Assembly (NCBI GenBank): GCA_038213495.1
Contig: JBBQSY010000005.1
Location: 1,742-65,741 of the forward strand
Reading direction: 5' to 3'
Length of the DNA: 64,000 nt
Source: Bacteroidales bacterium
Lineage (GTDB): Bacteria > Bacteroidota > Bacteroidia > Bacteroidales > UBA4417
In this document: piece after piece, positions 1 to 64,000 of the stretch
How positions within the stretch are numbered: the stretch's first letter is position 1
Layout: every line of letters begins with the position of its first letter
Translations under genes and position numbers: made by a program
The notes under the pieces: generated by a model
Told to the model about the DNA's origin: nothing
Seen by the model: only the letters and a program-made list of their open reading frames with translations
Databases searched by the model: none

Positions 1-165
1 ATCGCCGCTTCATCGGTTACCTATATCATCCCAATCTTTGCTATAATGTGGGGTGTACTCTATGGCGAAAAAGTGAGCCTGCTCCATATTATTTGCATGA
101 GCATTATACTGGCCGGCGTATACCTGATTAACTGGAAAAAACGTATCAGAGTGAGAAGTGTTTGA
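1..165 (+). CDS. DMT/EamA family transporter, C-terminal fragment (5' end outside window)
   Basis: Frame 1 translates IAASSVTYIIPIFAIMWGVLYGEKVSLLHIICMSIILAGVYLINWKK..., a typical EamA C-terminal pattern (S.V.Y..P..A..WG....E); stop TGA at 163-165. Confidence 0.8.
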   Translation: MAASSVTYIIPIFAIMWGVLYGEKVSLLHIICMSIILAGVYLINWKKRIRVRSV

Positions 166-683
166 CTAAAATTTGTTGAAATAAGAAATTGAGAATATAG
201 GAGATAAAAGAATAAATAATAATTTTTCCTTTAACCAGCAAGGATAATCGCACCAGGATTGATCTTTAGAATAGATATCTTTTTTGATATGATTTTCATT
301 ACGAAAACATTCAATAGATGCAAAATCAAAGTTCAGGAATCAAAAAGAGTATTTAAAGGCTTATGTTTTCCGAAGGAAATACAAGGACATCAATTATCAG
401 TCAGGTTTTTCTTTTAATAATATGAGAATAGTAAATGAAAATAGTATTTTGCATCAAATATTTGATTTGTTCTGCCCTTTACGCTTTGGAGTGAACTCAT
501 TTTACCCCTCATTCGAATGCTTTGCGGAATGGATTGAATTTGCTTGGTTAAATGTTTGGAGATGATACAACTACCTGAACCATCATTCCAGTTGCTAAGT
601 TTAGCATGAGCCATGTAAAATAGAGTGCAGGGCGGTTTTTTTATTTTATAATCTCGATGCTTCAATATCCTCAAGCATATTTA

Positions 684-833
684 TTATTTGTTACAAATTA
701 TCAAAGCTCCGATAACACCTGGAACCCAGGCACATAACGTGAGCAGAAAAACTATTATAATTGAGCCGCATCCCTTATCTATCACGGCGAGCGGAGGGAA
801 TACAATACAAAGAATTACGCGCCATAATGACAT
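684..833 (-). CDS. YqaE/Pmp3 family small membrane protein (49 aa; below the ORF-track cutoff)
   Basis: Manual translation MSLWRVILCIVFPPLAVIDKGCGSIIIVFLLTLCAWVPGVIGALIICNK; PPLAV and W.PG.I.A motifs of the Pmp3 family. Confidence 0.9.
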   Translation of the reverse strand: MSLWRVILCIVFPPLAVIDKGCGSIIIVFLLTLCAWVPGVIGALIICNK

Positions 834-880
834 TATTCAGATATTAAGTCAGTTGGATTTTTTTTTTATTGAAGTACGAA

Positions 881-981
881 TTTAATGATTTTTTGGTTTA
901 AATCCCCGACCCTCTGGGTCGGAAGCAAATAAAAAAGTCATTTTGATACCTCGAGGCTCTGCCTCGGGGTCATTCATTAAA
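881..981. repeat. ~100-bp MITE/REP-like element with two GC-rich hairpins
   Basis: Terminal inverted repeat TTTAATGA (881-888)/TCATTAAA (974-981); internal hairpins CCGACCC-TCT-GGGTCGG (906-922) and ACCTCGAGGC-TCT-GCCTCGGGGT (948-970) in an AT-rich intergenic region. Confidence 0.55.
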
Positions 982-1098
982 CTTCGAAGAAAATGATGCG
1001 TAAAAAACATTCAAATATTTTTTAGTATGAAAAATTAATAGTACCTTTAGCTTTTTGAGTTACAGGGCATTATGTTATGTCTGATAAAATGTAAAATT

Positions 1099-1266
1099 AT
1101 GAGTGAGAAAAGGAGCAATAATTATGAATCACCAAATATCAGTAAACTACAGGCTGTTATTATAGATCACAAGACCACCATATATATTGCACAGGATGCT
1201 GATCCCATTGAGGCAAAAAGCCGGTATTTATCCCGGATCAGTCATAAAGCAATAGTACTTTCCTGA
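1099..1266 (+). CDS. Small hypothetical protein (55 aa)
   Basis: ATG at 1099 within ORF 1072-1266; MSEKRSNNYESPNISKLQAVIIDHKTTIYIAQDADPIEAKSRYLSR has protein-like composition. Confidence 0.5.
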   Translation: MSEKRSNNYESPNISKLQAVIIDHKTTIYIAQDADPIEAKSRYLSRISHKAIVLS

Positions 1267-1994
1267 AATAATATTTTGATCCCTGACTTGGCACGAAGTT
1301 GTGTATCATATTAACACGATGCCCAATTTCCTGATTAGTTTTTGTGTTTGAGCTGAAATTTCGTTCAGGTGCCAGATGACATTGATTCTTATTTTCTCTA
1401 CATCCGTGAGCAACTGTTTGTAATAGTTGACAGAAATCTTTTTAATCAGATTTTGATTATTTTCCCTCAGCTGAATGGTTTGCCATGCTTTAATACCAAT
1501 GTGAACTTTATAATAGGCCAAAGGCCATTTTAAAATTCTACAGTGGTAAATACCGATCAGAAATTCGTTTAGTTCTCCCGGTATTTATCAGGATGGACCA
1601 TTATGAATTTCGTATCGGAATAAATTCAATTTCAGGAATACACAAATGATAAAGATCTGGTTTTTATCATTTTGATTTCAGTGCCTTTCTTGCAACGAAA
1701 GCAAGAAGCGAGGACATCGCATACAAGATAACGCAATTATAACAAAGTATATAAGTATGTCAGTCACCGAATGTGATCTCCTTTCTACGGCACTAAATAA
1801 ATAGCTTAGAAAAGTACTTTACAATATAAACCAATCATGTTCTTTGAAGAGATTAACAACATCTTCAATATTTTAAATCAGGTAATTTTATTATAAAGAC
1901 ATTTTAGAGCGTATAAATTATCAGAATAAGCGAGTCGTTTAACTATCCTGGAATGTCAGAATACTTTTATCATCCTGGCTTTGGAAGGTTTGTA

Positions 1995-3104
1995 TTATTT
2001 TTTCTCCTCAGTTCCGGATGCAGCGGTGTTTTGTATTTTGAGTTTATCTTTTTTGGTAATACCTGAAAGTATCTCAACATTTATACCATCGCTAAGACCT
2101 GTTTTAATAATCCTTTTCTTGAATACCTGTGGTGAAGATTCCACTTCGACTGAAGCCGTGTCACTTTCATATTTCACAAGGCTTTCCTGGACCGAGAGTA
2201 CGCTGTCGCGGCTTTCGAGCACTATATCGGCATTTGCACTATAACCGGCACGGATAAACAATTTGTCCTTCAGTTCAACTGCAGCACGGATTTCAAACTG
2301 TATGGCACCGTTTTCTTCAACACCTTTTGGTGAAATGTGCTCAAGCCTGGCGGTAAATTTCTCAGTGTCAATGGCACCAATTGTCATGATGAGTTCCATC
2401 CCCTCATGAAGTTTTCCAACTTCAGATTCATCAACTTTACCCTTAAAAATCATTTCTCCCATATCGGCAACGGTAGCTATTGTAGTCCCATCATTAAAAG
2501 TATTGCTTTCAATAACAGAGTTACCTATCTCAACCGGCACAGTGAGAACCATTCCTTCAATGGTTGAACGAATGATGGTGTTACTGACAGCTCCGGCAGT
2601 TTTTGTAATACCATCGCGAATCAGCTGAAGGTTATTTTCAGCCGCATCCACATCTTCGTGTGCAGTCTTCAGGGCAACTTCGTAGGTCTGCATTTCTGCC
2701 AGGGCAATTACCCTGCTGTCATAAAGTGGTTTCTGACGGTTATAGTTTTGCTGAGCGTTATCAAGGTTGATTTTTGCCCGGTTTACCCGCGATTCAGCCT
2801 CATTCAGGTTTATCATATTCGGTATGATCCGCACTTTGGCTATCATATCACCCTTTCTGACTTTCTGCCCGGCTTCGACATACAATTCGGAAATTATACC
2901 GGAAACCTGAGGTTTTATCTCAATTTCTTTACGTGGAACCACTTTACCTGTTGCTACGGTTTTCTTTACAATATTGGTAATCTGTGCTGTGGTTGTATCA
3001 AATATCACTGGTTTAGCCTGGGATTTCTGATACAGATATGCTATAGTGCCAATAAATACCACCAGGATTAAGATTCCAATCACTATTTTTAAAGCCTTTT
3101 TCAT
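1995..3104 (-). CDS. Efflux transporter periplasmic adaptor (MacA/HlyD-like membrane fusion protein)
   Basis: N-terminal TM anchor, lipoyl-like IKPQVSGIISELYVEAGQKVRKGD motif, coiled-coil hairpin, C-terminal TGLSDG..VEI motif; likely start MKKALK at 3104. Confidence 0.92.
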   Translation of the reverse strand: MKKALKIVIGILILVVFIGTIAYLYQKSQAKPVIFDTTTAQITNIVKKTVATGKVVPRKEIEIKPQVSGIISELYVEAGQKVRKGDMIAKVRIIPNMINLNEAESRVNRAKINLDNAQQNYNRQKPLYDSRVIALAEMQTYEVALKTAHEDVDAAENNLQLIRDGITKTAGAVSNTIIRSTIEGMVLTVPVEIGNSVIESNTFNDGTTIATVADMGEMIFKGKVDESEVGKLHEGMELIMTIGAIDTEKFTARLEHISPKGVEENGAIQFEIRAAVELKDKLFIRAGYSANADIVLESRDSVLSVQESLVKYESDTASVEVESSPQVFKKRIIKTGLSDGINVEILSGITKKDKLKIQNTAASGTEEKK

Positions 3105-3137
3105 TGTATGCTGATCTTTTTGGGTTAACAAAACTGT

Positions 3138-4403
3138 TTATTCATATCTGAGTGCATCGATCGGTTTAATGCTCACGGCCTTTCGGGCAGGAATCAAGCC
3201 GGCAATGGCTCCTGAAATCACCAGGATAAACAGGGCTGTTATTGCCATTTTGAAATCAATGCTGGGGTTTTTAAACATATTAGACTCGGCTCCGCTTGAA
3301 GAAAGCACATAATTTACGCCTTCGAGAATTCCAACCCCGATAACTAGTCCAACATATCCGGCGAAAGTTGTGAGGAATACCGATTCGGTAATGATTTGAG
3401 ATATTATATTCCAGGGTTTTGCACCAATAGCCCGCTGAATGCCAATCTCCTTGGTTCGTTCTTTAACAATCACAAGCATAATATTGCTGATCCCAATCAC
3501 GCCGGCAAGCAAGGTGCCAATGCCCACAATCCATATCAGACCGTTGATTCCGGTAAAGAGGCCTGTCATTTGATTATATTGTTTTTCCATATTAAATGAA
3601 CCTATAGCCTGCGGGTCGTCCGGCGATACTGAATGGCGGCGCTTGAGCAGGGCTGCTGCCTTCTCTTCGACAACCGAAGCAGGTGTTCCAGGTTTGGAAG
3701 TAAAAGCAAACCAGCCAATCACATCTCCCCAGTTATACACCCGTTGAAAAGTAGTCAGAGGAATAAAGACACTTTGTTCTTTATCACCACCAAAATTAAC
3801 CCCTGAGTTTTTAGGTTTAAAGACTCCGACAACCTGGAAATAGATGCCTTGTATCTGTATATATTGTCCAATTGCCTCTTCACCCGGGGCAAATAATACT
3901 TCATAAACCTTATTTCCTATGACTGCAACTTTGCGTTTTTCTTTTAAATCGGCATGGTTGAGAAACCTGCCATTATTTACTACAACAGGGTCAATCAGGT
4001 TCCATTCTGGATAGTCGCCCATCACTGCGAAAGCGCCTGATTTTGCGCCACGCATTACATTATTGCCTCCCTGAAATCCGCCACCCTGGGTTCGGGGGGC
4101 CAGGTACTCAATTTCGGGGATTTCGCGCCGTAAAGCATCAATATCGTCATTTTTGAAATTGTATTGTCTTGCTCTCGGGAGCCCTTTGTATGGAATAGTA
4201 GTCGGACGAGTCCACATAAACACGCTGTTGGTTGCAAAATCGCCGAAATCGCTGGTAACACCGTTGCGGAGCCCATTGCCGGAACCAAGCATAATTACCA
4301 GCATAAACACGCCCCAGAACACGCCAAAGGCCGTGAAGAAGGTGCGAAGTTTGTTCTTCTTCAGCGCACTCATAATTTCCTGCCAGCGGTCGAGGTCAAA
4401 CAT
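3138..4403 (-). CDS. ABC transporter permease, MacB/FtsX family
   Basis: NKLRTFFTAFGVFWG N-terminus, GISNIMLVIVKERTKEIGIQRAIGA and PARKA..IKPIDALRYE motifs. Confidence 0.95.
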   Translation of the reverse strand: MFDLDRWQEIMSALKKNKLRTFFTAFGVFWGVFMLVIMLGSGNGLRNGVTSDFGDFATNSVFMWTRPTTIPYKGLPRARQYNFKNDDIDALRREIPEIEYLAPRTQGGGFQGGNNVMRGAKSGAFAVMGDYPEWNLIDPVVVNNGRFLNHADLKEKRKVAVIGNKVYEVLFAPGEEAIGQYIQIQGIYFQVVGVFKPKNSGVNFGGDKEQSVFIPLTTFQRVYNWGDVIGWFAFTSKPGTPASVVEEKAAALLKRRHSVSPDDPQAIGSFNMEKQYNQMTGLFTGINGLIWIVGIGTLLAGVIGISNIMLVIVKERTKEIGIQRAIGAKPWNIISQIITESVFLTTFAGYVGLVIGVGILEGVNYVLSSSGAESNMFKNPSIDFKMAITALFILVISGAIAGLIPARKAVSIKPIDALRYE

Positions 4404-4645
4404 GTCTTTGGTTTAATGATAATGTTTTTAGCAAAATGTTCCAGAGTTTCAATGTTCATTCAGTTGTTTAGAAAAGCTTAGTGATTCTTCATGCATTTAG
4501 GTCTTAAGTGGTTAAAAAGTTTCAAGTTTCATGATGGTTAAATGCATTTATTTTCCCCTTATTATTAATTTATAATAATGAAATTCTCGCAGGTCTTCCC
4601 TTCTCCCTGTCTCAAACCGAATTCTGACATCCGACATCAGAAAAT

Positions 4646-5881
4646 CTACTCATCGCGAAGCGCCTCAATCGGTTTAATAGCTGCAGCTTTCCTGGCAGGT
4701 ATAAATCCTGCAAGGGCCCCACTGAGCACCAGCAAAAGCAAGGCATACAGTGCTATACCCAAATCAACTGAAGGTCGCGAGAAAAACGGAGATTCTATTT
4801 TACTTCCAATGGTTTCAAGAACCACAACACCCAGCACCAATCCAAAGTAACCCGCAAAAGAGGTTATAAGCACAGATTCCTGCAGAATCAGGCTGATGAT
4901 GCTCCAGGGCGTTGCACCCATGGATTTACGGATACCGATTTCCTTGGTACGGTCTTTTACCACTATCATCATGATATTGCTTACACCAACAATTCCGGCA
5001 ATAATGGTACCGAATCCGATGATCCAGATAAAGATCCTGATACTGGAAAATAAACGCATGAATTTCTGATATTCTTCCAGGCTGTTCCATGTGAAGATAG
5101 CACGAGGGTCAGTGGGATCGAATTTATGAAGTGTTGCCAGTTTGGTCCTTACATTTTGTTCAATTAGCTTGCTCTCCTCAACCGAAGCATCCCCTACTGT
5201 TAAAGCAATGGTATTGATGCGGTTGTCACCCGAAAATACCCGCTGTGCTGTACTGATCGGAAGGTATATCAGGCGCATATTGTCATCGCCTCTGTTATCG
5301 TCGTCGGTAAAGGTTCCCACCACCTTAAACGGAACACCATTCACATTGATGTATTTGCCCATCGGGTCTTCCCCTTTGAATAAAGCTTCCTCGACCATGG
5401 TGCTGATGGTGGTTACCTTTCGGAATTCGTCGATGTCGGGCTGGTTTATATATCTGCCTTTAATTATTTTTATCTTTTCGATCTCACCATAATCCGGGTA
5501 AACATTCCTTACATTGAAACTCCCAAACTGTTTTTTATAGGATAATGTGTTGGTTCCCCAGATATTGTATCGCGATGAACTCTTGTCAATTCCTTTGACC
5601 GTTCTTTTAACTGCATCGTAATCCTCATTCACCAGTTGAATGTTTCTTCCTGGTTTCATGCCTTTATATGCCATGCTCGTTTGCCCGTTCCAAACCCATA
5701 TTGTATTGGTTGCCGACGATTCGAACTGCTTCTGCACCCCATTCTGCAAACCGTTGCCTGAACCGAGCAGGATCATAAGCATAAAAATTCCCCATGCCAC
5801 ACTGAAGCCCGTAAGGAATGTCCTGAGCTTATTCTTGCTGATGGTACTGAAGATTTCCTGCCATTTATCCGTATCGAACAT
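4646..5881 (-). CDS. ABC transporter permease, MacB/FtsX family (paralog of 3138-4403)
   Basis: NKLRTFLTGFSVAWG, GVSNIMMIVVKDRTKEIGIRKSMGA, PARKAAAIKPIEALRDE. Confidence 0.95.
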   Translation of the reverse strand: MFDTDKWQEIFSTISKNKLRTFLTGFSVAWGIFMLMILLGSGNGLQNGVQKQFESSATNTIWVWNGQTSMAYKGMKPGRNIQLVNEDYDAVKRTVKGIDKSSSRYNIWGTNTLSYKKQFGSFNVRNVYPDYGEIEKIKIIKGRYINQPDIDEFRKVTTISTMVEEALFKGEDPMGKYINVNGVPFKVVGTFTDDDNRGDDNMRLIYLPISTAQRVFSGDNRINTIALTVGDASVEESKLIEQNVRTKLATLHKFDPTDPRAIFTWNSLEEYQKFMRLFSSIRIFIWIIGFGTIIAGIVGVSNIMMIVVKDRTKEIGIRKSMGATPWSIISLILQESVLITSFAGYFGLVLGVVVLETIGSKIESPFFSRPSVDLGIALYALLLLVLSGALAGFIPARKAAAIKPIEALRDE

Positions 5882-6062
5882 TATTTTTAGTTTTAGTCTC
5901 TTCTAAAAAAAATCAAAGTACAAAGGTTTTACTAATCAGGGTTCGGATTATATACTCTCGTTATGGTGTTTTTTTTTGAGTACAGCCATGGTTTACTAAG
6001 GGAGGCTATAATCTGCATTTTGAACTGGAATTCTCAACATGGTACTTTGTTGACATATTTTA

Positions 6063-6758
6063 TCAGGCAACTCCCGCGTTTTCCCCATTATGAACCTCAC
6101 TTTCAATCAGCCCGTCTTTCAGGTGGATGATGCGGTTAGTCATATGCGAGATGTCGTTTTCGTGTGTTACAATAATGATGGTGATGCCCTCTTTATTGAT
6201 TTCCTTTAGTATCTGCATCACTTCGAAGGAAGTAGTAGTGTCTAGAGCTCCGGTAGGCTCATCAGCAAGGATTACTTTCGGCTTCGAAATCAGTGCGCGG
6301 GCAATAGCAATGCGTTGTTTTTGTCCACCCGACAACTCATTTGGCATATGCTCAGCCCATTCGGCTAGTCCCATACGCTCAAGATATTCCATAGCAATGC
6401 GGTTGCGTTTTTTACGACTGACATTCTGATAATACAGAGGTAAAGCAACATTTTCCATAGCGTTTTTAAACGAAATCAGGTTGAAGGATTGGAAGACAAA
6501 CCCAATATACTGGTTTCGCAGTCCGGCAGCTTTGGTTTCGCTCTGGTTACCAATAAGAGTATTGTCAAGATAATATTCTCCTGTATCATGCCCGTCGAGG
6601 ATTCCTACAATATTCAGAAGTGTCGATTTCCCGGAACCTGAAGATCCCATAATGGACACAAACTCTCCGGCCTGAATATTGAGGTCAATACCCTTTAAAA
6701 CATGCAATTTATTGTTGCCCGTGATGTATGATTTATTAATTCCGTTCAGACGGATCAT
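6063..6758 (-). CDS. ABC transporter ATP-binding protein (MacB/LolD-like)
   Basis: Walker A GSSGSGKS, signature LSGGQ, Walker B ILADEPT, H-loop VTH. Confidence 0.97.
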   Translation of the reverse strand: MIRLNGINKSYITGNNKLHVLKGIDLNIQAGEFVSIMGSSGSGKSTLLNIVGILDGHDTGEYYLDNTLIGNQSETKAAGLRNQYIGFVFQSFNLISFKNAMENVALPLYYQNVSRKKRNRIAMEYLERMGLAEWAEHMPNELSGGQKQRIAIARALISKPKVILADEPTGALDTTTSFEVMQILKEINKEGITIIIVTHENDISHMTNRIIHLKDGLIESEVHNGENAGVA

Positions 6759-6952
6759 GACTTTGTTGTTTTTATTCAGATGAGGAATTGTATGTTTAAA
6801 AATTCCTCCGATTCCTCATTATATCCTGCAAACGCGGTCACTTTTTATGGCAAAAGGCCAATAGCTCAGTTCTCAATAGAGTACCCTTTATAAACGATGA
6901 AAACCTTTAACTAGTATTCAGTTTTTATAAAACCAGCGTGCATATATCTTCT

Positions 6953-6978
6953 GACGTAAAAAGTCCGGATAAGTTACA
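6953..6978 (-). promoter_or_regulatory. Putative ECF-sigma promoter of the ABC exporter operon
   Basis: Minus strand reads TGTAAC-N16-CGTC, matching the general ECF AAC...CGT architecture, ~200 bp upstream of the ATPase start. Confidence 0.5.
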
Positions 6979-7498
6979 TAACGTAATGATTTTTATTATG
7001 AAGGAAAAGTTGTGGCATTTTCAATTTGAATTCCATTCTCTAATTCTGAGACCTGATTTTCGGATACCCGCTCTTTAAAGCTTTTTTTACCAAGGTTTTA
7101 TTTTTCTTTGGAATTTTAGAGAAGATCTACCAATTAATCCGTTTTATAGAAACTATAACAGATAAAGTCAAAAAGTTATTTTTAGAAGATTTATTTAGTG
7201 AAGTATCGGAAATGAAGCACAGAATGGATTATGCTGTGGTCAAAAGACAAAAACACGTAGAATACCTGTTCAGGTTTTTTTGCACTTTTTTATTAACCCG
7301 GTTTTAGAGTTATTCATATAGATTTATTTTGATAAACAATATACAGCTATGAGATTGAAAAACAACAGGATGTCGGAACAGTTATATTTTCTGTTGAAAT
7401 TTTGGTAAACAATAATAATCTTGATATACTAATTTGAAATCAAGGTTCACTGATTTATTATCCAAAATGTAATTTGATCTGTTTAAGTTCTTCAGGAA

Positions 7499-8320
7499 CT
7501 ATTCCTGTACTGTAATCCTATTCCTGAAGAATTCGAAATGAAATCCAATGGCCGATTTCCAAAATGCATAATCATGTGCTCCGGGACTCGAAATATAGGT
7601 TGCTTTAACTTCACTCTCGTCGCATTTTACCCTGAAATTGTTATTTATTTTATAAAACGGATCAGTGGTGCCACAACTGAAAATGATCTCTTTCCCTGAT
7701 CTGAATATTTTGTCGATATTCCCGGATACGGAATAGGCTGTTAAAACTTTTTCGTCAGAGGGGCCAGCTTTTAATCCTAAATATTCGCTTATCCGGTAAT
7801 CATTCCTGTTGTGACTTAAATCCAGCACGCCACTCAGGCTACCGGCACTTCTGAAAAGTTCGGGTTTCTGTTCGAACAGGTATAAAGCACCATGTCCGCC
7901 CATACTCAAGCCTGTGATAAAAACATTTTTGCTGTCAATGTGATACGTTTTTGATATAAAAGGCATAAGGTCAAGGAAGAAAAAATCAGCATATTGACTT
8001 TGTTTTATGGCCGGGCTGTTGATATACCACGAATCATAAAGTCCGTCGGGACAAATAATAACAAAGCCATATTTATCGGCATATCTCTGGCAATCCATGA
8101 TATCATTCCATTGATGGTACGTGCCACTCCAGCCGTGTAATAGATATATCAGGGGATATGACTTAGCCGGGTTTGCTGAATAGTCGGATGGCGTAAATAC
8201 CCAGACCGTATCGGGTTTTGCAATATTCTTTGAAGCCAGTATGAATTGTTTCTGAGCAGATACACCTGAAATCAGGGTAACCAGGATTGCCAGGGTTAAA
8301 AGTATATTTCTCATTCTCAT
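7499..8320 (-). CDS. Secreted alpha/beta-hydrolase esterase (CE1/tributyrin esterase-like)
   Basis: Signal peptide, YLLHG, nucleophile elbow GLSMGG, C-terminal GAHDYAFW. Confidence 0.9.
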   Translation of the reverse strand: MRMRNILLTLAILVTLISGVSAQKQFILASKNIAKPDTVWVFTPSDYSANPAKSYPLIYLLHGWSGTYHQWNDIMDCQRYADKYGFVIICPDGLYDSWYINSPAIKQSQYADFFFLDLMPFISKTYHIDSKNVFITGLSMGGHGALYLFEQKPELFRSAGSLSGVLDLSHNRNDYRISEYLGLKAGPSDEKVLTAYSVSGNIDKIFRSGKEIIFSCGTTDPFYKINNNFRVKCDESEVKATYISSPGAHDYAFWKSAIGFHFEFFRNRITVQE

Positions 8321-8348
8321 TTGAAGTATGGTTTTTCAGAACGATAGG

Positions 8349-9491
8349 TTATTTCTCAAAAATTCTCTTTAGCGGAACTCTCAGGAAAACAGGCCGATAT
8401 TTGCTGGCATCCTGAAATACATCTTCTACTTCGAAACTATTTATACATTGAGAAATCAGCAATTCCCCGTTGGTAATAAATTGCGGATGCGCGAGGCTGT
8501 TGTATGCAAACAGATTTTTGGTTGATATTACTTCATCCGGAAGCCGGGTGTTACACAGAACCTTCCTGTTTTTCCATCCCGTAAATGGAGAATCAGAATA
8601 ATAGGAACAGATTTCCCCACTCATAAATCCCCCTTCCTGCACCAGTAGCACATATTTATTTTTAATTCGAAATACACTGAACTGTTCCGATCCTTGTATA
8701 GCCAGCATAGGCTTTGCGAGTTTGGAGTCCCTTACCCAATCTTCACCGGTATAAAACTCCCAAGGAGCTAAAATGTCATTTTTTGGGGCACGGGCTACAT
8801 ACAGGTTTTTACTCTTGTCTTCTGCACCGTATATAAACGTGTATTTCTTATCCCCGTCGCATACGGCATGCCCCCAATGAACTTCTTTTTCTCCGGGGTA
8901 CGAAAAATGGTCAATTCGTTCCAGTTTGATATCAGGAAGTGAAAAAGTTGCAATATTCGCACTTACCCACCTGAATCCCCAGTTCCCGGGAATTGCCTGG
9001 TAAAATGCAGTCATGAATACTTTTAACTTGCCGTTCTCGATAAAGCCGTCACCCGGCCAATACCAGAGAGAATCTTCCGAAAACTGCTTTCCTTTAGGAG
9101 CGCCGGGGGGAATTACCAGGGAGGATTCCCATCCATCAATCACATTGTAAAGTGTGTACAAAGAATCTCCATCCTGCACTGCCATGCAGTTACGTATAAA
9201 CCAGGGGGTTCTTTTGTCGCGCGACCTGTCAGGTTTAACTGTCCCCAGGAATGAATCGCCAAAGATCCAGACCGTGCGACCGTCAGGAAGAAGAACCGAA
9301 TATTCTCCGTCGGCACCTGTTACCCCACAACAGTCGCGTGCAAATAACCTGGTAAATCTTTGATCAACTGTTGCTTTACCTGCTTCCGATTTGGCAGTGC
9401 TCGGATTTTGTCCGGTGGCAAATCCACCCGAAAAAAAAGTTAAAATCACTATTATAAATACCTGGATTCTCCTGTGTAGTAGCTTTCCCAT
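8349..9491 (-). CDS. DUF5005/DUF4185-like beta-propeller protein, exported
   Basis: Signal peptide; GADGEYSVLLPDGRTVWIFGDSF, WYWPGDG, YNSLAHP and YRP.F motifs. Confidence 0.75.
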   Translation of the reverse strand: MGKLLHRRIQVFIIVILTFFSGGFATGQNPSTAKSEAGKATVDQRFTRLFARDCCGVTGADGEYSVLLPDGRTVWIFGDSFLGTVKPDRSRDKRTPWFIRNCMAVQDGDSLYTLYNVIDGWESSLVIPPGAPKGKQFSEDSLWYWPGDGFIENGKLKVFMTAFYQAIPGNWGFRWVSANIATFSLPDIKLERIDHFSYPGEKEVHWGHAVCDGDKKYTFIYGAEDKSKNLYVARAPKNDILAPWEFYTGEDWVRDSKLAKPMLAIQGSEQFSVFRIKNKYVLLVQEGGFMSGEICSYYSDSPFTGWKNRKVLCNTRLPDEVISTKNLFAYNSLAHPQFITNGELLISQCINSFEVEDVFQDASKYRPVFLRVPLKRIFEK

Positions 9492-9581
9492 TTTGAACTG
9501 GATTCAACTTTATTGTTATTATTCAGTATTAGTTTTACCCCGACAGCTTAATTTGTGGATCTTGTAAATGTCCATTACCAT

Positions 9582-10730
9582 CTATTCCTTCATTGCATAA
9601 TACGTTGCAAAACCTACATAAGAAATACATGCAAGTAAAACATATATACTTGCCGTAATCGAAAACATATCACTTAATAATCCTGCGACAGGAGGAATGA
9701 TGGCGCCGCCGCAAACGGCAAGTATAATCAGTCCCGAAAGTTCGTTGGCATAATCAGGTTTTCGCTGAACAATAATCGCGAACATGATTGGGAATACATT
9801 TGAAAATCCAAACCCGGCAACAAAGATCATGATCCTCGAAATCAACAGGTCATGGCTGATGATTATTCCTATGAGTCCGATTAATGCAATTAAAGTGCTT
9901 GCTACCAGGGATAATTTCGCATCTGCTTTCCGAAGAAGAAATGCTCCGATGAACCGGCCAGCCATGAGTGAAGCGAAATAAATACTGATCCCTAAACTTG
10001 CGGATTCAATACTGATTGAAAAGCGATTGCTCAAAAAATTGGCGATACTTGTGTTCATCGTTACATCAAAACCAACCATAAAAAATATGGCGAATACCAT
10101 GATCAGTATATACGGGTTTTTTAACAATAAAAATACGCTTCGGATAGTCGCTCTTGCCTTATCTGGTTTCGACTCTTCAATTTTTACGGAGTTTAACCAT
10201 AACGCTGAAGAAAATGATAGGATTGCATATACCGGAAAAATATACTTCCAGTCTCCTGTATAAAGTGCCAGGCCCGCTGCAAGAATGGGACCTAACATGG
10301 ATGCTATTGCTTTGATAAATTGTGATAAACTAAGGTTGGCGGCTTTTCCTTCATCCGAAGAAATATCAAGTAAGAGTGGGTTGGCTGATACCTGGAGTAT
10401 GGTGTTGCCTATCCCTAACACTGCAAATCCTATAATAGCTGTTAATAAAGAGTAATAAAAAAAAGGAATCAGAACGCCAAGTCCTGTTATCACCATCCCA
10501 ATATTTACAGTAAGGCGTTTCCCCCTATTATCCTGGAACACCCCGGTTGGTATGGCTAAGAGTGCAAACCAAATAAAAACCATGAAAGGAAGTATTTGAG
10601 CTACGCCATTTGAAAGTCCGAAATCCTTTTTTATGTAACCTGTGGCGAGGCCAACCACATCAACAAATCCCATTACATAGAATGAGAAGATTACCGGTAA
10701 AAATTGTTTGATTGAGGTTTCCTTTTTCAT
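9582..10730 (-). CDS. MFS sugar transporter (FucP/GluP-like)
   Basis: Multiple hydrophobic helices; GNTILQVSANP, SQFIKAIAS and GGAIIP motifs. Confidence 0.9.
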   Translation of the reverse strand: MKKETSIKQFLPVIFSFYVMGFVDVVGLATGYIKKDFGLSNGVAQILPFMVFIWFALLAIPTGVFQDNRGKRLTVNIGMVITGLGVLIPFFYYSLLTAIIGFAVLGIGNTILQVSANPLLLDISSDEGKAANLSLSQFIKAIASMLGPILAAGLALYTGDWKYIFPVYAILSFSSALWLNSVKIEESKPDKARATIRSVFLLLKNPYILIMVFAIFFMVGFDVTMNTSIANFLSNRFSISIESASLGISIYFASLMAGRFIGAFLLRKADAKLSLVASTLIALIGLIGIIISHDLLISRIMIFVAGFGFSNVFPIMFAIIVQRKPDYANELSGLIILAVCGGAIIPPVAGLLSDMFSITASIYVLLACISYVGFATYYAMKE

Positions 10731-10741
10731 AGATTTTTGTT

Positions 10742-12502
10742 TTATCCGTTTACTCTTACGTACGCTTTAATTGTCGCACACTCCTTACCTTCTGATTCAC
10801 CAAAAGGTCTGATGGTATATTCTCCAACTACGGCGGGTACTATAAATGTTTCTGCATAATGAACAATAAAAGGGTCAAATAAGCCAACGGGGCTCTCCAC
10901 TATAATTTCACGGCCTTCAACCAGGGCCAACACATTTAAGCCTTCATTTGTGTGGTGAAGCACTTTATTTGTGAACCAATGGCGTCTGGTTTCAATAAAT
11001 TCCCGTTTGTGAAGTCCTGTTTTTTCCTCGCGCCACCCGTCACCTTTACTGATTACTTCAATTTTATTTACAAGGTTATTTTCGACCCATTGAGTGGTCC
11101 TGTTCCATTTTATATTCTGAATCCCGTGATCTATATTAATAGGCCTGGGCCTGCCGTCCATGCCAAGCCGTCCCCAATCCCAAAGCTTAAAAGTGAAAAT
11201 GTAGGGGGTGGCGCTGATTTCGAGTACCAGACAGCCTTTACCGGAGCAATGGATCGTTCCTCCCGGAATTAAAAAATGATCGTGTTTTTTAGCCGGCCAT
11301 TTCTGAATATAAACTGTATCGTTAAAATTTGTAGAATTAGTATCTGAATCCCTTAAAGCCTCTATCATACTTTCCGGTTCAATTCCTTCTTTTATTCCAA
11401 GGTATACACTGGCTTCAGTATCAGCTTCCAGAATGTAATAGCTTTCATCCTGTGTATAATTGATGCCAAATTTCTCCTGTATATATTCGGTAACAGGATG
11501 CACCTGAACACTGAGATTTCCACCTTTTATTGTATCCAGAAAATCGAACCGTATAGGAAACTCATCTCCAAATCGTGCATGGACAGCGTCGCCAAGCAGT
11601 TCAACAGGTTTTGAAAAAGTCAGGTTTATGGCCGGAGTTTCAAACCTCGTTTCACCGAATCGGAGGTAAATACTGTTTTCTTCCGGAATACAATTGAAAC
11701 ACCAGGCATAATTCTCCAAATCTTTGTCCAGATCAAAGGTTTCTTTCATCCACTGTCCTCCCCATGGGCCGGCATCAAAAAACGGTACCACACTGAAAGG
11801 CCTGCTGACCGTTTGTTTCATTCCCTCCGAAAAAGCATCTGATGAAATCATGACAGGACTGTTTTTCAGGTTTGAATCGAGAATATAATTCCACTTGCCT
11901 ATGATTTTTTTCTTGAGCCTGTCGCATACTCTCCAGTCCACAAAATAGGCTCTTTTGTATTGGCTCTCGAAATTCTCATCGGAATTCGTAATCCCTAGGT
12001 TACAGACTTCATGCCTTTTCATTCGATGCTGAATTTCCCACCGGGCCATATCAGCATAGATCAGCAAGTCTGAATCCGGAAAAATCATCGCTGCTCCTGC
12101 ACCATAAATAAGAATTGTACCATTTTCTTTTGAGAGAATTTTAGTTCTCAAAGTAACCAATTTTTCAGGATCATAAAAGTCTTCCATATTCAGCCTGGTG
12201 ATATACCCGAATATTCTGTCGTCAGTGACATCAGGAAATGTAATCTTTCGGATTTCGTCTTCAGGAAGCATGGCTTCCGATGTCAGAAAAGCACTATCAG
12301 GAGATAAGCCTTCAACAAGTGAACCAAATACTTCATCATTATTAATCCCTTGGTAACATTCAACTACAATTATTTTTTTTGGCTTGGAATTTTCAGATAA
12401 TTCCTTATTCAATTGATTAATAATGGTTTCCCAACCGGCGAAAAAGTCTTTTTCCTTGCCTTTTACCTGCACTTCCGGACTTTTATTGAAATTTGGAATC
12501 AA
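10742..12502 (-). CDS. Class I mannose-6-phosphate isomerase-like cupin protein with N-terminal extension
   Basis: PWGGQW, FLDT..GGNLSVQVHP, YTQDESYY, IPGGTIH and EISATP metal-binding cupin motifs; TTG start. Confidence 0.85.
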   Translation of the reverse strand: MIPNFNKSPEVQVKGKEKDFFAGWETIINQLNKELSENSKPKKIIVVECYQGINNDEVFGSLVEGLSPDSAFLTSEAMLPEDEIRKITFPDVTDDRIFGYITRLNMEDFYDPEKLVTLRTKILSKENGTILIYGAGAAMIFPDSDLLIYADMARWEIQHRMKRHEVCNLGITNSDENFESQYKRAYFVDWRVCDRLKKKIIGKWNYILDSNLKNSPVMISSDAFSEGMKQTVSRPFSVVPFFDAGPWGGQWMKETFDLDKDLENYAWCFNCIPEENSIYLRFGETRFETPAINLTFSKPVELLGDAVHARFGDEFPIRFDFLDTIKGGNLSVQVHPVTEYIQEKFGINYTQDESYYILEADTEASVYLGIKEGIEPESMIEALRDSDTNSTNFNDTVYIQKWPAKKHDHFLIPGGTIHCSGKGCLVLEISATPYIFTFKLWDWGRLGMDGRPRPINIDHGIQNIKWNRTTQWVENNLVNKIEVISKGDGWREEKTGLHKREFIETRRHWFTNKVLHHTNEGLNVLALVEGREIIVESPVGLFDPFIVHYAETFIVPAVVGEYTIRPFGESEGKECATIKAYVRVNG

Positions 12503-12578
12503 ATCTTTATTTTTTTAAGATGGACTAAAATATTTCTTAAGCATAATTTTATCAACAGGCACTAGTCGCTATTTATCT

Positions 12579-15311
12579 TTACTCTGTCACCGGGGGTAAA
12601 TTTTCGATGCCCCATCTTTTATTTGGTTGATCTCCTAACCATATTTCAAGTTTTCCTCCTTTAGCAAATTCTTCGTGCGTAAACCAAAAGTTATTCCATT
12701 GCTTTCCATTCAGCCGTGTACTCTGAATGAACGAATTCGCCTGTGAATTGTCGTGGGTTAGTATTGTAAACAACTTACCGCTGTAATACCGGGGATCGAG
12801 TCTTAGTGTAATGCTGTCGAATACAGGACTGGTTATTTCGTAAACCGGTGTTGCGGAAACATTTCCCTGTAAGCTGAATAATCCAATGGACATTAAAGCA
12901 CTTAAGGCACCCATCTGTCCCTGGTCCTCATCGTGCCCCCCATAGCCCAGGTCTGGTGTAACTCCGCCGTAAGCCTGTTCCTTTACTTTTCTTACCCAAT
13001 ACTGTGTCAGCCAGGGTTTTCCTGCATAATTAAATACATGAGCATTTGATAATCCAGGCTGGTTTGCATAGCTGACATACCCGTCATTATAATCAAAAAC
13101 AAAATCCTGGGGTGCCGCTTTTTCAAATGCGTAATTCAACTTGAAGCATAGATTGTCATTACCACCCATTAATGCAGCTAAACCCGGAATATCATGTGAT
13201 ACACCCCATGTTGCCTGCCAGGCATTGGCTTCGATCCAGCCTGCGCCACTCAATGGATCATTGTGAATAAAAGCACCGTTACTATCTTTAGGAAATAACA
13301 GGCTTTGGGACGGATTGAAACAAGCTTTCCATCCCTGTGATCTCCTGGAGAAATATTTGTAATCCTGTTTTTTACCAAGTTTGTATGCCATTTGAGCGAC
13401 AGCCCAGTCCTGGAAAGCGGCTTCAATAGTGATGCCTGCATTATCCTTCCACCAACCATGTTTTATATAAAAGGCTATATCCTCTTTATTGCCGAGCATT
13501 CCTCCGGGCATCTGGTTTCTCTTGAGTACTTCAAAGGCATGGTTTGCATCCACCTTTGTTAGCATGCCTTTTTGAAAAGTTCCTGCAACCAGGTTAGCCG
13601 ACGGATCACCGGTCATAATATAGGAATATCCGCCGCCTGAGGGACCACGCGGTAACAACCCGCCATTATCGGCATATTGTATCATGGATGAAGACAATTC
13701 ATCCTGCACTTCCGGCCAGCCTAATCCCCATAAAATATTGAGATTCCATTGCGTCAGCCAGAAGGCATCAGAACTGTACATATTAAACTTAAGCTTCCCG
13801 TTACTGTCTTTAGAAACCTGCCTGACTTTAAAAACAGCTTCGGTAAAATTACCTTCCCGCTTACCGGTGGTTCTGTCAGGATAATCTCCTGACACATCAT
13901 TAATCTTCTGACGGCCCAGAAGCACATGCCATAAGTCGGTATAAAACTTGATCTTCTGATCAATAGATCCTCCATAAACATCAATCTTTCCCAGCCAATC
14001 ATTCCATACCTGCCTTGTTTCATCCTGTATGGCATCAAAATCCCATGAAGAGCATTCGGCCACGAGATTATTACGTGCATTCTCAATACTTGTGTAAGAT
14101 ATTGCCACCTTCATTTTTATTTCATCCCCTGCTTTTACATCATATTTTGCTGAAACTCCTATGCTATCTCCTTTTAGCTCATTCAGGTTATTTAATAATG
14201 TTGTCCCTCTCCACCCATCGAATGATTTAACTGTTTTGTTAAATTGTACTATAAAGTAAACCCTTACATCTTTTGGTCCTCCCCAAAAGCGACTAACAGA
14301 ACTAAAAGAGCCTTCAAATTCTTTTTCATTATTTATTTTAACAGCGGCATTGGCCATAGTGCTGTTACACATATATCCGGCCAGGTTTATCAGAATTTGT
14401 GTCGGCATTTCCTTTGTATACCTGAAACGATAAAAACTAACTCTTTCAGTAGCAGTTAATTCTACCCAGGTACCTGGTTGTTTCAGGTAGATTCGCTGAT
14501 ATCCCGGTTGCACCAACTCGTCATCATGGCTAAATTCTGATTTCCATGCCTTTTCTCCCCCGGTTGGATTAACAGTATTGGCAGCCGGCATTATTTCAAT
14601 CCCCGACAACATCCAGCTATGTATTTGTCCAAAGCCTAATACTTCTTTCTCATTATAATTATATCCACCACCGTTCTGATTTTTGTTTCTGGTATGTGGA
14701 GCTGCTCCTATCATTCCAAAAGGCCTGGCACCGGTTATAAAGAAAATATAACGCCCCCTGTTAGTTTCAATATACGGATCAACCCACCCTACATAGTCTG
14801 TTTTCAGTGAACGGGCAGGATACACTTCAATTTCGGAAAATCCAAGGTCCTTACCCTTGCCATCGGTGGTAATAAAACGAACTGAGGTAATATTTTTAGT
14901 TTCAAACTTCACCAGTTTAACTGTACCATCATTTGGAATTTCATCTACCCAGACTTCGCTCCCATCACTAAAAACAAGTTTACCGCTTGCAATATGCTCA
15001 TCTAATGAAGGCCTGTCAAAGAGAAGTATTTTATCAATAGCCTGAGGGTGATCCCAATCCAGTTGTATCCATGGAAAACGCACGTAGCCCCAATCGGTTG
15101 TAACCCCTTCACAGGCCCATTCTCCTTTGTTTGTAACTCCAATCAGTCCATCCTTAACATTGTCGGCGTTAAACTGGTTGTTTAAAATTGAAGATGCGGT
15201 AACTTTTGCAAAAGAAGCTATATTATCAGTCCCGGCTATAGTATTCAGATTCGAGATAGCCAGGAATAGTACTATGCTGATTTGATTGATTTTTTTTATC
15301 ACCATATTCAT
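12579..15311 (-). CDS. GH92 alpha-mannosidase with N-terminal discoidin-like module
   Basis: VDPYI, RPFGM, QPGY, FYT.L.H, E.NAWQ, YANQP, DEDQGQM.A, GLF motifs of GH92; N-terminal A.VTASS...N..DG...W domain. Confidence 0.92.
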   Translation of the reverse strand: MNMVIKKINQISIVLFLAISNLNTIAGTDNIASFAKVTASSILNNQFNADNVKDGLIGVTNKGEWACEGVTTDWGYVRFPWIQLDWDHPQAIDKILLFDRPSLDEHIASGKLVFSDGSEVWVDEIPNDGTVKLVKFETKNITSVRFITTDGKGKDLGFSEIEVYPARSLKTDYVGWVDPYIETNRGRYIFFITGARPFGMIGAAPHTRNKNQNGGGYNYNEKEVLGFGQIHSWMLSGIEIMPAANTVNPTGGEKAWKSEFSHDDELVQPGYQRIYLKQPGTWVELTATERVSFYRFRYTKEMPTQILINLAGYMCNSTMANAAVKINNEKEFEGSFSSVSRFWGGPKDVRVYFIVQFNKTVKSFDGWRGTTLLNNLNELKGDSIGVSAKYDVKAGDEIKMKVAISYTSIENARNNLVAECSSWDFDAIQDETRQVWNDWLGKIDVYGGSIDQKIKFYTDLWHVLLGRQKINDVSGDYPDRTTGKREGNFTEAVFKVRQVSKDSNGKLKFNMYSSDAFWLTQWNLNILWGLGWPEVQDELSSSMIQYADNGGLLPRGPSGGGYSYIMTGDPSANLVAGTFQKGMLTKVDANHAFEVLKRNQMPGGMLGNKEDIAFYIKHGWWKDNAGITIEAAFQDWAVAQMAYKLGKKQDYKYFSRRSQGWKACFNPSQSLLFPKDSNGAFIHNDPLSGAGWIEANAWQATWGVSHDIPGLAALMGGNDNLCFKLNYAFEKAAPQDFVFDYNDGYVSYANQPGLSNAHVFNYAGKPWLTQYWVRKVKEQAYGGVTPDLGYGGHDEDQGQMGALSALMSIGLFSLQGNVSATPVYEITSPVFDSITLRLDPRYYSGKLFTILTHDNSQANSFIQSTRLNGKQWNNFWFTHEEFAKGGKLEIWLGDQPNKRWGIENLPPVTE

Positions 15312-15572
15312 TTGTTTAGTAATGATCTCCTGATTTTAAATGGTATGAATCATATAGTACAGCTAAGGGAAATGTGGTCTGATCGGTGTAAAAAGAGAGC
15401 TTATTGAAGTGATTTAATGGCTTATTTTTACTAATTAAGAGCGAATACGTATGGCTAAAGCTTCAGGATGTTTTTTCTCATATTGCTTTTCTGTTAGTAT
15501 AAGAAATTAAAATGTTCCATCTCTTTTTTATGACTAATGCGTTTTCTTACGTCATATGTGTAAAAAAGCGTT

Positions 15573-17018
15573 TTAATACCCATCATTTTGCTTTAAATTC
15601 CTGTTATTATCCAATTCACGCTGGGGAATGGGAAACAGGTAATTGCTTTCGGTAGGGTTTGCTGCGTCTCCTTTGGCTCTCTTCACGCTTTCAATTAAAG
15701 TTCCGGTTCGCACCAGGTCATACCAGCGTTGTCCTTCATTTACAAATTCATGCCGACGTTCGTTAAGTACTGCCGCCCTGAAAGTGTCATGATCCAGTCC
15801 AAGCAAATCCGGAAGCACATCGCTTATTCCGTTTCTTGCCCGATTTCGGACCTGGTTAATGGCGTCATATGCTTCAGCTGTAGGGCCGCTGTTTGCTTCA
15901 TTAAGGGCTTCTGCATAAATAAGTAGAATCTCAGAATAGCGCATTACCATAAAATCAGCACCAGATTGACTTGTGGCAGCCGGTTTATAGGCATCCTGAT
16001 CCCAATACTTCCAGATGTGTGGCTCAAAAGCGTATGACCAATAATTGTCGAAGAAAGTCACCTCTTTCCGGTGGTCACCGGTTTCAAAACTAGTTAACAG
16101 GTCCTGGGTTGGCAACATGATTTCGACCCCGGCGTTAAACAATCCTTGTATGCCGGGAAGGCCTGAAAGGACCATCTGCGAATTTTCAATGGTTGATTTT
16201 TTATAGAATTGCACTTCGAACACTGATTCTTTGCCGTTTTTATTTGCCTCTTTAAAATTACCGGCATAATCGGCGTGAAGGCTATATACATTCGACTCCA
16301 TGACTCTGGCAGCTGTCAGGCTTGCGTTTACCCACTCTTTTCTTGTGAGGTAAACTTTCGATAGCAGTCCTAAAGAAGCACCACTTGTTGACCGGCCTTT
16401 ATCGTTTGCATTCGTGTATCTGGCTGGTAATGTTGCTGCTGCCTGGTTTAAATCTTCAACTATCAATGAATAAATAGCATCTACAGAAGATTTTGCAGGA
16501 TAAATTTCTTCACTGTTCAAATCAGGGGAAACCGGCACTGTAACCAGAGGTACTTCTCCAAATAACCTGACCAGGTTGAAATAGTACAAAGCCCTCAAGA
16601 ACCGGGCTTCTCCTGTGATTCGGTCTCTTTTAACTGAATCCATCCTGATTCCAGGTACTTTTTCAAGTACAACATTTGCCCTGCTGATTCCCAGGTAAGA
16701 ACTCTGCCATATCCTGGCCAGGTAATTATTCGAGGCTTGTATTTTGTATGTGTTAAACTCATGAAGGTTCGGATCATTCAAGGTTGCCCGTGCGCTGCAG
16801 TCGTCGGATCCAATGTCCTGTATCAGCCAAAGATAGCTTGAATACAGGTTTACGGAGCCCAGCACATCGTACACTGAATTCACCGCGCTCAGGGCGTCTT
16901 CTTCGCTCTGATAAAAATTGTCGTAATATATCTGATGCGGAGCCAGTTCGAGTTCTTTTTTACATGATGTGGCTATCACCAGGAAGATAAGGACTGTTAT
17001 AACTAATATGTATTTCAT
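15573..17018 (-). CDS. SusD/RagB family lipoprotein
   Basis: Lipobox ATSC, GEARFLRALYYFNLVRLFG.VP, MRYSEILLIYAEA, ERRHEF..EGQRWYDLVR, FPIP..E...N.NL.QN.GY. Confidence 0.96.
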   Translation of the reverse strand: MKYILVITVLIFLVIATSCKKELELAPHQIYYDNFYQSEEDALSAVNSVYDVLGSVNLYSSYLWLIQDIGSDDCSARATLNDPNLHEFNTYKIQASNNYLARIWQSSYLGISRANVVLEKVPGIRMDSVKRDRITGEARFLRALYYFNLVRLFGEVPLVTVPVSPDLNSEEIYPAKSSVDAIYSLIVEDLNQAAATLPARYTNANDKGRSTSGASLGLLSKVYLTRKEWVNASLTAARVMESNVYSLHADYAGNFKEANKNGKESVFEVQFYKKSTIENSQMVLSGLPGIQGLFNAGVEIMLPTQDLLTSFETGDHRKEVTFFDNYWSYAFEPHIWKYWDQDAYKPAATSQSGADFMVMRYSEILLIYAEALNEANSGPTAEAYDAINQVRNRARNGISDVLPDLLGLDHDTFRAAVLNERRHEFVNEGQRWYDLVRTGTLIESVKRAKGDAANPTESNYLFPIPQRELDNNRNLKQNDGY

Positions 17019-17045
17019 GGTTTGCAAATTTGTAATGTCTTAAAA

Positions 17046-20000
17046 TTAAAAATTGATGCTAGCGCCGAAAATCAATGTGCGCACCGAAGGATATGAACCA
17101 AAATCGTACCCCATACGGGTATTATCCATGCCAAATGATCCTACTTCCGGATCAAACCCACTGTATTTTGTAAGAGTGAAAAAATTCTGAGCCGTAACAT
17201 AAACTTTTACCTTTTTCATTTTCAGATAATTCATCAGGCGTTCAGGCAGGTCATAAGCCAGGGTGATCGTTTTTACACGAATGTACGAGCCATCCTCCAG
17301 GTATCTGTCCGACATATGCAGGTATTCAGCATTACGATTAGCCCGGGGATATAGATTACTGGGATTCTCAGGTGTCCACCTGTCGAGTAATTTAACAGAA
17401 GCATTTGATAATCCATTGCCCGATTCCAGTTCAAAGCGATTGCTGTTGAGTATCTGGTTTCCCTGGCTTGCCTGCAGAAAAATATCGAGAGTTATATTTT
17501 TGAAAGAGAAACTGTTACTCAGTCCCCATGTAAAATCAGGCAAAGCATGCCCGATAATTCCGCAATCATCAGCATTTATTTTTCCATCATTATTCTTGTC
17601 AACATATTTGAAATCCCCGGGCTTGCTGCCATAAACGGAGGCTTCTTCCGCTTCATCAGTCTGCCATATTCCATCAGAAACCAAACCATAAAAACTTCCC
17701 ATCTCTTCTCCTTCTCTGATAACGGCCCAATTGCCAATTTTTAATTTATAAGTATCATTATTAATGTAGAGTTCGGTGCCTTTCAAATCAGTGATTTTAT
17801 TTCTGTTAAAGGAAATATTGGCTGTTGTGTTCCATTTGAAGTCAGTTTTTAGGAAGTTGATGGTATTCAGGGCAAATTCGAGTCCTGTATTTTTTAACCG
17901 GCCAATATTTTTAAGGTACGAGTTGTAGCCCGTTGCCCATGGCAGGTTAAAATAATACAGCAGGTCGGAAGTTTCCTTGTTATAATAATCTATTGTGAAT
18001 CCTATCCTGTTCTTAATGAAACCAATATCAAGTCCGGCATCCACTTGCCGTGTTGTTTCCCACTTTAAATTATCGTTTCCGGGATTATCAGGTGCAAATC
18101 CTGTTGCTGCAAAGGAGTTGTTGAAATAATAAACGGAGGAAGATATTGTTCGTATAAAAGCATAATTGGCTATGCGGTCATTCCCGCTGATGCCATAACT
18201 GATCCTGGCTTTGAGATTGGAAATCTGGTCAATATTCTTCAAAAAGTCTTCTTCCGATGCTCTCCAGGCAAATGCGGCTGATGGGAAAACAGCATACCTG
18301 TTGTTAGCACCAAATCTTGACGACCCATCAACACGGCCTGTTACCGTAAACAGGTACTTTTCTTTAACATTATAATTTACCCTGCCCAGATAGGATACAA
18401 CTGATGATTCACTGAATGAAGAATATATGGTAGGCAGATTTGTTGCGTTCTGAATGCCATAATATTCTAATATGTCGTTGGGAAACCCGGTAGCAATATC
18501 AATAAAGGTGCGTGAATTGTTTCTCTGATAAGTGAACCCGGCAACCGCATTTATTTTGTGTATTGTATTAAATGTTTTATTATAAGTAAGAAGGTTCTCA
18601 AAAATCTGGGTTTCAAAATCACTTGAAACAAACCGGGCCTGTCCGTCATTAAACGAACCCGAATAAACATACCGGGGCGTGTACATATCCTGTAATGAGT
18701 GATACAAATCCACTCCTAAACTTGTCCGGAATTTAATATCTTTCAGGATTGAGTATTCCACGTAAGCATTTCCAAGCAAGCGGTTGGCTTTATCAATGGC
18801 TTTAACATCCCTGGTAACGGCGACCGGGTTGTCAAGCCATGCGTCAGCATTGGGATCTGTTAATGTATACTCTCCACTGACATCATAAACAGGCAGTGCC
18901 GGATTAAAGATAAGCGATGTATTTACAACCCCGGGGAAAAACCCACCCGGAGTATCGGTTGGTACGGTATTCGACTTGGTTTGGGTGAAACTGAGGTTAC
19001 AACCGGCACTTAATTTGTCGATGATCTTTCTGTCGAGGTTCATTCTGAAAGAATATCGTTTAAAATCAGATCCGTAGATAATTCCTCCCTGGTTGTAATA
19101 ACCGGAACTCAATGCATAGGTAGTCTTTTCATTGCTTCCCGAAAAATTCAATTGATAGTTTTGGATCGGAGCCATTCTGTATATTTCTGATTGCCAATCG
19201 GTGCCGGTGCCCAAACTATCCGGATTCGGATATACCGGTATATAAAAAGCAGTGTCTGCGTTATATCCGGCTTCATCATAGAGTCTGGCGAATTGCGAAG
19301 CGTTCATAACATTAATATCCTTTGCTTTTTTCTGCACACCAAAATAGGTTTCAAATGTGATATTATCACGTCCGCTCTTTCCTCGTTTAGTAGTGATAAG
19401 AACTACGCCATTAGCGCCTCTGGCTCCATAAATGGAGGTTGCTGAAGCATCTTTCAATATTTCCATGGATTCAATGTCATTCGGATTGATTGAGCTGAGT
19501 CCGTTTTGAGAGGGTGAGCCTATCCACGACATATCAACCTGGCTTTCGATAAGTACTCCATCAATTACATACAAAGGTTCATTTCCGGCCATTATGGAGT
19601 TGCCTCCACGTATTCGTAGCGACATGGCGCCCCCCGGCTGTGATGACAGCTGGGTTACCTGTACTCCCGAAACTTTGCCCTGTATACCCTGGTCGAATGA
19701 ATTAACGGGTATTTTCTTCAAATCATCAGTGCGGATAGAAGCAACAGAACCGGTAAGGTCACTCTTTTTTACAGAACCATATCCAATCACAACTACCTCG
19801 TCAAGATTTACCGCTTCGGATTCCATGCTAACGTTAATTACATTCGAAGCTGTGACAGGGAGTTCAATGGCCTTCATCCCGATGAAAGTGAACCCCAGCA
19901 GTTTGGCACTCTCATTGATTTTCAGGCTGTATGTCCCATTCATATCAGTGGTTGTGCCAATAGATGTGCCTTTTACCAAAATGGTTACTCCAGGTATCGA

Positions 20001-20105
20001 CTTGCCATCCGAAGCATCAGTTACTGTGCCCGAAATTGTCCGCTGTTGTCCGTAAACTGCTGCAGCTGACAGAAAAATGATGAAATAAATGATTGCTATT
20101 TTCAT
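17046..20105 (-). CDS. SusC/RagA TonB-dependent transporter
   Basis: LDEVVVIGYG, LKDASATSIYGARGANGVVLITTK, LKWETT, YLEDGSYIRVK, C-terminal F. Confidence 0.97.
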   Translation of the reverse strand: MKIAIIYFIIFLSAAAVYGQQRTISGTVTDASDGKSIPGVTILVKGTSIGTTTDMNGTYSLKINESAKLLGFTFIGMKAIELPVTASNVINVSMESEAVNLDEVVVIGYGSVKKSDLTGSVASIRTDDLKKIPVNSFDQGIQGKVSGVQVTQLSSQPGGAMSLRIRGGNSIMAGNEPLYVIDGVLIESQVDMSWIGSPSQNGLSSINPNDIESMEILKDASATSIYGARGANGVVLITTKRGKSGRDNITFETYFGVQKKAKDINVMNASQFARLYDEAGYNADTAFYIPVYPNPDSLGTGTDWQSEIYRMAPIQNYQLNFSGSNEKTTYALSSGYYNQGGIIYGSDFKRYSFRMNLDRKIIDKLSAGCNLSFTQTKSNTVPTDTPGGFFPGVVNTSLIFNPALPVYDVSGEYTLTDPNADAWLDNPVAVTRDVKAIDKANRLLGNAYVEYSILKDIKFRTSLGVDLYHSLQDMYTPRYVYSGSFNDGQARFVSSDFETQIFENLLTYNKTFNTIHKINAVAGFTYQRNNSRTFIDIATGFPNDILEYYGIQNATNLPTIYSSFSESSVVSYLGRVNYNVKEKYLFTVTGRVDGSSRFGANNRYAVFPSAAFAWRASEEDFLKNIDQISNLKARISYGISGNDRIANYAFIRTISSSVYYFNNSFAATGFAPDNPGNDNLKWETTRQVDAGLDIGFIKNRIGFTIDYYNKETSDLLYYFNLPWATGYNSYLKNIGRLKNTGLEFALNTINFLKTDFKWNTTANISFNRNKITDLKGTELYINNDTYKLKIGNWAVIREGEEMGSFYGLVSDGIWQTDEAEEASVYGSKPGDFKYVDKNNDGKINADDCGIIGHALPDFTWGLSNSFSFKNITLDIFLQASQGNQILNSNRFELESGNGLSNASVKLLDRWTPENPSNLYPRANRNAEYLHMSDRYLEDGSYIRVKTITLAYDLPERLMNYLKMKKVKVYVTAQNFFTLTKYSGFDPEVGSFGMDNTRMGYDFGSYPSVRTLIFGASINF

Positions 20106-20202
20106 TATGATTACTTGTTTTTATAACTAGTCAGCACATTTGTACAGTTAACACAATTCATCCGATTTGCAGGTATCTGAATTTTTAGACTTCCGGTTAA
20201 GG

Positions 20203-20937
20203 CTAAATTTCCCGCTCACTTTCAATAGTATATACGAAACTGTCGGCCCTGTAATATCCTAAATTATATTCAATTGGCCGGCCCCCCGGATCATACACAT
20301 ATCGCTTCCTTTTCAGAATGGCATCACCCGTATTAATATTAAGTTTATTGGCCAGAAATTTATCTGCCGGCCTGGCAGAGATTTCTTCTTTGGATAATTT
20401 TGCAATTACCGAATGCTCTTTTTCAAGAATTTCATAAAGGGGTTTCGAAAAATCTTCATTACCGGTAAGCCCAACCATAGGATGAAAATAGGAAATGAAA
20501 TAGACAAAAGGATATTCCTCCCTTCCGCGCAAACGGGTCATTTTTAGTATTTTCTTTCCGGCCGGGATTCTGAAAAACTCTGCTATTTCTTCGCTGGCTT
20601 CAATCCAATCGGTGTTGATTTCATAATTTTTAATCTGAATACCTTTAGAATTCATCTCCTGTGTAAAGCTCAGCCAGTTATTTATGCGGGTATCAACGCT
20701 TTGGTCTGCTGCTTTGGTGCCTACTCCTTTTTTGCGGATCAGCAAGCCTTCGTATACAAGCTTATTGGTAGCCTGTCTTACCGTGTTGCGCGAGATGCCT
20801 AATTGTTTGGCAAAATTCACTTCATTGGGGAGAAATTTGCCTTTTTTATACTCCTCTGACGCAATAAGTTCCCGAAGCAGATTTTCAACCTGGGCATGCA
20901 GTGGAATGGAACTTTTATGGTCAATGGTAAAACTCAT
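20203..20937 (-). CDS. GntR family transcriptional regulator (HutC/UTRA type)
   Basis: wHTH LPNE..FAKQLGISRNTVRQA...LV.EGLL.RKKGVGT followed by a UTRA-like domain. Confidence 0.95.
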   Translation of the reverse strand: MSFTIDHKSSIPLHAQVENLLRELIASEEYKKGKFLPNEVNFAKQLGISRNTVRQATNKLVYEGLLIRKKGVGTKAADQSVDTRINNWLSFTQEMNSKGIQIKNYEINTDWIEASEEIAEFFRIPAGKKILKMTRLRGREEYPFVYFISYFHPMVGLTGNEDFSKPLYEILEKEHSVIAKLSKEEISARPADKFLANKLNINTGDAILKRKRYVYDPGGRPIEYNLGYYRADSFVYTIESEREI

Positions 20938-20999
20938 TTTTTAGTTTTTTGATATTAAGTTGATCACACATATATGAAGATAAGTGCCTGAACTACTTT

Positions 21000-22346
21000 T
21001 TAGTTTTTAATAAGTTTGAAGCATGAATTATTTATACTATAGCTGTAAACACCACTCTTTAATTTCCTTAGATCAATATCTACATTATAGTTTCCCGGAT
21101 CGAGAATTTTATTGACATAGGATTGTATCTCTTTGCCTTCAACGGTATTTAACTTTAGGCTCACGAAGCTCCTACTGGTAACAATAAATATAATTTTTGT
21201 AACGAGATCAGCAGGATTCGGATAATTCTGAAACAAAGTTATTTCCCCGGAATTATTTTTTTTTTGAGGAAACTCTTTTGTTGAAACATATGTGGGATCA
21301 ATCATTGTGAAAGGAACCCTTATAAAAAGGGGACGATAGATCTCAACATTAGTAAAGATATCCCAAAAATTTCCGTTTGTATTATAGGATATCAGCAGTT
21401 TATCGCCTTCGTTAAACTGAGCATGCGGGAACGCATTATATGTAAATGTATTGGCATACAGGATAGGAGTTTCGTAAAGAAGCTTTTTGTTAGCCCATGG
21501 GCCCTCAGGTAAAGCGGAGGTGTAGGAGTGAATTTTGGCGGAGAACCAGATTTCCTGGCTGAGAAGCACATATTTAGTATTTAGCCGGAAAACGCCATAC
21601 TCCTGCGATACAGCCTGGGAGCTTATCTTGATTGATTCGGCAGGGTTATTTACCCAGCTGCTACCATTGTAAAATTCCCAGGAACCTGCAATATTTCCTT
21701 CAACTGCACGGGCTATATGAGGATAGGGGATATGGTAAACCGTATCCGTTTCTTTTCTCCCGTAAATATAGGTATAGCCGTTATCGACCAGCACACTGTT
21801 GCCATAGCAAACCCCGTTCAGGTTGTAATAGGGCATTTTCTTCAGATCAACTAATATCAGGTCAGGGTATGAGAAAGAGGCAATATACAGTCCTGAATAT
21901 TTAAAGTTAAATCCCGCCGGACCGTTTGCCAGTACAAATTCCGATAAAAAGATTTTAAGTGTGTCATTCTCCATAAGGCCATGCTCAGGCCAGTACCATG
22001 CTGAATCAGGTTTAACAGAAGGTACAAATGCTGTTGGATTACTAAAAGTGCCGCCGAATAATGCTCTTAGAGAATCTCCATCCTGCAGAACCGCACAATT
22101 ACGGATAAAGGATGATCCGGGAGCAATTGAACTATCCGGATTAACAGTTCCTATGAAACTGTCGCCAAACAGCCATATTGTTTTTTGACCAGGCAACGAA
22201 ATCGAAAATGTTGCATCTCCTGCTATCCAGCCACCGTTATATTTCCTCAGCAGTGAGTTAAAAACTGAGTCAGGCAATACCTGCGAACAGACATAACCGG
22301 ATGTAACAAGCAATAAAAATATAAAACTCAAAAAAGCCTTTCTCAT
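21000..22346 (-). CDS. DUF5005-like beta-propeller protein with T9SS type A sorting domain
   Basis: Paralogous to 8349-9491 (AGDATFSISLP..KTIWLFGDSF, WYWP, YNAFPH, YRP.F); C-terminal LFQNYPNP...SGVY...KLIK. Confidence 0.75.
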   Translation of the reverse strand: MRKAFLSFIFLLLVTSGYVCSQVLPDSVFNSLLRKYNGGWIAGDATFSISLPGQKTIWLFGDSFIGTVNPDSSIAPGSSFIRNCAVLQDGDSLRALFGGTFSNPTAFVPSVKPDSAWYWPEHGLMENDTLKIFLSEFVLANGPAGFNFKYSGLYIASFSYPDLILVDLKKMPYYNLNGVCYGNSVLVDNGYTYIYGRKETDTVYHIPYPHIARAVEGNIAGSWEFYNGSSWVNNPAESIKISSQAVSQEYGVFRLNTKYVLLSQEIWFSAKIHSYTSALPEGPWANKKLLYETPILYANTFTYNAFPHAQFNEGDKLLISYNTNGNFWDIFTNVEIYRPLFIRVPFTMIDPTYVSTKEFPQKKNNSGEITLFQNYPNPADLVTKIIFIVTSRSFVSLKLNTVEGKEIQSYVNKILDPGNYNVDIDLRKLKSGVYSYSINNSCFKLIKN

Positions 22347-22423
22347 CAGAATTGAAAAATTATAACTTCAGATATCTTACCCGTATATAGGTAAAATACC
22401 CGCAGCCGGATTAAACCAAAGGA

Positions 22424-23299
22424 TTATTTAAGCACTATCTTTGAGTTTGATTTATTCGTTCCACTTTTAAGCTCAACAAAGTACACTCCTTTTGGAAGTC
22501 CGGATAAGTTATATTCATTCCTGCTCTTGAGTATTTCATCGGTCATTACAAGTTGCCCTTTTGAATTGAAAATATTCAGGTCTATAATTTCTTTTTTGTA
22601 GCCGTTAAAATTTACATGCAATAATCCTTCGGTAGGGTTTGGGTAAACGGATACGTTTGCTTTGCTTAACAGTTCAGATATACCAACATCACTGGTTATG
22701 GTGATTCCGATAGGATCAGACAGACCTCCGCCATAATTATACTGATCGGCAGGATTCCTGTCCCAGTAATCTTTATCTCCTATAGCATACCTTAACATGA
22801 ACGAGCCCGTTTGGCCGTCAGTTCTTATCCGCGGTGTGAAATATAAACTGTCAAATTCGGTCAATTCAGCAGTACGGTCCGTTATAGCTCCCCACCAATG
22901 ATATCCGGGTAAGGCAGGAATTGAGTCTTGTAAGGTTTTGGTATGCTGGAAATTAAACACAAGGAGACCTGTATTGCTTAAAGCAGGATTTTTTGATATA
23001 ATTGTATAAGGAATATTATTATCTACAGTCCATCCGTTAGGTATCATGACTCCGAACAAACCTATATTTTTCAATACATTTGCCCATTCATTGTCACCTA
23101 ATCCAGGATCCTCATCCCGCTCTGCAACGATAGGTACATCAAAGTAGCTATTTGTATACCCCTCACTCGGCTGATTGATAGATCTGAACTGGTAACATCC
23201 GATAAAAAAGACCGAAATAATAAACAATACTCCTGTCAAAGCCAGGAACGTCGTTTTTTTGCTTCCCGTAAAAAAGTTGAAAGTAATTTTTTTTTTCAT
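22424..23299 (-). CDS. T9SS type A sorting domain protein with uncharacterised N-terminal domain
   Basis: Hydrophobic N-terminus ending FFIGC; C-terminal VYPNPT...LPKGVYFV...KIVLK. Confidence 0.8.
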   Translation of the reverse strand: MKKKITFNFFTGSKKTTFLALTGVLFIISVFFIGCYQFRSINQPSEGYTNSYFDVPIVAERDEDPGLGDNEWANVLKNIGLFGVMIPNGWTVDNNIPYTIISKNPALSNTGLLVFNFQHTKTLQDSIPALPGYHWWGAITDRTAELTEFDSLYFTPRIRTDGQTGSFMLRYAIGDKDYWDRNPADQYNYGGGLSDPIGITITSDVGISELLSKANVSVYPNPTEGLLHVNFNGYKKEIIDLNIFNSKGQLVMTDEILKSRNEYNLSGLPKGVYFVELKSGTNKSNSKIVLK

Positions 23300-23325
23300 G
23301 ATTAAGAGAGATTAAATGATTACTT

Positions 23326-23366
23326 TGTATGAATGTTCATACATACTATTATGCTATGCAAATATA
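23326..23366 (-). promoter_or_regulatory. PUL promoter (-7 element) with adjacent palindromic putative GntR operator
   Basis: TATATTTG (TAnnTTTG consensus) at 23359-23366 on minus strand; perfect palindrome TGTATGAA-TG-TTCATACA at 23326-23343 between promoter and start codon. Confidence 0.7.
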
Positions 23367-23598
23367 ATACATTTTTACGTTTATTCCCAGATTTATTTAA
23401 ATAGCTGTAAAAATTATTTTATGCACCCTGTGATTCGATTTTAACTTGTTCATCTTTAATCAGATATCTTATACCGATTTGAAATTCAAAATAGTCCATC
23501 CCGGTAAATATCGGGAGAACTAAACGAATTTCTGATTGGTATTTACCACTACAGAATTTCAAAACAGCCTTTGACCTGTTATAAAATTCACATTGGTA

Positions 23599-24441
23599 TT
23601 ATTTTTTGCCTGACTCTAATCGTTCAGCCATAGTAGATAGCGGTTCTGAAGAAGTTGGCCGTTTTTTGGAATGGTAGTATCCATGCATTTCAAGTTTTGG
23701 TAGTTCCTGGGCGCTTTCTTCAGTCAATAGCCTTGGGCCAGCAGGCTGAATGAGCTGCCTGTCGTTTTCGTCCGGATTCTTAATCCGGGTACTGATCGGG
23801 TAGCCATTCATAAGTTTTGAATCATAGCGTTTTAGCAAACAGGTAATTTGAGATAATTCGGTTCCGGAATTAATCCATTTTACGGATTCACCGGCTGTGA
23901 GAATTACAGGCATGCGCAGATTTCCAATTTGCCGTAGTAAGCTGTTTGCCGTAGTGGTTATAATGCTGAAACTTCTTTCTTGCTTGCCTGTTTGAGGATT
24001 AAACCAAATATCCCAGATGCCGGCAAAAGCAAACGGATTCAGATGGTTGCGCAAGTAAACAAGGTATGGGTTTGATAAACCTGGGTTTGAAAGCCCTTCG
24101 ATAAAGGCGGAGGCTATAACAATGCAGCGTTGGGTACGAATAGATTTGCGGAATTCTTTTTTTTGAATAATACCGGTTCCACCTCTGAAAGCCGGGTTAT
24201 CCTCTTTGTTGAAATCGCCTTCGGCACGGGCATTGAAAAGATTCATTTCGTGTTTTGCCCAAAAGGGAGTTAAACCGAATTTGAAGAGCTGCAATTCTTT
24301 TGGTTTGTCGCTGGTGATTACCGGTGTGTAAAGGCCAGGAGAGATATTATAATTGTATTCAATTATTATATTTTGAGATGGAAGAGCGAATTTGGATTCG
24401 ATCTTTTCGAGGCTGGTGACCAGAATATAGCGCATACACAT
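23599..24441 (-). CDS. SOS response-associated peptidase (SRAP/YedK/HMCES family, abasic-site protection)
   Basis: N-terminal MC.RY with catalytic Cys2, YNISP, FNARAE, RC...A..F.E, FAFAGIW, SIITT.AN, RMPVIL. Confidence 0.93.
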   Translation of the reverse strand: MCMRYILVTSLEKIESKFALPSQNIIIEYNYNISPGLYTPVITSDKPKELQLFKFGLTPFWAKHEMNLFNARAEGDFNKEDNPAFRGGTGIIQKKEFRKSIRTQRCIVIASAFIEGLSNPGLSNPYLVYLRNHLNPFAFAGIWDIWFNPQTGKQERSFSIITTTANSLLRQIGNLRMPVILTAGESVKWINSGTELSQITCLLKRYDSKLMNGYPISTRIKNPDENDRQLIQPAGPRLLTEESAQELPKLEMHGYYHSKKRPTSSEPLSTMAERLESGKK

Positions 24442-24649
24442 GATTAGAAATTAATCAAAGACAGATCTACAAGATAAACGAAAATTCTGATAGACGGTTA
24501 GCGAATGATGAATATTTAAAAATTACAGATAATAATTCACAGGAGCAGCATATTCAAAAGATTGGAGGCTATCCCGTTTGTGAGACAGCCCCCGATTCTG
24601 GTATTGGAAATTGTTACCAAACCGCTTCCAGCTTACTTTTAATCCTGGA

Positions 24650-25189
24650 TTATTCTTCCGGTGATTCAAACAGTTCTGTGTAAGTCAGGTAGTCTGGATT
24701 ATAATATTTTGCCACAGCGAATTTAAGGTAATCTGAATCAGTTTTTGATTCATCCAGTGCTGTCATTAAGGACTGATTGCCGGTATTAGTTTCTTCTAAA
24801 GGAAGATTTCCAATCCCGGCAGTTTCTTCCATATTGTTGTTGATGTAATAGGTAACATCAAATCTGAGATACTCAAGCTCAATTGCTACTGGCTCAGGTG
24901 TTGAAATAATAAAAGCATTATTTTCGTTTGCCGGTAATTCTGATTCTTCGCACCAAATTAATTCTGAATCTGTCCTATAGTCGTTACTATTGAATTTCAA
25001 ATAACTATAGTCAGCTTCTGATGTTTCCGGCAAAACTTCTCTCGCATCAGTGTGAACGGCATCAGCTTCCATATAATCAGCAACATTGAATGTTAGGTAG
25101 CTAAAATCTTCGGCAGGAATAACAGGAGGGTTAATGCCTGTTTCATTTTTTCTGTCAGCTGTAATTACTACGCCGGGTAACATGGTCAA
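24650..25189 (-). CDS. Acidic hypothetical protein with four (F/Y)SYL(K/R/T)F(D/N)V..Y repeats
   Basis: EDFSYLTFNVADY, ADYSYLKFNSNDY, IELEYLRFDVTYY, TDSDYLKFAVAKY; paralog at 30370-30723. Confidence 0.6.
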   Translation of the reverse strand: MTMLPGVVITADRKNETGINPPVIPAEDFSYLTFNVADYMEADAVHTDAREVLPETSEADYSYLKFNSNDYRTDSELIWCEESELPANENNAFIISTPEPVAIELEYLRFDVTYYINNNMEETAGIGNLPLEETNTGNQSLMTALDESKTDSDYLKFAVAKYYNPDYLTYTELFESPEE

Positions 25190-25366
25190 TTTATTCTGTT
25201 CTTCAGATGAAATGACTAAAAAGGTACATCTACCTGAAGGGAAAAAGGATTTCCGGGTATTGCAAACCTGTTTCTCTGTTTGAAACGAGAAGAAAAACAG
25301 TTACCGAAGGTTTGGTTACCTTTGGGTACCCGTTCAAAAAGATATTAATCTAAAGTAAAAGGTATA

Positions 25367-25750
25367 TTATCGCGGAGGTTTGTTAGATTTGGCTCTTTCT
25401 ACAGCTTTTGCCTTCCGGTATGCATCAAGCTTTACGCCTTGCTCAGCTGTTAATACGGCTTTTATTTGCTTATCGGTTTCGGCCACCAGCTTTACCCGCT
25501 CTTCGTGCATTTTTTCGCGGTCAACATTGCCTCCATCACGCATTTTCTGTAAAGCTTCTTCCTGTTTCTTCTGAGCTTCATTTATAATCGGGGTAACCTT
25601 TGCAACCTGATCTTTCGAGAGGGATAATTCCCTGGTTAAATCATTTATTTCTTTTTGAATTCTGGCAGCTGGATCGCCACCACCCCTTTGAGCATAACCT
25701 GACCCAATTGTCATAACTAAAACAAAGGCAATGATTACTGATTTTTTCAT
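25367..25750 (-). CDS. Periplasmic helical protein (DUF4890/Spy-CpxP-like)
   Basis: Signal peptide ending YAQ; L.LS.DQ..KV and IKAVLT.EQ (LTxxQ-like) motifs. Confidence 0.8.
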   Translation of the reverse strand: MKKSVIIAFVLVMTIGSGYAQRGGGDPAARIQKEINDLTRELSLSKDQVAKVTPIINEAQKKQEEALQKMRDGGNVDREKMHEERVKLVAETDKQIKAVLTAEQGVKLDAYRKAKAVERAKSNKPPR

Positions 25751-25777
25751 ATTTTAAATTTTTAAATTCTTTCATTG

Positions 25778-25803
25778 GACTATGAAAAAGGTAATTGGTT
25801 TAA
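25778..25803 (-). promoter_or_regulatory. Putative ECF-sigma promoter
   Basis: Minus strand TTAAAC-N16-AGTC ~30 bp upstream of the LTxxQ protein start. Confidence 0.4.
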
Positions 25804-26209
25804 CCACATGATGGAAATATTTTTAAATCCAGAACCTTGCATGATTAAATAGTTAATAAAATGCATTCAGAGTCAGTATTAATTAACTCCAATTGAAACA
25901 TACATACTGTCGGTTTAAAAAATTCATTAATAGATATGAAGACAGAATTTCATGTTCAACATAACTTTGATTAAAACGGATAAAATTTCCAATCGAAGTA
26001 TGCAGGTACTTCTCGAAATAAGATCTGTTAAAACTTACTTTACACTTGTGTTTATAGCTTAAAACCGAATGGCAGATGTGAGCACACAGACACCTGTTAC
26101 TCCGGAAAGTGCTTAGGCCTGAGCATCTCATGGAGGCTTATATATTAAATTCACAATTAGCAGCCATTTGCTATCTTTGAAAAAAATCCCAATTGTAAAT
26201 GCAATAACA

Positions 26210-27724
26210 TTGAAAGCATCGTGTATTTTTGGGATACTCATACTATTCCTTTATTCAGAATTATTTGGCCATACTGATCCGGAATTCCGGCCTGCTACTC
26301 ATGTTTTTTACTCTCAGCAAGGAAACCAGCCAACTTATTTTAAGCTTTGTTCTTTTGATAATCCAATTATTCGAACAGTTAGTTCTTTACATGTCAAACC
26401 TGCTATCGCAATTGTGTCATCAACCGGAGGAAGAACTCTTGAACTTCAGGTTAAAAACGCTGAATATGGCTCTGGACCTGATTCGTTTAGGATTATCAGG
26501 GGATCAGACAGTTGCAGCCCGGGCTATATTATGAATAAGGATACGTCTGTTTGTGCAGGAAGTATAATTGAATTTTATAGCCGCACTGCTCTGTCTTATC
26601 AGTGGCTCCCTGAAAACCTGGTGAGCAATTCATCAATTCGCAATCCCTATCTGATAAGTGACACCACCCGAACCTATTACCTGGTTACAATGGATTATAC
26701 AGATAACCTGGTGATTAATCCAGGTTATGAACTCGGGAATACTGGTTTTATTACTGGTTATACATACTGTGATGGTATTAATTGTTTAAGCCCGCTGGGT
26801 GATAATGGTTATTCTGTCGGCACCGATGCCAATTACTTTCATTCCTATTTTACGGGAAATGATCATACAACCGGCTCAGGGAATTTTATGATTATTAACG
26901 GGGCACAACCTTCCTTGATGGTATGGCAGCAAACAATTCCTGTTAAAACTTTTACAAAATACGCTTTTGGTGTCTGGATTAGTACAATGATCTCTTTACG
27001 CCCGGCGCAAATACAATTTTCAATAAATGGAGCTCAGATTGGTACAATTATTAATGCTCCGGTTTATGCAAATAAGTGGGAACAGGTTTTCGCAACATGG
27101 AATTCAGGCTCTGCTACATCCGCTACAATTAAGATTGTTGATATTCTTCCTGTACTGGAAGGAAATGATTTTGGGTTAGACGATTTGTTTTTCGGTGAAA
27201 TCATAAACTGCACGGATAGTGTTACTGTAACTGCTTCTCAAAATGTTAATCTTGGACAAGATACAATTATATCGCCGGAACAGGATGTAGTGTTTTCCCC
27301 TTCAAATGGAGATTTTGAACAGTATAACTGGAGTACGGGCGACACCACACAATTCATTTCAATTACTGAAGCTGGTACGTATTGGTTAGCGGCAACGGAT
27401 TATGAAGGATGCAAATCGAGCGATACGATCAATGTAAAGAATTCCCTGTCATTCATTATATTTCCTGATGCGTTTACTCCCAATGCTGATGGGTATAATG
27501 ATGTCTACCGTCCTGTATGCAGTAATGTCAGAAAATTTCACATGACGGTGTTCGATCGTTGGGGTCAATTTCTGTTTGAAACCAATGAGATTGAAGAGGG
27601 TTGGAATGGAATTATTCATGGCACATCAAGTCCCGCAGGCCTTTATGTTTATGTTGTAACCTATGAGTTTCAGGATACTGCCGGGGAAAAAACCAAAAGG
27701 GGAAGTTTTACACTAATCAGGTAA
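26210..27724 (+). CDS. T9SS type B (gliding-motility CHU_C) sorting domain surface protein with CBM-like domain
   Basis: C-terminal FPDAFTPNADGYND...VFDRWG...GWNG...GLYVY...G.FTLIR; NLVINPGYELG and GNDFGLDD carbohydrate-binding-like domain; TATCTTTG promoter-like element at 26172-26179 suggests the TTG start at 26210 rather than 26168. Confidence 0.85.
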   Translation: MKASCIFGILILFLYSELFGHTDPEFRPATHVFYSQQGNQPTYFKLCSFDNPIIRTVSSLHVKPAIAIVSSTGGRTLELQVKNAEYGSGPDSFRIIRGSDSCSPGYIMNKDTSVCAGSIIEFYSRTALSYQWLPENLVSNSSIRNPYLISDTTRTYYLVTMDYTDNLVINPGYELGNTGFITGYTYCDGINCLSPLGDNGYSVGTDANYFHSYFTGNDHTTGSGNFMIINGAQPSLMVWQQTIPVKTFTKYAFGVWISTMISLRPAQIQFSINGAQIGTIINAPVYANKWEQVFATWNSGSATSATIKIVDILPVLEGNDFGLDDLFFGEIINCTDSVTVTASQNVNLGQDTIISPEQDVVFSPSNGDFEQYNWSTGDTTQFISITEAGTYWLAATDYEGCKSSDTINVKNSLSFIIFPDAFTPNADGYNDVYRPVCSNVRKFHMTVFDRWGQFLFETNEIEEGWNGIIHGTSSPAGLYVYVVTYEFQDTAGEKTKRGSFTLIR

Positions 27725-27933
27725 TCCGTACTTTAATTAAGGACTAAATCCGGATTTATAAAAGCAAAAAATTGAATCGTTTTTCAACTCTGGCTCATAG
27801 AGTGAACCAAGCATACTATATTTATGATAGAACAATTTGAAAAGCTATACAGTTATTCCTTCATGGAACCTGAAATGAAAACTGCTGCGAAAGCACAAAA
27901 ACGATATATTTGCCTCAATTCTTTAATTAAAAA

Positions 27934-28824
27934 ATGAAAAAACTCATATTTACTCTTACTGCTCTCTTCGTATTGATTGCAAACTTGTCAGCACAGAATA
28001 AAAGTATTGACGAATCATTTTCGGACGAATCCGTAAATTGCGGCGGAGTTGAAAGATGGGATGTTAAAGTGCTGACCGACAACAAAGTGAATACCATTGA
28101 TTTTACTCCTATCACAACGACGGTTAACGGAATGGTTACCATTGTAACCCCGCAACCCAGCACAAGCATGCCGCGTTTCGAGGGGGTAGAAGATAAAACC
28201 TACAAACTGGTTTGCAAGATTACCATCAAGAAAAATGAAGCTGACAATGATTATCATTTAGTTTTCAGTGACGGGATCCATACATTTATTGGTGAAATCC
28301 CTAACCCGGTATGTGCTGCAGCTTCAACCTCCGATTTTGTGGATCAGTTTATTGCTGCCAGAAATTTTATAGATACGTATATTCCCCAGACCAATTCAAA
28401 TACTGTAAATATTCCGGATGTTGAAGTGACAGGTGTGGCATTTATTGATCCGCCTCACGGTCAAACCGGAAAGGCGCCGAATAACATTGAATTTCATCCC
28501 ATTTTAGATATACATTTTTACAGTTATACAAACATCACGGATGTACATGCAGAAAAATTGCTTACGGTAAGTTTATACCCAAATCCAGCCAAAAGTAGGG
28601 TTGTTGTTAACGTTATTTCAAAAAATGAAACACTGGAGAATTGCACTTTACAATTGTATGATGTACATGCCGGCTGCATAAAAATATTTAATCTTCCGGT
28701 TACAGAAAACAAAAATATATCAGAGACACTTGATCTGAAGAATATACCTGCCGGTGTATATATTTATAAAATCCTGAATGAGGGCAAGCTTATCTATGAC
28801 GGGAAACTGGTAGTTACTCAATGA
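27934..28824 (+). CDS. T9SS type A sorting domain protein with uncharacterised OB-fold-like N-terminal domain
   Basis: Signal peptide; CGGVERWDVK, EADNDYHLV, IEFHP motifs; C-terminal LYPNPA...PAGVYIY...GKLVV; TATATTTG promoter element at 27905-27912. Confidence 0.82.
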   Translation: MKKLIFTLTALFVLIANLSAQNKSIDESFSDESVNCGGVERWDVKVLTDNKVNTIDFTPITTTVNGMVTIVTPQPSTSMPRFEGVEDKTYKLVCKITIKKNEADNDYHLVFSDGIHTFIGEIPNPVCAAASTSDFVDQFIAARNFIDTYIPQTNSNTVNIPDVEVTGVAFIDPPHGQTGKAPNNIEFHPILDIHFYSYTNITDVHAEKLLTVSLYPNPAKSRVVVNVISKNETLENCTLQLYDVHAGCIKIFNLPVTENKNISETLDLKNIPAGVYIYKILNEGKLIYDGKLVVTQ

Positions 28825-28981
28825 TCCATTTCAAAAGCTTGCTAAACAAGAACGGGCAATATATGATTTGACCCGTTATCCAAATGTTAAATCTTCTGAA
28901 TAACTTTGATATTCCCCATCATATCTTCGGGGTATGGTACACTTATTGTTTTTAATATATAGTTGAAAAACATCATTTCTT

Positions 28982-29518
28982 ATGAAAACCAGGATAATTA
29001 TACTAGTCGCTTTCTTTATCTCCGGCGCATTGTTTGCACAAGGGACTAAGAGAAATAAGGAGAGTAAAACGGAAAAAGCCATGCGCATAGAAAAGGAGTA
29101 CAAAGCCACTGAACAGTTGATAGATGGCTCTGTATTTGTTCTTTCAGCTGATTTTCTTTCTAATCAGAGTGGCTATCGCGTTATTTCCAACCCGCTTTTA
29201 AATTTCATCAAAGTAGATTCTTCCGAAGCCGTAATTCAAACAGGCAGGAATTCAGGTTTAGGGTATAACGGTGTAGGGGGGCTAACCTTACAGGGAAAGA
29301 TAACCGAATGGATTGTAAAAAAAGATTCGTCTCATAAGTCGTTTATGATCAGGATGAGCATTTCTTCTGCCTTAGGATATTACCAGGTGTTTATGAATGT
29401 TAACGCTTCAGGAAAGGCTGTTGCAACACTAAGTGGCAACTACAGTGGTAAACTTGTGTTTGAAGGCAGCCTCATCCCTTTGGATAAAGCAAGAACCTTT
29501 GAGGGCAGTAAAATATAG
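28982..29518 (+). CDS. DUF4251 domain exported protein
   Basis: Signal peptide; FVLSAD, NFIKVD...AVIQ, GYNGVGGLT..G motifs. Confidence 0.8.
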   Translation: MKTRIIILVAFFISGALFAQGTKRNKESKTEKAMRIEKEYKATEQLIDGSVFVLSADFLSNQSGYRVISNPLLNFIKVDSSEAVIQTGRNSGLGYNGVGGLTLQGKITEWIVKKDSSHKSFMIRMSISSALGYYQVFMNVNASGKAVATLSGNYSGKLVFEGSLIPLDKARTFEGSKI

Positions 29519-30369
29519 TGTAAAATAACAGGTACATCCTGTTTATTATTGCTGACATGATCCAGGTATTTATCCTTTATTGAACCAGCTTCGAAAGCTG
29601 AGGTACCTGTTGTCTCGACAGAATTATGCCGTTACCCGCGCATATAATGGATAATATTTACGCATAGTAAAAAAATCCCGTATTTTCAGGCTTCATTAAA
29701 GGACTTTGCATTTTTAAAATTTAATAAATACGGATGATTGGATGACATTTTTCAGCGCATCAAAGAGGATCTGCTTTTTTCTTTATTTTACTATTAAATC
29801 GAGAGTTTAGCATAGTCGATTAAGAGTGAATGCTTCATAAGCAAAAGGTGCGGCAGTTTGAGCCTGCCAATTTCAATACATTGGGAATAAATATATTTTG
29901 GTCAAGTGGAGGGATGGTTTCGATTAGAATCTGTGTCAGATATCGGGGTGTGTATAGAAAAGAAGAAAATTTCAACATGAGAGATCAGGATAATTTTTGT
30001 TGGATTATCCTGTGTTATATTAGGGTTATATCACCTGGTAAAACCATATCGCCAGGAACATAGACTATGATGCTAGATGCTGTTGGATTGAAACATTTTA
30101 TTTAGTTTCATGGCTTTTACATAGAATGTACCTGCGGCAAATGATTGGGGTTTTATCAAATTTGAGATTACATGATAAAAAATTCTTAAGATTGCAGGCT
30201 TATCTCTTTTGCTGTGTTTAACCCGTGTTAAATTTAATTGAGATGCAGGAACTGTAGAATAAACATGTGTTACAAATTTTTATGAACAAAGGTTAATAAG
30301 GCCATATGAACCGGGAAAACAGTATTACAAACAATAGCCATCAACAAGTAACCTGTTTAACCCGTTATA

Positions 30370-30723
30370 TTATTCAGATAATTCAATTTGTTCGTCTGAA
30401 CTTAATTGATCCGGACTATAATACTTCGATACATCGAATTTTAAATAGCCATAATCTGTTTTGGGGATTTAGGGTAAATCTTCGGTTTCAACTGCATTAG
30501 CGTCATCAATTTCCATATATTTTGTTACATCAAATTTCAGGTAGCTGAAGTCTGTTAACGGAACTTCTGGTATATCTTCAGATATAACTGTATTAACAAT
30601 ATCGGACTCCATGTAATCTGTTACATCAAATTTCAGATAGCTAAAGTCTTCGGTTGATAGATCAAGAGAGTTACTTTCGTTAACTTTTGACCTGGTAGCT
30701 GTAATTTCAACTTCCGGTAACAT
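30370..30723 (-). pseudogene. Pseudogene paralog of 24650-25189 with an in-frame premature TAA
   Basis: ORF MLPEVEITA... stops at 30469-30471, but the same frame continues IPKTDYGYLKFDVSKYYSPDQLSSDEQIELSE* to 30370, aligning with the paralog C-terminus ESKTDSDYLKFAVAKYYNPDYLTYTELFESPEE. Confidence 0.75.
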
Positions 30724-31058
30724 GATAGTTGCATAATGTTAAGATTTAGGTGAATGATTAATTGAATTACGGCTTCTTAAATAAAATAAGAACCGGTTTA
30801 CCTGTTAGGTAAATTTCTTTGGTATTTTGAAGTTTAGTGGGGGTCAGGATTGACTTGATGTTCAGAAAACAATTTTTAACTAAGTCCCTGAAAAAGCATA
30901 TAATAGAATGCTTCTTTTTAAATGTCAGAGAGAATCTGCATTAATTGTGCAAAAACAATACTCTCTTATGTTTATTTAAATGAGAAAATGTTAATTTAGG
31001 TCTCTCTAGAAATAGAAGAGCAATATTTTGATTCAGCTCTTTAAAATATAAAAATGTA

Positions 31059-31125
31059 AATAGTGTGTGTAATAGTGAGTGTAAGACAAAAAATAAACGC
31101 TGTACATCATTGATATACAGCGTTT
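31059..31125. other. att-like signature downstream of tRNA-Phe (hairpin plus tandem 12-bp repeats)
   Basis: Inverted repeat AAACGCTGTACATCA-T-TGATATACAGCGTTT (31095-31125, 14/15 match) and direct repeats TAGTGTGTGTAA/TAGTGAGTGTAA (31061-31084). Confidence 0.5.
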
Positions 31126-31140
31126 TGTTTTCCCTTTGGG

Positions 31141-31213
<73 letters not shown>

Positions 31214-31417
31214 GTTCTTGATAGGGACTGCAAAATTAGTTTATTTTTTCAAATTCCAATTATTTTTACAGGAAATTTATCGGAAGGTAAAAAAAAACTC
31301 TTTTTTTATAAAAAACTATACAAAAAAATAAATGCTTTTGCTTTGGAGTTAAAAAAACTTCCTATATTTGCACCCCATTAAGAAATTTATAATCAATTAA
31401 TTAAAACATTTTTAAAA

Positions 31418-31702
31418 ATGACTAAAGCAGAAATCGTTGCTGAAATAGCCAGTAAAACAAACATCGAAAAAGTAGCTGTACAGCAAACCGTAGAATCATT
31501 CATGGATGCTATTAAAAAAGCAATGGCTGATGGCGAAAATGTTTACCTCAGAGGTTTTGGAAGTTTCGTTGTGAAACAAAGAGCTGAGAAAACAGGCCGT
31601 AATATCTCAAAAAATACTACTATTATTATTCCGGCTCACAACATCCCTTCATTTAAACCTGCTAAGGTTTTTGTTAACGAAGTGAAAAACAAAGTCAAAT
31701 AA
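31418..31702 (+). CDS. hup: HU family DNA-binding protein
   Basis: MTKAEIV, VYLRGFGSF, GRNISKNTTIIIPAHNIPSFKP; TATATTTG promoter element at 31363-31370. Confidence 0.95.
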   Translation: MTKAEIVAEIASKTNIEKVAVQQTVESFMDAIKKAMADGENVYLRGFGSFVVKQRAEKTGRNISKNTTIIIPAHNIPSFKPAKVFVNEVKNKVK

Positions 31703-31733
31703 AGTAGGATTTTCTATTACTAATAAGTAAAGT

Positions 31734-31823
31734 ATGCCAAGCGGAAAGAAGAGAAAGAGACATAAAATGTCGACGCATAAACGGAAGAAACGTTTACGTA
31801 AGAACCGTCACAAGAAGAAATAA
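31734..31823 (+). CDS. 30S ribosomal protein bS22-like (AURKAIP1/COX24 family) small basic protein, 29 aa
   Basis: Manual translation MPSGKKRKRHKMSTHKRKKRLRKNRHKKK; missed by the ORF track. Confidence 0.88.
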   Translation: MPSGKKRKRHKMSTHKRKKRLRKNRHKKK

Positions 31824-31841
31824 CCACACACAACTTTATGG

Positions 31842-31886
31842 TTTCATCACATGAATCATTTGTAATTCATGTGGTGAAATTTTTTT
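31842..31886 (+). terminator. Intrinsic terminator/attenuator after hup-bS22
   Basis: Stem TTTCATCACATGAAT / ATTCATGTGGTGAAA (one G-U pair) followed by a T run. Confidence 0.65.
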
Positions 31887-31971
31887 ACTTACTTTTACCC
31901 TCATATCCTGTTGCAACATCGTTTGCATAAAGATATGCAAAAGGGTAAATATCTGATAAGCTAATACAGCT

Positions 31972-33531
31972 GTGGTAAACAAAGAATTAGTTATAAATGC
32001 CGAGTCCTCCGAAGTAAATATCGCACTCCTGGAGGAAAAGGTTTTGGTGGAACTTAACAAAGAAAAGCTTAACAACAGTTTCGCCGTCGGAGATGTATAC
32101 CTGGGCAGGATCAAGAAGATCATGCCTGGACTTAATGCCGCATTTGTTGATGTTGGGTATGAGAAAGATGCGTTCCTGCACTACCTCGACCTTGGTCCAC
32201 AAATAAACTCCTTCCAAAAATATACCCGTAATGCATTGGCCGGCAAGGATGCCCAGGTACAAATGCAGGATTTTGAGGTGGAAGCTGATATCGAAAAAAC
32301 CGGGAAAATCTCACAGGTGCTTTCTCCTAACCAGCAAATTCTGGTTCAGATTGCTAAAGAGCCTATTTCAACCAAAGGCCCGCGCATCTCATCCGAGATT
32401 TCGTTTGCAGGTCGTTACCTGGTATTGGTTCCATTTAGTAACAGGCTTTCGATCTCCCAAAAAATTAAAAGTGCCGAAGAGCGCAACCGGCTTAAAAGAC
32501 TTATCTCCAGTATAAGACCTAAAAATTACGGTGTTATTATACGCACTGTGGCCGAAGGGAAACGGGTTGCTGACCTTGATGCCGACCTGAACAACCTGGT
32601 ACAGAAATGGGAGGCGGTTGCACAAAAAATGTATGGGGCCAAAGCACCTCAAAAAATTGTCAGCGAACTCGACCGCACCTCGGCAATCCTTAGGGATATG
32701 CTCAATGAGTCGTTTAACAATATTCATGTCGACGATGCTAACGTTGCGGAGGAAGTGAAAAACTACATCCGTACCATTTCGCCCGATAAGGTTGAAATTG
32801 TTAAAGTTTACAAGGGAAAAATTCCCATTTTCGATAATTTTGGTATCGACAAACAGATAAAAAATTCGTTCGGTAAAATTGTTACCATTAAGAGCGGAGT
32901 ATACCTTATTATAGAGCATACCGAAGCATTACATGTTATTGATGTTAACAGCGGTCACAAAGTGAACAGCGATAGCAGCCAGGAGGAAAATGCCCTGTCA
33001 GTAAACCTTGAAGCCGCTACCGAAATTGCCCGTCAGCTTCGCCTGCGTGATATGGGTGGTATCATCGTGGTCGATTTTATTGATATGCATGAAGGATCGA
33101 ACCGAAGGAAACTTTACCAGCGATTAAAGGATGAGATGGCAAAAGATAATGCCAAGCATACCATACTTCCTCCCAGCAAATTCGGATTGGTTCAGGTTAC
33201 ACGTCAGCGTGTTCGTCCCGAAACCAATGTGTCTATTCTCGAAAAATGTCCTTCGTGCGGTGGTACAGGAGAGATAAAACCAAGTATTCTGCTCACGGAC
33301 GAAATTGAAAACAATATTCAATATCTCCTTCAGGATCAGAACGAAGAATATCTGAAAATAAACCTTCATCCTTTTGTTCACTCATTCCTGAGAAAGGGTG
33401 GTTTATTCCGTTCCATACAATGGAAATGGTATTTTAAATATAAAAAATGGATCAATCTGGAACCGGTAAATTCATTCCAGTTAACGGATTACAGGTTTTT
33501 AAATAAAAACCAGGACGAAATTAAAATGTAA
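31972..33531 (+). CDS. rng: Ribonuclease E/G (Rne/Rng family)
   Basis: S1 domain GLNAAFVDVGYEKDAFLH, KEPISTKGPR, catalytic IDVNSG, RLRDMGGIIVVDFIDM, Zn-link CPSC. Confidence 0.95.
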   Translation: MVNKELVINAESSEVNIALLEEKVLVELNKEKLNNSFAVGDVYLGRIKKIMPGLNAAFVDVGYEKDAFLHYLDLGPQINSFQKYTRNALAGKDAQVQMQDFEVEADIEKTGKISQVLSPNQQILVQIAKEPISTKGPRISSEISFAGRYLVLVPFSNRLSISQKIKSAEERNRLKRLISSIRPKNYGVIIRTVAEGKRVADLDADLNNLVQKWEAVAQKMYGAKAPQKIVSELDRTSAILRDMLNESFNNIHVDDANVAEEVKNYIRTISPDKVEIVKVYKGKIPIFDNFGIDKQIKNSFGKIVTIKSGVYLIIEHTEALHVIDVNSGHKVNSDSSQEENALSVNLEAATEIARQLRLRDMGGIIVVDFIDMHEGSNRRKLYQRLKDEMAKDNAKHTILPPSKFGLVQVTRQRVRPETNVSILEKCPSCGGTGEIKPSILLTDEIENNIQYLLQDQNEEYLKINLHPFVHSFLRKGGLFRSIQWKWYFKYKKWINLEPVNSFQLTDYRFLNKNQDEIKM

Positions 33532-33536
33532 ATGAG

Positions 33537-33562
33537 AAAGGCTCCGGGAAGGAGCCTTTTTT
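33537..33562 (+). terminator. Intrinsic terminator between convergent genes
   Basis: AAAGGCTCC-GGGAA-GGAGCCTTT followed by a T run. Confidence 0.8.
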
Positions 33563-33582
33563 AGTTATATAAACGGATATAT

Positions 33583-34221
33583 CTATTTCGCAAAAGCAAC
33601 CTCATACTCCATTGTAATCAGAATATCAGCTTTTGGCCTTAATGCCTGAACCATTTGATGTTCTTGTTCGAGAACCGCCATCCGGTATTCATTCTGAGGT
33701 TCTTTGCCGCGGACAACCTGGGCTTTCTTGGTTTCATGGTATGTTAGTTCAATAAAAATTCCCAGGTCAATGCCTTCGGTTTTAATTGCATACAAGCCGT
33801 CGACAACCAGCATATCCACAGTTGAATAATCGGTTGTAAGCTGGTCGACCTGTTCGGTTACCAGGTCTACACACGGACCAGTTGATAATTTGCCGGATTT
33901 AAACTCACTGATATTCCGGTTAATGGTATCCCAGTCGTATTCACCATATCCTACAACATTCTGAATTCCGTTTTCTTTCCGCCATTCCGTACGAAGCAGC
34001 GGTAAAATACGATAATAATTGTCGATATGCAGCGGTTTGGCGAAGATGCCGTGTTTACGCATGCCCTTGGCAATTATATGTGCCAATTCCGATTTCCCTG
34101 AGCCTGATTCGCCCGAAATACCGATCAACATTTTGGGCATCCGGTTTGCCAGTATGTGTTCAATTATTATTTCACCGGCCTTCTGGTGTTTTTCTGTAAT
34201 CAGCAATACGTCACCTAACAT
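33583..34221 (-). CDS. Uridine kinase-like P-loop protein
   Basis: Walker A GISGESGSGKS, HIDNYY, LVVDGLYA (NK/UK fold motifs). Confidence 0.8.
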   Translation of the reverse strand: MLGDVLLITEKHQKAGEIIIEHILANRMPKMLIGISGESGSGKSELAHIIAKGMRKHGIFAKPLHIDNYYRILPLLRTEWRKENGIQNVVGYGEYDWDTINRNISEFKSGKLSTGPCVDLVTEQVDQLTTDYSTVDMLVVDGLYAIKTEGIDLGIFIELTYHETKKAQVVRGKEPQNEYRMAVLEQEHQMVQALRPKADILITMEYEVAFAK

Positions 34222-34400
34222 TGTTATTATTTTTAAAAGTTATTTTTTCAGATTGATTATGCTGAAATAATTTGCTTCAGATTATCATTCCTGATTCCTG
34301 CCTGGTGAATACCATCGCTCCGTAATGATAAAATATTTAACTTCAAAGTTGCTATGTTTTAACTAGTGTAAGCAAGGTCAAAGTCAGACATGAATAGATA

Positions 34401-37400
34401 TTAAAGGGTAAAAGTATTATCCTTAAGCCGGGCAACTTTTAACTTTTCACCGTTGAGAAGGATTATACAATCATTATCCGCTTGAACGACCATTTGCTTT
34501 TTGGCAATTTTCATCTTGAAACGGGTTCCTTTAAAACTAATGCCAAAACTCAATGATTCCCATGCATCGGGCAAGGATGGTTTTACCGATAAATAATCCT
34601 GGTCGAATGAAATGCCGGCAAAAGTACTCAACGCGATAAGAATTGTGCCTGCCATTACACCTGCATGAATTCCTTCGGCAGTAGTGCCCCCCTGTATATC
34701 AACAAAGTCGCTTGCCAATGCATCGGAATAAAGACTCCAGCTCATATCCCTTTTTCCTGCAATGGAAGCCAGGCGTGCGTGTACAATCCGGCTAAGGGTT
34801 GACCCATGCGACGTTCTCCCAAAATAATATTCGAGGTTACGCTGCAGGTAATCTGCCGGCAATTTATACCCTAATCCGGAAAGCAAACTATCGACTTCCG
34901 GTTTTTCGAGGTTATAAAATGTCATCAGCATATCCGCCTGTTTGGATACTTTAAATTCGTCGGGCGTGAGACCTTCTGCTTTCAGGATACGGTCCATACG
35001 GTAAATATTGCCGTATTTCTTTTTGTAAAAATCCCAGTCCAGTTCTTTGAGATCAAAATAACCTTCGTATTGTGCAATGATTCCTTCCTCATTAATATCA
35101 ATGAAAAGCTTTCCTGCTATTTTTTTCCACAAATTAAGTTCTTCCGCTTTGAAACCCAGCTTTTCGAATTCAGCTGATCCATCTTTACCATACGATTCAA
35201 GAATCAGGGCAGCTTTACGAAAAGCCCAGGCAGTCATTAGGTTTGTATAAGCGTTGTTATTCAAACCTCCTTCCGTTGAATCCGGATACTGCTCGTGAAA
35301 CTCATCAGGGCCCATTACTTTGGTAAGATCGTAGCGCTGCCGTTTCTCATTCCATACACATTTACTCGCCCAGAAACGGCATATCTCCAGGAACATTTCG
35401 GTTCCAAACGCTTTCATAAAATCAAAATCTTCGGTAATCTGATAATACTGCCAGATATCGAAAGCTACGGCCAGCGAAACATGGCGTTGCAAGGAGCTAT
35501 GGTCAACATCCCATTGTCCGTTAAGCGGATTCAGATGAATAACCTGAGTTTCTTCACGGCCGTCGGAACCACTCTGCCATGCAAACATCGCTCCCGAGTA
35601 GCCATATTCTTTTGCATACTCCTTCGATTTGCCAAGTCGGCGGTACCGATACATCAGCATTGATTTGGCTACTTCGGGCAGATTTATATCGTACAAAGGC
35701 AAAATAAACAGCTCATCCCAAAAAATATGTCCGCGATACGCTTCGCCATGCAATCCGCGTGCCGTAATACTTGCATCGATGCTGCTGTTGTGTGGCGACA
35801 TACTTACCATCAGGTGATACAGGTGAAGCCGTAGAAGTTTTTGAGAAAAGCGGTCGCCTGTCACCTGCATGTCGGTTTTATCCCAGATTTTATTCCAGGC
35901 TGAAGTACTTTCGGCAAGAAGAAAATCGAAATCACCTGATACATTATCCAGTTTCGCTTTAGCGGCTGAAAGCGGATCGGATACATCATCCTTTTTGGAG
36001 GTGTAGATAGCAACTTTTTTGACAAGAGTTACAGATTCTTCCTGCTGCAGATCAAATGAAGCGGTGCTGTAAACCTGAGATGGTGAAATAGAATGATAGA
36101 GTTCAACATCAGAAGAAATACCATTTTGAAAAAAATAATGATCAGCAGTTTCTGCAACCTGAATGCCCGACTGGGTTGTTTCAACCATCACAAATTGCCG
36201 GTCGCGCAAAGCGCCCTGGATAAAAGGCTTAAGATGCTGCTGGTTAAGCGATTTGTACCGCTCAACACCATCGTTTATGATGGCGCCGTTAATTCCTGTT
36301 CTGATGGTTATTTTACCGCTGTAATTTAAAGGTGTTACTGAATACTGAAGAGCCGACAGATGCGGATCAGCCATGGAGGCAAATCTTTTGGATTCAATTA
36401 AGGTTTTGTTTCCATTTTCTTCTCTTACCTTTATCATCCGGGATAATAAACCGGATTTAAAATCAAGTTTCCGCCTGATAGAAATTATTTCGGTTTTGTT
36501 AATATCAAACCAATCGCCATCATTGATTTTGAATGTGACCGGAAGCCAGTTGGGTACATTTACAAAATCCTCGTTCCATACATCTTTTCCGGCAATAGGA
36601 GTGCTAAGGCGATTATAAAGTCCGGCAATATAGGTTCCCGGATAGTTTATGGCATTGGCATCGCATTCGTCCATTGCTCCGCGTGTGCCGAAATATCCGT
36701 TTCCAACGGTGAGCAAGGCTTCACGGGTGCGTTCCTTTTGAGGCTCATAGGTATGATATGTAATGCTCCACCCATCTTCATACATTCCATTTTTGAACCA
36801 GTTATCCAATGCTTCGAGTGATGTTTCGGAAATATCTTCTACAACAATGTCGGCACCATTTATAAGTAGTTCATTTTTATTTTCCTCCCGGGCTAAGCCC
36901 AGCACCAGCCCGAAATTTCCGGCTTTGCCGGCTGCAACACCCGATGTGGCATCTTCAACCACAATGGCATTATGAGGTTTAACGCCCAGGTTGGCAGCTG
37001 CTGTGGTAAAAATATCCGGTTCAGGTTTACCCTTAAGACCCATTTCGGCCGATACAACACCATCAACACGCGTTTCGATAAGCGGCATAAGTCCGGCAGC
37101 TTCCAGCACGGCTTCACAATTTTTACTTGAGGAAGCTACACCAACTTTAACACCTGCTTTTTTCAGATCATGTATCATCTGAACCGTTGATTCATAAACG
37201 CTTACGCCATCGCGAGCCAGTACTTCGTTGAAAGTTATGTTTTTCCGGTTGCCTAATCCGCAAACAGTTTCCTTCTCAACGGTATCGGAAGGATCACCAA
37301 AAGGAATGCTGATGCCCCGTGATTCAAGGAAAGATTTTACGCCTTCGTACCGTGGCTTTCCATCAACGTAAGGAAGGTAGTCATCCTTCTGCGTAAACTC

Positions 37401-37547
37401 TTTGAATGGCTCACCATGCAGGGCTTCGCGCTGACGGAGGTAATCGTCGAACATTTTCTTCCAGGCGTGACTGTGAACCAGTGCTGTTCGCGTAATTACT
37501 CCGTCGAGGTCAAATATTACGGCTTCAAAAAGATATTTTCCAGGCAT
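34401..37547 (-). CDS. Beta-phosphoglucomutase-like HAD domain fused to a GH65 glycoside phosphorylase/hydrolase
   Basis: HAD motifs FDLDGV, SSSKN, GKPEPD, VVED; GH65 motifs GNGYFGTRG, ARGLHGEAYRGHIFWDE, GPDEFHE, KQAD, HGSTLS. Confidence 0.93.
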   Translation of the reverse strand: MPGKYLFEAVIFDLDGVITRTALVHSHAWKKMFDDYLRQREALHGEPFKEFTQKDDYLPYVDGKPRYEGVKSFLESRGISIPFGDPSDTVEKETVCGLGNRKNITFNEVLARDGVSVYESTVQMIHDLKKAGVKVGVASSSKNCEAVLEAAGLMPLIETRVDGVVSAEMGLKGKPEPDIFTTAAANLGVKPHNAIVVEDATSGVAAGKAGNFGLVLGLAREENKNELLINGADIVVEDISETSLEALDNWFKNGMYEDGWSITYHTYEPQKERTREALLTVGNGYFGTRGAMDECDANAINYPGTYIAGLYNRLSTPIAGKDVWNEDFVNVPNWLPVTFKINDGDWFDINKTEIISIRRKLDFKSGLLSRMIKVREENGNKTLIESKRFASMADPHLSALQYSVTPLNYSGKITIRTGINGAIINDGVERYKSLNQQHLKPFIQGALRDRQFVMVETTQSGIQVAETADHYFFQNGISSDVELYHSISPSQVYSTASFDLQQEESVTLVKKVAIYTSKKDDVSDPLSAAKAKLDNVSGDFDFLLAESTSAWNKIWDKTDMQVTGDRFSQKLLRLHLYHLMVSMSPHNSSIDASITARGLHGEAYRGHIFWDELFILPLYDINLPEVAKSMLMYRYRRLGKSKEYAKEYGYSGAMFAWQSGSDGREETQVIHLNPLNGQWDVDHSSLQRHVSLAVAFDIWQYYQITEDFDFMKAFGTEMFLEICRFWASKCVWNEKRQRYDLTKVMGPDEFHEQYPDSTEGGLNNNAYTNLMTAWAFRKAALILESYGKDGSAEFEKLGFKAEELNLWKKIAGKLFIDINEEGIIAQYEGYFDLKELDWDFYKKKYGNIYRMDRILKAEGLTPDEFKVSKQADMLMTFYNLEKPEVDSLLSGLGYKLPADYLQRNLEYYFGRTSHGSTLSRIVHARLASIAGKRDMSWSLYSDALASDFVDIQGGTTAEGIHAGVMAGTILIALSTFAGISFDQDYLSVKPSLPDAWESLSFGISFKGTRFKMKIAKKQMVVQADNDCIILLNGEKLKVARLKDNTFTL

Positions 37548-37622
37548 TTTATAAGTTTGTATTTGCTGTACAGAAATAATCAGCGATTACGTAAAAAATG
37601 TAATTACACCTGCTGAATGCGG

Positions 37623-39311
37623 TCAATGGATTTTCAGCCAACAGAAACCATACGGTTCAATAAGTGCAGGGATAGTATTACTGAAAACATCCACATTTTC
37701 CCGGGCCGAAGGTGGTAAATTAACAGGGAGAACCTGGTCGGTCATATTATGAATGATCAGCCATTTTTCATTTTCAAAGGAACGGATAAATGAAAGTGCT
37801 TTCCCGTTTTCAGAACCAGGCAGTGAAATAAATTCGATGCTTCCGCGACCGAAAGTCCGGTACTGATTGCGTATTTGCAGCATACGTTTCAGTTTGTTGT
37901 ATATCCGACTGCTAAAGCTACCGGGATCCGAAAGATTTTGTTCAAGCTCGTCCCAGTCAATTTTACCACGAACCAGGAAACGGGTATCGTCTTTACCCGT
38001 TAATTTTATTTGTTCGGCATAAAAGGCTTCATCATTGAACTTCCCAAACTCATCGCCATAATAAATAACGGGTGTTCCGGGAAGGGTTAAGATAATTGAA
38101 AAGGCCAGTAATATTCGCCTTTCGTCGCGATGCATAAGTTCCGAAAGACGGGCTGAAATGCCTTCGCCCTGACGGAAATCCCATTCGGGTTTCAAACAAT
38201 ATTGCTGATGAAGGTATTTACGTTCTTCTTCGGTAACGTAAACCAGCTCGAGGCTGAGTTCGTCGTGGCAACGCAGAAAGGTGAACCATTGTGCGCTTTC
38301 GGGCAATTCGGGTGTAAAAGCTTTTGAGAGTGTTTCCTCAATGGGTTTGCCACTCTGCATGGCTATGGATTTGAAGATCCTGGGCATTAAAGGAAAGTGA
38401 TAGGCAGCATGGCACTCATCGCCATTGCCCATATATTCCACAACTTTTACCGGCTGCTGGCAGGCTTCGGCAAGAAGTAAGGTGCCGGGATTAACATAAT
38501 CGAGCATTGCCCTGAAAAATTTTATTACCAGGTGTGTCTCAGGCAGATTTTCGCATTCAGTGCCTTCAACTTTCCAGATATAGGGAGTTGCATCGGCCCT
38601 GAATCCATCAACACCGGCATTCTTCCAGAACAGCAGAACTTTGCAGATTTCAAGAAGGACCTCATGGTTTCTGTAATTTAAATCGGGCTGGAAATTAAAG
38701 AAACGGTGAAAATAATATTCTTCTCCTCTTTTTCCCCAATTCGATTCCTCAATACCTTTAAATATTATCCTGGCTTCTTTATATTTTTCGGCATCATCAC
38801 TCCAGATATAATAATCCCTGTATGGATTGTCTTTTGATTGTGATGCCTCAATAAACCACGGATGTTCGTCGGAAGTGTGATTCATGGAAATATCAAAAAT
38901 CACTTTGATTCTCCTTTTATGCGCTTCCGCAAGGAACTGAATGAATACTTGTTGATCGTTGGTTTTCCCTGACTTGTCCAGCAGATCGGCCCTGATTTTA
39001 GTGTAATTGCTGATATCGAATCCGGCATCGCGCATAGGCGAATCGAGCACCGGCAAGAGCCAGATGCAGTTAATACCCAGGTCGTGCAGGTAGTCGAGTT
39101 TTTTGGTTAATCCCGGAAAATCTTCATTAAAAAGATCAGCATACAGCGAATATACTACAGCATCCTTATACCAGTCCGCCTGAAAATCGTTCACATCGTT
39201 TTTATCGAGATAGAACCCGATAGTGAGGAGAAAATTTTCCAGAATTTTGGTTGGTACGCCGGGATATAATTGTTCCCAGTAATCAAATAATTGATTGCGG
39301 AAATGGGTCAT
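37623..39311 (-). CDS. treS: Trehalose synthase / maltose alpha-D-glucosyltransferase (GH13)
   Basis: WYKDAVVY, SPMRDAGFDI, NHTSDEHPWF, HRFF.FQPDLNY, GFRADA (nucleophile), LLAEACQ, FLRCHDEL, YYGDE. Confidence 0.85.
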   Translation of the reverse strand: MTHFRNQLFDYWEQLYPGVPTKILENFLLTIGFYLDKNDVNDFQADWYKDAVVYSLYADLFNEDFPGLTKKLDYLHDLGINCIWLLPVLDSPMRDAGFDISNYTKIRADLLDKSGKTNDQQVFIQFLAEAHKRRIKVIFDISMNHTSDEHPWFIEASQSKDNPYRDYYIWSDDAEKYKEARIIFKGIEESNWGKRGEEYYFHRFFNFQPDLNYRNHEVLLEICKVLLFWKNAGVDGFRADATPYIWKVEGTECENLPETHLVIKFFRAMLDYVNPGTLLLAEACQQPVKVVEYMGNGDECHAAYHFPLMPRIFKSIAMQSGKPIEETLSKAFTPELPESAQWFTFLRCHDELSLELVYVTEEERKYLHQQYCLKPEWDFRQGEGISARLSELMHRDERRILLAFSIILTLPGTPVIYYGDEFGKFNDEAFYAEQIKLTGKDDTRFLVRGKIDWDELEQNLSDPGSFSSRIYNKLKRMLQIRNQYRTFGRGSIEFISLPGSENGKALSFIRSFENEKWLIIHNMTDQVLPVNLPPSARENVDVFSNTIPALIEPYGFCWLKIH

Positions 39312-39555
39312 GGCAAATTTTTGAGTAACCTCAGTTAATTAAAGGTCAGACGTGTAGAAAGAGAATGATCTGTAAAAATTTATGAACCTTTTATGACAGC
39401 CAGTTCATTCCGAATAAAGATTCTTCATGAGAGAATTATGTAATCTGATTACAAACAGAGACTTTCTACCCGGGCTCAAACACAAATTGAATGGCACGAA
39501 TATAAAATTCCTGATATTCTTTCTGAAGTATTTAATAGGTTGCCGTATTACAATA

Positions 39556-39599
39556 CTGCAAGGGAAGTTACACTTTTATTCATGTAACTTCTCTTGCAG
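39556..39599. terminator. Long stem-loop downstream of the Sus lipoprotein genes
   Basis: CTGCAAGGGAAGTTACA-N10-TGTAACTTCTCTTGCAG (16/17 complementary). Confidence 0.6.
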
Positions 39600-39613
39600 A
39601 TAAAGCATTCTGA

Positions 39614-41530
39614 TTATTGCAATACTACTTTAGCAATAAGAGTTACAGGATCCAGTGTAACTTTATAGGTACCGTCAACATTTCCGGGAAGACCTAGGTT
39701 TTTCCCACCTGCGACTAACGGAGCAGTAGTGGCATCGGTATAATTATCAGCAGTTCCGTCGGAAGTTCCTTTTCCACCAAGGTTAACATCCCATCCCTGG
39801 TTTGCTCTGAATTTGAACGATTTAGCGCCACCACTCGAAACCAATGCCACTGTCACAGTCCATACTTTATTTGTTGCATCCCATGCCATAGGAGTATCAG
39901 CTCCCCATCCGCCGGGAGTAGCGTCACCGATTAAACCCCAGGTTGTAGTGCTATAAGTATAAGCTTGAGGATGGCTCAGGTCTAAGACAACAAGATAATC
40001 TGTTTCTACCGTGATAGGAATATTGTTATCATTTTGTGTATCCAGTTTGCCATCATGATTAATACTTCCATAATTAATGGGCCAGTCATTATTTGCCCTG
40101 AATTTGAAAGCACCCGGCTTCATATGTACAGCACCTTTCCACGTTTTTGTAGCAGGGTCATAAGTTAACGGAGTTGAGTTATCCCAACTGCCTGCTGTAG
40201 CATCGCCGATAACGCCCCATGTAGTTGCAATTATAGTGTAGGTCAGAGCTGCAGGGTTTGCTTTTATCTGATAATAAGCTGGTCCGGTTGCCAAAATATT
40301 GCCAGCATTGTTATCAGTACTAAAAGTTCCGGCTGTTGCACCCGGGCCATAATTTGTTCCATTCCAGTCTGCCTGTGATGTACATTTCCAGTTGTTGCTG
40401 GCTTTTGCCATGTATACATACCCTTCGAGTATATCAGGCACAGCTGCAGAATTCATGATGATAGGCGATTTACCAGGATTCCAGTCAAGCAATACACCAC
40501 CTGGATAACTTGCTGCAACATAGTCGCCGGGAATATACCAGGTAAGAATGTCGGCTAAAGTAGTAAAAGGCACATCGGCACCATAAGCCGTACCGGCACT
40601 GTTGGTAGCAAAAGCGCGGACATGATAAGGCGTGTTTTTTGTCAGGCCTGTAATGGCACTTACAAATACTCCTGTTCCTGTTCCTCCGTCAAGTTTATTA
40701 TCCGTCAAGGTAGGATCTGCATTTGCGCCCCATACAATTCCCCGTGCAGAAACTGTTGCACCACCATCATAGGTAACTTCTCCGCCAGTGGTGGCTGAAG
40801 TTTTTGCCAGGCTTGTTACCGCAGCTGTTGTTACTACCGGTAGAGAAACCAATGTGGTAAAGGACACTTCAGGGCCATAACCCGTACCGGCACTGTTTGT
40901 GGCATATGCGCGTACATAGTACATGGTTTTTCCTTTCAGGTTTAAGAGGGTGCTGATATAGGGCCCTGATCCGTTACCTTCGGCTGTTTTGCTGTCGGCA
41001 ATTGTCGGATTTGGGTTTGTGCTCCAGCATATACCCTGAACCGTAACGGCTGCACCGCCGGTAATTGATACCATACCTCCACCGGAGGCTGAATTGCCTG
41101 TTATATCAGTAATAGGGGCAGTAGCCAGTGTGGGAACTACAGGTAGAGTGGTAAATGTGTACTCTTCACCATAGATGGTTGTACCAGCCTCATTGGTTGC
41201 ATAGGCACGGGCATAATACTTGGTTGCATAAGCCAGCCCGGTCAGAGTTACTTCGAAGGTAGCCGTAGTGGTTTTACCGGTATAAATGGCTTTTTTGTTA
41301 GCAATGGTAGGAGTCGTTGCTGTGTTATAGCAAACACCTCTTTCGGTAAAGCCGGCTCCCTCAGCAACAACAAAACCAGTTACAGTTGCGCCATCAGAGG
41401 TAACATTTACTAACTGGGCGGTCGAGAGTTTCGGATCTAATTTTACATCCGGGTCTTCCTTGGTACATGCGGCAAAAAACACTGACGCTGTAATCAGGAC
41501 GGCCATTATTCCATATAAGGTTCTTTTCAT
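39614..41530 (-). CDS. SusF-like starch-binding surface lipoprotein with three FN3-like stalk repeats
   Basis: Lipobox FAAC; three repeats ending RA(Y/F)ATN.AGT..YG....FTT; C-terminal modules WG.IGDAT...W...T.(L/M).(Y/W)D and FKFRAN..W..N.G. Confidence 0.85.
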   Translation of the reverse strand: MKRTLYGIMAVLITASVFFAACTKEDPDVKLDPKLSTAQLVNVTSDGATVTGFVVAEGAGFTERGVCYNTATTPTIANKKAIYTGKTTTATFEVTLTGLAYATKYYARAYATNEAGTTIYGEEYTFTTLPVVPTLATAPITDITGNSASGGGMVSITGGAAVTVQGICWSTNPNPTIADSKTAEGNGSGPYISTLLNLKGKTMYYVRAYATNSAGTGYGPEVSFTTLVSLPVVTTAAVTSLAKTSATTGGEVTYDGGATVSARGIVWGANADPTLTDNKLDGGTGTGVFVSAITGLTKNTPYHVRAFATNSAGTAYGADVPFTTLADILTWYIPGDYVAASYPGGVLLDWNPGKSPIIMNSAAVPDILEGYVYMAKASNNWKCTSQADWNGTNYGPGATAGTFSTDNNAGNILATGPAYYQIKANPAALTYTIIATTWGVIGDATAGSWDNSTPLTYDPATKTWKGAVHMKPGAFKFRANNDWPINYGSINHDGKLDTQNDNNIPITVETDYLVVLDLSHPQAYTYSTTTWGLIGDATPGGWGADTPMAWDATNKVWTVTVALVSSGGAKSFKFRANQGWDVNLGGKGTSDGTADNYTDATTAPLVAGGKNLGLPGNVDGTYKVTLDPVTLIAKVVLQ

Positions 41531-41651
41531 GAATTTATTTTTTAAGTGTTCTGTTCAAATGATTTTTCCACAATACATTTACAAAAGGTTCACTGTGCTT
41601 ATAAAAAGCGCTGCTTACTATTGGCACAGCGAACCAAAAGTTTTCCGTACC

Positions 41652-42668
41652 CTAGTTTTTCTTGATGGTAAACGTACCTTCTTCCGGGGCTGCGAACTTG
41701 GTAATGGTTAAAGTAATGGTGTAATTGCCAGGGGTTACAGCAATATTATCACCGTTATGAACCAATGCAGTTTTACCAGGGTTCCATCCCAGGTTCCATG
41801 CCCAACCGTCATTATACCTGAATTTAATTTCTCCATCAATCAGATCGGTAGTGATATACCAGGTGCCGGTAGCAGGATTATAATCCATTGGTGTATCAGG
41901 TGAATCCCAGCCATTTGCGCTAGCCGAACCAACCAAACCTATGCGGTAAGCGTCCAATTTATATGTAAGGGCTGTTGTGTTTACAGTAAATGCATAGTAT
42001 CCGGTTCCGGCAGGAATAATAGCTGTACCACCTACTGCGAGAACTCCGCCGGTACCACCATATAAGGTTCCTGCATCAGGGTCTTTAAGTGTGAAAGGCT
42101 TTGCCGGATCAAGTTTAACATATCCGAAGTATTTGCCATCGCCCAAAGCGGATTCAACTTTCTGGACAGGATCCAAACCGAACAAGTCCAAACGTGGCAA
42201 GCCGTAAAGGGTCACCTCACCAGGCTTTGTTGCGGAGGTATAAACCATTGGTTTTACTCCTGTTCCTGCATCCTGAACCAGTACTGACCGGATGCGAAAA
42301 TCAAGACCTGAAACTTTATCAGCCGGAAATTTCTTGAGCAATATCCCGTTCAGATCACTGACAGTTATTTTTATAGAAGTATCCTGTACTCCTGAGAAAA
42401 TAGAAATAGGATCTGCAAAATTGTTTCCACGGACACAAGCTTCGAGGAAATAAGTTGCTGAAGCCTTGAAGCCCGGATCGACGGGAGTTCCAACAAATAC
42501 AAGAGTAGAAGCCCCGTTAGTCCGCTGAAGGGTCAGATTAGGCATAGTCTTTATTGTTGGTGCAATCGGGCTGTCGGAGATAACGACATTTGTCCCATCC
42601 TTTTCACATCCGGAAAAAAGACCGATCAACCCAATGAACGTTAAATATATGATTGAATTTTTCTTCAT
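41652..42668 (-). CDS. SusE-like starch-binding lipoprotein
   Basis: Likely start MKKNSII with lipobox FSGC; SusE N-domain; C-terminal GLVGSA..NGW..PD..M.Y, IKFRYNDGW..NLG. Confidence 0.85.
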   Translation of the reverse strand: MKKNSIIYLTFIGLIGLFSGCEKDGTNVVISDSPIAPTIKTMPNLTLQRTNGASTLVFVGTPVDPGFKASATYFLEACVRGNNFADPISIFSGVQDTSIKITVSDLNGILLKKFPADKVSGLDFRIRSVLVQDAGTGVKPMVYTSATKPGEVTLYGLPRLDLFGLDPVQKVESALGDGKYFGYVKLDPAKPFTLKDPDAGTLYGGTGGVLAVGGTAIIPAGTGYYAFTVNTTALTYKLDAYRIGLVGSASANGWDSPDTPMDYNPATGTWYITTDLIDGEIKFRYNDGWAWNLGWNPGKTALVHNGDNIAVTPGNYTITLTITKFAAPEEGTFTIKKN

Positions 42669-42687
42669 CGTTTTAAAGTTTAAGGGA

Positions 42688-44337
42688 TTAATTATAATCC
42701 TTGTTTTGTTTAATGTTTGGATTTGCCGAAATTTCATCTCCCGGAATTGGGAACACATTTAATTTGGATTCTGTATTTGTTCCATTTAAGACTCCGCCTT
42801 TCCACGCCCAGTTATAATTTCCATCGGTGAATTTACCAAAACGTACAAGGTCGGTACGTCTTTGAGCCTCATAGTAAAATTCGCGGCCACGCTCAGCTAA
42901 AATGAAGTCAGCATTAAGATTGGCAAGTGTAATATTGCCGCTGGCATTTCCAAAAGCACGTGCCCTGACAATATTAATATCATCCACTGCAGTCTGATCG
43001 GTTGCATTGATCCTGAACTTTGCTTCGGCTCTCATTAAAAAGGCATCAGCATAGCGGAAAATAGGGAAATCGGTACTTGCATATGCAGTGTTATAGTTAA
43101 CAGCCTGGGAGCCATCAGCATTCCTTGCGGTAAACTTATAAACACCTATGCCATAATCGCCACTGGATGATGCACTTGGGATATCAACACTTTTCTTAAC
43201 CTTGAATAACACACGGCTATCCTTACATTGTGTAAATAAAGTATCTGTGTACCATGGGATTGAATTTCCTGCACCATATACAGCGGTGGTATCACCTAAC
43301 ATAGTATACATAAATTGTTTTCTGGCTCTGTTTCCGTTCCAGTTTGTGTTCGATGTAAGACCATGGAATTGTTCTGCCCTGATGTAACGGGAATCGCTAC
43401 TTGATTCAATTATAAAAGTAGTACCTACGTAACCCTGGGTGTAAACTCCATCCTGGTTCCATGCAAAGATCATTTCAGGATTGCGGTATCCATCGTTGTC
43501 GGCACTGAAATTCTGCCTGTAATTAGGTGCCAGCGAATATTTGCTACTGGTGATCACTTTATTGGTATAAATTATTGCGCTGTCCCATTTTGCAGTTCCG
43601 GTCCAAACCTGTGCATTCAGGTAAACCCTTGCCAGCAACATCCAACATGCTGCTTTATCAGCCTGTGGATACGAAAATTTAGGTTCGCCCAGTTTACCTT
43701 CGATGCTTTTAAGTTCTGAAACAACGTAATTAAACAGTTTAGCACGCCCTATTTTCATATCCTTATCCAATTGTTTTGGAAAGAATGACCCAACCTGATC
43801 GGCTTCGGTTGTGAAAGGAGGATTTGCGAACAAATCCATGTTCCAGGTGTAGGCTAATGCCCTTAAAAAACGGGCTTCTGCATTGTAGCGCATTAAAGTG
43901 GGGTCGGTACTTCCATCGGTATTCCTGATAAATTCGTTGGCATAGGTGATGCTCAGGCTTAAACGCTGATAAAGCGCTGTAAGGAAGGGGTTTTGCGGAC
44001 TCCAGGTCTGCGTGTTCAAATCGGCAATACCAGCGTCGCCCCAGGCACAAATTGCTTCGTCTGTGGTTATTTCCTGGCAATTCCAGAGCGCCCTGGTGGT
44101 AGTAAAGAAGTTCCCGTCGGGAGCTGATATGTCATCCCCATAAGAGCCTCCTTGTCCGGAAATTATGAAACTGGCATAGATTTTACCCAACGCCTGTTGC
44201 ATGTATGCAGGATCATCATTTAAGTTACCTGCCAGAATTTTGTTGGGGTCAAGTGGAGTTACGTCCAGATCTTTCACACACGATGATATCGCAAATATGG
44301 AGAGAAGAAACCCGATTATTATAATTATTTTGTTCAT
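42688..44337 (-). CDS. susD: SusD family lipoprotein (starch SusD-like)
   Basis: Lipobox SSC-VKDLD, TTDEA, EARFLRAL.Y, FRYADAFLMRAEA, ERGREFYYEAQRRTDLVRFG. Confidence 0.93.
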   Translation of the reverse strand: MNKIIIIIGFLLSIFAISSCVKDLDVTPLDPNKILAGNLNDDPAYMQQALGKIYASFIISGQGGSYGDDISAPDGNFFTTTRALWNCQEITTDEAICAWGDAGIADLNTQTWSPQNPFLTALYQRLSLSITYANEFIRNTDGSTDPTLMRYNAEARFLRALAYTWNMDLFANPPFTTEADQVGSFFPKQLDKDMKIGRAKLFNYVVSELKSIEGKLGEPKFSYPQADKAACWMLLARVYLNAQVWTGTAKWDSAIIYTNKVITSSKYSLAPNYRQNFSADNDGYRNPEMIFAWNQDGVYTQGYVGTTFIIESSSDSRYIRAEQFHGLTSNTNWNGNRARKQFMYTMLGDTTAVYGAGNSIPWYTDTLFTQCKDSRVLFKVKKSVDIPSASSSGDYGIGVYKFTARNADGSQAVNYNTAYASTDFPIFRYADAFLMRAEAKFRINATDQTAVDDINIVRARAFGNASGNITLANLNADFILAERGREFYYEAQRRTDLVRFGKFTDGNYNWAWKGGVLNGTNTESKLNVFPIPGDEISANPNIKQNKDYN

Positions 44338-44358
44338 ATCTGTTTAGTTTTTAAATGA

Positions 44359-47313
44359 TTAGTAGCTGAAACTTACGCCAAGCATAAACGTGCGGGGCCT
44401 TGGGTAGAAATTGTTATCAATACCTTCGGAAACTTCAGGGTCAAGGCCTTTGTATTTTGTGATTGTCAGTACGTTCTGAACGGTAAAGCTTACCCTTGCA
44501 TTCAGTTTCTTGTAAATGTTGTCGAATTTATACCCTGCGCTCAGGTTATCCAGTTTGAAGAAAGATGCATTTTCAACAAAGTAGTCACTGGTAAACTGTC
44601 GTTTCACAAACTTAGTATCAGTTTGGTACGTTGGCTCATTATGCCAGTAACCGATCTGGTACATCTGGTCGTATGAAGAGCCTGCAGCAACCTGGTTGTA
44701 AACATAATTGCCAATGCTGGCACGGCTGCTTCCTGAAAAGTCAAAGTTCTTGTAAGTAAAACGGGCAGAGAATCCAAGCAGGTAGTCAGCAACCGGGTTA
44801 TGGTAGATATACTTATCGGCATTATCACCGTTAACTGCACCACCTTGTTCCGAAAGGTCTACATATAAACCTTCAATCGGATTGCCACTTGCGTCGTACA
44901 CTTGTTTATTTACATAATACGAATATGCAGGATAGCCTACACGTGTTACCTGTTTCTGACCCGTAAAAGCATCGCCGTAAAGTATGCCAATATAATTAGG
45001 ATCATCAGAAATAAGAAGTTTTGTGATCTTATTCACATTATACCCAACATTAAACCCAAGGGACAGGTACATATCCTCCCTGGAAATTGGTATCAGGTTC
45101 AGCGAAAATTCAGCACCCTTGTTTTCGAGGCTTCCTACGTTGGTCAGCAATGTGTTGGAGAAGTTACTCCCGCTTGGAATAGTAACGGTATTAAGCAAAT
45201 CATCAGTAATGCGCTGATATAAATCAAACGATCCCGATATGCGGTTATCTGCGAAGCCAAAATCCAAACCGATATTCTGGGTGGTAGTTTCCTCCCATTT
45301 AATATTCGGGTCATAAGCTTTCGGACGCAAAGTAGGAATGTATACCCCGCCAATCTGGTAATAGGAACCAATTGCTGATTGCTCATACAAAGCCTGGGCA
45401 GGATAATCATTACCAACATCCTGTTGTCCGGTTACTCCCCAGCCAATACGCAGTTTCAGGTCAGAAATGGCGCTAACATCTTTTAAGAATCCTTCTTCCT
45501 TAATTTTCCATGCAAAAGCTGCCGACGGGAATAATCCCCAGCGGTTGTCTTTTGAAAAACGGGATGATCCGTCATCACGAATGGTAAAGGTAAGCAGGTA
45601 ACGATCCATAAGCGTATAATTCAAACGGCCGAAAAATGATACCAGGTAATTTTCAGTTATAAATGGTGCCTTGTCAAGCTGTGCTACCTGGCCAAAGGCA
45701 TGATAACCGGTAGTTGTTGAATTTCCTTCGCGTTTGAAGTGCTGCCACGAATAACCGGCAGTTGCATCAATCTTGCTCCTGATCGATCCCAGGTCTTTGG
45801 TATAGTTCAGGTAAAAGTCGAGAAGGTTATTAGAATTCTTGCCGCTGTAATCACTTAATCTGCCCTTGTACGAACCGGTAATAACTCCAGGTGAAGTATA
45901 AGGCCGGTTGTTATGGCCATTGCTTTTTGCATAATCAGTAGCCAAATTCAGGTTGGCTTGGAGATTAGGAATAAAAGGAAATTTATAATTGAGCTGCACA
46001 TTTCCGATCACTCTCTGAACTTTTGATCTGTTATCTGCATCCATTAGCTGCTCAACCGGATTTGGTGTACCAAGTGAGGCTCCGTAATTAGCCCATTGAT
46101 AATAACCGTTAGAAAGCAGGTTCCCGTCTCGGACTTCCTGCGAAGGGTCCATATAGATAGAAGAACCTATAGCGCCGGTTTCTCCATAGTTTTGGTTTGT
46201 ACTCACGCCTTTTACATTGATGCTGATTTTCAGATCCTTATTAAATAGGGTTGGATCAAGGCTTAATGAAGCAGTAGTACGCTGCATATCCGTATTTTTC
46301 AGTATACCATTCTTATCTGTATAGCCGATAGAAACACGGTATGGCACTTGTTTAACGGCGCCGGCAGCACTCAGGTTATGATCCTGTGAAATAGCGGTGC
46401 GGTAAATTTCTTTCTGCCAGTTTGTATTGGCACTTCCAAACTTTTTAAAGCTTTCAACACCAAATAAATCTTTATTATCGAAAGCGATTTGCCTCATTTC
46501 GTCACCGGAGTAAACATCAAGGTATTTAACAGCGGCGGCAATAGAGGTATTTCCATCGTAGGTAATCCGCAAAGGAGTACCTACCGAACCTTTTTTGGTG
46601 GTAATAAGGATAACGCCGTTGGATGCCCTGGAACCATAAATTGCAGTTGCGGAAGCATCTTTAAGTACGGTAAAGCTCTCGATGTCGTTAGGATTAACAA
46701 AATTAAGGAAGTTGGAACTGCCACTAAGACCATTGTTGTCGAGTGGAACTCCATCGACAATGATCAGCGGGTCGTTGGACGCATTCAAAGAAGAACCTCC
46801 GCGTACGCGGATAGTTGCACCTGCACCCGGAGCACCGCCTGAAGTTGTAATAACAACACCGGCGCTCTTACCTACGAGCAAATCCTGCGGGGATGTGATA
46901 GCACCTCTGTTGAAATCTTTGCTGCTGGTAACGCTGATGGAACCGGTTGCGTCGGTTTTCTTAACCGTACCGTACCCGATTACAACTACTTGTTCGAGTG
47001 TGGTGGAAGATTGTTTAAGTGAAATATTCACTTCTTTTTGTTTGGTAATGGTTACCTCTTGGGAATCGTACCCGATAAAAGAAAAAACCAGGATGCTGCC
47101 CGGGCTGACTTTAAGTGAATACTTTCCATCCAGATCAGTAAGTACACCGGTTGTGGTGCCTTTTACTACTACTGGAGCTCCTGGAAGCGAGTTGCCATCC
47201 GTTGCATCTGAGACTTTTCCTGATACCTGGATCTCCTGTGCAAATGCCTGGAAGGCAAATGCCCAGGCAACAAACAGTAACAGGATCCTGAAAGAGATTA
47301 AATTTTTCTTCAT
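44359..47313 (-). CDS. susC: SusC family TonB-dependent transporter (starch SusC-like)
   Basis: VVVIGYG, LKDASATAIYGSRASNGVILITTKKG, IKWEETTT, DPE....IDNNFYPRPR; likely start MKKNL at 47313. Confidence 0.95.
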   Translation of the reverse strand: MKKNLISFRILLLFVAWAFAFQAFAQEIQVSGKVSDATDGNSLPGAPVVVKGTTTGVLTDLDGKYSLKVSPGSILVFSFIGYDSQEVTITKQKEVNISLKQSSTTLEQVVVIGYGTVKKTDATGSISVTSSKDFNRGAITSPQDLLVGKSAGVVITTSGGAPGAGATIRVRGGSSLNASNDPLIIVDGVPLDNNGLSGSSNFLNFVNPNDIESFTVLKDASATAIYGSRASNGVILITTKKGSVGTPLRITYDGNTSIAAAVKYLDVYSGDEMRQIAFDNKDLFGVESFKKFGSANTNWQKEIYRTAISQDHNLSAAGAVKQVPYRVSIGYTDKNGILKNTDMQRTTASLSLDPTLFNKDLKISINVKGVSTNQNYGETGAIGSSIYMDPSQEVRDGNLLSNGYYQWANYGASLGTPNPVEQLMDADNRSKVQRVIGNVQLNYKFPFIPNLQANLNLATDYAKSNGHNNRPYTSPGVITGSYKGRLSDYSGKNSNNLLDFYLNYTKDLGSIRSKIDATAGYSWQHFKREGNSTTTGYHAFGQVAQLDKAPFITENYLVSFFGRLNYTLMDRYLLTFTIRDDGSSRFSKDNRWGLFPSAAFAWKIKEEGFLKDVSAISDLKLRIGWGVTGQQDVGNDYPAQALYEQSAIGSYYQIGGVYIPTLRPKAYDPNIKWEETTTQNIGLDFGFADNRISGSFDLYQRITDDLLNTVTIPSGSNFSNTLLTNVGSLENKGAEFSLNLIPISREDMYLSLGFNVGYNVNKITKLLISDDPNYIGILYGDAFTGQKQVTRVGYPAYSYYVNKQVYDASGNPIEGLYVDLSEQGGAVNGDNADKYIYHNPVADYLLGFSARFTYKNFDFSGSSRASIGNYVYNQVAAGSSYDQMYQIGYWHNEPTYQTDTKFVKRQFTSDYFVENASFFKLDNLSAGYKFDNIYKKLNARVSFTVQNVLTITKYKGLDPEVSEGIDNNFYPRPRTFMLGVSFSY

Positions 47314-47524
47314 AGATCTGACTTTCATGTTATTGAACAATTGGTTAATTATTGGTTGGTTTGATGTTTTCGTTGATATTGATTTTGAGTGTTTGCTATT
47401 TGCAGGTATAAAAATACTTCATTCTGACTGGTGATATAGCAAACTGTTTAAAATAATTGCATTGTGATTGTAAAAGATGATTTCCTGTAATCAATTTCTT
47501 GAACTTTTTTCCGGAACAACAGCG

Positions 47525-47532
47525 CAAAGCTA
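47525..47532 (-). promoter_or_regulatory. Bacteroidota -7 promoter element for the susC operon
   Basis: TAGCTTTG on the minus strand (TAnnTTTG consensus). Confidence 0.55.
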
Positions 47533-47598
47533 AATAAAGTATAATAGGATACAACACTTATTAAGCTCTTTTTTAGGTATTTCTGTAATTATTTCTCT

Positions 47599-47623
47599 GA
47601 AAACGTTTTCGCAAACGATTGCG
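47599..47623. promoter_or_regulatory. Tandem LacI-family operators
   Basis: Perfect palindrome GAAAACGTTTTC (47599-47610) abutting CGCAAACGATTGCG (47610-47623); both have the central-CG LacI/MalR-type shape and lie between divergent susC and lacI. Confidence 0.75.
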
Positions 47624-48059
47624 CCAGAAAAATAAAAATCCTCTTTTTTTGTTATAAAAGGTATAAAACAACGAATTTGGTAAAATACTGATTATCAATG
47701 CATGTTATTGTTAAATTCACACTAAGCCAAATTCTCAAATCTATATAACCCTGTTTTTTATTTTAACAAAATAAAGTGATTGGGATGAAGCACGATGAAG
47801 GAATTTTTTGAAAAGAACACATGTATTTAGCTCCGACCTTTAGGTCTACTTTATAATTATGTTTTCATAGATATTTTTAATAAACCAGGTTTTTGAAAAG
47901 TTTATAATCCACTCGCTAAATTTCTCACTCCGGACTCCGGTCTTCGGACTATTAGTTTACGTGTTACCAGATAAAACAGCGTGAGAATCATTAATAAATC
48001 ATGAAGCTTGGATTAAATTTCTATCTTTATCTGCAAATTTTACCGGAAATATTCCATTT

Positions 48060-49070
48060 ATGAAATCAACACAGTTAACTATAAAGGACATTGCACGCAG
48101 CCTGAATGTATCCATCTCTACAGTTTCCCGTGCTTTAAAGGACCATCCTGATATCAGTCAGGAAACCAAAGACCTTATCCGGAATTATGCGGAGAAGTTC
48201 AATTACAGGCCTAATGTTCTGGCACTGAGTTTGCGCAGGCAGCGGAGTTATTCAATCGGATTAATCATTCCTGCTATCGTGCATCACTTTTTCTCGTCTG
48301 TTATCAGTGGCATCGAAGAGCTTGCGCACAAAGAAGGGTACAACCTTATTATCTGCCAGTCGAACGAGAACCAGTACCGTGAAATGATAAACCTGCAAAC
48401 CCTTATTGATCACAGGGTGGATGGCATATTGGTTTCACTAAGCAAAACGACACAAACCTATGAGCATTTCAGCGAAGCGCTGAACAGCGGTGTACCGATT
48501 GTTTTTTTCGACCGGGTTTGCGAGCAGTTGCAGGCCGATAAGGTTATTACTGATGACTACGAAGGCGGGCGTATTGCAACCGAATATCTTATTAATAAGG
48601 GGTGTAGAAATATCATTCACCTTGCGGCACCTCAAAACCTGCTGATTGGCCGGGAACGAAGAAACGGGTATTGTGATGCATTGCGAAATGCAGGTATAGA
48701 AGTACGCGAAGACAGGATATTAAAATGTGATACCCGCGAGGAAGTGCAAACATTACGGCAGCATATCATTAATCTGGGCCCTGACATTGACGGGGTTTTC
48801 GCCGTAAACGACAGCACTGCGATTGAAGCAATTCAGGTTTTACAATCCAATGGTTTCAGGATTCCTGAGGATATTTCGGTTATCGGCTATGGCGACGGGC
48901 CAAACGCTTCTATTATTAACCCTAAACTTACCACCGTAGTGCAAAAGGGATACGAAATGGGCCGCGAAAGCGTAAAACTGTTGCTTCAACGTTTAAATAA
49001 CCCTGCTGCTGATATTAACTTTCAGACAAAAGTGTTTAAACCGACGTTGAAAATCAGGCAATCGGCGTGA
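48060..49070 (+). CDS. LacI family transcriptional regulator (maltose/starch)
   Basis: TIKDIA..LNVSISTVSRAL HTH, YRPN..A..LR hinge, periplasmic-binding-like sensor domain. Confidence 0.97.
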   Translation: MKSTQLTIKDIARSLNVSISTVSRALKDHPDISQETKDLIRNYAEKFNYRPNVLALSLRRQRSYSIGLIIPAIVHHFFSSVISGIEELAHKEGYNLIICQSNENQYREMINLQTLIDHRVDGILVSLSKTTQTYEHFSEALNSGVPIVFFDRVCEQLQADKVITDDYEGGRIATEYLINKGCRNIIHLAAPQNLLIGRERRNGYCDALRNAGIEVREDRILKCDTREEVQTLRQHIINLGPDIDGVFAVNDSTAIEAIQVLQSNGFRIPEDISVIGYGDGPNASIINPKLTTVVQKGYEMGRESVKLLLQRLNNPAADINFQTKVFKPTLKIRQSA

Positions 49071-49081
49071 AAATGGTTTGA

Positions 49082-49190
49082 AGTGTTTCAGAGTTTCAGT
49101 ATTACAAAGTTTCATGCAGTATAGTTGCAGGTAAGGCTTGTATACTCCAATTGTTCTATTGTTCTATTGTTCGAATGTTCATTTGTTCCT
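49082..49190. repeat. Short periodic intergenic repeats (8-bp period)
   Basis: TTGTTCTA-TTGTTCTA-TTGTTCGA-ATGTTCAT-TTGTTCCT (49151-49190); AGTGTTTCAGAGTTTCA (49082-49098) is the exact reverse complement of 63115-63131. Confidence 0.7.
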
Positions 49191-49204
49191 TCAAACAATA
49201 TCCC

Positions 49205-52000
49205 CTATTGAACAACCACCTTTCTGATTACCACCTGCTTGCCGATCCTGACTTTCAGAATATGAACACCTTTGCCCCGGGGAGTCCACGGCAGGTTAAG
49301 CTGCGAAACGATTTTTCCCGAAAATACAGTTTCCGTTTTACCGCCAAGCAAATTATAATCAATTACTTCGCAGAAATCGGATCCCTCGAACTTTATTGAA
49401 ACGGCACATACGTCGTGTACCGGATTCGGAAATACTGTAACCGAAAAAGGTTCGTTTTCTTCGGACTGAATTCCATAAGGAATATATTTTTCGGAAAAAA
49501 AGATGCGGTATTCTCCGGCTTTTAATATGAGGTTGGCATTTAAATCGGTAACAACCAGCGAATCGCCCGACATATACTCATACCAGGTGCCGGTACGTGA
49601 AAAGCCGGGAATGACATTTTTGCTGATAACATCAAAGTTTCCGACAACAAGGCCGGATTTGCTCCCCAGGCTGAGTTTTATTTTTTTGATTGCACCCGAA
49701 ACGTCCATTTGGAAATCAGTTGTCTGAAACAGCGGGTTATTCTTTTTCAGATAAATGAGTTTGGCATAATCTTTATACAGTTTTACACGGGCTGTTTTAT
49801 TCATATAATCCCAACGCGGAGGTTTATTGGAAAGCCGGGAAGTTGAGTTTCCGCTAGGGTAATTAATGGAATAATCATAACCACGCTCACCGAACTGCCA
49901 GATCATTTTAGGGCCAGGGATGGTAAAGAAAAATGCAGCGTTTAATGACGCACGCTGCAGGGCGGTGGCTGTATCCTTAATGGAATAGCTGCCGGCTCCA
50001 AGTCCTTCGGAGATGCTTCTGAACATTTCGCGTTCTTCATCATGGCTTTCCATATAGGTTACAAGGTTGGGCTTGGTATAAGCCCTGTTTGTATAAGCAC
50101 CCCACGACAAGTCGCCGGCACTTGTTGTAATTCCTTTTGCTGCTTCACCATAACTATAATTCAAATTACCCCAAAGCAGCATGCCTTTCGAAGCCAGAAC
50201 TTTTTCTTCCGAATTATCGGCAAAATGCTCAAGGATCAATACCGCTTTTGGATTTGCTTTTGCTATTGTATCATTATAAGCTGAAAGAATTGCGATGCGG
50301 GTGGCATCATACTGCCCCCATTTGCCAACGTCTCCCAGTGTGTTATTTTGAGTAAAGCCTTTCGAAAGGTCGAAGCGGTATCCATCCACATGGTATTCAT
50401 TGAGCCAGAATTTCAGCACACGACTTATGTAATTTTTCGAATCAGGACTCTGGTGATTCATATCGAAACCAACATTGTAATCGTGTTTGGCAACCGGGTT
50501 GTAAAAAGGACTTTCGGCCGTCGGCCTGTTGTTGGCTGCATCCCAATAGAGCAAAACGTAGGGTGATGTTCCGAAAGCATGGTTGTACACAACGTCCAGT
50601 ACAACGGCAATCCCGTTTTGATGGCAGATGTCGACCAGACGCTTAAGATCTTTAGCAGGGCCATAATATTTGTCAACAGCAAAATAGTAATTAGGATTAT
50701 AACCCCAACTCAGGTTGCCTTCGAATTCGTTTACAGGCATCAGCTCAATGGTATTTATACCAAGGGTTTTCAGATAGCCCAGCGTATCAATAATGGATTG
50801 AAATGTATGCTTATCCGAGAAATCGCGGATCAACAGTTCATAAACAACCATATCGGTTACAGCAGGTGGGTTGAACGATGTTGAAGTCCATGTATAGGGT
50901 TGTTGTGCAGTCTGCAAAACAGTGGCAATGCCATTTACTTTGCCAGTCGGGTAAGGAATCATCCCGGGATAGGTAGTGTTATCAATGTATTTGTCGTTCC
51001 ATGGATCGCTGACTTTTTCGGCATAAGGATCGCCTATGTAAATATTTCCATCAACCATGTACTGGTAAATATATTCTTTGCCCGGAACCAGTCCGTCAAT
51101 CTGAAGCCAATACCTTTTACCATCGGGAGTTTGTTTCATGTATGAGGATTCCCCGGGCAGCCAGTTGTTGAAATCGCCGGTCACATACGCAAAGTATTTG
51201 AGTGGTGCATAAAGTGAAAGCAGCACTGACGTTTCGCTCAGGTAATTAATCCCGTCTTTCATACCGGCAGGCAGTTCGGCTACTGTTATCGCCGGCCGTA
51301 CATAATAGTAAAAAGAGTCGGCAACTAAAGCAACCGGGGTTTTGGCTATCGCTTTAACCAGAAATTGTCCGTATGCTGATGCAGTAATTGTATAGGAGAG
51401 TTGGCTGGTGTTGGTGCCTGCAACTTTTTGCGCACCGATATATAACAATGTAGAGTCTGCAAACAATGACGATGCTGTAACATCAATCGTTTCATTCAGG
51501 TTAACGAAAAGAAATTTTGACGAAGGACTGGTTATGCTTACACTAAGAGATGAAGGAAACACATCATAAAAAATATCACCACCGTCAGCTGTTTTGCCTT
51601 CGAGCCATTTGCCGTCTACCTGAACATCACTGCGGAAAACAAAGGCCAGTTTCAGAATAACTTCGTTGGAGGGGACATTGTAATATTCACGAATCGAAGG
51701 ACTTATGACCAGCTTCCATTTATTATTGCCCAAAGAAGTTAATTTGCATGCAGAAATATTAACTCCCCAGTCGGATTTAACATGGGTCCAGCCCCCGGTG
51801 CTCAGACTGGTAACTACACCGGCATGAGCATAAATATCGCCGGTATAACCCGCCAGGCCACCACTTCCCTGGGAAGCATCAAAAATAACCTCGGCGCTGT
51901 TCTCATCCGTTGGCAGGGAAGGTGTAACGGTAATAACCTGGCTAAAACCGGTTGTAACGGCAATTACTATCAGGAATAAAAGCAGGGAAAGTTTTTTCAT
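49205..52000 (-). CDS. Secreted GH13 alpha-amylase/branching-enzyme-like protein with CBM48-like module and T9SS type A domain
   Basis: YELLIRDF, IELMPV.EF, SWGYNP, LDVVYNH, DGYRFDLSKG, ILEH, ESHDEER; C-terminal VFPNP...RKVVV; likely start MKKLSLL at 52000. Confidence 0.92.
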   Translation of the reverse strand: MKKLSLLLFLIVIAVTTGFSQVITVTPSLPTDENSAEVIFDASQGSGGLAGYTGDIYAHAGVVTSLSTGGWTHVKSDWGVNISACKLTSLGNNKWKLVISPSIREYYNVPSNEVILKLAFVFRSDVQVDGKWLEGKTADGGDIFYDVFPSSLSVSITSPSSKFLFVNLNETIDVTASSLFADSTLLYIGAQKVAGTNTSQLSYTITASAYGQFLVKAIAKTPVALVADSFYYYVRPAITVAELPAGMKDGINYLSETSVLLSLYAPLKYFAYVTGDFNNWLPGESSYMKQTPDGKRYWLQIDGLVPGKEYIYQYMVDGNIYIGDPYAEKVSDPWNDKYIDNTTYPGMIPYPTGKVNGIATVLQTAQQPYTWTSTSFNPPAVTDMVVYELLIRDFSDKHTFQSIIDTLGYLKTLGINTIELMPVNEFEGNLSWGYNPNYYFAVDKYYGPAKDLKRLVDICHQNGIAVVLDVVYNHAFGTSPYVLLYWDAANNRPTAESPFYNPVAKHDYNVGFDMNHQSPDSKNYISRVLKFWLNEYHVDGYRFDLSKGFTQNNTLGDVGKWGQYDATRIAILSAYNDTIAKANPKAVLILEHFADNSEEKVLASKGMLLWGNLNYSYGEAAKGITTSAGDLSWGAYTNRAYTKPNLVTYMESHDEEREMFRSISEGLGAGSYSIKDTATALQRASLNAAFFFTIPGPKMIWQFGERGYDYSINYPSGNSTSRLSNKPPRWDYMNKTARVKLYKDYAKLIYLKKNNPLFQTTDFQMDVSGAIKKIKLSLGSKSGLVVGNFDVISKNVIPGFSRTGTWYEYMSGDSLVVTDLNANLILKAGEYRIFFSEKYIPYGIQSEENEPFSVTVFPNPVHDVCAVSIKFEGSDFCEVIDYNLLGGKTETVFSGKIVSQLNLPWTPRGKGVHILKVRIGKQVVIRKVVVQ

Positions 52001-52173
52001 AGGACAGAGGTTAATGAGCCTGGCAAAATTAACATATTTTATTTCAGTAGCTCCACATTTAGAAGGATCAACATTAATCATAAAGAGTAAAAACGGAAAT
52101 TCAGTGGCATCAGCAGGTGACTTTGGGTTTTCCGCGGGTTTATTCCTTTTGAAGCAGTTGCTAGCTTTCCGGC

Positions 52174-54021
52174 TTATTTTACACTTTTCAGAACTGCTGC
52201 TGATAATGGTTTTACGGTTAGTGATTTTCCTTTTATTTTTTTATTTGTCAGAAGGTCAATCCAGGTTGATTTCTGCGGAAGCGAAAATTTCTGTTTTGCA
52301 GGATTAAGATTGAACAGAACAATTATTTCATCTTTTGAATCAAAACGTTTGTAAGCCAGTTTTTTACCATCGGTAGTCAGGAATTTTATATCGCCTGTCG
52401 ACAGAACCGGATTGTGCTTTCTGATGCTGATCAGCTTTTTGTAAAAATCGAATTGTGCCAGGTTAAATTCAACTTTATCATAGGTTTTAGCTCCCGGCTG
52501 AATGTTACTGCGTGTTTCGGGATCAAACGCCAGTTCTTTCCACATCAGTGGTTTCCTGCAATTCGGATCGTCGGCACCCCACATTCCCATTTCCTCGCCA
52601 TTCCATATTTGCGGCGCCCCGATGCTGGTAAAAAGATGGACAAGGTAGAGCCTAAGGCGCTGGTAAGTTTCTGCATCGGGCTTACCAGTAAGGTAGGCCG
52701 GATTGTCACTGGGTGATGCCTGGTATTTATATTTGCCCGGATTATAGAAATCGGTCAATAACCGGGGTGCATCGTGTGTTGAAGAAGTGTTCATCATAGC
52801 ATACCTGTTGGCGGGTAACAGTCGATTCCATTGAAATTCGAGGCTGTCTTTCAATTGAGCCGCATTGATTTCTGAATTCGTCTTTGCGAAAAAATACCGC
52901 GCAGGACGGTAGGCCTGGTAAAACATAACGGCATCAAAAACATCGCCGCTTGTGAAAGGCACCGGGTCCATTAACTGGTCGGGCCATTGTTCCCACCAGA
53001 TTTCGCCAACCAGGTAGGCTTCGGGTTGAACTGAGCGGACAAATTTGTGGTAGTCGCGCCAGAAACCCAGCCCGATATGATCGGCAACATCGAGCCTGAA
53101 GCCGTCGATGCCTTTGCTTGTATCTCCATCGGGAGCCAGCCAGCGTTTGGAAACAGCGAAAACATGCTGCTTAGCGCCTTCATTTATATTGCCTTCGTAA
53201 GCATGGCCTATCCGGCGTTCGGTTGTAAGATCTACTTTTTTAATTTCAGGCAGGTAATTGTTGTTTAACCAGCCTTCGTAAACAAATTCATTTCTGGTTG
53301 TTGCAGGGTTGTCAAATGAGGTAACGTTATACCAATCCTTATAAATTGATTTTTCCTGGTTTTTCACCAAATCTTCAAAAGCCCAGAACGAGGTGCCCGT
53401 GTGGTTCCAGGAATAATCCATAATAATCTTCATACCACGCTTATGTGCCTCATCGACCAGTTTCAAAAACATTTTATCGGCCGAAGTCCATTTCCAGGTG
53501 GAAGGGTCATCCGGCTTTTCAGATGCAATTATTTTATTGTCTCCAACCGGGTCAGGACCGAAGTTTACATCTATATGGTGATAATTCCGGGCATCGTATT
53601 TATGTAATGATGGAGCGTCGTTAATCGGATTCAAAAACAATGCTGTAACTCCCAGTTCCTGCAGATAATCAAGTTTGTTCAAAACACCCTGCAAATCGCC
53701 TCCATAACGGCGGAATTGAACAGCATCATTAAAAGACTTGCCGGATTTAACAGCCCATTCTTCCATATTGTACCAGTCGTGGCTCCAGGGTGTGATTTCC
53801 CAACCGGCCGGAGTTTTGATTTTCATAAAAGGTACATCCATGTTTACCGGACCGGGATCGTTGGATTTGTCACCGTTGTTAAAGCGCTCGACAAACACCT
53901 GGTACCAGATCACGTTTTTTGCCCAGGAAGGAGGTTCTTTTAATGCGTTTTGTGAGTTCTGAGGCAAAACAGGGTTTAAAAAACCCGAACTTAAAATCAG
54001 CAGTATTATAAGTCTTTTCAT
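52174..54021 (-). CDS. GH13 neopullulanase/cyclomaltodextrinase-like alpha-amylase, exported
   Basis: WYQVFVERF.NGD, YGGDLQG, HKYD, DYSWNH, DGFRLDVA, VGEIW, STHD, G.DDP.CRKP. Confidence 0.92.
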   Translation of the reverse strand: MKRLIILLILSSGFLNPVLPQNSQNALKEPPSWAKNVIWYQVFVERFNNGDKSNDPGPVNMDVPFMKIKTPAGWEITPWSHDWYNMEEWAVKSGKSFNDAVQFRRYGGDLQGVLNKLDYLQELGVTALFLNPINDAPSLHKYDARNYHHIDVNFGPDPVGDNKIIASEKPDDPSTWKWTSADKMFLKLVDEAHKRGMKIIMDYSWNHTGTSFWAFEDLVKNQEKSIYKDWYNVTSFDNPATTRNEFVYEGWLNNNYLPEIKKVDLTTERRIGHAYEGNINEGAKQHVFAVSKRWLAPDGDTSKGIDGFRLDVADHIGLGFWRDYHKFVRSVQPEAYLVGEIWWEQWPDQLMDPVPFTSGDVFDAVMFYQAYRPARYFFAKTNSEINAAQLKDSLEFQWNRLLPANRYAMMNTSSTHDAPRLLTDFYNPGKYKYQASPSDNPAYLTGKPDAETYQRLRLYLVHLFTSIGAPQIWNGEEMGMWGADDPNCRKPLMWKELAFDPETRSNIQPGAKTYDKVEFNLAQFDFYKKLISIRKHNPVLSTGDIKFLTTDGKKLAYKRFDSKDEIIVLFNLNPAKQKFSLPQKSTWIDLLTNKKIKGKSLTVKPLSAAVLKSVK

Positions 54022-54248
54022 AGTAGTCTGGTTGTTGTACTATTTATATGCAAAGCTACTGCATAAATTCATTTTATTCATTGGTAACATCAAAAAGCTG
54101 GTCAGGTTGATCAAACCAAAAAGGTGTTATTGTATGGATTGACAGCACCATAAAAATACCGAAGTAAATTAATTATATAGATTTCCGGTAAATCAACCAA
54201 CTGAAATAATATATTTTGTAATATCGCAACTGATTAAAAAATAAAAAT

Positions 54249-55757
54249 ATGGGCAAGCGACCACGCTTAACTTTCTGGCAGATCTGGAATATGAGTTTCG
54301 GATTTTTGGGTATTCAATTCGGCTTTGCATTGCAAAATGCCAATGTCAGCCGTATTTTTGAAACACTTGGAGCCAATATTGAAGATATTCCAATATTATG
54401 GGTGGCTGCTCCCCTCACCGGGCTAATTGTTCAGCCAATTATCGGACATATGAGCGATAACACCTGGAACCGCTTTGGCAGAAGGAGGCCTTATTTCCTG
54501 GCAGGGGCCATTCTGGCTTCGATGGCATTATTTATTATGCCAAACTCACCGGCATTATGGATTGCTGCCGGAATGTTATGGATGATGGATGCAAGTATAA
54601 ATATTTCGATGGAGCCTTTTCGTGCCTTTGTTGGCGATATGTTACCTGGCGATCAGCGTACCAGTGGTTTCGCCATGCAAAGTTTCTTCATCGGTGGAGG
54701 AGCGGTAATTGCTTCGGCTCTTCCATATATGCTTACTAACTGGATGGGAATTAAGAATGTAGCTGAGCCCGGATTAATACCCGACTCAGTGAAATATTCC
54801 TTTTATATTGGTGGCATTATATTTTTTCTTTCAGTATTATGGACCGTGCTAAGCACTAAGGAATATTCACCCGAACAGCTTAATGAATTTGAACGGGAGG
54901 AACATCCTGAGCGTTTTAGTGATTCCGAGAACCGTTCCGATGAAGTACTTCTACCTTATACAACTTTTCTGCGCCGGGGGTTTATATGGATGCCGATCGG
55001 AGTTGTTATATGTTTCATCATCTGGTATTTTAACCTGGCTGCCGAGCTTTATATAATCGGAGCAGGACTTTTGGGATTTGGACTGATGCAACTTCTTACC
55101 GGACAGATGGTGAAGAAGAAAAAAACTGAAAACGGGTTTGTTATTGTAAACAACGATCTGAACCGGATACCCAAAACTATGGGACAACTTGCTATTGTGC
55201 AATTTTTCACCTGGTTCGCCTTGTTTGCCATGTGGATTTATACTACATCCGCTGTTACCAGCCATGTTTATGGTACTTCCGATACCAGTTCCGAATTATT
55301 TAATAAAGGTGCAAACTGGGTTGGAGTTACTTTTGGCATTTACAGTCTGGTGGCTGCACTTGTAGCATTTTTACTACCGGTTTTGGCTAAATTCACAAGC
55401 CGTAAAATTACACACGCAATTGCGCTTACAGTTGGCGGAATTGGGTTAGCATCCATATACCTGGTTAAAGACCCCAATATGCTGATATTATCAATGGTGG
55501 GTGTAGGCATTGCTTGGGCAAGCATACTCGCAATGCCTTATGCCATTTTAACCGGATCGCTTCCCCAGAACAAGATGGGTACTTACATGGGAATTTTTAA
55601 TTTTTTCATTGTAATACCGCAACTTCTGGCTGCCAGTATTCTGGGATTCTTTGTTAAAACCCTTTTTGGCGGCGAAGCAATTTATTCATTGGTACTCGGA
55701 GGAATCTCTATGGTAATAGCTGCCGTGATGGTACTGTTTGTTGACGATAACAATTAG
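54249..55757 (+). CDS. MFS/GPH maltose-maltooligosaccharide transporter (MalT-like)
   Basis: IWNMSFGFLGIQFGFALQ, GRRRPY, DASINISMEPFRA, GIAWASILAMPY, MG.YMGIFNFFIVIPQ. Confidence 0.93.
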   Translation: MGKRPRLTFWQIWNMSFGFLGIQFGFALQNANVSRIFETLGANIEDIPILWVAAPLTGLIVQPIIGHMSDNTWNRFGRRRPYFLAGAILASMALFIMPNSPALWIAAGMLWMMDASINISMEPFRAFVGDMLPGDQRTSGFAMQSFFIGGGAVIASALPYMLTNWMGIKNVAEPGLIPDSVKYSFYIGGIIFFLSVLWTVLSTKEYSPEQLNEFEREEHPERFSDSENRSDEVLLPYTTFLRRGFIWMPIGVVICFIIWYFNLAAELYIIGAGLLGFGLMQLLTGQMVKKKKTENGFVIVNNDLNRIPKTMGQLAIVQFFTWFALFAMWIYTTSAVTSHVYGTSDTSSELFNKGANWVGVTFGIYSLVAALVAFLLPVLAKFTSRKITHAIALTVGGIGLASIYLVKDPNMLILSMVGVGIAWASILAMPYAILTGSLPQNKMGTYMGIFNFFIVIPQLLAASILGFFVKTLFGGEAIYSLVLGGISMVIAAVMVLFVDDNN

Positions 55758-55791
55758 AGAGAAGCATTCGTATTAAAGGAAGTACCAGAGC

Positions 55792-56502
55792 TTAATGTTC
55801 CGGTGGCGGACTTATATACTGTTGCCTCAATATCCCTTTCAGTTGTTCCACCTCGAAAGCATCTTCCAACTTATGTGGCCCGACACGAGTTCTGCACAGC
55901 GTGCTCATATAGGCACCGCTTTGCAATGCCTGCCCAAAATCGCGGGCTAAGGCACGGATATAAGTTCCTTTTGAACACACGATACGAAAATCGACTTCAG
56001 GCATCTCAATCCGGGTAATTTCAAAAACCGGAACGCTTACCGGCCGTGCTGCCAGACCGAGGTCCTTATCCTTACGTGCCGATTCGTAAGCGCGTTTGCC
56101 ATCCACTTTAATAGCTGAAAACATAGGTGGGATTTGCATTAAATCGCCGCTCAGGCTGCGGGCTGCTTCCTGTATCATTTCAGGGGTAATGTGATCCGAA
56201 GGAAAAGTCTCATTTATTTCTTTTTCCATATCGTACGAGGGCGTAGTGGCTCCAAGTACAAAAGTTCCGGTATATTCCTTGTCGTAATCTTTAAATTCCT
56301 CAATACGTTTGGTTGCTTTACCCGTACAAACTATTAATAGTCCGGTTGCCAGCGGATCGAGTGTGCCGGCATGCCCGACTTTTATCTTTTTCCCTCCCAG
56401 CAAATGTTTCATTAATCCACGAAGTGAGCCGATTACATCGAAAGAAGTCCAGCGGTAGGGTTTGTTTACAAGAAGAATTTCGCCTTCGGTGATATTGAGC
56501 AT
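55792..56502 (-). CDS. truB: tRNA pseudouridine(55) synthase
   Basis: NKPYRWTSFDV, KVGHAGTLDPLATG, QIPPMFSAIKVDGKRAY, CSKGTYIRALARD. Confidence 0.97.
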   Translation of the reverse strand: MLNITEGEILLVNKPYRWTSFDVIGSLRGLMKHLLGGKKIKVGHAGTLDPLATGLLIVCTGKATKRIEEFKDYDKEYTGTFVLGATTPSYDMEKEINETFPSDHITPEMIQEAARSLSGDLMQIPPMFSAIKVDGKRAYESARKDKDLGLAARPVSVPVFEITRIEMPEVDFRIVCSKGTYIRALARDFGQALQSGAYMSTLCRTRVGPHKLEDAFEVEQLKGILRQQYISPPPEH

Positions 56503-56548
56503 GGATGAGGATTAATATAAATTATTGAATGCTGAACAGTAATTTTCT

Positions 56549-56712
56549 ACCACAGAGGCACAGAGGGAACAGAGGTTCACGGAGTTAATTAAATGAGTTT
56601 TCATATTCGGATTTCTTAGCATGTAAGAATACTTTGAATTGGAAGCAGGTTGAAATAATTTCAGTTCAAAAAAACCCTCTGTGTTTCTCTGTGAAATCCG
56701 TATCTCCGTGGT
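56549..56712. repeat. MITE-like element with 36-bp periodic (CAC(A/G)GAG) terminal inverted repeats
   Basis: Left arm ACCACAGAG-GCACAGAG-GGAACAGAG-GTTCACGGAG (56549-56584); reverse complement of right arm (56677-56712) is ACCACGGAG-ATACGGAT-TTCACAGAG-AAACACAGAG. Confidence 0.75.
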
Positions 56713-56725
56713 TTTAAAAAGTAGG

Positions 56726-57505
56726 TTAGACTACTTTAAGGTCGACACCAAGAGCCAGAAGAATCAGCAGCACAGCGCCTACAATAATCCGGTAATAACC
56801 AAACACCTTAAATCCGTGTTTCTGCAGGTAGGTAATGAAGAACTTTATGGCCAGCATAGCAACCACGAAAGCAACCAGGTTTCCGACCAGTAAAACGCCG
56901 ATATTGTCGGCATTGAAATGCTTGTAATCTTTAAGTAATTTATAGGCTGAGGCTGCTGCCATGGTTGGTACAGCAAGAAAGAATGAAAATTCAGCAGCTT
57001 TGGTGCGTGTGAGTTTTTGTTGCATTCCGCCGATTATAGTTGCTGCCGAACGGGAAACTCCGGGTATCATGGCTATGCACTGATAAAGCCCTATTATAAA
57101 AGCATTTTTATAAGATGCTTCTCTTTTCTCATCGGTATTGATAAACCATTTATCAACAAATAAAAACAAGATACCTCCCAGCAAAAGCATCAGCGCAACT
57201 ACAAATACACTTTCGAGCATCTCGTCGATTTGTTTGCTGAAAAGAAGCCCTAAAATGGCTGCCGGGATAAATGCCACAAAGAGTTTATAATAAAATGTAA
57301 ATGATTGCAGGAAGCGTTTCCAGTACAAAACGATGACCGACAGAATGGCTCCAAACTGAATATTTACCGTAAATGCTTTGGCAAACTCATTGATTTCGAT
57401 ACCAAGCAAACGCTCGGTTATAATCATATGACCAGTGGATGAAATGGGAAGAAATTCCGTGATTCCTTCAACAATGGCAATAATAACAGCATCGAGGTAC
57501 GTCAT
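56726..57505 (-). CDS. uppP: Undecaprenyl-diphosphate phosphatase (BacA)
   Basis: [40 protein letters not shown]. Confidence 0.97.
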
Positions 57506-57506
57506 C

Positions 57507-57788
57507 CTAGTCTTTCGGCTTTTTCATAATGGCTACTATCCCGACGCCAAAACCAACCAGGATCATAATCGGGGCTAAAGTGATCCTTCTGAAACTAAAT
57601 ATTTCATCATTAAATACGTTAGGATCGGTGGAACCTCCACCCGTCATCAGGATAAATCCTAAGATAATTAGGGCTACCCCGACAAACATAAGGATATAGT
57701 TTATTTTTCCGAATGCAAATACCGGTCGGCTATTGTCTTCAACTTTTTTTACAGCTTCCTGGGCCTTGTTTTTTGCAGTTGTTGCCAT
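57507..57788 (-). CDS. DUF3098 domain membrane protein
   Basis: FGKINY, GF.LM.GG....[14 protein letters not shown]; conserved position between ftsX and uppP. Confidence 0.9.
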
Positions 57789-57867
57789 TTTCGAAGTATG
57801 ATTTTAAAATGTTTTATGGAAGATGTTTATTTGGCCGGTGAAATTCCGGATATGTTTTCGTGCTACT

Positions 57868-58743
57868 CTAATTTGAATAAAGGCTATCAATTTTCATCCG
57901 CAGGAATTTATTTACTGCAAACCATGTTGACAAGACCGACAATATTACACCAAGTAAAAGCACTGCGAGAAAAAAAACAGCGAATAGTTTCACATCCTGA
58001 AGTGCAATGATTTCAGGAATGCGTTGCCTGGCGAGGTACAATGTGCCCATAAGCAGCATGTTAGCAATAACAGCAGCGAGTACTCCATGAACAATACTCC
58101 GGGTAATGAAAGGCAGGCGGATAAAATTTTCGGTAGCACCTACAAGTTGCATACTCCTGATCAGGAATCGCCGGGCATAGATTGACAGCTTTATTGTGTT
58201 GTTGATAAGAATGATCGAAATTATCAGTAAAATCAAGCTAAATCCCAGTATTACCAGCGATATTTTACTAATATTGGCATTAACCTGGTCGATAAGAGAT
58301 TTCTGATACAGGACTTCCTTTACAAGGTTGGAGTTCATGACTTGCTTTTCGATCAGTGCAATGCTGTCGTTGTTGGCATAACTAGCCCTGAGTTGTAAAT
58401 CAATGGAAGCAGGCAAGGGATTATACCCGAGAAATTGCACGAAATCCTCTCCCAGCTCATTCGAAAGTTCTTTGGCAGCCTGCTCGCGGGATATAAATTC
58501 AGCTTGTTTTACATAGCTGGTCTTTTGCAGGCGCTTTATGTAGTTTTGTACCAGGTCATCCGCTGCATTGTCTTTGAGAATCAATGAAATGCTGATGTTT
58601 TCGCGGACATAATCGGATAGCCTTTTCCCGTGCAGGATAATCATTCCCAAAAGCCCAAGCATGAATAATACCAGCATAATGCTGATAATACTGGTTACAT
58701 ATGATGCCCTGAGTCTTCCGCTTCCGACCTGTTTCTCTGCCAT
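57868..58743 (-). CDS. ftsX: Cell division permease-like protein FtsX
   Basis: TSIISI.LVLF.LG, LGYNPL, INNTIKLSIYARRFLIRSMQLVGAT..FI..PF. Confidence 0.95.
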   Translation of the reverse strand: MAEKQVGSGRLRASYVTSIISIMLVLFMLGLLGMIILHGKRLSDYVRENISISLILKDNAADDLVQNYIKRLQKTSYVKQAEFISREQAAKELSNELGEDFVQFLGYNPLPASIDLQLRASYANNDSIALIEKQVMNSNLVKEVLYQKSLIDQVNANISKISLVILGFSLILLIISIILINNTIKLSIYARRFLIRSMQLVGATENFIRLPFITRSIVHGVLAAVIANMLLMGTLYLARQRIPEIIALQDVKLFAVFFLAVLLLGVILSVLSTWFAVNKFLRMKIDSLYSN

Positions 58744-58862
58744 TGATTTACTCGATAAGAGAAAGCGAAATTAAGAATTTTTTTTCAGCCGCGGTCATTT
58801 CATTTATGGCGTTTGCATTAATTAACAATTTGGAGGCACGATTTTGAGACGGAGGAAATTAT

Positions 58863-58930
58863 TTTTATCCACGAATTTTCACAAACAGAGCACAAATTTG
58901 CAGGGACTTCCGTGAAAGTTCGGGATAAAA
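58863..58930. repeat. Inverted repeat with CAC(G/A)AA periodic units upstream of leuS
   Basis: TTTTATCCACGAATTTTCAC (58863-58882) vs GTGAAAGTTCGGGATAAAA (58912-58930); related tract TATCCACAAATGTATCACGAATTGTCACAAAT at 63041-63072. Confidence 0.55.
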
Positions 58931-59064
58931 CCGGTAAACCAGGTGCACAATTCCACATTTATGAAGCCGCTCTCCGGAAATGCATTAAATTACTACCTTT
59001 GCACACGTTTAAGCCAATCCCGGATGAGGCTTAACTATTTAATATGAAACAATTTACATAAAGC

Positions 59065-62000
59065 ATGGAATACAATTTTGGTGAAGTAGAGAAAAAATGG
59101 CAGAAACAATGGGCTGCGGAAAAGGTTTTTAAAACGGAGATAGTTGTTGGAAAACCTAAATATTATGTTCTTGACATGTTTCCTTATCCGTCAGGCGCGG
59201 GTTTGCATGTCGGACATCCGCTTGGTTATATCGCTTCCGATATTTTTTCGCGTTACAAACGGCTGAAAGGCTTTAATGTGCTTCACCCCATGGGCTATGA
59301 TGCTTACGGGCTGCCCGCCGAACAGTATGCGATACAAACCGGCACCCATCCGGCTATAACCACCGAAAAAAACCTGGCACGGTATCGTGAACAACTGGAT
59401 AAAATCGGTTTTTCTTTCGATTGGGACCGCGAAGTCCGAACCTGCGATCCTGATTACTATAAATGGACGCAATGGACTTTTATTCAGCTTTTTAATTCGT
59501 GGTACAATAAAAATACGGAAAAAGCTGAGGCTATAGCAGAATTAATCTCAGTTTTTGAAGCAAACGGGAATGCATCCATAAAGGCTGCCTCTAGTGAAAT
59601 ACATGTATTCACATCTGCCGATTGGAAGCAGATGAGTGAAAAGCAACAGCAGGAAACCCTGATGAGCTACCGACTTGCATACCTTGCCGAAACGTCTGTA
59701 AACTGGTGCCCTGCCCTGGGAACCGTATTGGCTAATGATGAGGTTGCCGAAGGTCACAGCGTGCGCGGTGGCCACCCGGTTGAACGTAAAAAAATGAAAC
59801 AGTGGCTGTTGCGTATCACGGCCTATGCCGACCGCTTGCTCGCAGGACTCAATACCATCGACTGGACTGAATCCATCAAGGAAATTCAGCGGAACTGGAT
59901 TGGTCGGAGTGAAGGAGGAAGCATGAGGTTTGGAGTTATTGACCACCCCCTGTCCCCCTCCGTGGATGATTTAGGTGGGGTGAAACCAGACGAGGTTGAA
60001 AAAGAAGCAAATGACCACCCCCTGTCCCCCTCCATGGGAGGGGGAACCTATCCGACAAATATTTCGTCTGAAAATCAGGATAGTGCTTCATCCCATAGAG
60101 CCTACATGACGACTGATCCTCAAACTTTCAATTTGTTCAGAGACAGATCAAAGGAGATGAGAAAAGCGCCTACTGAATCTGAAGATATTTTATGGCAAAA
60201 CCTCAGAGATAGTGAGATAGGATATAGAATTAGAAGGCAGCAAGTAATTGATAACTATATCGTTGATTTTGTTTGTCTTCCCAAAAAGACAATTATTGAA
60301 GTTGATGGACCTATCCATGATTTTCAAAAGGAAGCGGATGCACAGAGATCTGAGTATCTGGAACTCCTTGGATATGAAATTCTAAGATTCAAAAATGAAG
60401 AAATACTTGCTAATCCTGGAAAAGTTGCCCGGCAAATTGCAGAATTTCTCGAAAGGAAAGTCCTCCCCTCCGGGGAGGATTTAGGTGGGGTTTTTATTCC
60501 TGCCGAAATCGAGGATTACTTTGAAGATTTGCCTGAAGTCCCTCCAACCCGGGAGGATTTAGGTGGGGTCCTAGCTGCCAGGAAAGATTTAGGTGGGGTG
60601 ATAACTACCAAGGTTGAAAACAAAGCAAATAACCACCCCCTGTCCCCCTCCGTGGGAGGGGAAAATATCTCTCCCGAAATAGAAGTCTTCACCACCCGTC
60701 CCGATACCATTTTCGGTGCCACCTTTATGGTGCTTGCTCCTGAGCACGAAATGGTTTCAAAAATAACAACACCAGAATATCGCGATAAAATTGAAGCTTA
60801 CCTGGGTTGGGCAAAAAACCGGACCGAGCGCGAACGGATGACGGAAGTGAAGAAAGTAAGCGGAGAATTTACCGGCGCTTATGCCCTAAATCCATTTACT
60901 GGCCAGCCTATCCCCATCTGGATTGCTGATTACGTGCTTATGGGCTACGGAACCGGCGCCATAATGGCTGTTCCGGCGCACGATAGCCGCGATTTTGCTT
61001 TCGCACGTCATTATAAACTTCCGATTGTACAGGTTGTTAACAAACCAGGTCACGAGGCAACCGATCCTGCCACCTGGGAAGAATCATATGATTCGAAGGA
61101 TGGTATTATGATCAATTCGGGGTTTATCGATGGATTGCATGTAAAAGAAGCTATCAGCGCCGTAATCCGTGAAACTGAAAAACGCGGGATCGGTACGGGG
61201 AAAATAAACTTCCGTCTGCGCGATGCCATTTTCAGTCGCCAACGATATTGGGGTGAACCGTTTCCGGTTTTTTACAAAAATGGAATGCCTTATACCCTTC
61301 CCGAAAACCAGTTACCTCTCCTGTTGCCCGATGTGGATGCTTACCTGCCAACCGAATACGGTGAACCACCGCTTGCCCGTGCCAAAAACTGGGTTACAGC
61401 CGAAGGGTATCCGCTGGAAACAAATACGATGCCTGGTTTCGCCGGATCGAGCGGTTATTACCTGCGCTATATGGATCCGCGTAACGATAAGGAATATTTC
61501 TCAAAAGAAACTGCAAACTACTGGCAAAGCGTCGATCTGTATATTGGCGGAGCCGAACATGCAACCGGTCACTTGCTTTATTCGCGTTTCTGGAATAAAT
61601 TCCTTTTCGACCTGGGTTACTCGGTGGTGGAGGAACCATTTAAAAAACTGGTTAACCAGGGAATGATACAGGGCCGCTCGAGTTTTGTTTACAGGGTGAA
61701 AGGGACGAACAAATTTGTGTCTTATAACCTTCGCCAGCAATATGATGTACAGCAGTTACATGTGGATGTGAATATTGTTGAAAATGATATTCTGGATACA
61801 GCTAAATTCCGCGAGTGGCGCCCTGATTTTGCAGATGCCGAATTTATCCTCGAAGACGGGAAATACCATTGCGGATGGGAAGTGGAGAAAATGTCGAAAT
61901 CGATGCATAATGTGGTTAATCCCGATATCCTGATTGAACGGTACGGCGCCGACACGCTTCGGTTGTACGAGATGTTCCTTGGTCCGCTGGAGCAGGCTAA

Positions 62001-62571
62001 ACCCTGGGATACCAGCGGTATTGAAGGCGTTTTTCGTTTTATCCGTAAATTCTGGCGCTTATTCCACGATGCAGAAATTAATTTTATCGTTTCGGATGAT
62101 GCTCCTGATGCTGCTGAATTAAAGATTTTGCACAAGACGATTAAAAAAATCCAGGATGATACCGAAAGGATTTCATTCAATACGGCTGTAAGCAGTTTTA
62201 TGATTTGTGTAAACGAGCTTACCGAAGTGAAATGCAACAAACGGGCCATCCTAAACGACCTGGTAATTCTGGTTTCGCCTTATGCACCTCACCTGGCAGA
62301 AGAACTCTGGCAATTGCTCGGAAACAAAGGAAATGTCTGCAATGCAACTTTCCCGGAATACAATCCTTCGTACACTGTTGACAGCACTTTTTCGTACCCG
62401 GTATCATTTAACGGAAAAACCCGGTTTATGCTCGAGTTACCAATGGATATGGTGGCTTCGGAAATTGAAAAGGCTGTTCTTGCTTCGCCAGAAGCACAGA
62501 AATGGCTGGGTGGACAGCCTCCAAAGAAAGTAATTATTGTTCCCAGGAAGATTGTGAACGTAGTGATTTAG
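59065..62571 (+). CDS. leuS: Leucine--tRNA ligase with a ~240-aa in-frame DUF559-containing insertion
   Basis: [14 protein letters not shown] (HIGH), [25 protein letters not shown] (CP1), [13 protein letters not shown]; 1168 aa; TACCTTTG promoter element at 58994-59001. Confidence 0.97.
59941..60663 (+). mobile_element. Putative in-frame selfish element: DUF559 (Vsr-like) endonuclease domain bracketed by GC-rich palindromic repeats
   Basis: DUF559 core ~60103-60453 (MRK.PT.SE..LW..LR, RRQ..I..YIVDF, IIEVDG..H, D..R...L...GY.ILRF.N); repeat A ACCACCCCCTGTCCCCCTCC x3 (59942, 60014, 60632); repeat B GATTTAGGTGGGG x4 (59968, 60478, 60556, 60586). Confidence 0.8.
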
Positions 62572-62585
62572 CGTTGATAACTTTA

Positions 62586-62693
62586 AACCACAGAGGCACT
62601 GATTACACAGATTTTCACGGAGTAAATTTGAACTTTTTGATTTACATTGTCAGTTTGTCAATGTTTCTGATTGCCTTCCTTGCCTCCGTGGTT
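62586..62693. repeat. Second copy of the CAC(A/G)GAG-type MITE-like element
   Basis: Left arm ACCACAGAG-GCACTGAT-TACACAGAT-TTTCACGGAG (62587-62622), same 36-bp four-unit layout as 56549; right end TGCCTCCGTGGTT (62681-62693) is 12/13 complementary to AACCACAGAGGCA. Confidence 0.72.
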
Positions 62694-62733
62694 AAATGAA
62701 AAGGCGTGAAGATTCATTCAGGTCTTTATATTC

Positions 62734-63021
62734 TCAATTTTTGATTCTTAACCTGACAGGCTTTTCAGCGATTTTTTCGATAACACCACGAGCCATCAGG
62801 TCGAGCAGTACGGTTTCCATATACCAGGATGCGTTTCCTTCCAGTTTCCCACTGAGTTTTTCATTGGACAGTCGTGTCAGGTCTTTATGGCTGATTTCCG
62901 GATGATCATGGAAAATGCCAAGCAGGCAGTCGTGGGTTAAATCGTATTTTCGTTTCAGAATATTTTTCCCTGTTTTGCCTTTCTCTGGATGCAGAGTCAG
63001 GATTTTTTCTTCGTTGGGCAT
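62734..63021 (-). CDS. DUF6958-like small winged-helix protein
   Basis: KILTLHP.KGK.G.NI...KY, G...WY..TV.LDL.ARG.IE pattern. Confidence 0.7.
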   Translation of the reverse strand: MPNEEKILTLHPEKGKTGKNILKRKYDLTHDCLLGIFHDHPEISHKDLTRLSNEKLSGKLEGNASWYMETVLLDLMARGVIEKIAEKPVRLRIKN

Positions 63022-63213
63022 GGTTTTTAAATTTGAAGGCTATCCACAAATGTATCACGAATTGTCACAAATATTATCAGTAAAAATGAACGATGATTTG
63101 GAATTATCATCCTTTGAAACTCTGAAACACTGAAACTCTTCAACGCCGCAGGCATTTGAACTCTTCAAACTCATCAAACCCGGCCCTAACCACCGATCCC
63201 TAAATCCTAACCC

Positions 63214-63999
63214 CTACTTCAGGATTTCCCTCGAAATAATCATCTGCTGAATCTCCGAAGTGCCTTCGTAAATCTGTGTCAGTTTGGCTTCGCGCATCAG
63301 GCGCTCCACATGGTATTCTTTTACATATCCATATCCGCCGTGAATCTGTACTGCCTGGGTGGTAACTTCCATGGCAATTTCGGCAGCATAATATTTAGCC
63401 ATTGAGCTTGCAAATCCGTATGACTGACCCTGGTCTTTCAGCCAGGCAGCTTTCAGACAGAGATTGCGGGCATTTTCTATTTTTACCGCCATATCCGCCA
63501 GTTTGAAAGCAATTGACTGGTGGTTGGAAATATAAGTCCCGAATGCTTTGCGTTCCTTCGAATACTGCACGGCACGTTCGAAAGCTCCGCTGGCAATGCC
63601 GAGCGCCTGCGCTGCAATCCCGATACGGCCTCCTTCGAGAGTCATCCTCGCGAATTTGAACCCGAATCCATCCTCACCGATCCGGTTTTCCTTGGGAACC
63701 TTTACATCGTTAAACATCACCGAATGCGTATCGCTGCTTCGCATACCCATTTTATCTTCATGGGGTCCGATGCTGATCCCAGCAGCATTTCGGTCAACTA
63801 TCAGGCAGTTGATGCCTTTATGCATTTTTTCGGGATGAGTTTGAGCAATCAACAGGTAAGTTCCGGCAGTGTTGCCGTTGGTGATCCAGTTTTTGGTGCC
63901 GTTAACAAGGTAATAATCGCCCATATCTACAGCCGTAGTTCTCTGTGATGTAGCATCCGATCCTGCATCGGGTTCCGAAAGCAGGAAAGCGCCGATTTT
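63214..63999 (-). CDS. Acyl-CoA dehydrogenase, 3' part (5' end outside window)
   Basis: Frame open to the window edge (KIGAFLLSEPDAGSDA), NGTKNWITNG, KMGMRSS, GGRIGIAAQALG, QIHGGYGY, TQIYEGTSEIQ. Confidence 0.95.
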   Translation of the reverse strand, partial: KIGAFLLSEPDAGSDATSQRTTAVDMGDYYLVNGTKNWITNGNTAGTYLLIAQTHPEKMHKGINCLIVDRNAAGISIGPHEDKMGMRSSDTHSVMFNDVKVPKENRIGEDGFGFKFARMTLEGGRIGIAAQALGIASGAFERAVQYSKERKAFGTYISNHQSIAFKLADMAVKIENARNLCLKAAWLKDQGQSYGFASSMAKYYAAEIAMEVTTQAVQIHGGYGYVKEYHVERLMREAKLTQIYEGTSEIQQMIISREILK

Positions 64000-64000
64000 T

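What the first reader, a model, noticed from the sequence alone, without database searches (positions are those of the whole stretch)
59941..60663. Nuclease-carrying palindromic-repeat element translated in frame inside leucyl-tRNA synthetase
Seen: 258 residues separate G284 of WIGRSEG from T543 of TTRPDT in LeuRS. The extra segment holds a DUF559-type domain (~60103-60453) with an intact-looking RRQ / YIVDF / EVDG..H / D..R / RF.N motif set. It is bracketed by hairpin TCCCCCTCC-ATG-GGAGGGGGA (60025-60045) on the left and TCCTCCCC-TCC-GGGGAGGA-TTTAGGTGGGG (60461-60490) on the right. The reverse complement of the right unit (ACCCCACCTAAA+hairpin) resembles the left unit (ACCACCCCCTG+hairpin), so they form an inward-facing pair of related REP-like units. 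All copies are in one frame: HPLSPS x3, DLGGV x4. Established: this spacing is only about 20 residues in typical bacterial LeuRS; DUF559 is a Vsr-like PD-(D/E)xK nuclease fold; classical REPs are mobilised by HUH RAYT transposases; Rickettsia palindromic elements insert in frame but carry no enzyme. Inference: a REP-like mobile system whose partner is a Vsr-like nuclease rather than a RAYT, and which survives in essential genes by keeping the frame open.
Basis: partly seen in the sequence, partly recalled or inferred. Interest (0 to 1): 0.93.

Follow-up and report, generated by a model that had tools for sequence, protein, structure and literature searches.

The report
Triplex-ended nuclease cassette inside LeuRS
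The essential leucyl-tRNA synthetase gene of this Bacteroidales bacterium carries, in frame, a small nuclease-family gene between two inverted repeats predicted to fold into three-stranded DNA; related species carry it intact, reduced to repeats or absent in a pattern that does not follow the host gene's tree, so it is likely a selfish element whose nuclease may be the unknown partner of the unexplained BoxC/triplex repeats.

Summary
Observation confirmed: leuS (59065-62571) has 258 residues where empty alleles have 17-19, with an intact DUF559 (Vsr/EDxHD-like) domain. Exact contigs from two public runs cover both junctions. The end repeats A and B are not REPs: they are perfect class-II intrastrand-triplex motifs (BoxC/TM kind). 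The core is A-DUF559-B (60014-60490); the rest is in-frame repeat accretion. Among 41 congeneric alleles, 13 are intact, 5 relics and 23 empty, interspersed on the leuS tree, and the DUF559 and leuS trees reject each other (AU p about 1e-4 or lower). Of 53 other DUF559 loci in the genus, 40 have hairpins on both sides, against 0 of 300 controls. The same loop holds 102 of 126 related domain copies. Best reading: a selfish, unspliced nuclease-plus-triplex cassette that moves laterally. That the nuclease drives the movement is inferred. Against it: no co-conversion tract, no target duplication, A is never dispersed in the genus, and a dead second insert also has low dN/dS. I found no description in nine literature searches. 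This scan has already noted the same system on other DNA (76 notes for the ycjD/BoxC link, several in leuS); the genus-level phylogenetic test was run here.

The parts
59065..62571 (+). leuS, leucyl-tRNA synthetase, 1168 aa, one open frame; host gene
   Evidence: single copy in the assembly
59917..60690 (+). 258-codon stretch between WIGRSEG and TTRPDT (17-19 codons in empty alleles); aligns to the variable turn FPVEG-KEV-RIPVF of T. thermophilus LeuRS at the entry to the editing domain
59941..59981 (+). A'B' hybrid: 5' half of A joined to 3' half and tail of B; likely the scar of a second cassette copy whose nuclease was deleted between the two hairpins (inferred)
   Evidence: sequence; repeat families D1, D4; similar hybrids in G016, G004, G014
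59968..60046 (+). left copy of a 79-nt direct repeat (B tail, linker, A), 86% identical to 60586-60664
   Evidence: family D2
60014..60045 (-). unit A, left end of the core: 9-bp pyrimidine/purine hairpin 60025-60045 plus mirror tail; class-II triplex motif of 8 triplets on the minus strand
60100..60459 (+). DUF559 nuclease-fold domain, LeuRS aa 346-465 (Pfam core aa 359-462); E373, D401, E412, D414, H418, D425, R428 invariant in 21 aligned homologues; no conserved start codon of its own
60458..60491 (+). unit B, right end of the core: hairpin 60461-60479, TTT loop, third strand 60483-60490; class-II triplex motif of 8 triplets on the plus strand
60536..60569 (+). decayed B copy
   Evidence: D1, 85%; no longer folds
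60566..60599 (+). B tail only (third B copy)
   Evidence: D1, 74%
60632..60663 (-). terminal copy of A, in direct orientation to 60014-60045, 618 nt (206 codons) downstream

Best explanation
This is a DUF559 nuclease gene between two inverted repeats predicted to fold into hairpin-plus-triplex DNA, sitting in frame in a loop of LeuRS, likely translated as an unspliced extra domain and likely a selfish cassette that its own nuclease helps to spread. Shown: anatomy, open frame, mirror-repeat ends, intact, relic and empty alleles interspersed on the leuS tree, and lateral replacement of one DUF559 type by another at this site. Inferred mechanism: (1) the cassette has no conserved start of its own and is expressed from the host gene; (2) when the DNA is single-stranded the ends fold, and the Vsr-like domain nicks at or beside its cognate folded end; (3) host repair and strand switching at the short identities shared by the hairpins copy the whole cassette, or end B alone, into an allelic leuS or a new site, with only short flanking tracts; (4) selection keeps only in-frame events in tolerant loops, so this loop acts as a sink; (5) recombination between the repeats gives tandem copies, A'B' scars and solo-A relics, and a domain that has lost its ends is trapped and loses its active site, as at the second LeuRS site.
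For: Genus alleles: 13 intact, 5 relic, 23 empty of 41; 10 state changes on the leuS DNA tree; monophyly of 15 occupied ingroup alleles is rejected (p-AU 3e-50), and so is that of the 14 54-nt empties (1e-7). Those empties share a homologous loop of one length, so they do not look like independent deletions. DUF559 clades alpha and beta cut across leuS clades X and Y; four AU tests give p 9e-5, 2e-7, 2e-6, 1e-4. G000-G009 dS is 0.42 in the domain and 1.40 in the core. Catalytic-type residues are invariant in 21 of 21 and spaced like I-Bth0305I E170/D196/H213/D222 (PMC3239194 passages); the model (pLDDT 88.6) matches 3hrl, 3r3p and Vsr. Hairpins flank 40 of 53 non-LeuRS DUF559 loci on both sides, against 0 of 300 control ORFs, and tails mirror the purine arm across many different repeat families. 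Related domains with hairpin-coded flanking peptides sit in IleRS, MetH, TGT, RecJ, RecG and others. None of 9 Y1 transposase genes in the genome has a triplex unit near it. Two or more dispersed B copies occur in 5 of 18 occupied and 0 of 23 empty genomes. E. coli ycjD (34% identical) has a TM-like hairpin across its stop codon and TMECO no. 9 about 170 nt downstream.
Against: No cleavage or mobility assay. No co-conversion tract is visible in the flanks and I could read no target-site duplication; junctions are old and several host codons are replaced. Low dN/dS (median 0.11, 43 of 78 pairs unsaturated) does not prove activity, because the dead site-2 domain has 0.075. Site 2 also rejects one of three leuS clades tested (p 0.012), so ordinary recombination occurs in this gene. 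The link between occupancy and dispersed B is not significant on independent pairs (median p 0.25 and 1). A is not dispersed in the genus. Twelve solo A or B loci elsewhere have no DUF559 within 900 nt. Only 15 of 53 loci show the A-DUF-B orientation by my loose tail test; others read AB-DUF-AB or BB-DUF-A. State keeps some phylogenetic signal (10 changes against a shuffled mean of 13.6; 1.6% of shuffles as low), and across 91 LeuRS hosts domain identity tracks host identity (rho 0.66), so much of the inheritance is vertical.
Confidence: 0.55

Rival explanations
1. An intron-less, intein-less homing endonuclease: the domain cuts the empty leuS site itself and spreads by allelic gene conversion; the triplex ends are passengers.
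For: Intact, degenerate and empty states interspersed, with incongruent trees, fit the homing cycle (cycle recalled, not from a call; data). 102 of 126 related domain copies occupy this one loop, in Bacteroidota and Patescibacteria. The closest characterised fold is I-Bth0305I.
Against: No co-conversion tract. No extra DNA-binding domain like the NUMOD region of I-Bth0305I was found by Pfam. Close relatives sit in unrelated genes (11 changes between this loop and other sites on a weakly resolved tree). Most DUF559 genes fetched from the genus are free-standing with their own hairpins.
Confidence: 0.18
2. Passive cargo: the triplex repeats are unstable or are moved by another enzyme, a Vsr-type repair nuclease was captured between two of them once, and ordinary homologous recombination and repeat-mediated deletion shuffled the alleles.
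For: Caulobacter VsrA, a DUF559 protein, is proposed as a T:G repair nuclease (PMC12907096 passages). TM sites are unstable in E. coli (PMC4666352). The genome has 9 Y1 transposase matches. Site 2 shows some background recombination. Every rearrangement in the array can be explained by slippage between repeats.
Against: Different DUF559 subfamilies go with different repeat families in 40 of 53 loci. Y1 genes have no triplex units near them. Site 1 is far more incongruent than site 2 of similar length (log-likelihood drop about 50 against 12). The active site is kept wherever the ends are kept and is lost at site 2, where they are gone.
Confidence: 0.17
3. Domesticated accessory domain of LeuRS (tRNA or RNA binding) with vertical descent and repeated loss.
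For: Purifying selection. Mitoribosomal proteins are among the next fold matches. Many hosts are RNA enzymes. The site-2 domain is kept in 13 of 13 covered members of one clade.
Against: 23 of 41 congeners lack it and 5 keep only repeats or remnants; trees are incongruent; hosts include MetH, RecG, Gmk and restriction enzymes. It may hold for site 2 only.
Confidence: 0.08
4. Assembly chimera, or a spliced element (intein or intron).
For: Repeat-rich metagenome assembly, 79% complete.
Against: Exact independent contigs across both junctions; the same insert in 12 congeners; no Hint domain in Pfam; no Rfam intron match at E<=1; the frame is open.
Confidence: 0.02

Closest known systems
BoxC / PIT / TM(ECO) intrastrand triplex repeats (Holder et al. 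2015, PMC4666352; seen: abstract, first tenth of the text, section 12 with Table 1, passages; supplement too large to read)
   Same: Pyrimidine arm, loop, purine arm, 3-nt loop, mirror third strand (class II); G/C-rich, about 30-35 nt; two types paired in inverted orientation; TTA-type second loop in B; dispersed solo copies.
   Different: A and B differ in sequence from the TMECO consensus; TMECO is described as always intergenic and with no mobility gene nearby; here the pair brackets a nuclease gene and is translated.
REP/RAYT systems (REPtrons, REPINs) (recalled; no paper on them read here)
   Same: One enzyme gene flanked by inverted hairpin repeats, tandem arrays, dispersed solo copies, enzyme subfamily paired with repeat family.
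   Different: The enzyme is a Vsr-like PD-(D/E)xK fold, not HUH/Y1; no GTAG/CGTC tag at the foot of A or B; the ends carry a triplex tail; the enzyme gene itself lies in frame in essential genes.
EDxHD homing endonucleases, I-Bth0305I (PMC3239194, passages; PDB 3r3p)
   Same: Same fold (TM 0.61, E 3e-5), similar acidic/His active-site set, recurrence at one conserved site, incongruent trees.
   Different: No intron or intein, no NUMOD DNA-binding region, no co-conversion seen, many unrelated insertion sites, structured DNA ends.
Rickettsia palindromic elements (as summarised in PMC10969869, passages)
   Same: Palindromic DNA inserted in frame into housekeeping proteins and translated.
   Different: RPEs are about 150 bp and no enzyme is described in them; this core is about 480 bp and encodes a nuclease fold.
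Vsr / DUF559 repair nucleases: E. coli Vsr, Caulobacter VsrA, Neisseria 3hrl (PMC3424549 and PMC12907096, passages)
   Same: Same family group; 3hrl is the best sequence (E 1e-19) and fold match.
   Different: Fused inside LeuRS, patchy and laterally exchanged; PMC3424549 lists the group as showing no horizontal transfer.

Membership tests
DUF559 / Vsr-like nuclease | PF04480 match over cut-off and Vsr-like fold | tested here: met
   113.6 bits against 20.6; model matches 3hrl, 3r3p, 1cw0
DUF559 / Vsr-like nuclease | Active-site acidic residues and His present | tested here: met
   E, D, E, D, H, D invariant in 21 of 21; roles assigned by alignment to 3r3p
DUF559 / Vsr-like nuclease | Nicks DNA (T:G mismatch or other substrate) | not testable with these tools
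   needs an assay
BoxC/PIT/TM triplex repeats | Class-II intrastrand triplex arrangement with mirror third strand | tested here: met
   A and B each give 8 triplets with 0 mismatches
BoxC/PIT/TM triplex repeats | TMECO consensus sequence | tested here: not met
   arms GGAGGGGG and GGGGAGGA against consensus GGGNGAGGG, compared by eye
BoxC/PIT/TM triplex repeats | Triplex forms physically | not testable with these tools
   needs CD, NMR or DMS probing
REP/RAYT | Cognate HUH (Y1) transposase between the repeats | tested here: not met
   insert is DUF559 only; 0 of 9 Y1 matches near a triplex unit
REP/RAYT | GTAG or CGTC tag at the hairpin foot (recalled) | tested here: not met
   sequence at 60014-60045 and 60458-60491
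REP/RAYT | Dispersed solo copies | tested here: met
   met for B (6 outside leuS in this genome); not for A in this genus
Homing endonuclease (EDxHD) | Carried in a self-splicing intron or intein | tested here: not met
   no Hint domain, no Rfam intron, open frame
Homing endonuclease (EDxHD) | Lateral spread among alleles of one site | tested here: met
   AU tests
Homing endonuclease (EDxHD) | Co-conversion of flanking sequence | tested here: inconclusive
   no tract seen; a small dip in the first 10 codons downstream; synonymous sites are near saturation
Homing endonuclease (EDxHD) | Cuts the empty allele | not testable with these tools
   needs an assay
Rickettsia palindromic elements / MITEs | Non-autonomous, encodes no enzyme | tested here: not met
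   encodes DUF559
Rickettsia palindromic elements / MITEs | Target-site duplication | tested here: inconclusive
   none readable; junctions are diverged

The most novel reading that the evidence does not exclude
A class of mobile element defined by DNA shape: a Vsr-like nuclease recognises its own triplex-forming ends and drives their spread, and one lineage lives as unspliced protein domains inside essential enzymes, using the host gene for expression. The LeuRS-fused domain would then be the active source of the dispersed B repeats, and E. coli ycjD the mobiliser of BoxC/TMECO.
Probability: 0.45. Interest if true: 0.92.

Novelty: categorically new. Interest (0 to 1): 0.78.

Why it matters
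Holder et al. state that no mobility gene was found near TM repeats and that their mechanism and origin are unanswered. A cognate nuclease would answer that, and it can be tested in E. coli K-12, where ycjD lies beside TMECO no. 9. It would also be a selfish nuclease that persists in essential genes with neither RNA nor protein splicing, a source of new domains in housekeeping enzymes (site 2 shows a trapped, dead copy), and possibly a small structure-specific nickase.

Tried and rejected
No RNA holder listed, so expression and splicing were not examined. A single-sequence fold was poor (pLDDT 45) and was not used; the VIA-align search did not run. No relative of the domain was found in viral contigs with this query. 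The E. coli empty site was not informative: in three ycjD-less genomes another gene follows fabI, and PMC12817139 (passages) says ycjD stands in place of an efflux operon. My site-2 labels and two rows (G002, G009) were false pattern hits; one search is the corrected set. The protein tree was a poorly resolved quick tree; conclusions use the DNA trees, which leave out the 8 genomes from other families. G044 has a long branch, and G003 and G020 are under half filled. G011 and G051 are called relics on length (over 75 nt) and faint resemblance; leaving them out gives 9 changes. The co-conversion scan was negative or saturated. Rfam gave two chance matches only. PMC9881135 lists DUF559 genes as enriched among predicted inversion targets (one table row); I read that as a by-product of inverted ends and did not test it. 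Supplements of PMC4666352 could not be read, so TM counts per strain were not compared with ycjD presence.

Full report
1. Observation. The leuS frame 59065-62571 (1168 aa) is open, scores 924 bits on TIGR00396 and is the only match at E<=1e-50 in the assembly. Between WIGRSEG and TTRPDT lie 258 residues; empty relatives have 17-19. The site aligns to a variable turn at the entry to the editing domain of T. thermophilus LeuRS. PF04480 covers aa 359-462. Contigs of two public runs match the window without a difference across both junctions and the domain, and 12 congeners carry a DUF559 in the same loop, so it is not a chimera. No intein domain or intron model was found.

2. Anatomy. The smallest alleles (G002, G047, G054; 525-531 nt) are A, linker, DUF559, B. 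In the window this core is 60014-60490. Around it lie an A'B' hybrid (59941-59981), two decayed B copies and a terminal A; a 79-nt direct repeat spans 618 nt. All spacings are multiples of three, and 16 of the 17 complete occupied spacers keep the frame, G015 being the exception. The left hybrid of G014 uses G014's own linker type, so such duplications recur. A and B are each a pyrimidine arm, a purine arm and a tail that mirrors the purine arm: 8 triplets, no mismatch. This is the class-II intrastrand triplex of Holder et al. (PMC4666352); I took that lead from an earlier scan note and tested it. The genome has 63 such units in several families, against 0 in two shuffles.

3. The protein. E373, D401, E412, D414, H418, D425 and R428 are invariant in 21 aligned homologues. 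The profile finds 3hrl (E 9e-33) and I-Bth0305I 3r3p (E 2e-5). A model with pLDDT 88.6 matches 3hrl, 3r3p and, more weakly, Vsr. The Met in YMTTDP is not conserved in relatives, so the cassette likely depends on the host gene for expression.

4. Population test. Of 45 genus genomes, 41 gave a usable allele: 13 intact, 5 relic, 23 empty. On the leuS DNA tree the state changes 10 times, against a shuffled mean of 13.6. Neither the 15 occupied ingroup alleles tested nor the 14 54-nt empties form a clade. The empties share a homologous loop of constant length, while relics vary from 78 to 194 nt, so empties are ancestral-type alleles, either never invaded or regained by recombination. The DUF559 tree has two clades that cut across the two leuS clades, and four AU tests reject congruence (the groups were named after seeing the trees). 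Median dN/dS is 0.11 for the domain and 0.05 for the core, over 43 of 78 pairs. Flanks show no co-conversion tract. An internal control tempers this: a second DUF559-like insert, without DG..H and without evident hairpins, is present in 13 of 13 covered members of clade Y and in no other covered allele, has dN/dS 0.075, and rejects one of three leuS clades at p 0.012. So low dN/dS alone proves nothing and background recombination exists, but site 1 is much more shuffled.

5. Association elsewhere. PF04480 is found in 39 of 45 genus genomes. I examined 70 loci (30 from the search, 40 fetched; the weakest hits were left out). Of 53 non-LeuRS domains with full flanks, 40 have hairpins on both sides and 47 on at least one, against 0 and 9 of 300 control ORFs. 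Subfamilies go with their own repeat types, and the orders vary; only 15 of 53 read A-DUF-B by a loose test. Triplex units occur in 81 of 90 DUF559 loci (not de-duplicated) against 12 of 500 random pieces. All 19 A matches in the genus are in leuS. B is dispersed in 7 of 18 occupied and 2 of 23 empty genomes (Fisher p 0.026, not significant on independent pairs). Solo A and B occur in 8 metagenome and 4 viral-contig loci, none with DUF559 within 900 nt and one in frame in a gene. Among the best 120 of 423 longer relatives, 102 of 126 domain copies occupy this LeuRS loop, in Bacteroidota and Patescibacteria and with different end types; 4 lie at other LeuRS sites and 20 in IleRS, MetH, PP2C-like, restriction-modification, TGT, RecJ, RecG, RsmA and Gmk proteins (host names partly from my reading of Pfam accessions). 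Short relatives of the domain's own length also exist, 102 at E<=1e-20, none above 54% identity. E. coli ycjD (34% identical, E 3e-23) has a TM-like hairpin across its stop codon and TMECO no. 9 about 170 nt downstream; it is present in 3378 of 5426 genomes. None of the genome's 9 Y1 transposase matches lies near a triplex unit.

6. Mechanism. I put about 0.8 on a selfish, laterally exchanged cassette and 0.55 on the specific model: the fused nuclease nicks its folded ends, host repair copies the cassette or end B through short identities, selection keeps in-frame events, and recombination between repeats makes tandem copies, scars and relics. Steps after the anatomy and the tree tests are inferred. 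Rivals: intron-less homing (0.18), passive cargo of unstable repeats with a repair nuclease as in Caulobacter VsrA (0.17; PMC12907096), domestication (0.08), artefact (0.02).

7. Comparison and novelty. It is laid out like a REP/RAYT locus and cycles like a homing endonuclease, but fails a defining test of each: no HUH enzyme, and no intron or intein. Its ends are of the BoxC/TM kind without the TMECO sequence. Literature searches (open-access text only, mostly seen as listings) showed no description of the pairing; subscription papers and unread supplements may hold one. Papers read in part: PMC4666352 (abstract, first tenth, section 12, passages), and passages of PMC3239194, PMC3424549, PMC9881135, PMC10969869, PMC12907096 and PMC12817139. 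This scan has noted the system on other DNA before: in leuS, ileS, valS, cysS and hsdR, with 76 notes holding the ycjD/BoxC words. Those notes are unchecked and are not counted as support. I saw only a few lines of each, so I cannot say whether any ran a similar phylogenetic test.

8. Verdict. Real, laterally exchanged, not found in print as far as searched; the role of the nuclease is unproven but directly testable. Interest 0.78.

Noticed in passing
L029 (LeuRS aa 644-734) and 12 other clade-Y alleles: Second DUF559-like insert in LeuRS after GRSSFVYRV: no DG..H, no evident hairpin ends, kept in 13 of 13 covered members, dN/dS 0.075; four genomes' leuS (G047, G054, G056 intact; G021 relic) carry both inserts.
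   Followed up: yes
G000:C110 about 924-951 (L146): A different triplex unit, whose second loop is itself a small hairpin, lies in frame in a BT4734-like/VapE-like gene of the same genome.
   Followed up: partly
G000 C17, C30, C35, C112; L002 inside leuS: That unit is nested in the loop of B hairpins, both between genes and inside G016 leuS, so one repeat family lands in another.
   Followed up: partly
G000 C60:13585-13781, C93:11318-11672: Dispersed B copies sit in larger head-to-tail modules (periods 167 and 325 nt) with runs of CTGTAACC-like octamers.
   Followed up: no
G015:C15:33999-36925 (L005, L147): Repeat-only relic of 197 nt that breaks the leuS frame into 325 and 686 aa; assembly error or a split gene.
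   Followed up: no
L114 (G005) and L083 (G017): Head-to-tail tandem DUF559 units 546 nt and about 1.8 kb apart.
   Followed up: no
L149:209-237: Solo A unit adding about ten codons in frame to a long ORF that looks like a bacterial alpha-2-macroglobulin (by eye).
   Followed up: no
L156-L158: Three solo B units on one viral-collection contig.
   Followed up: no
L142, NC_000913.3:1351204-1351760: E. coli ycjD with a TM-like hairpin over its stop codon, TMECO no. 9 downstream and a different perfect inverted repeat upstream.
   Followed up: partly
L054 (G042) and L131: DUF559 with hairpin ends in frame in a type I restriction subunit-like ORF, and at the end of a 960-aa ORF of Bacteroides salyersiae.
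   Followed up: no
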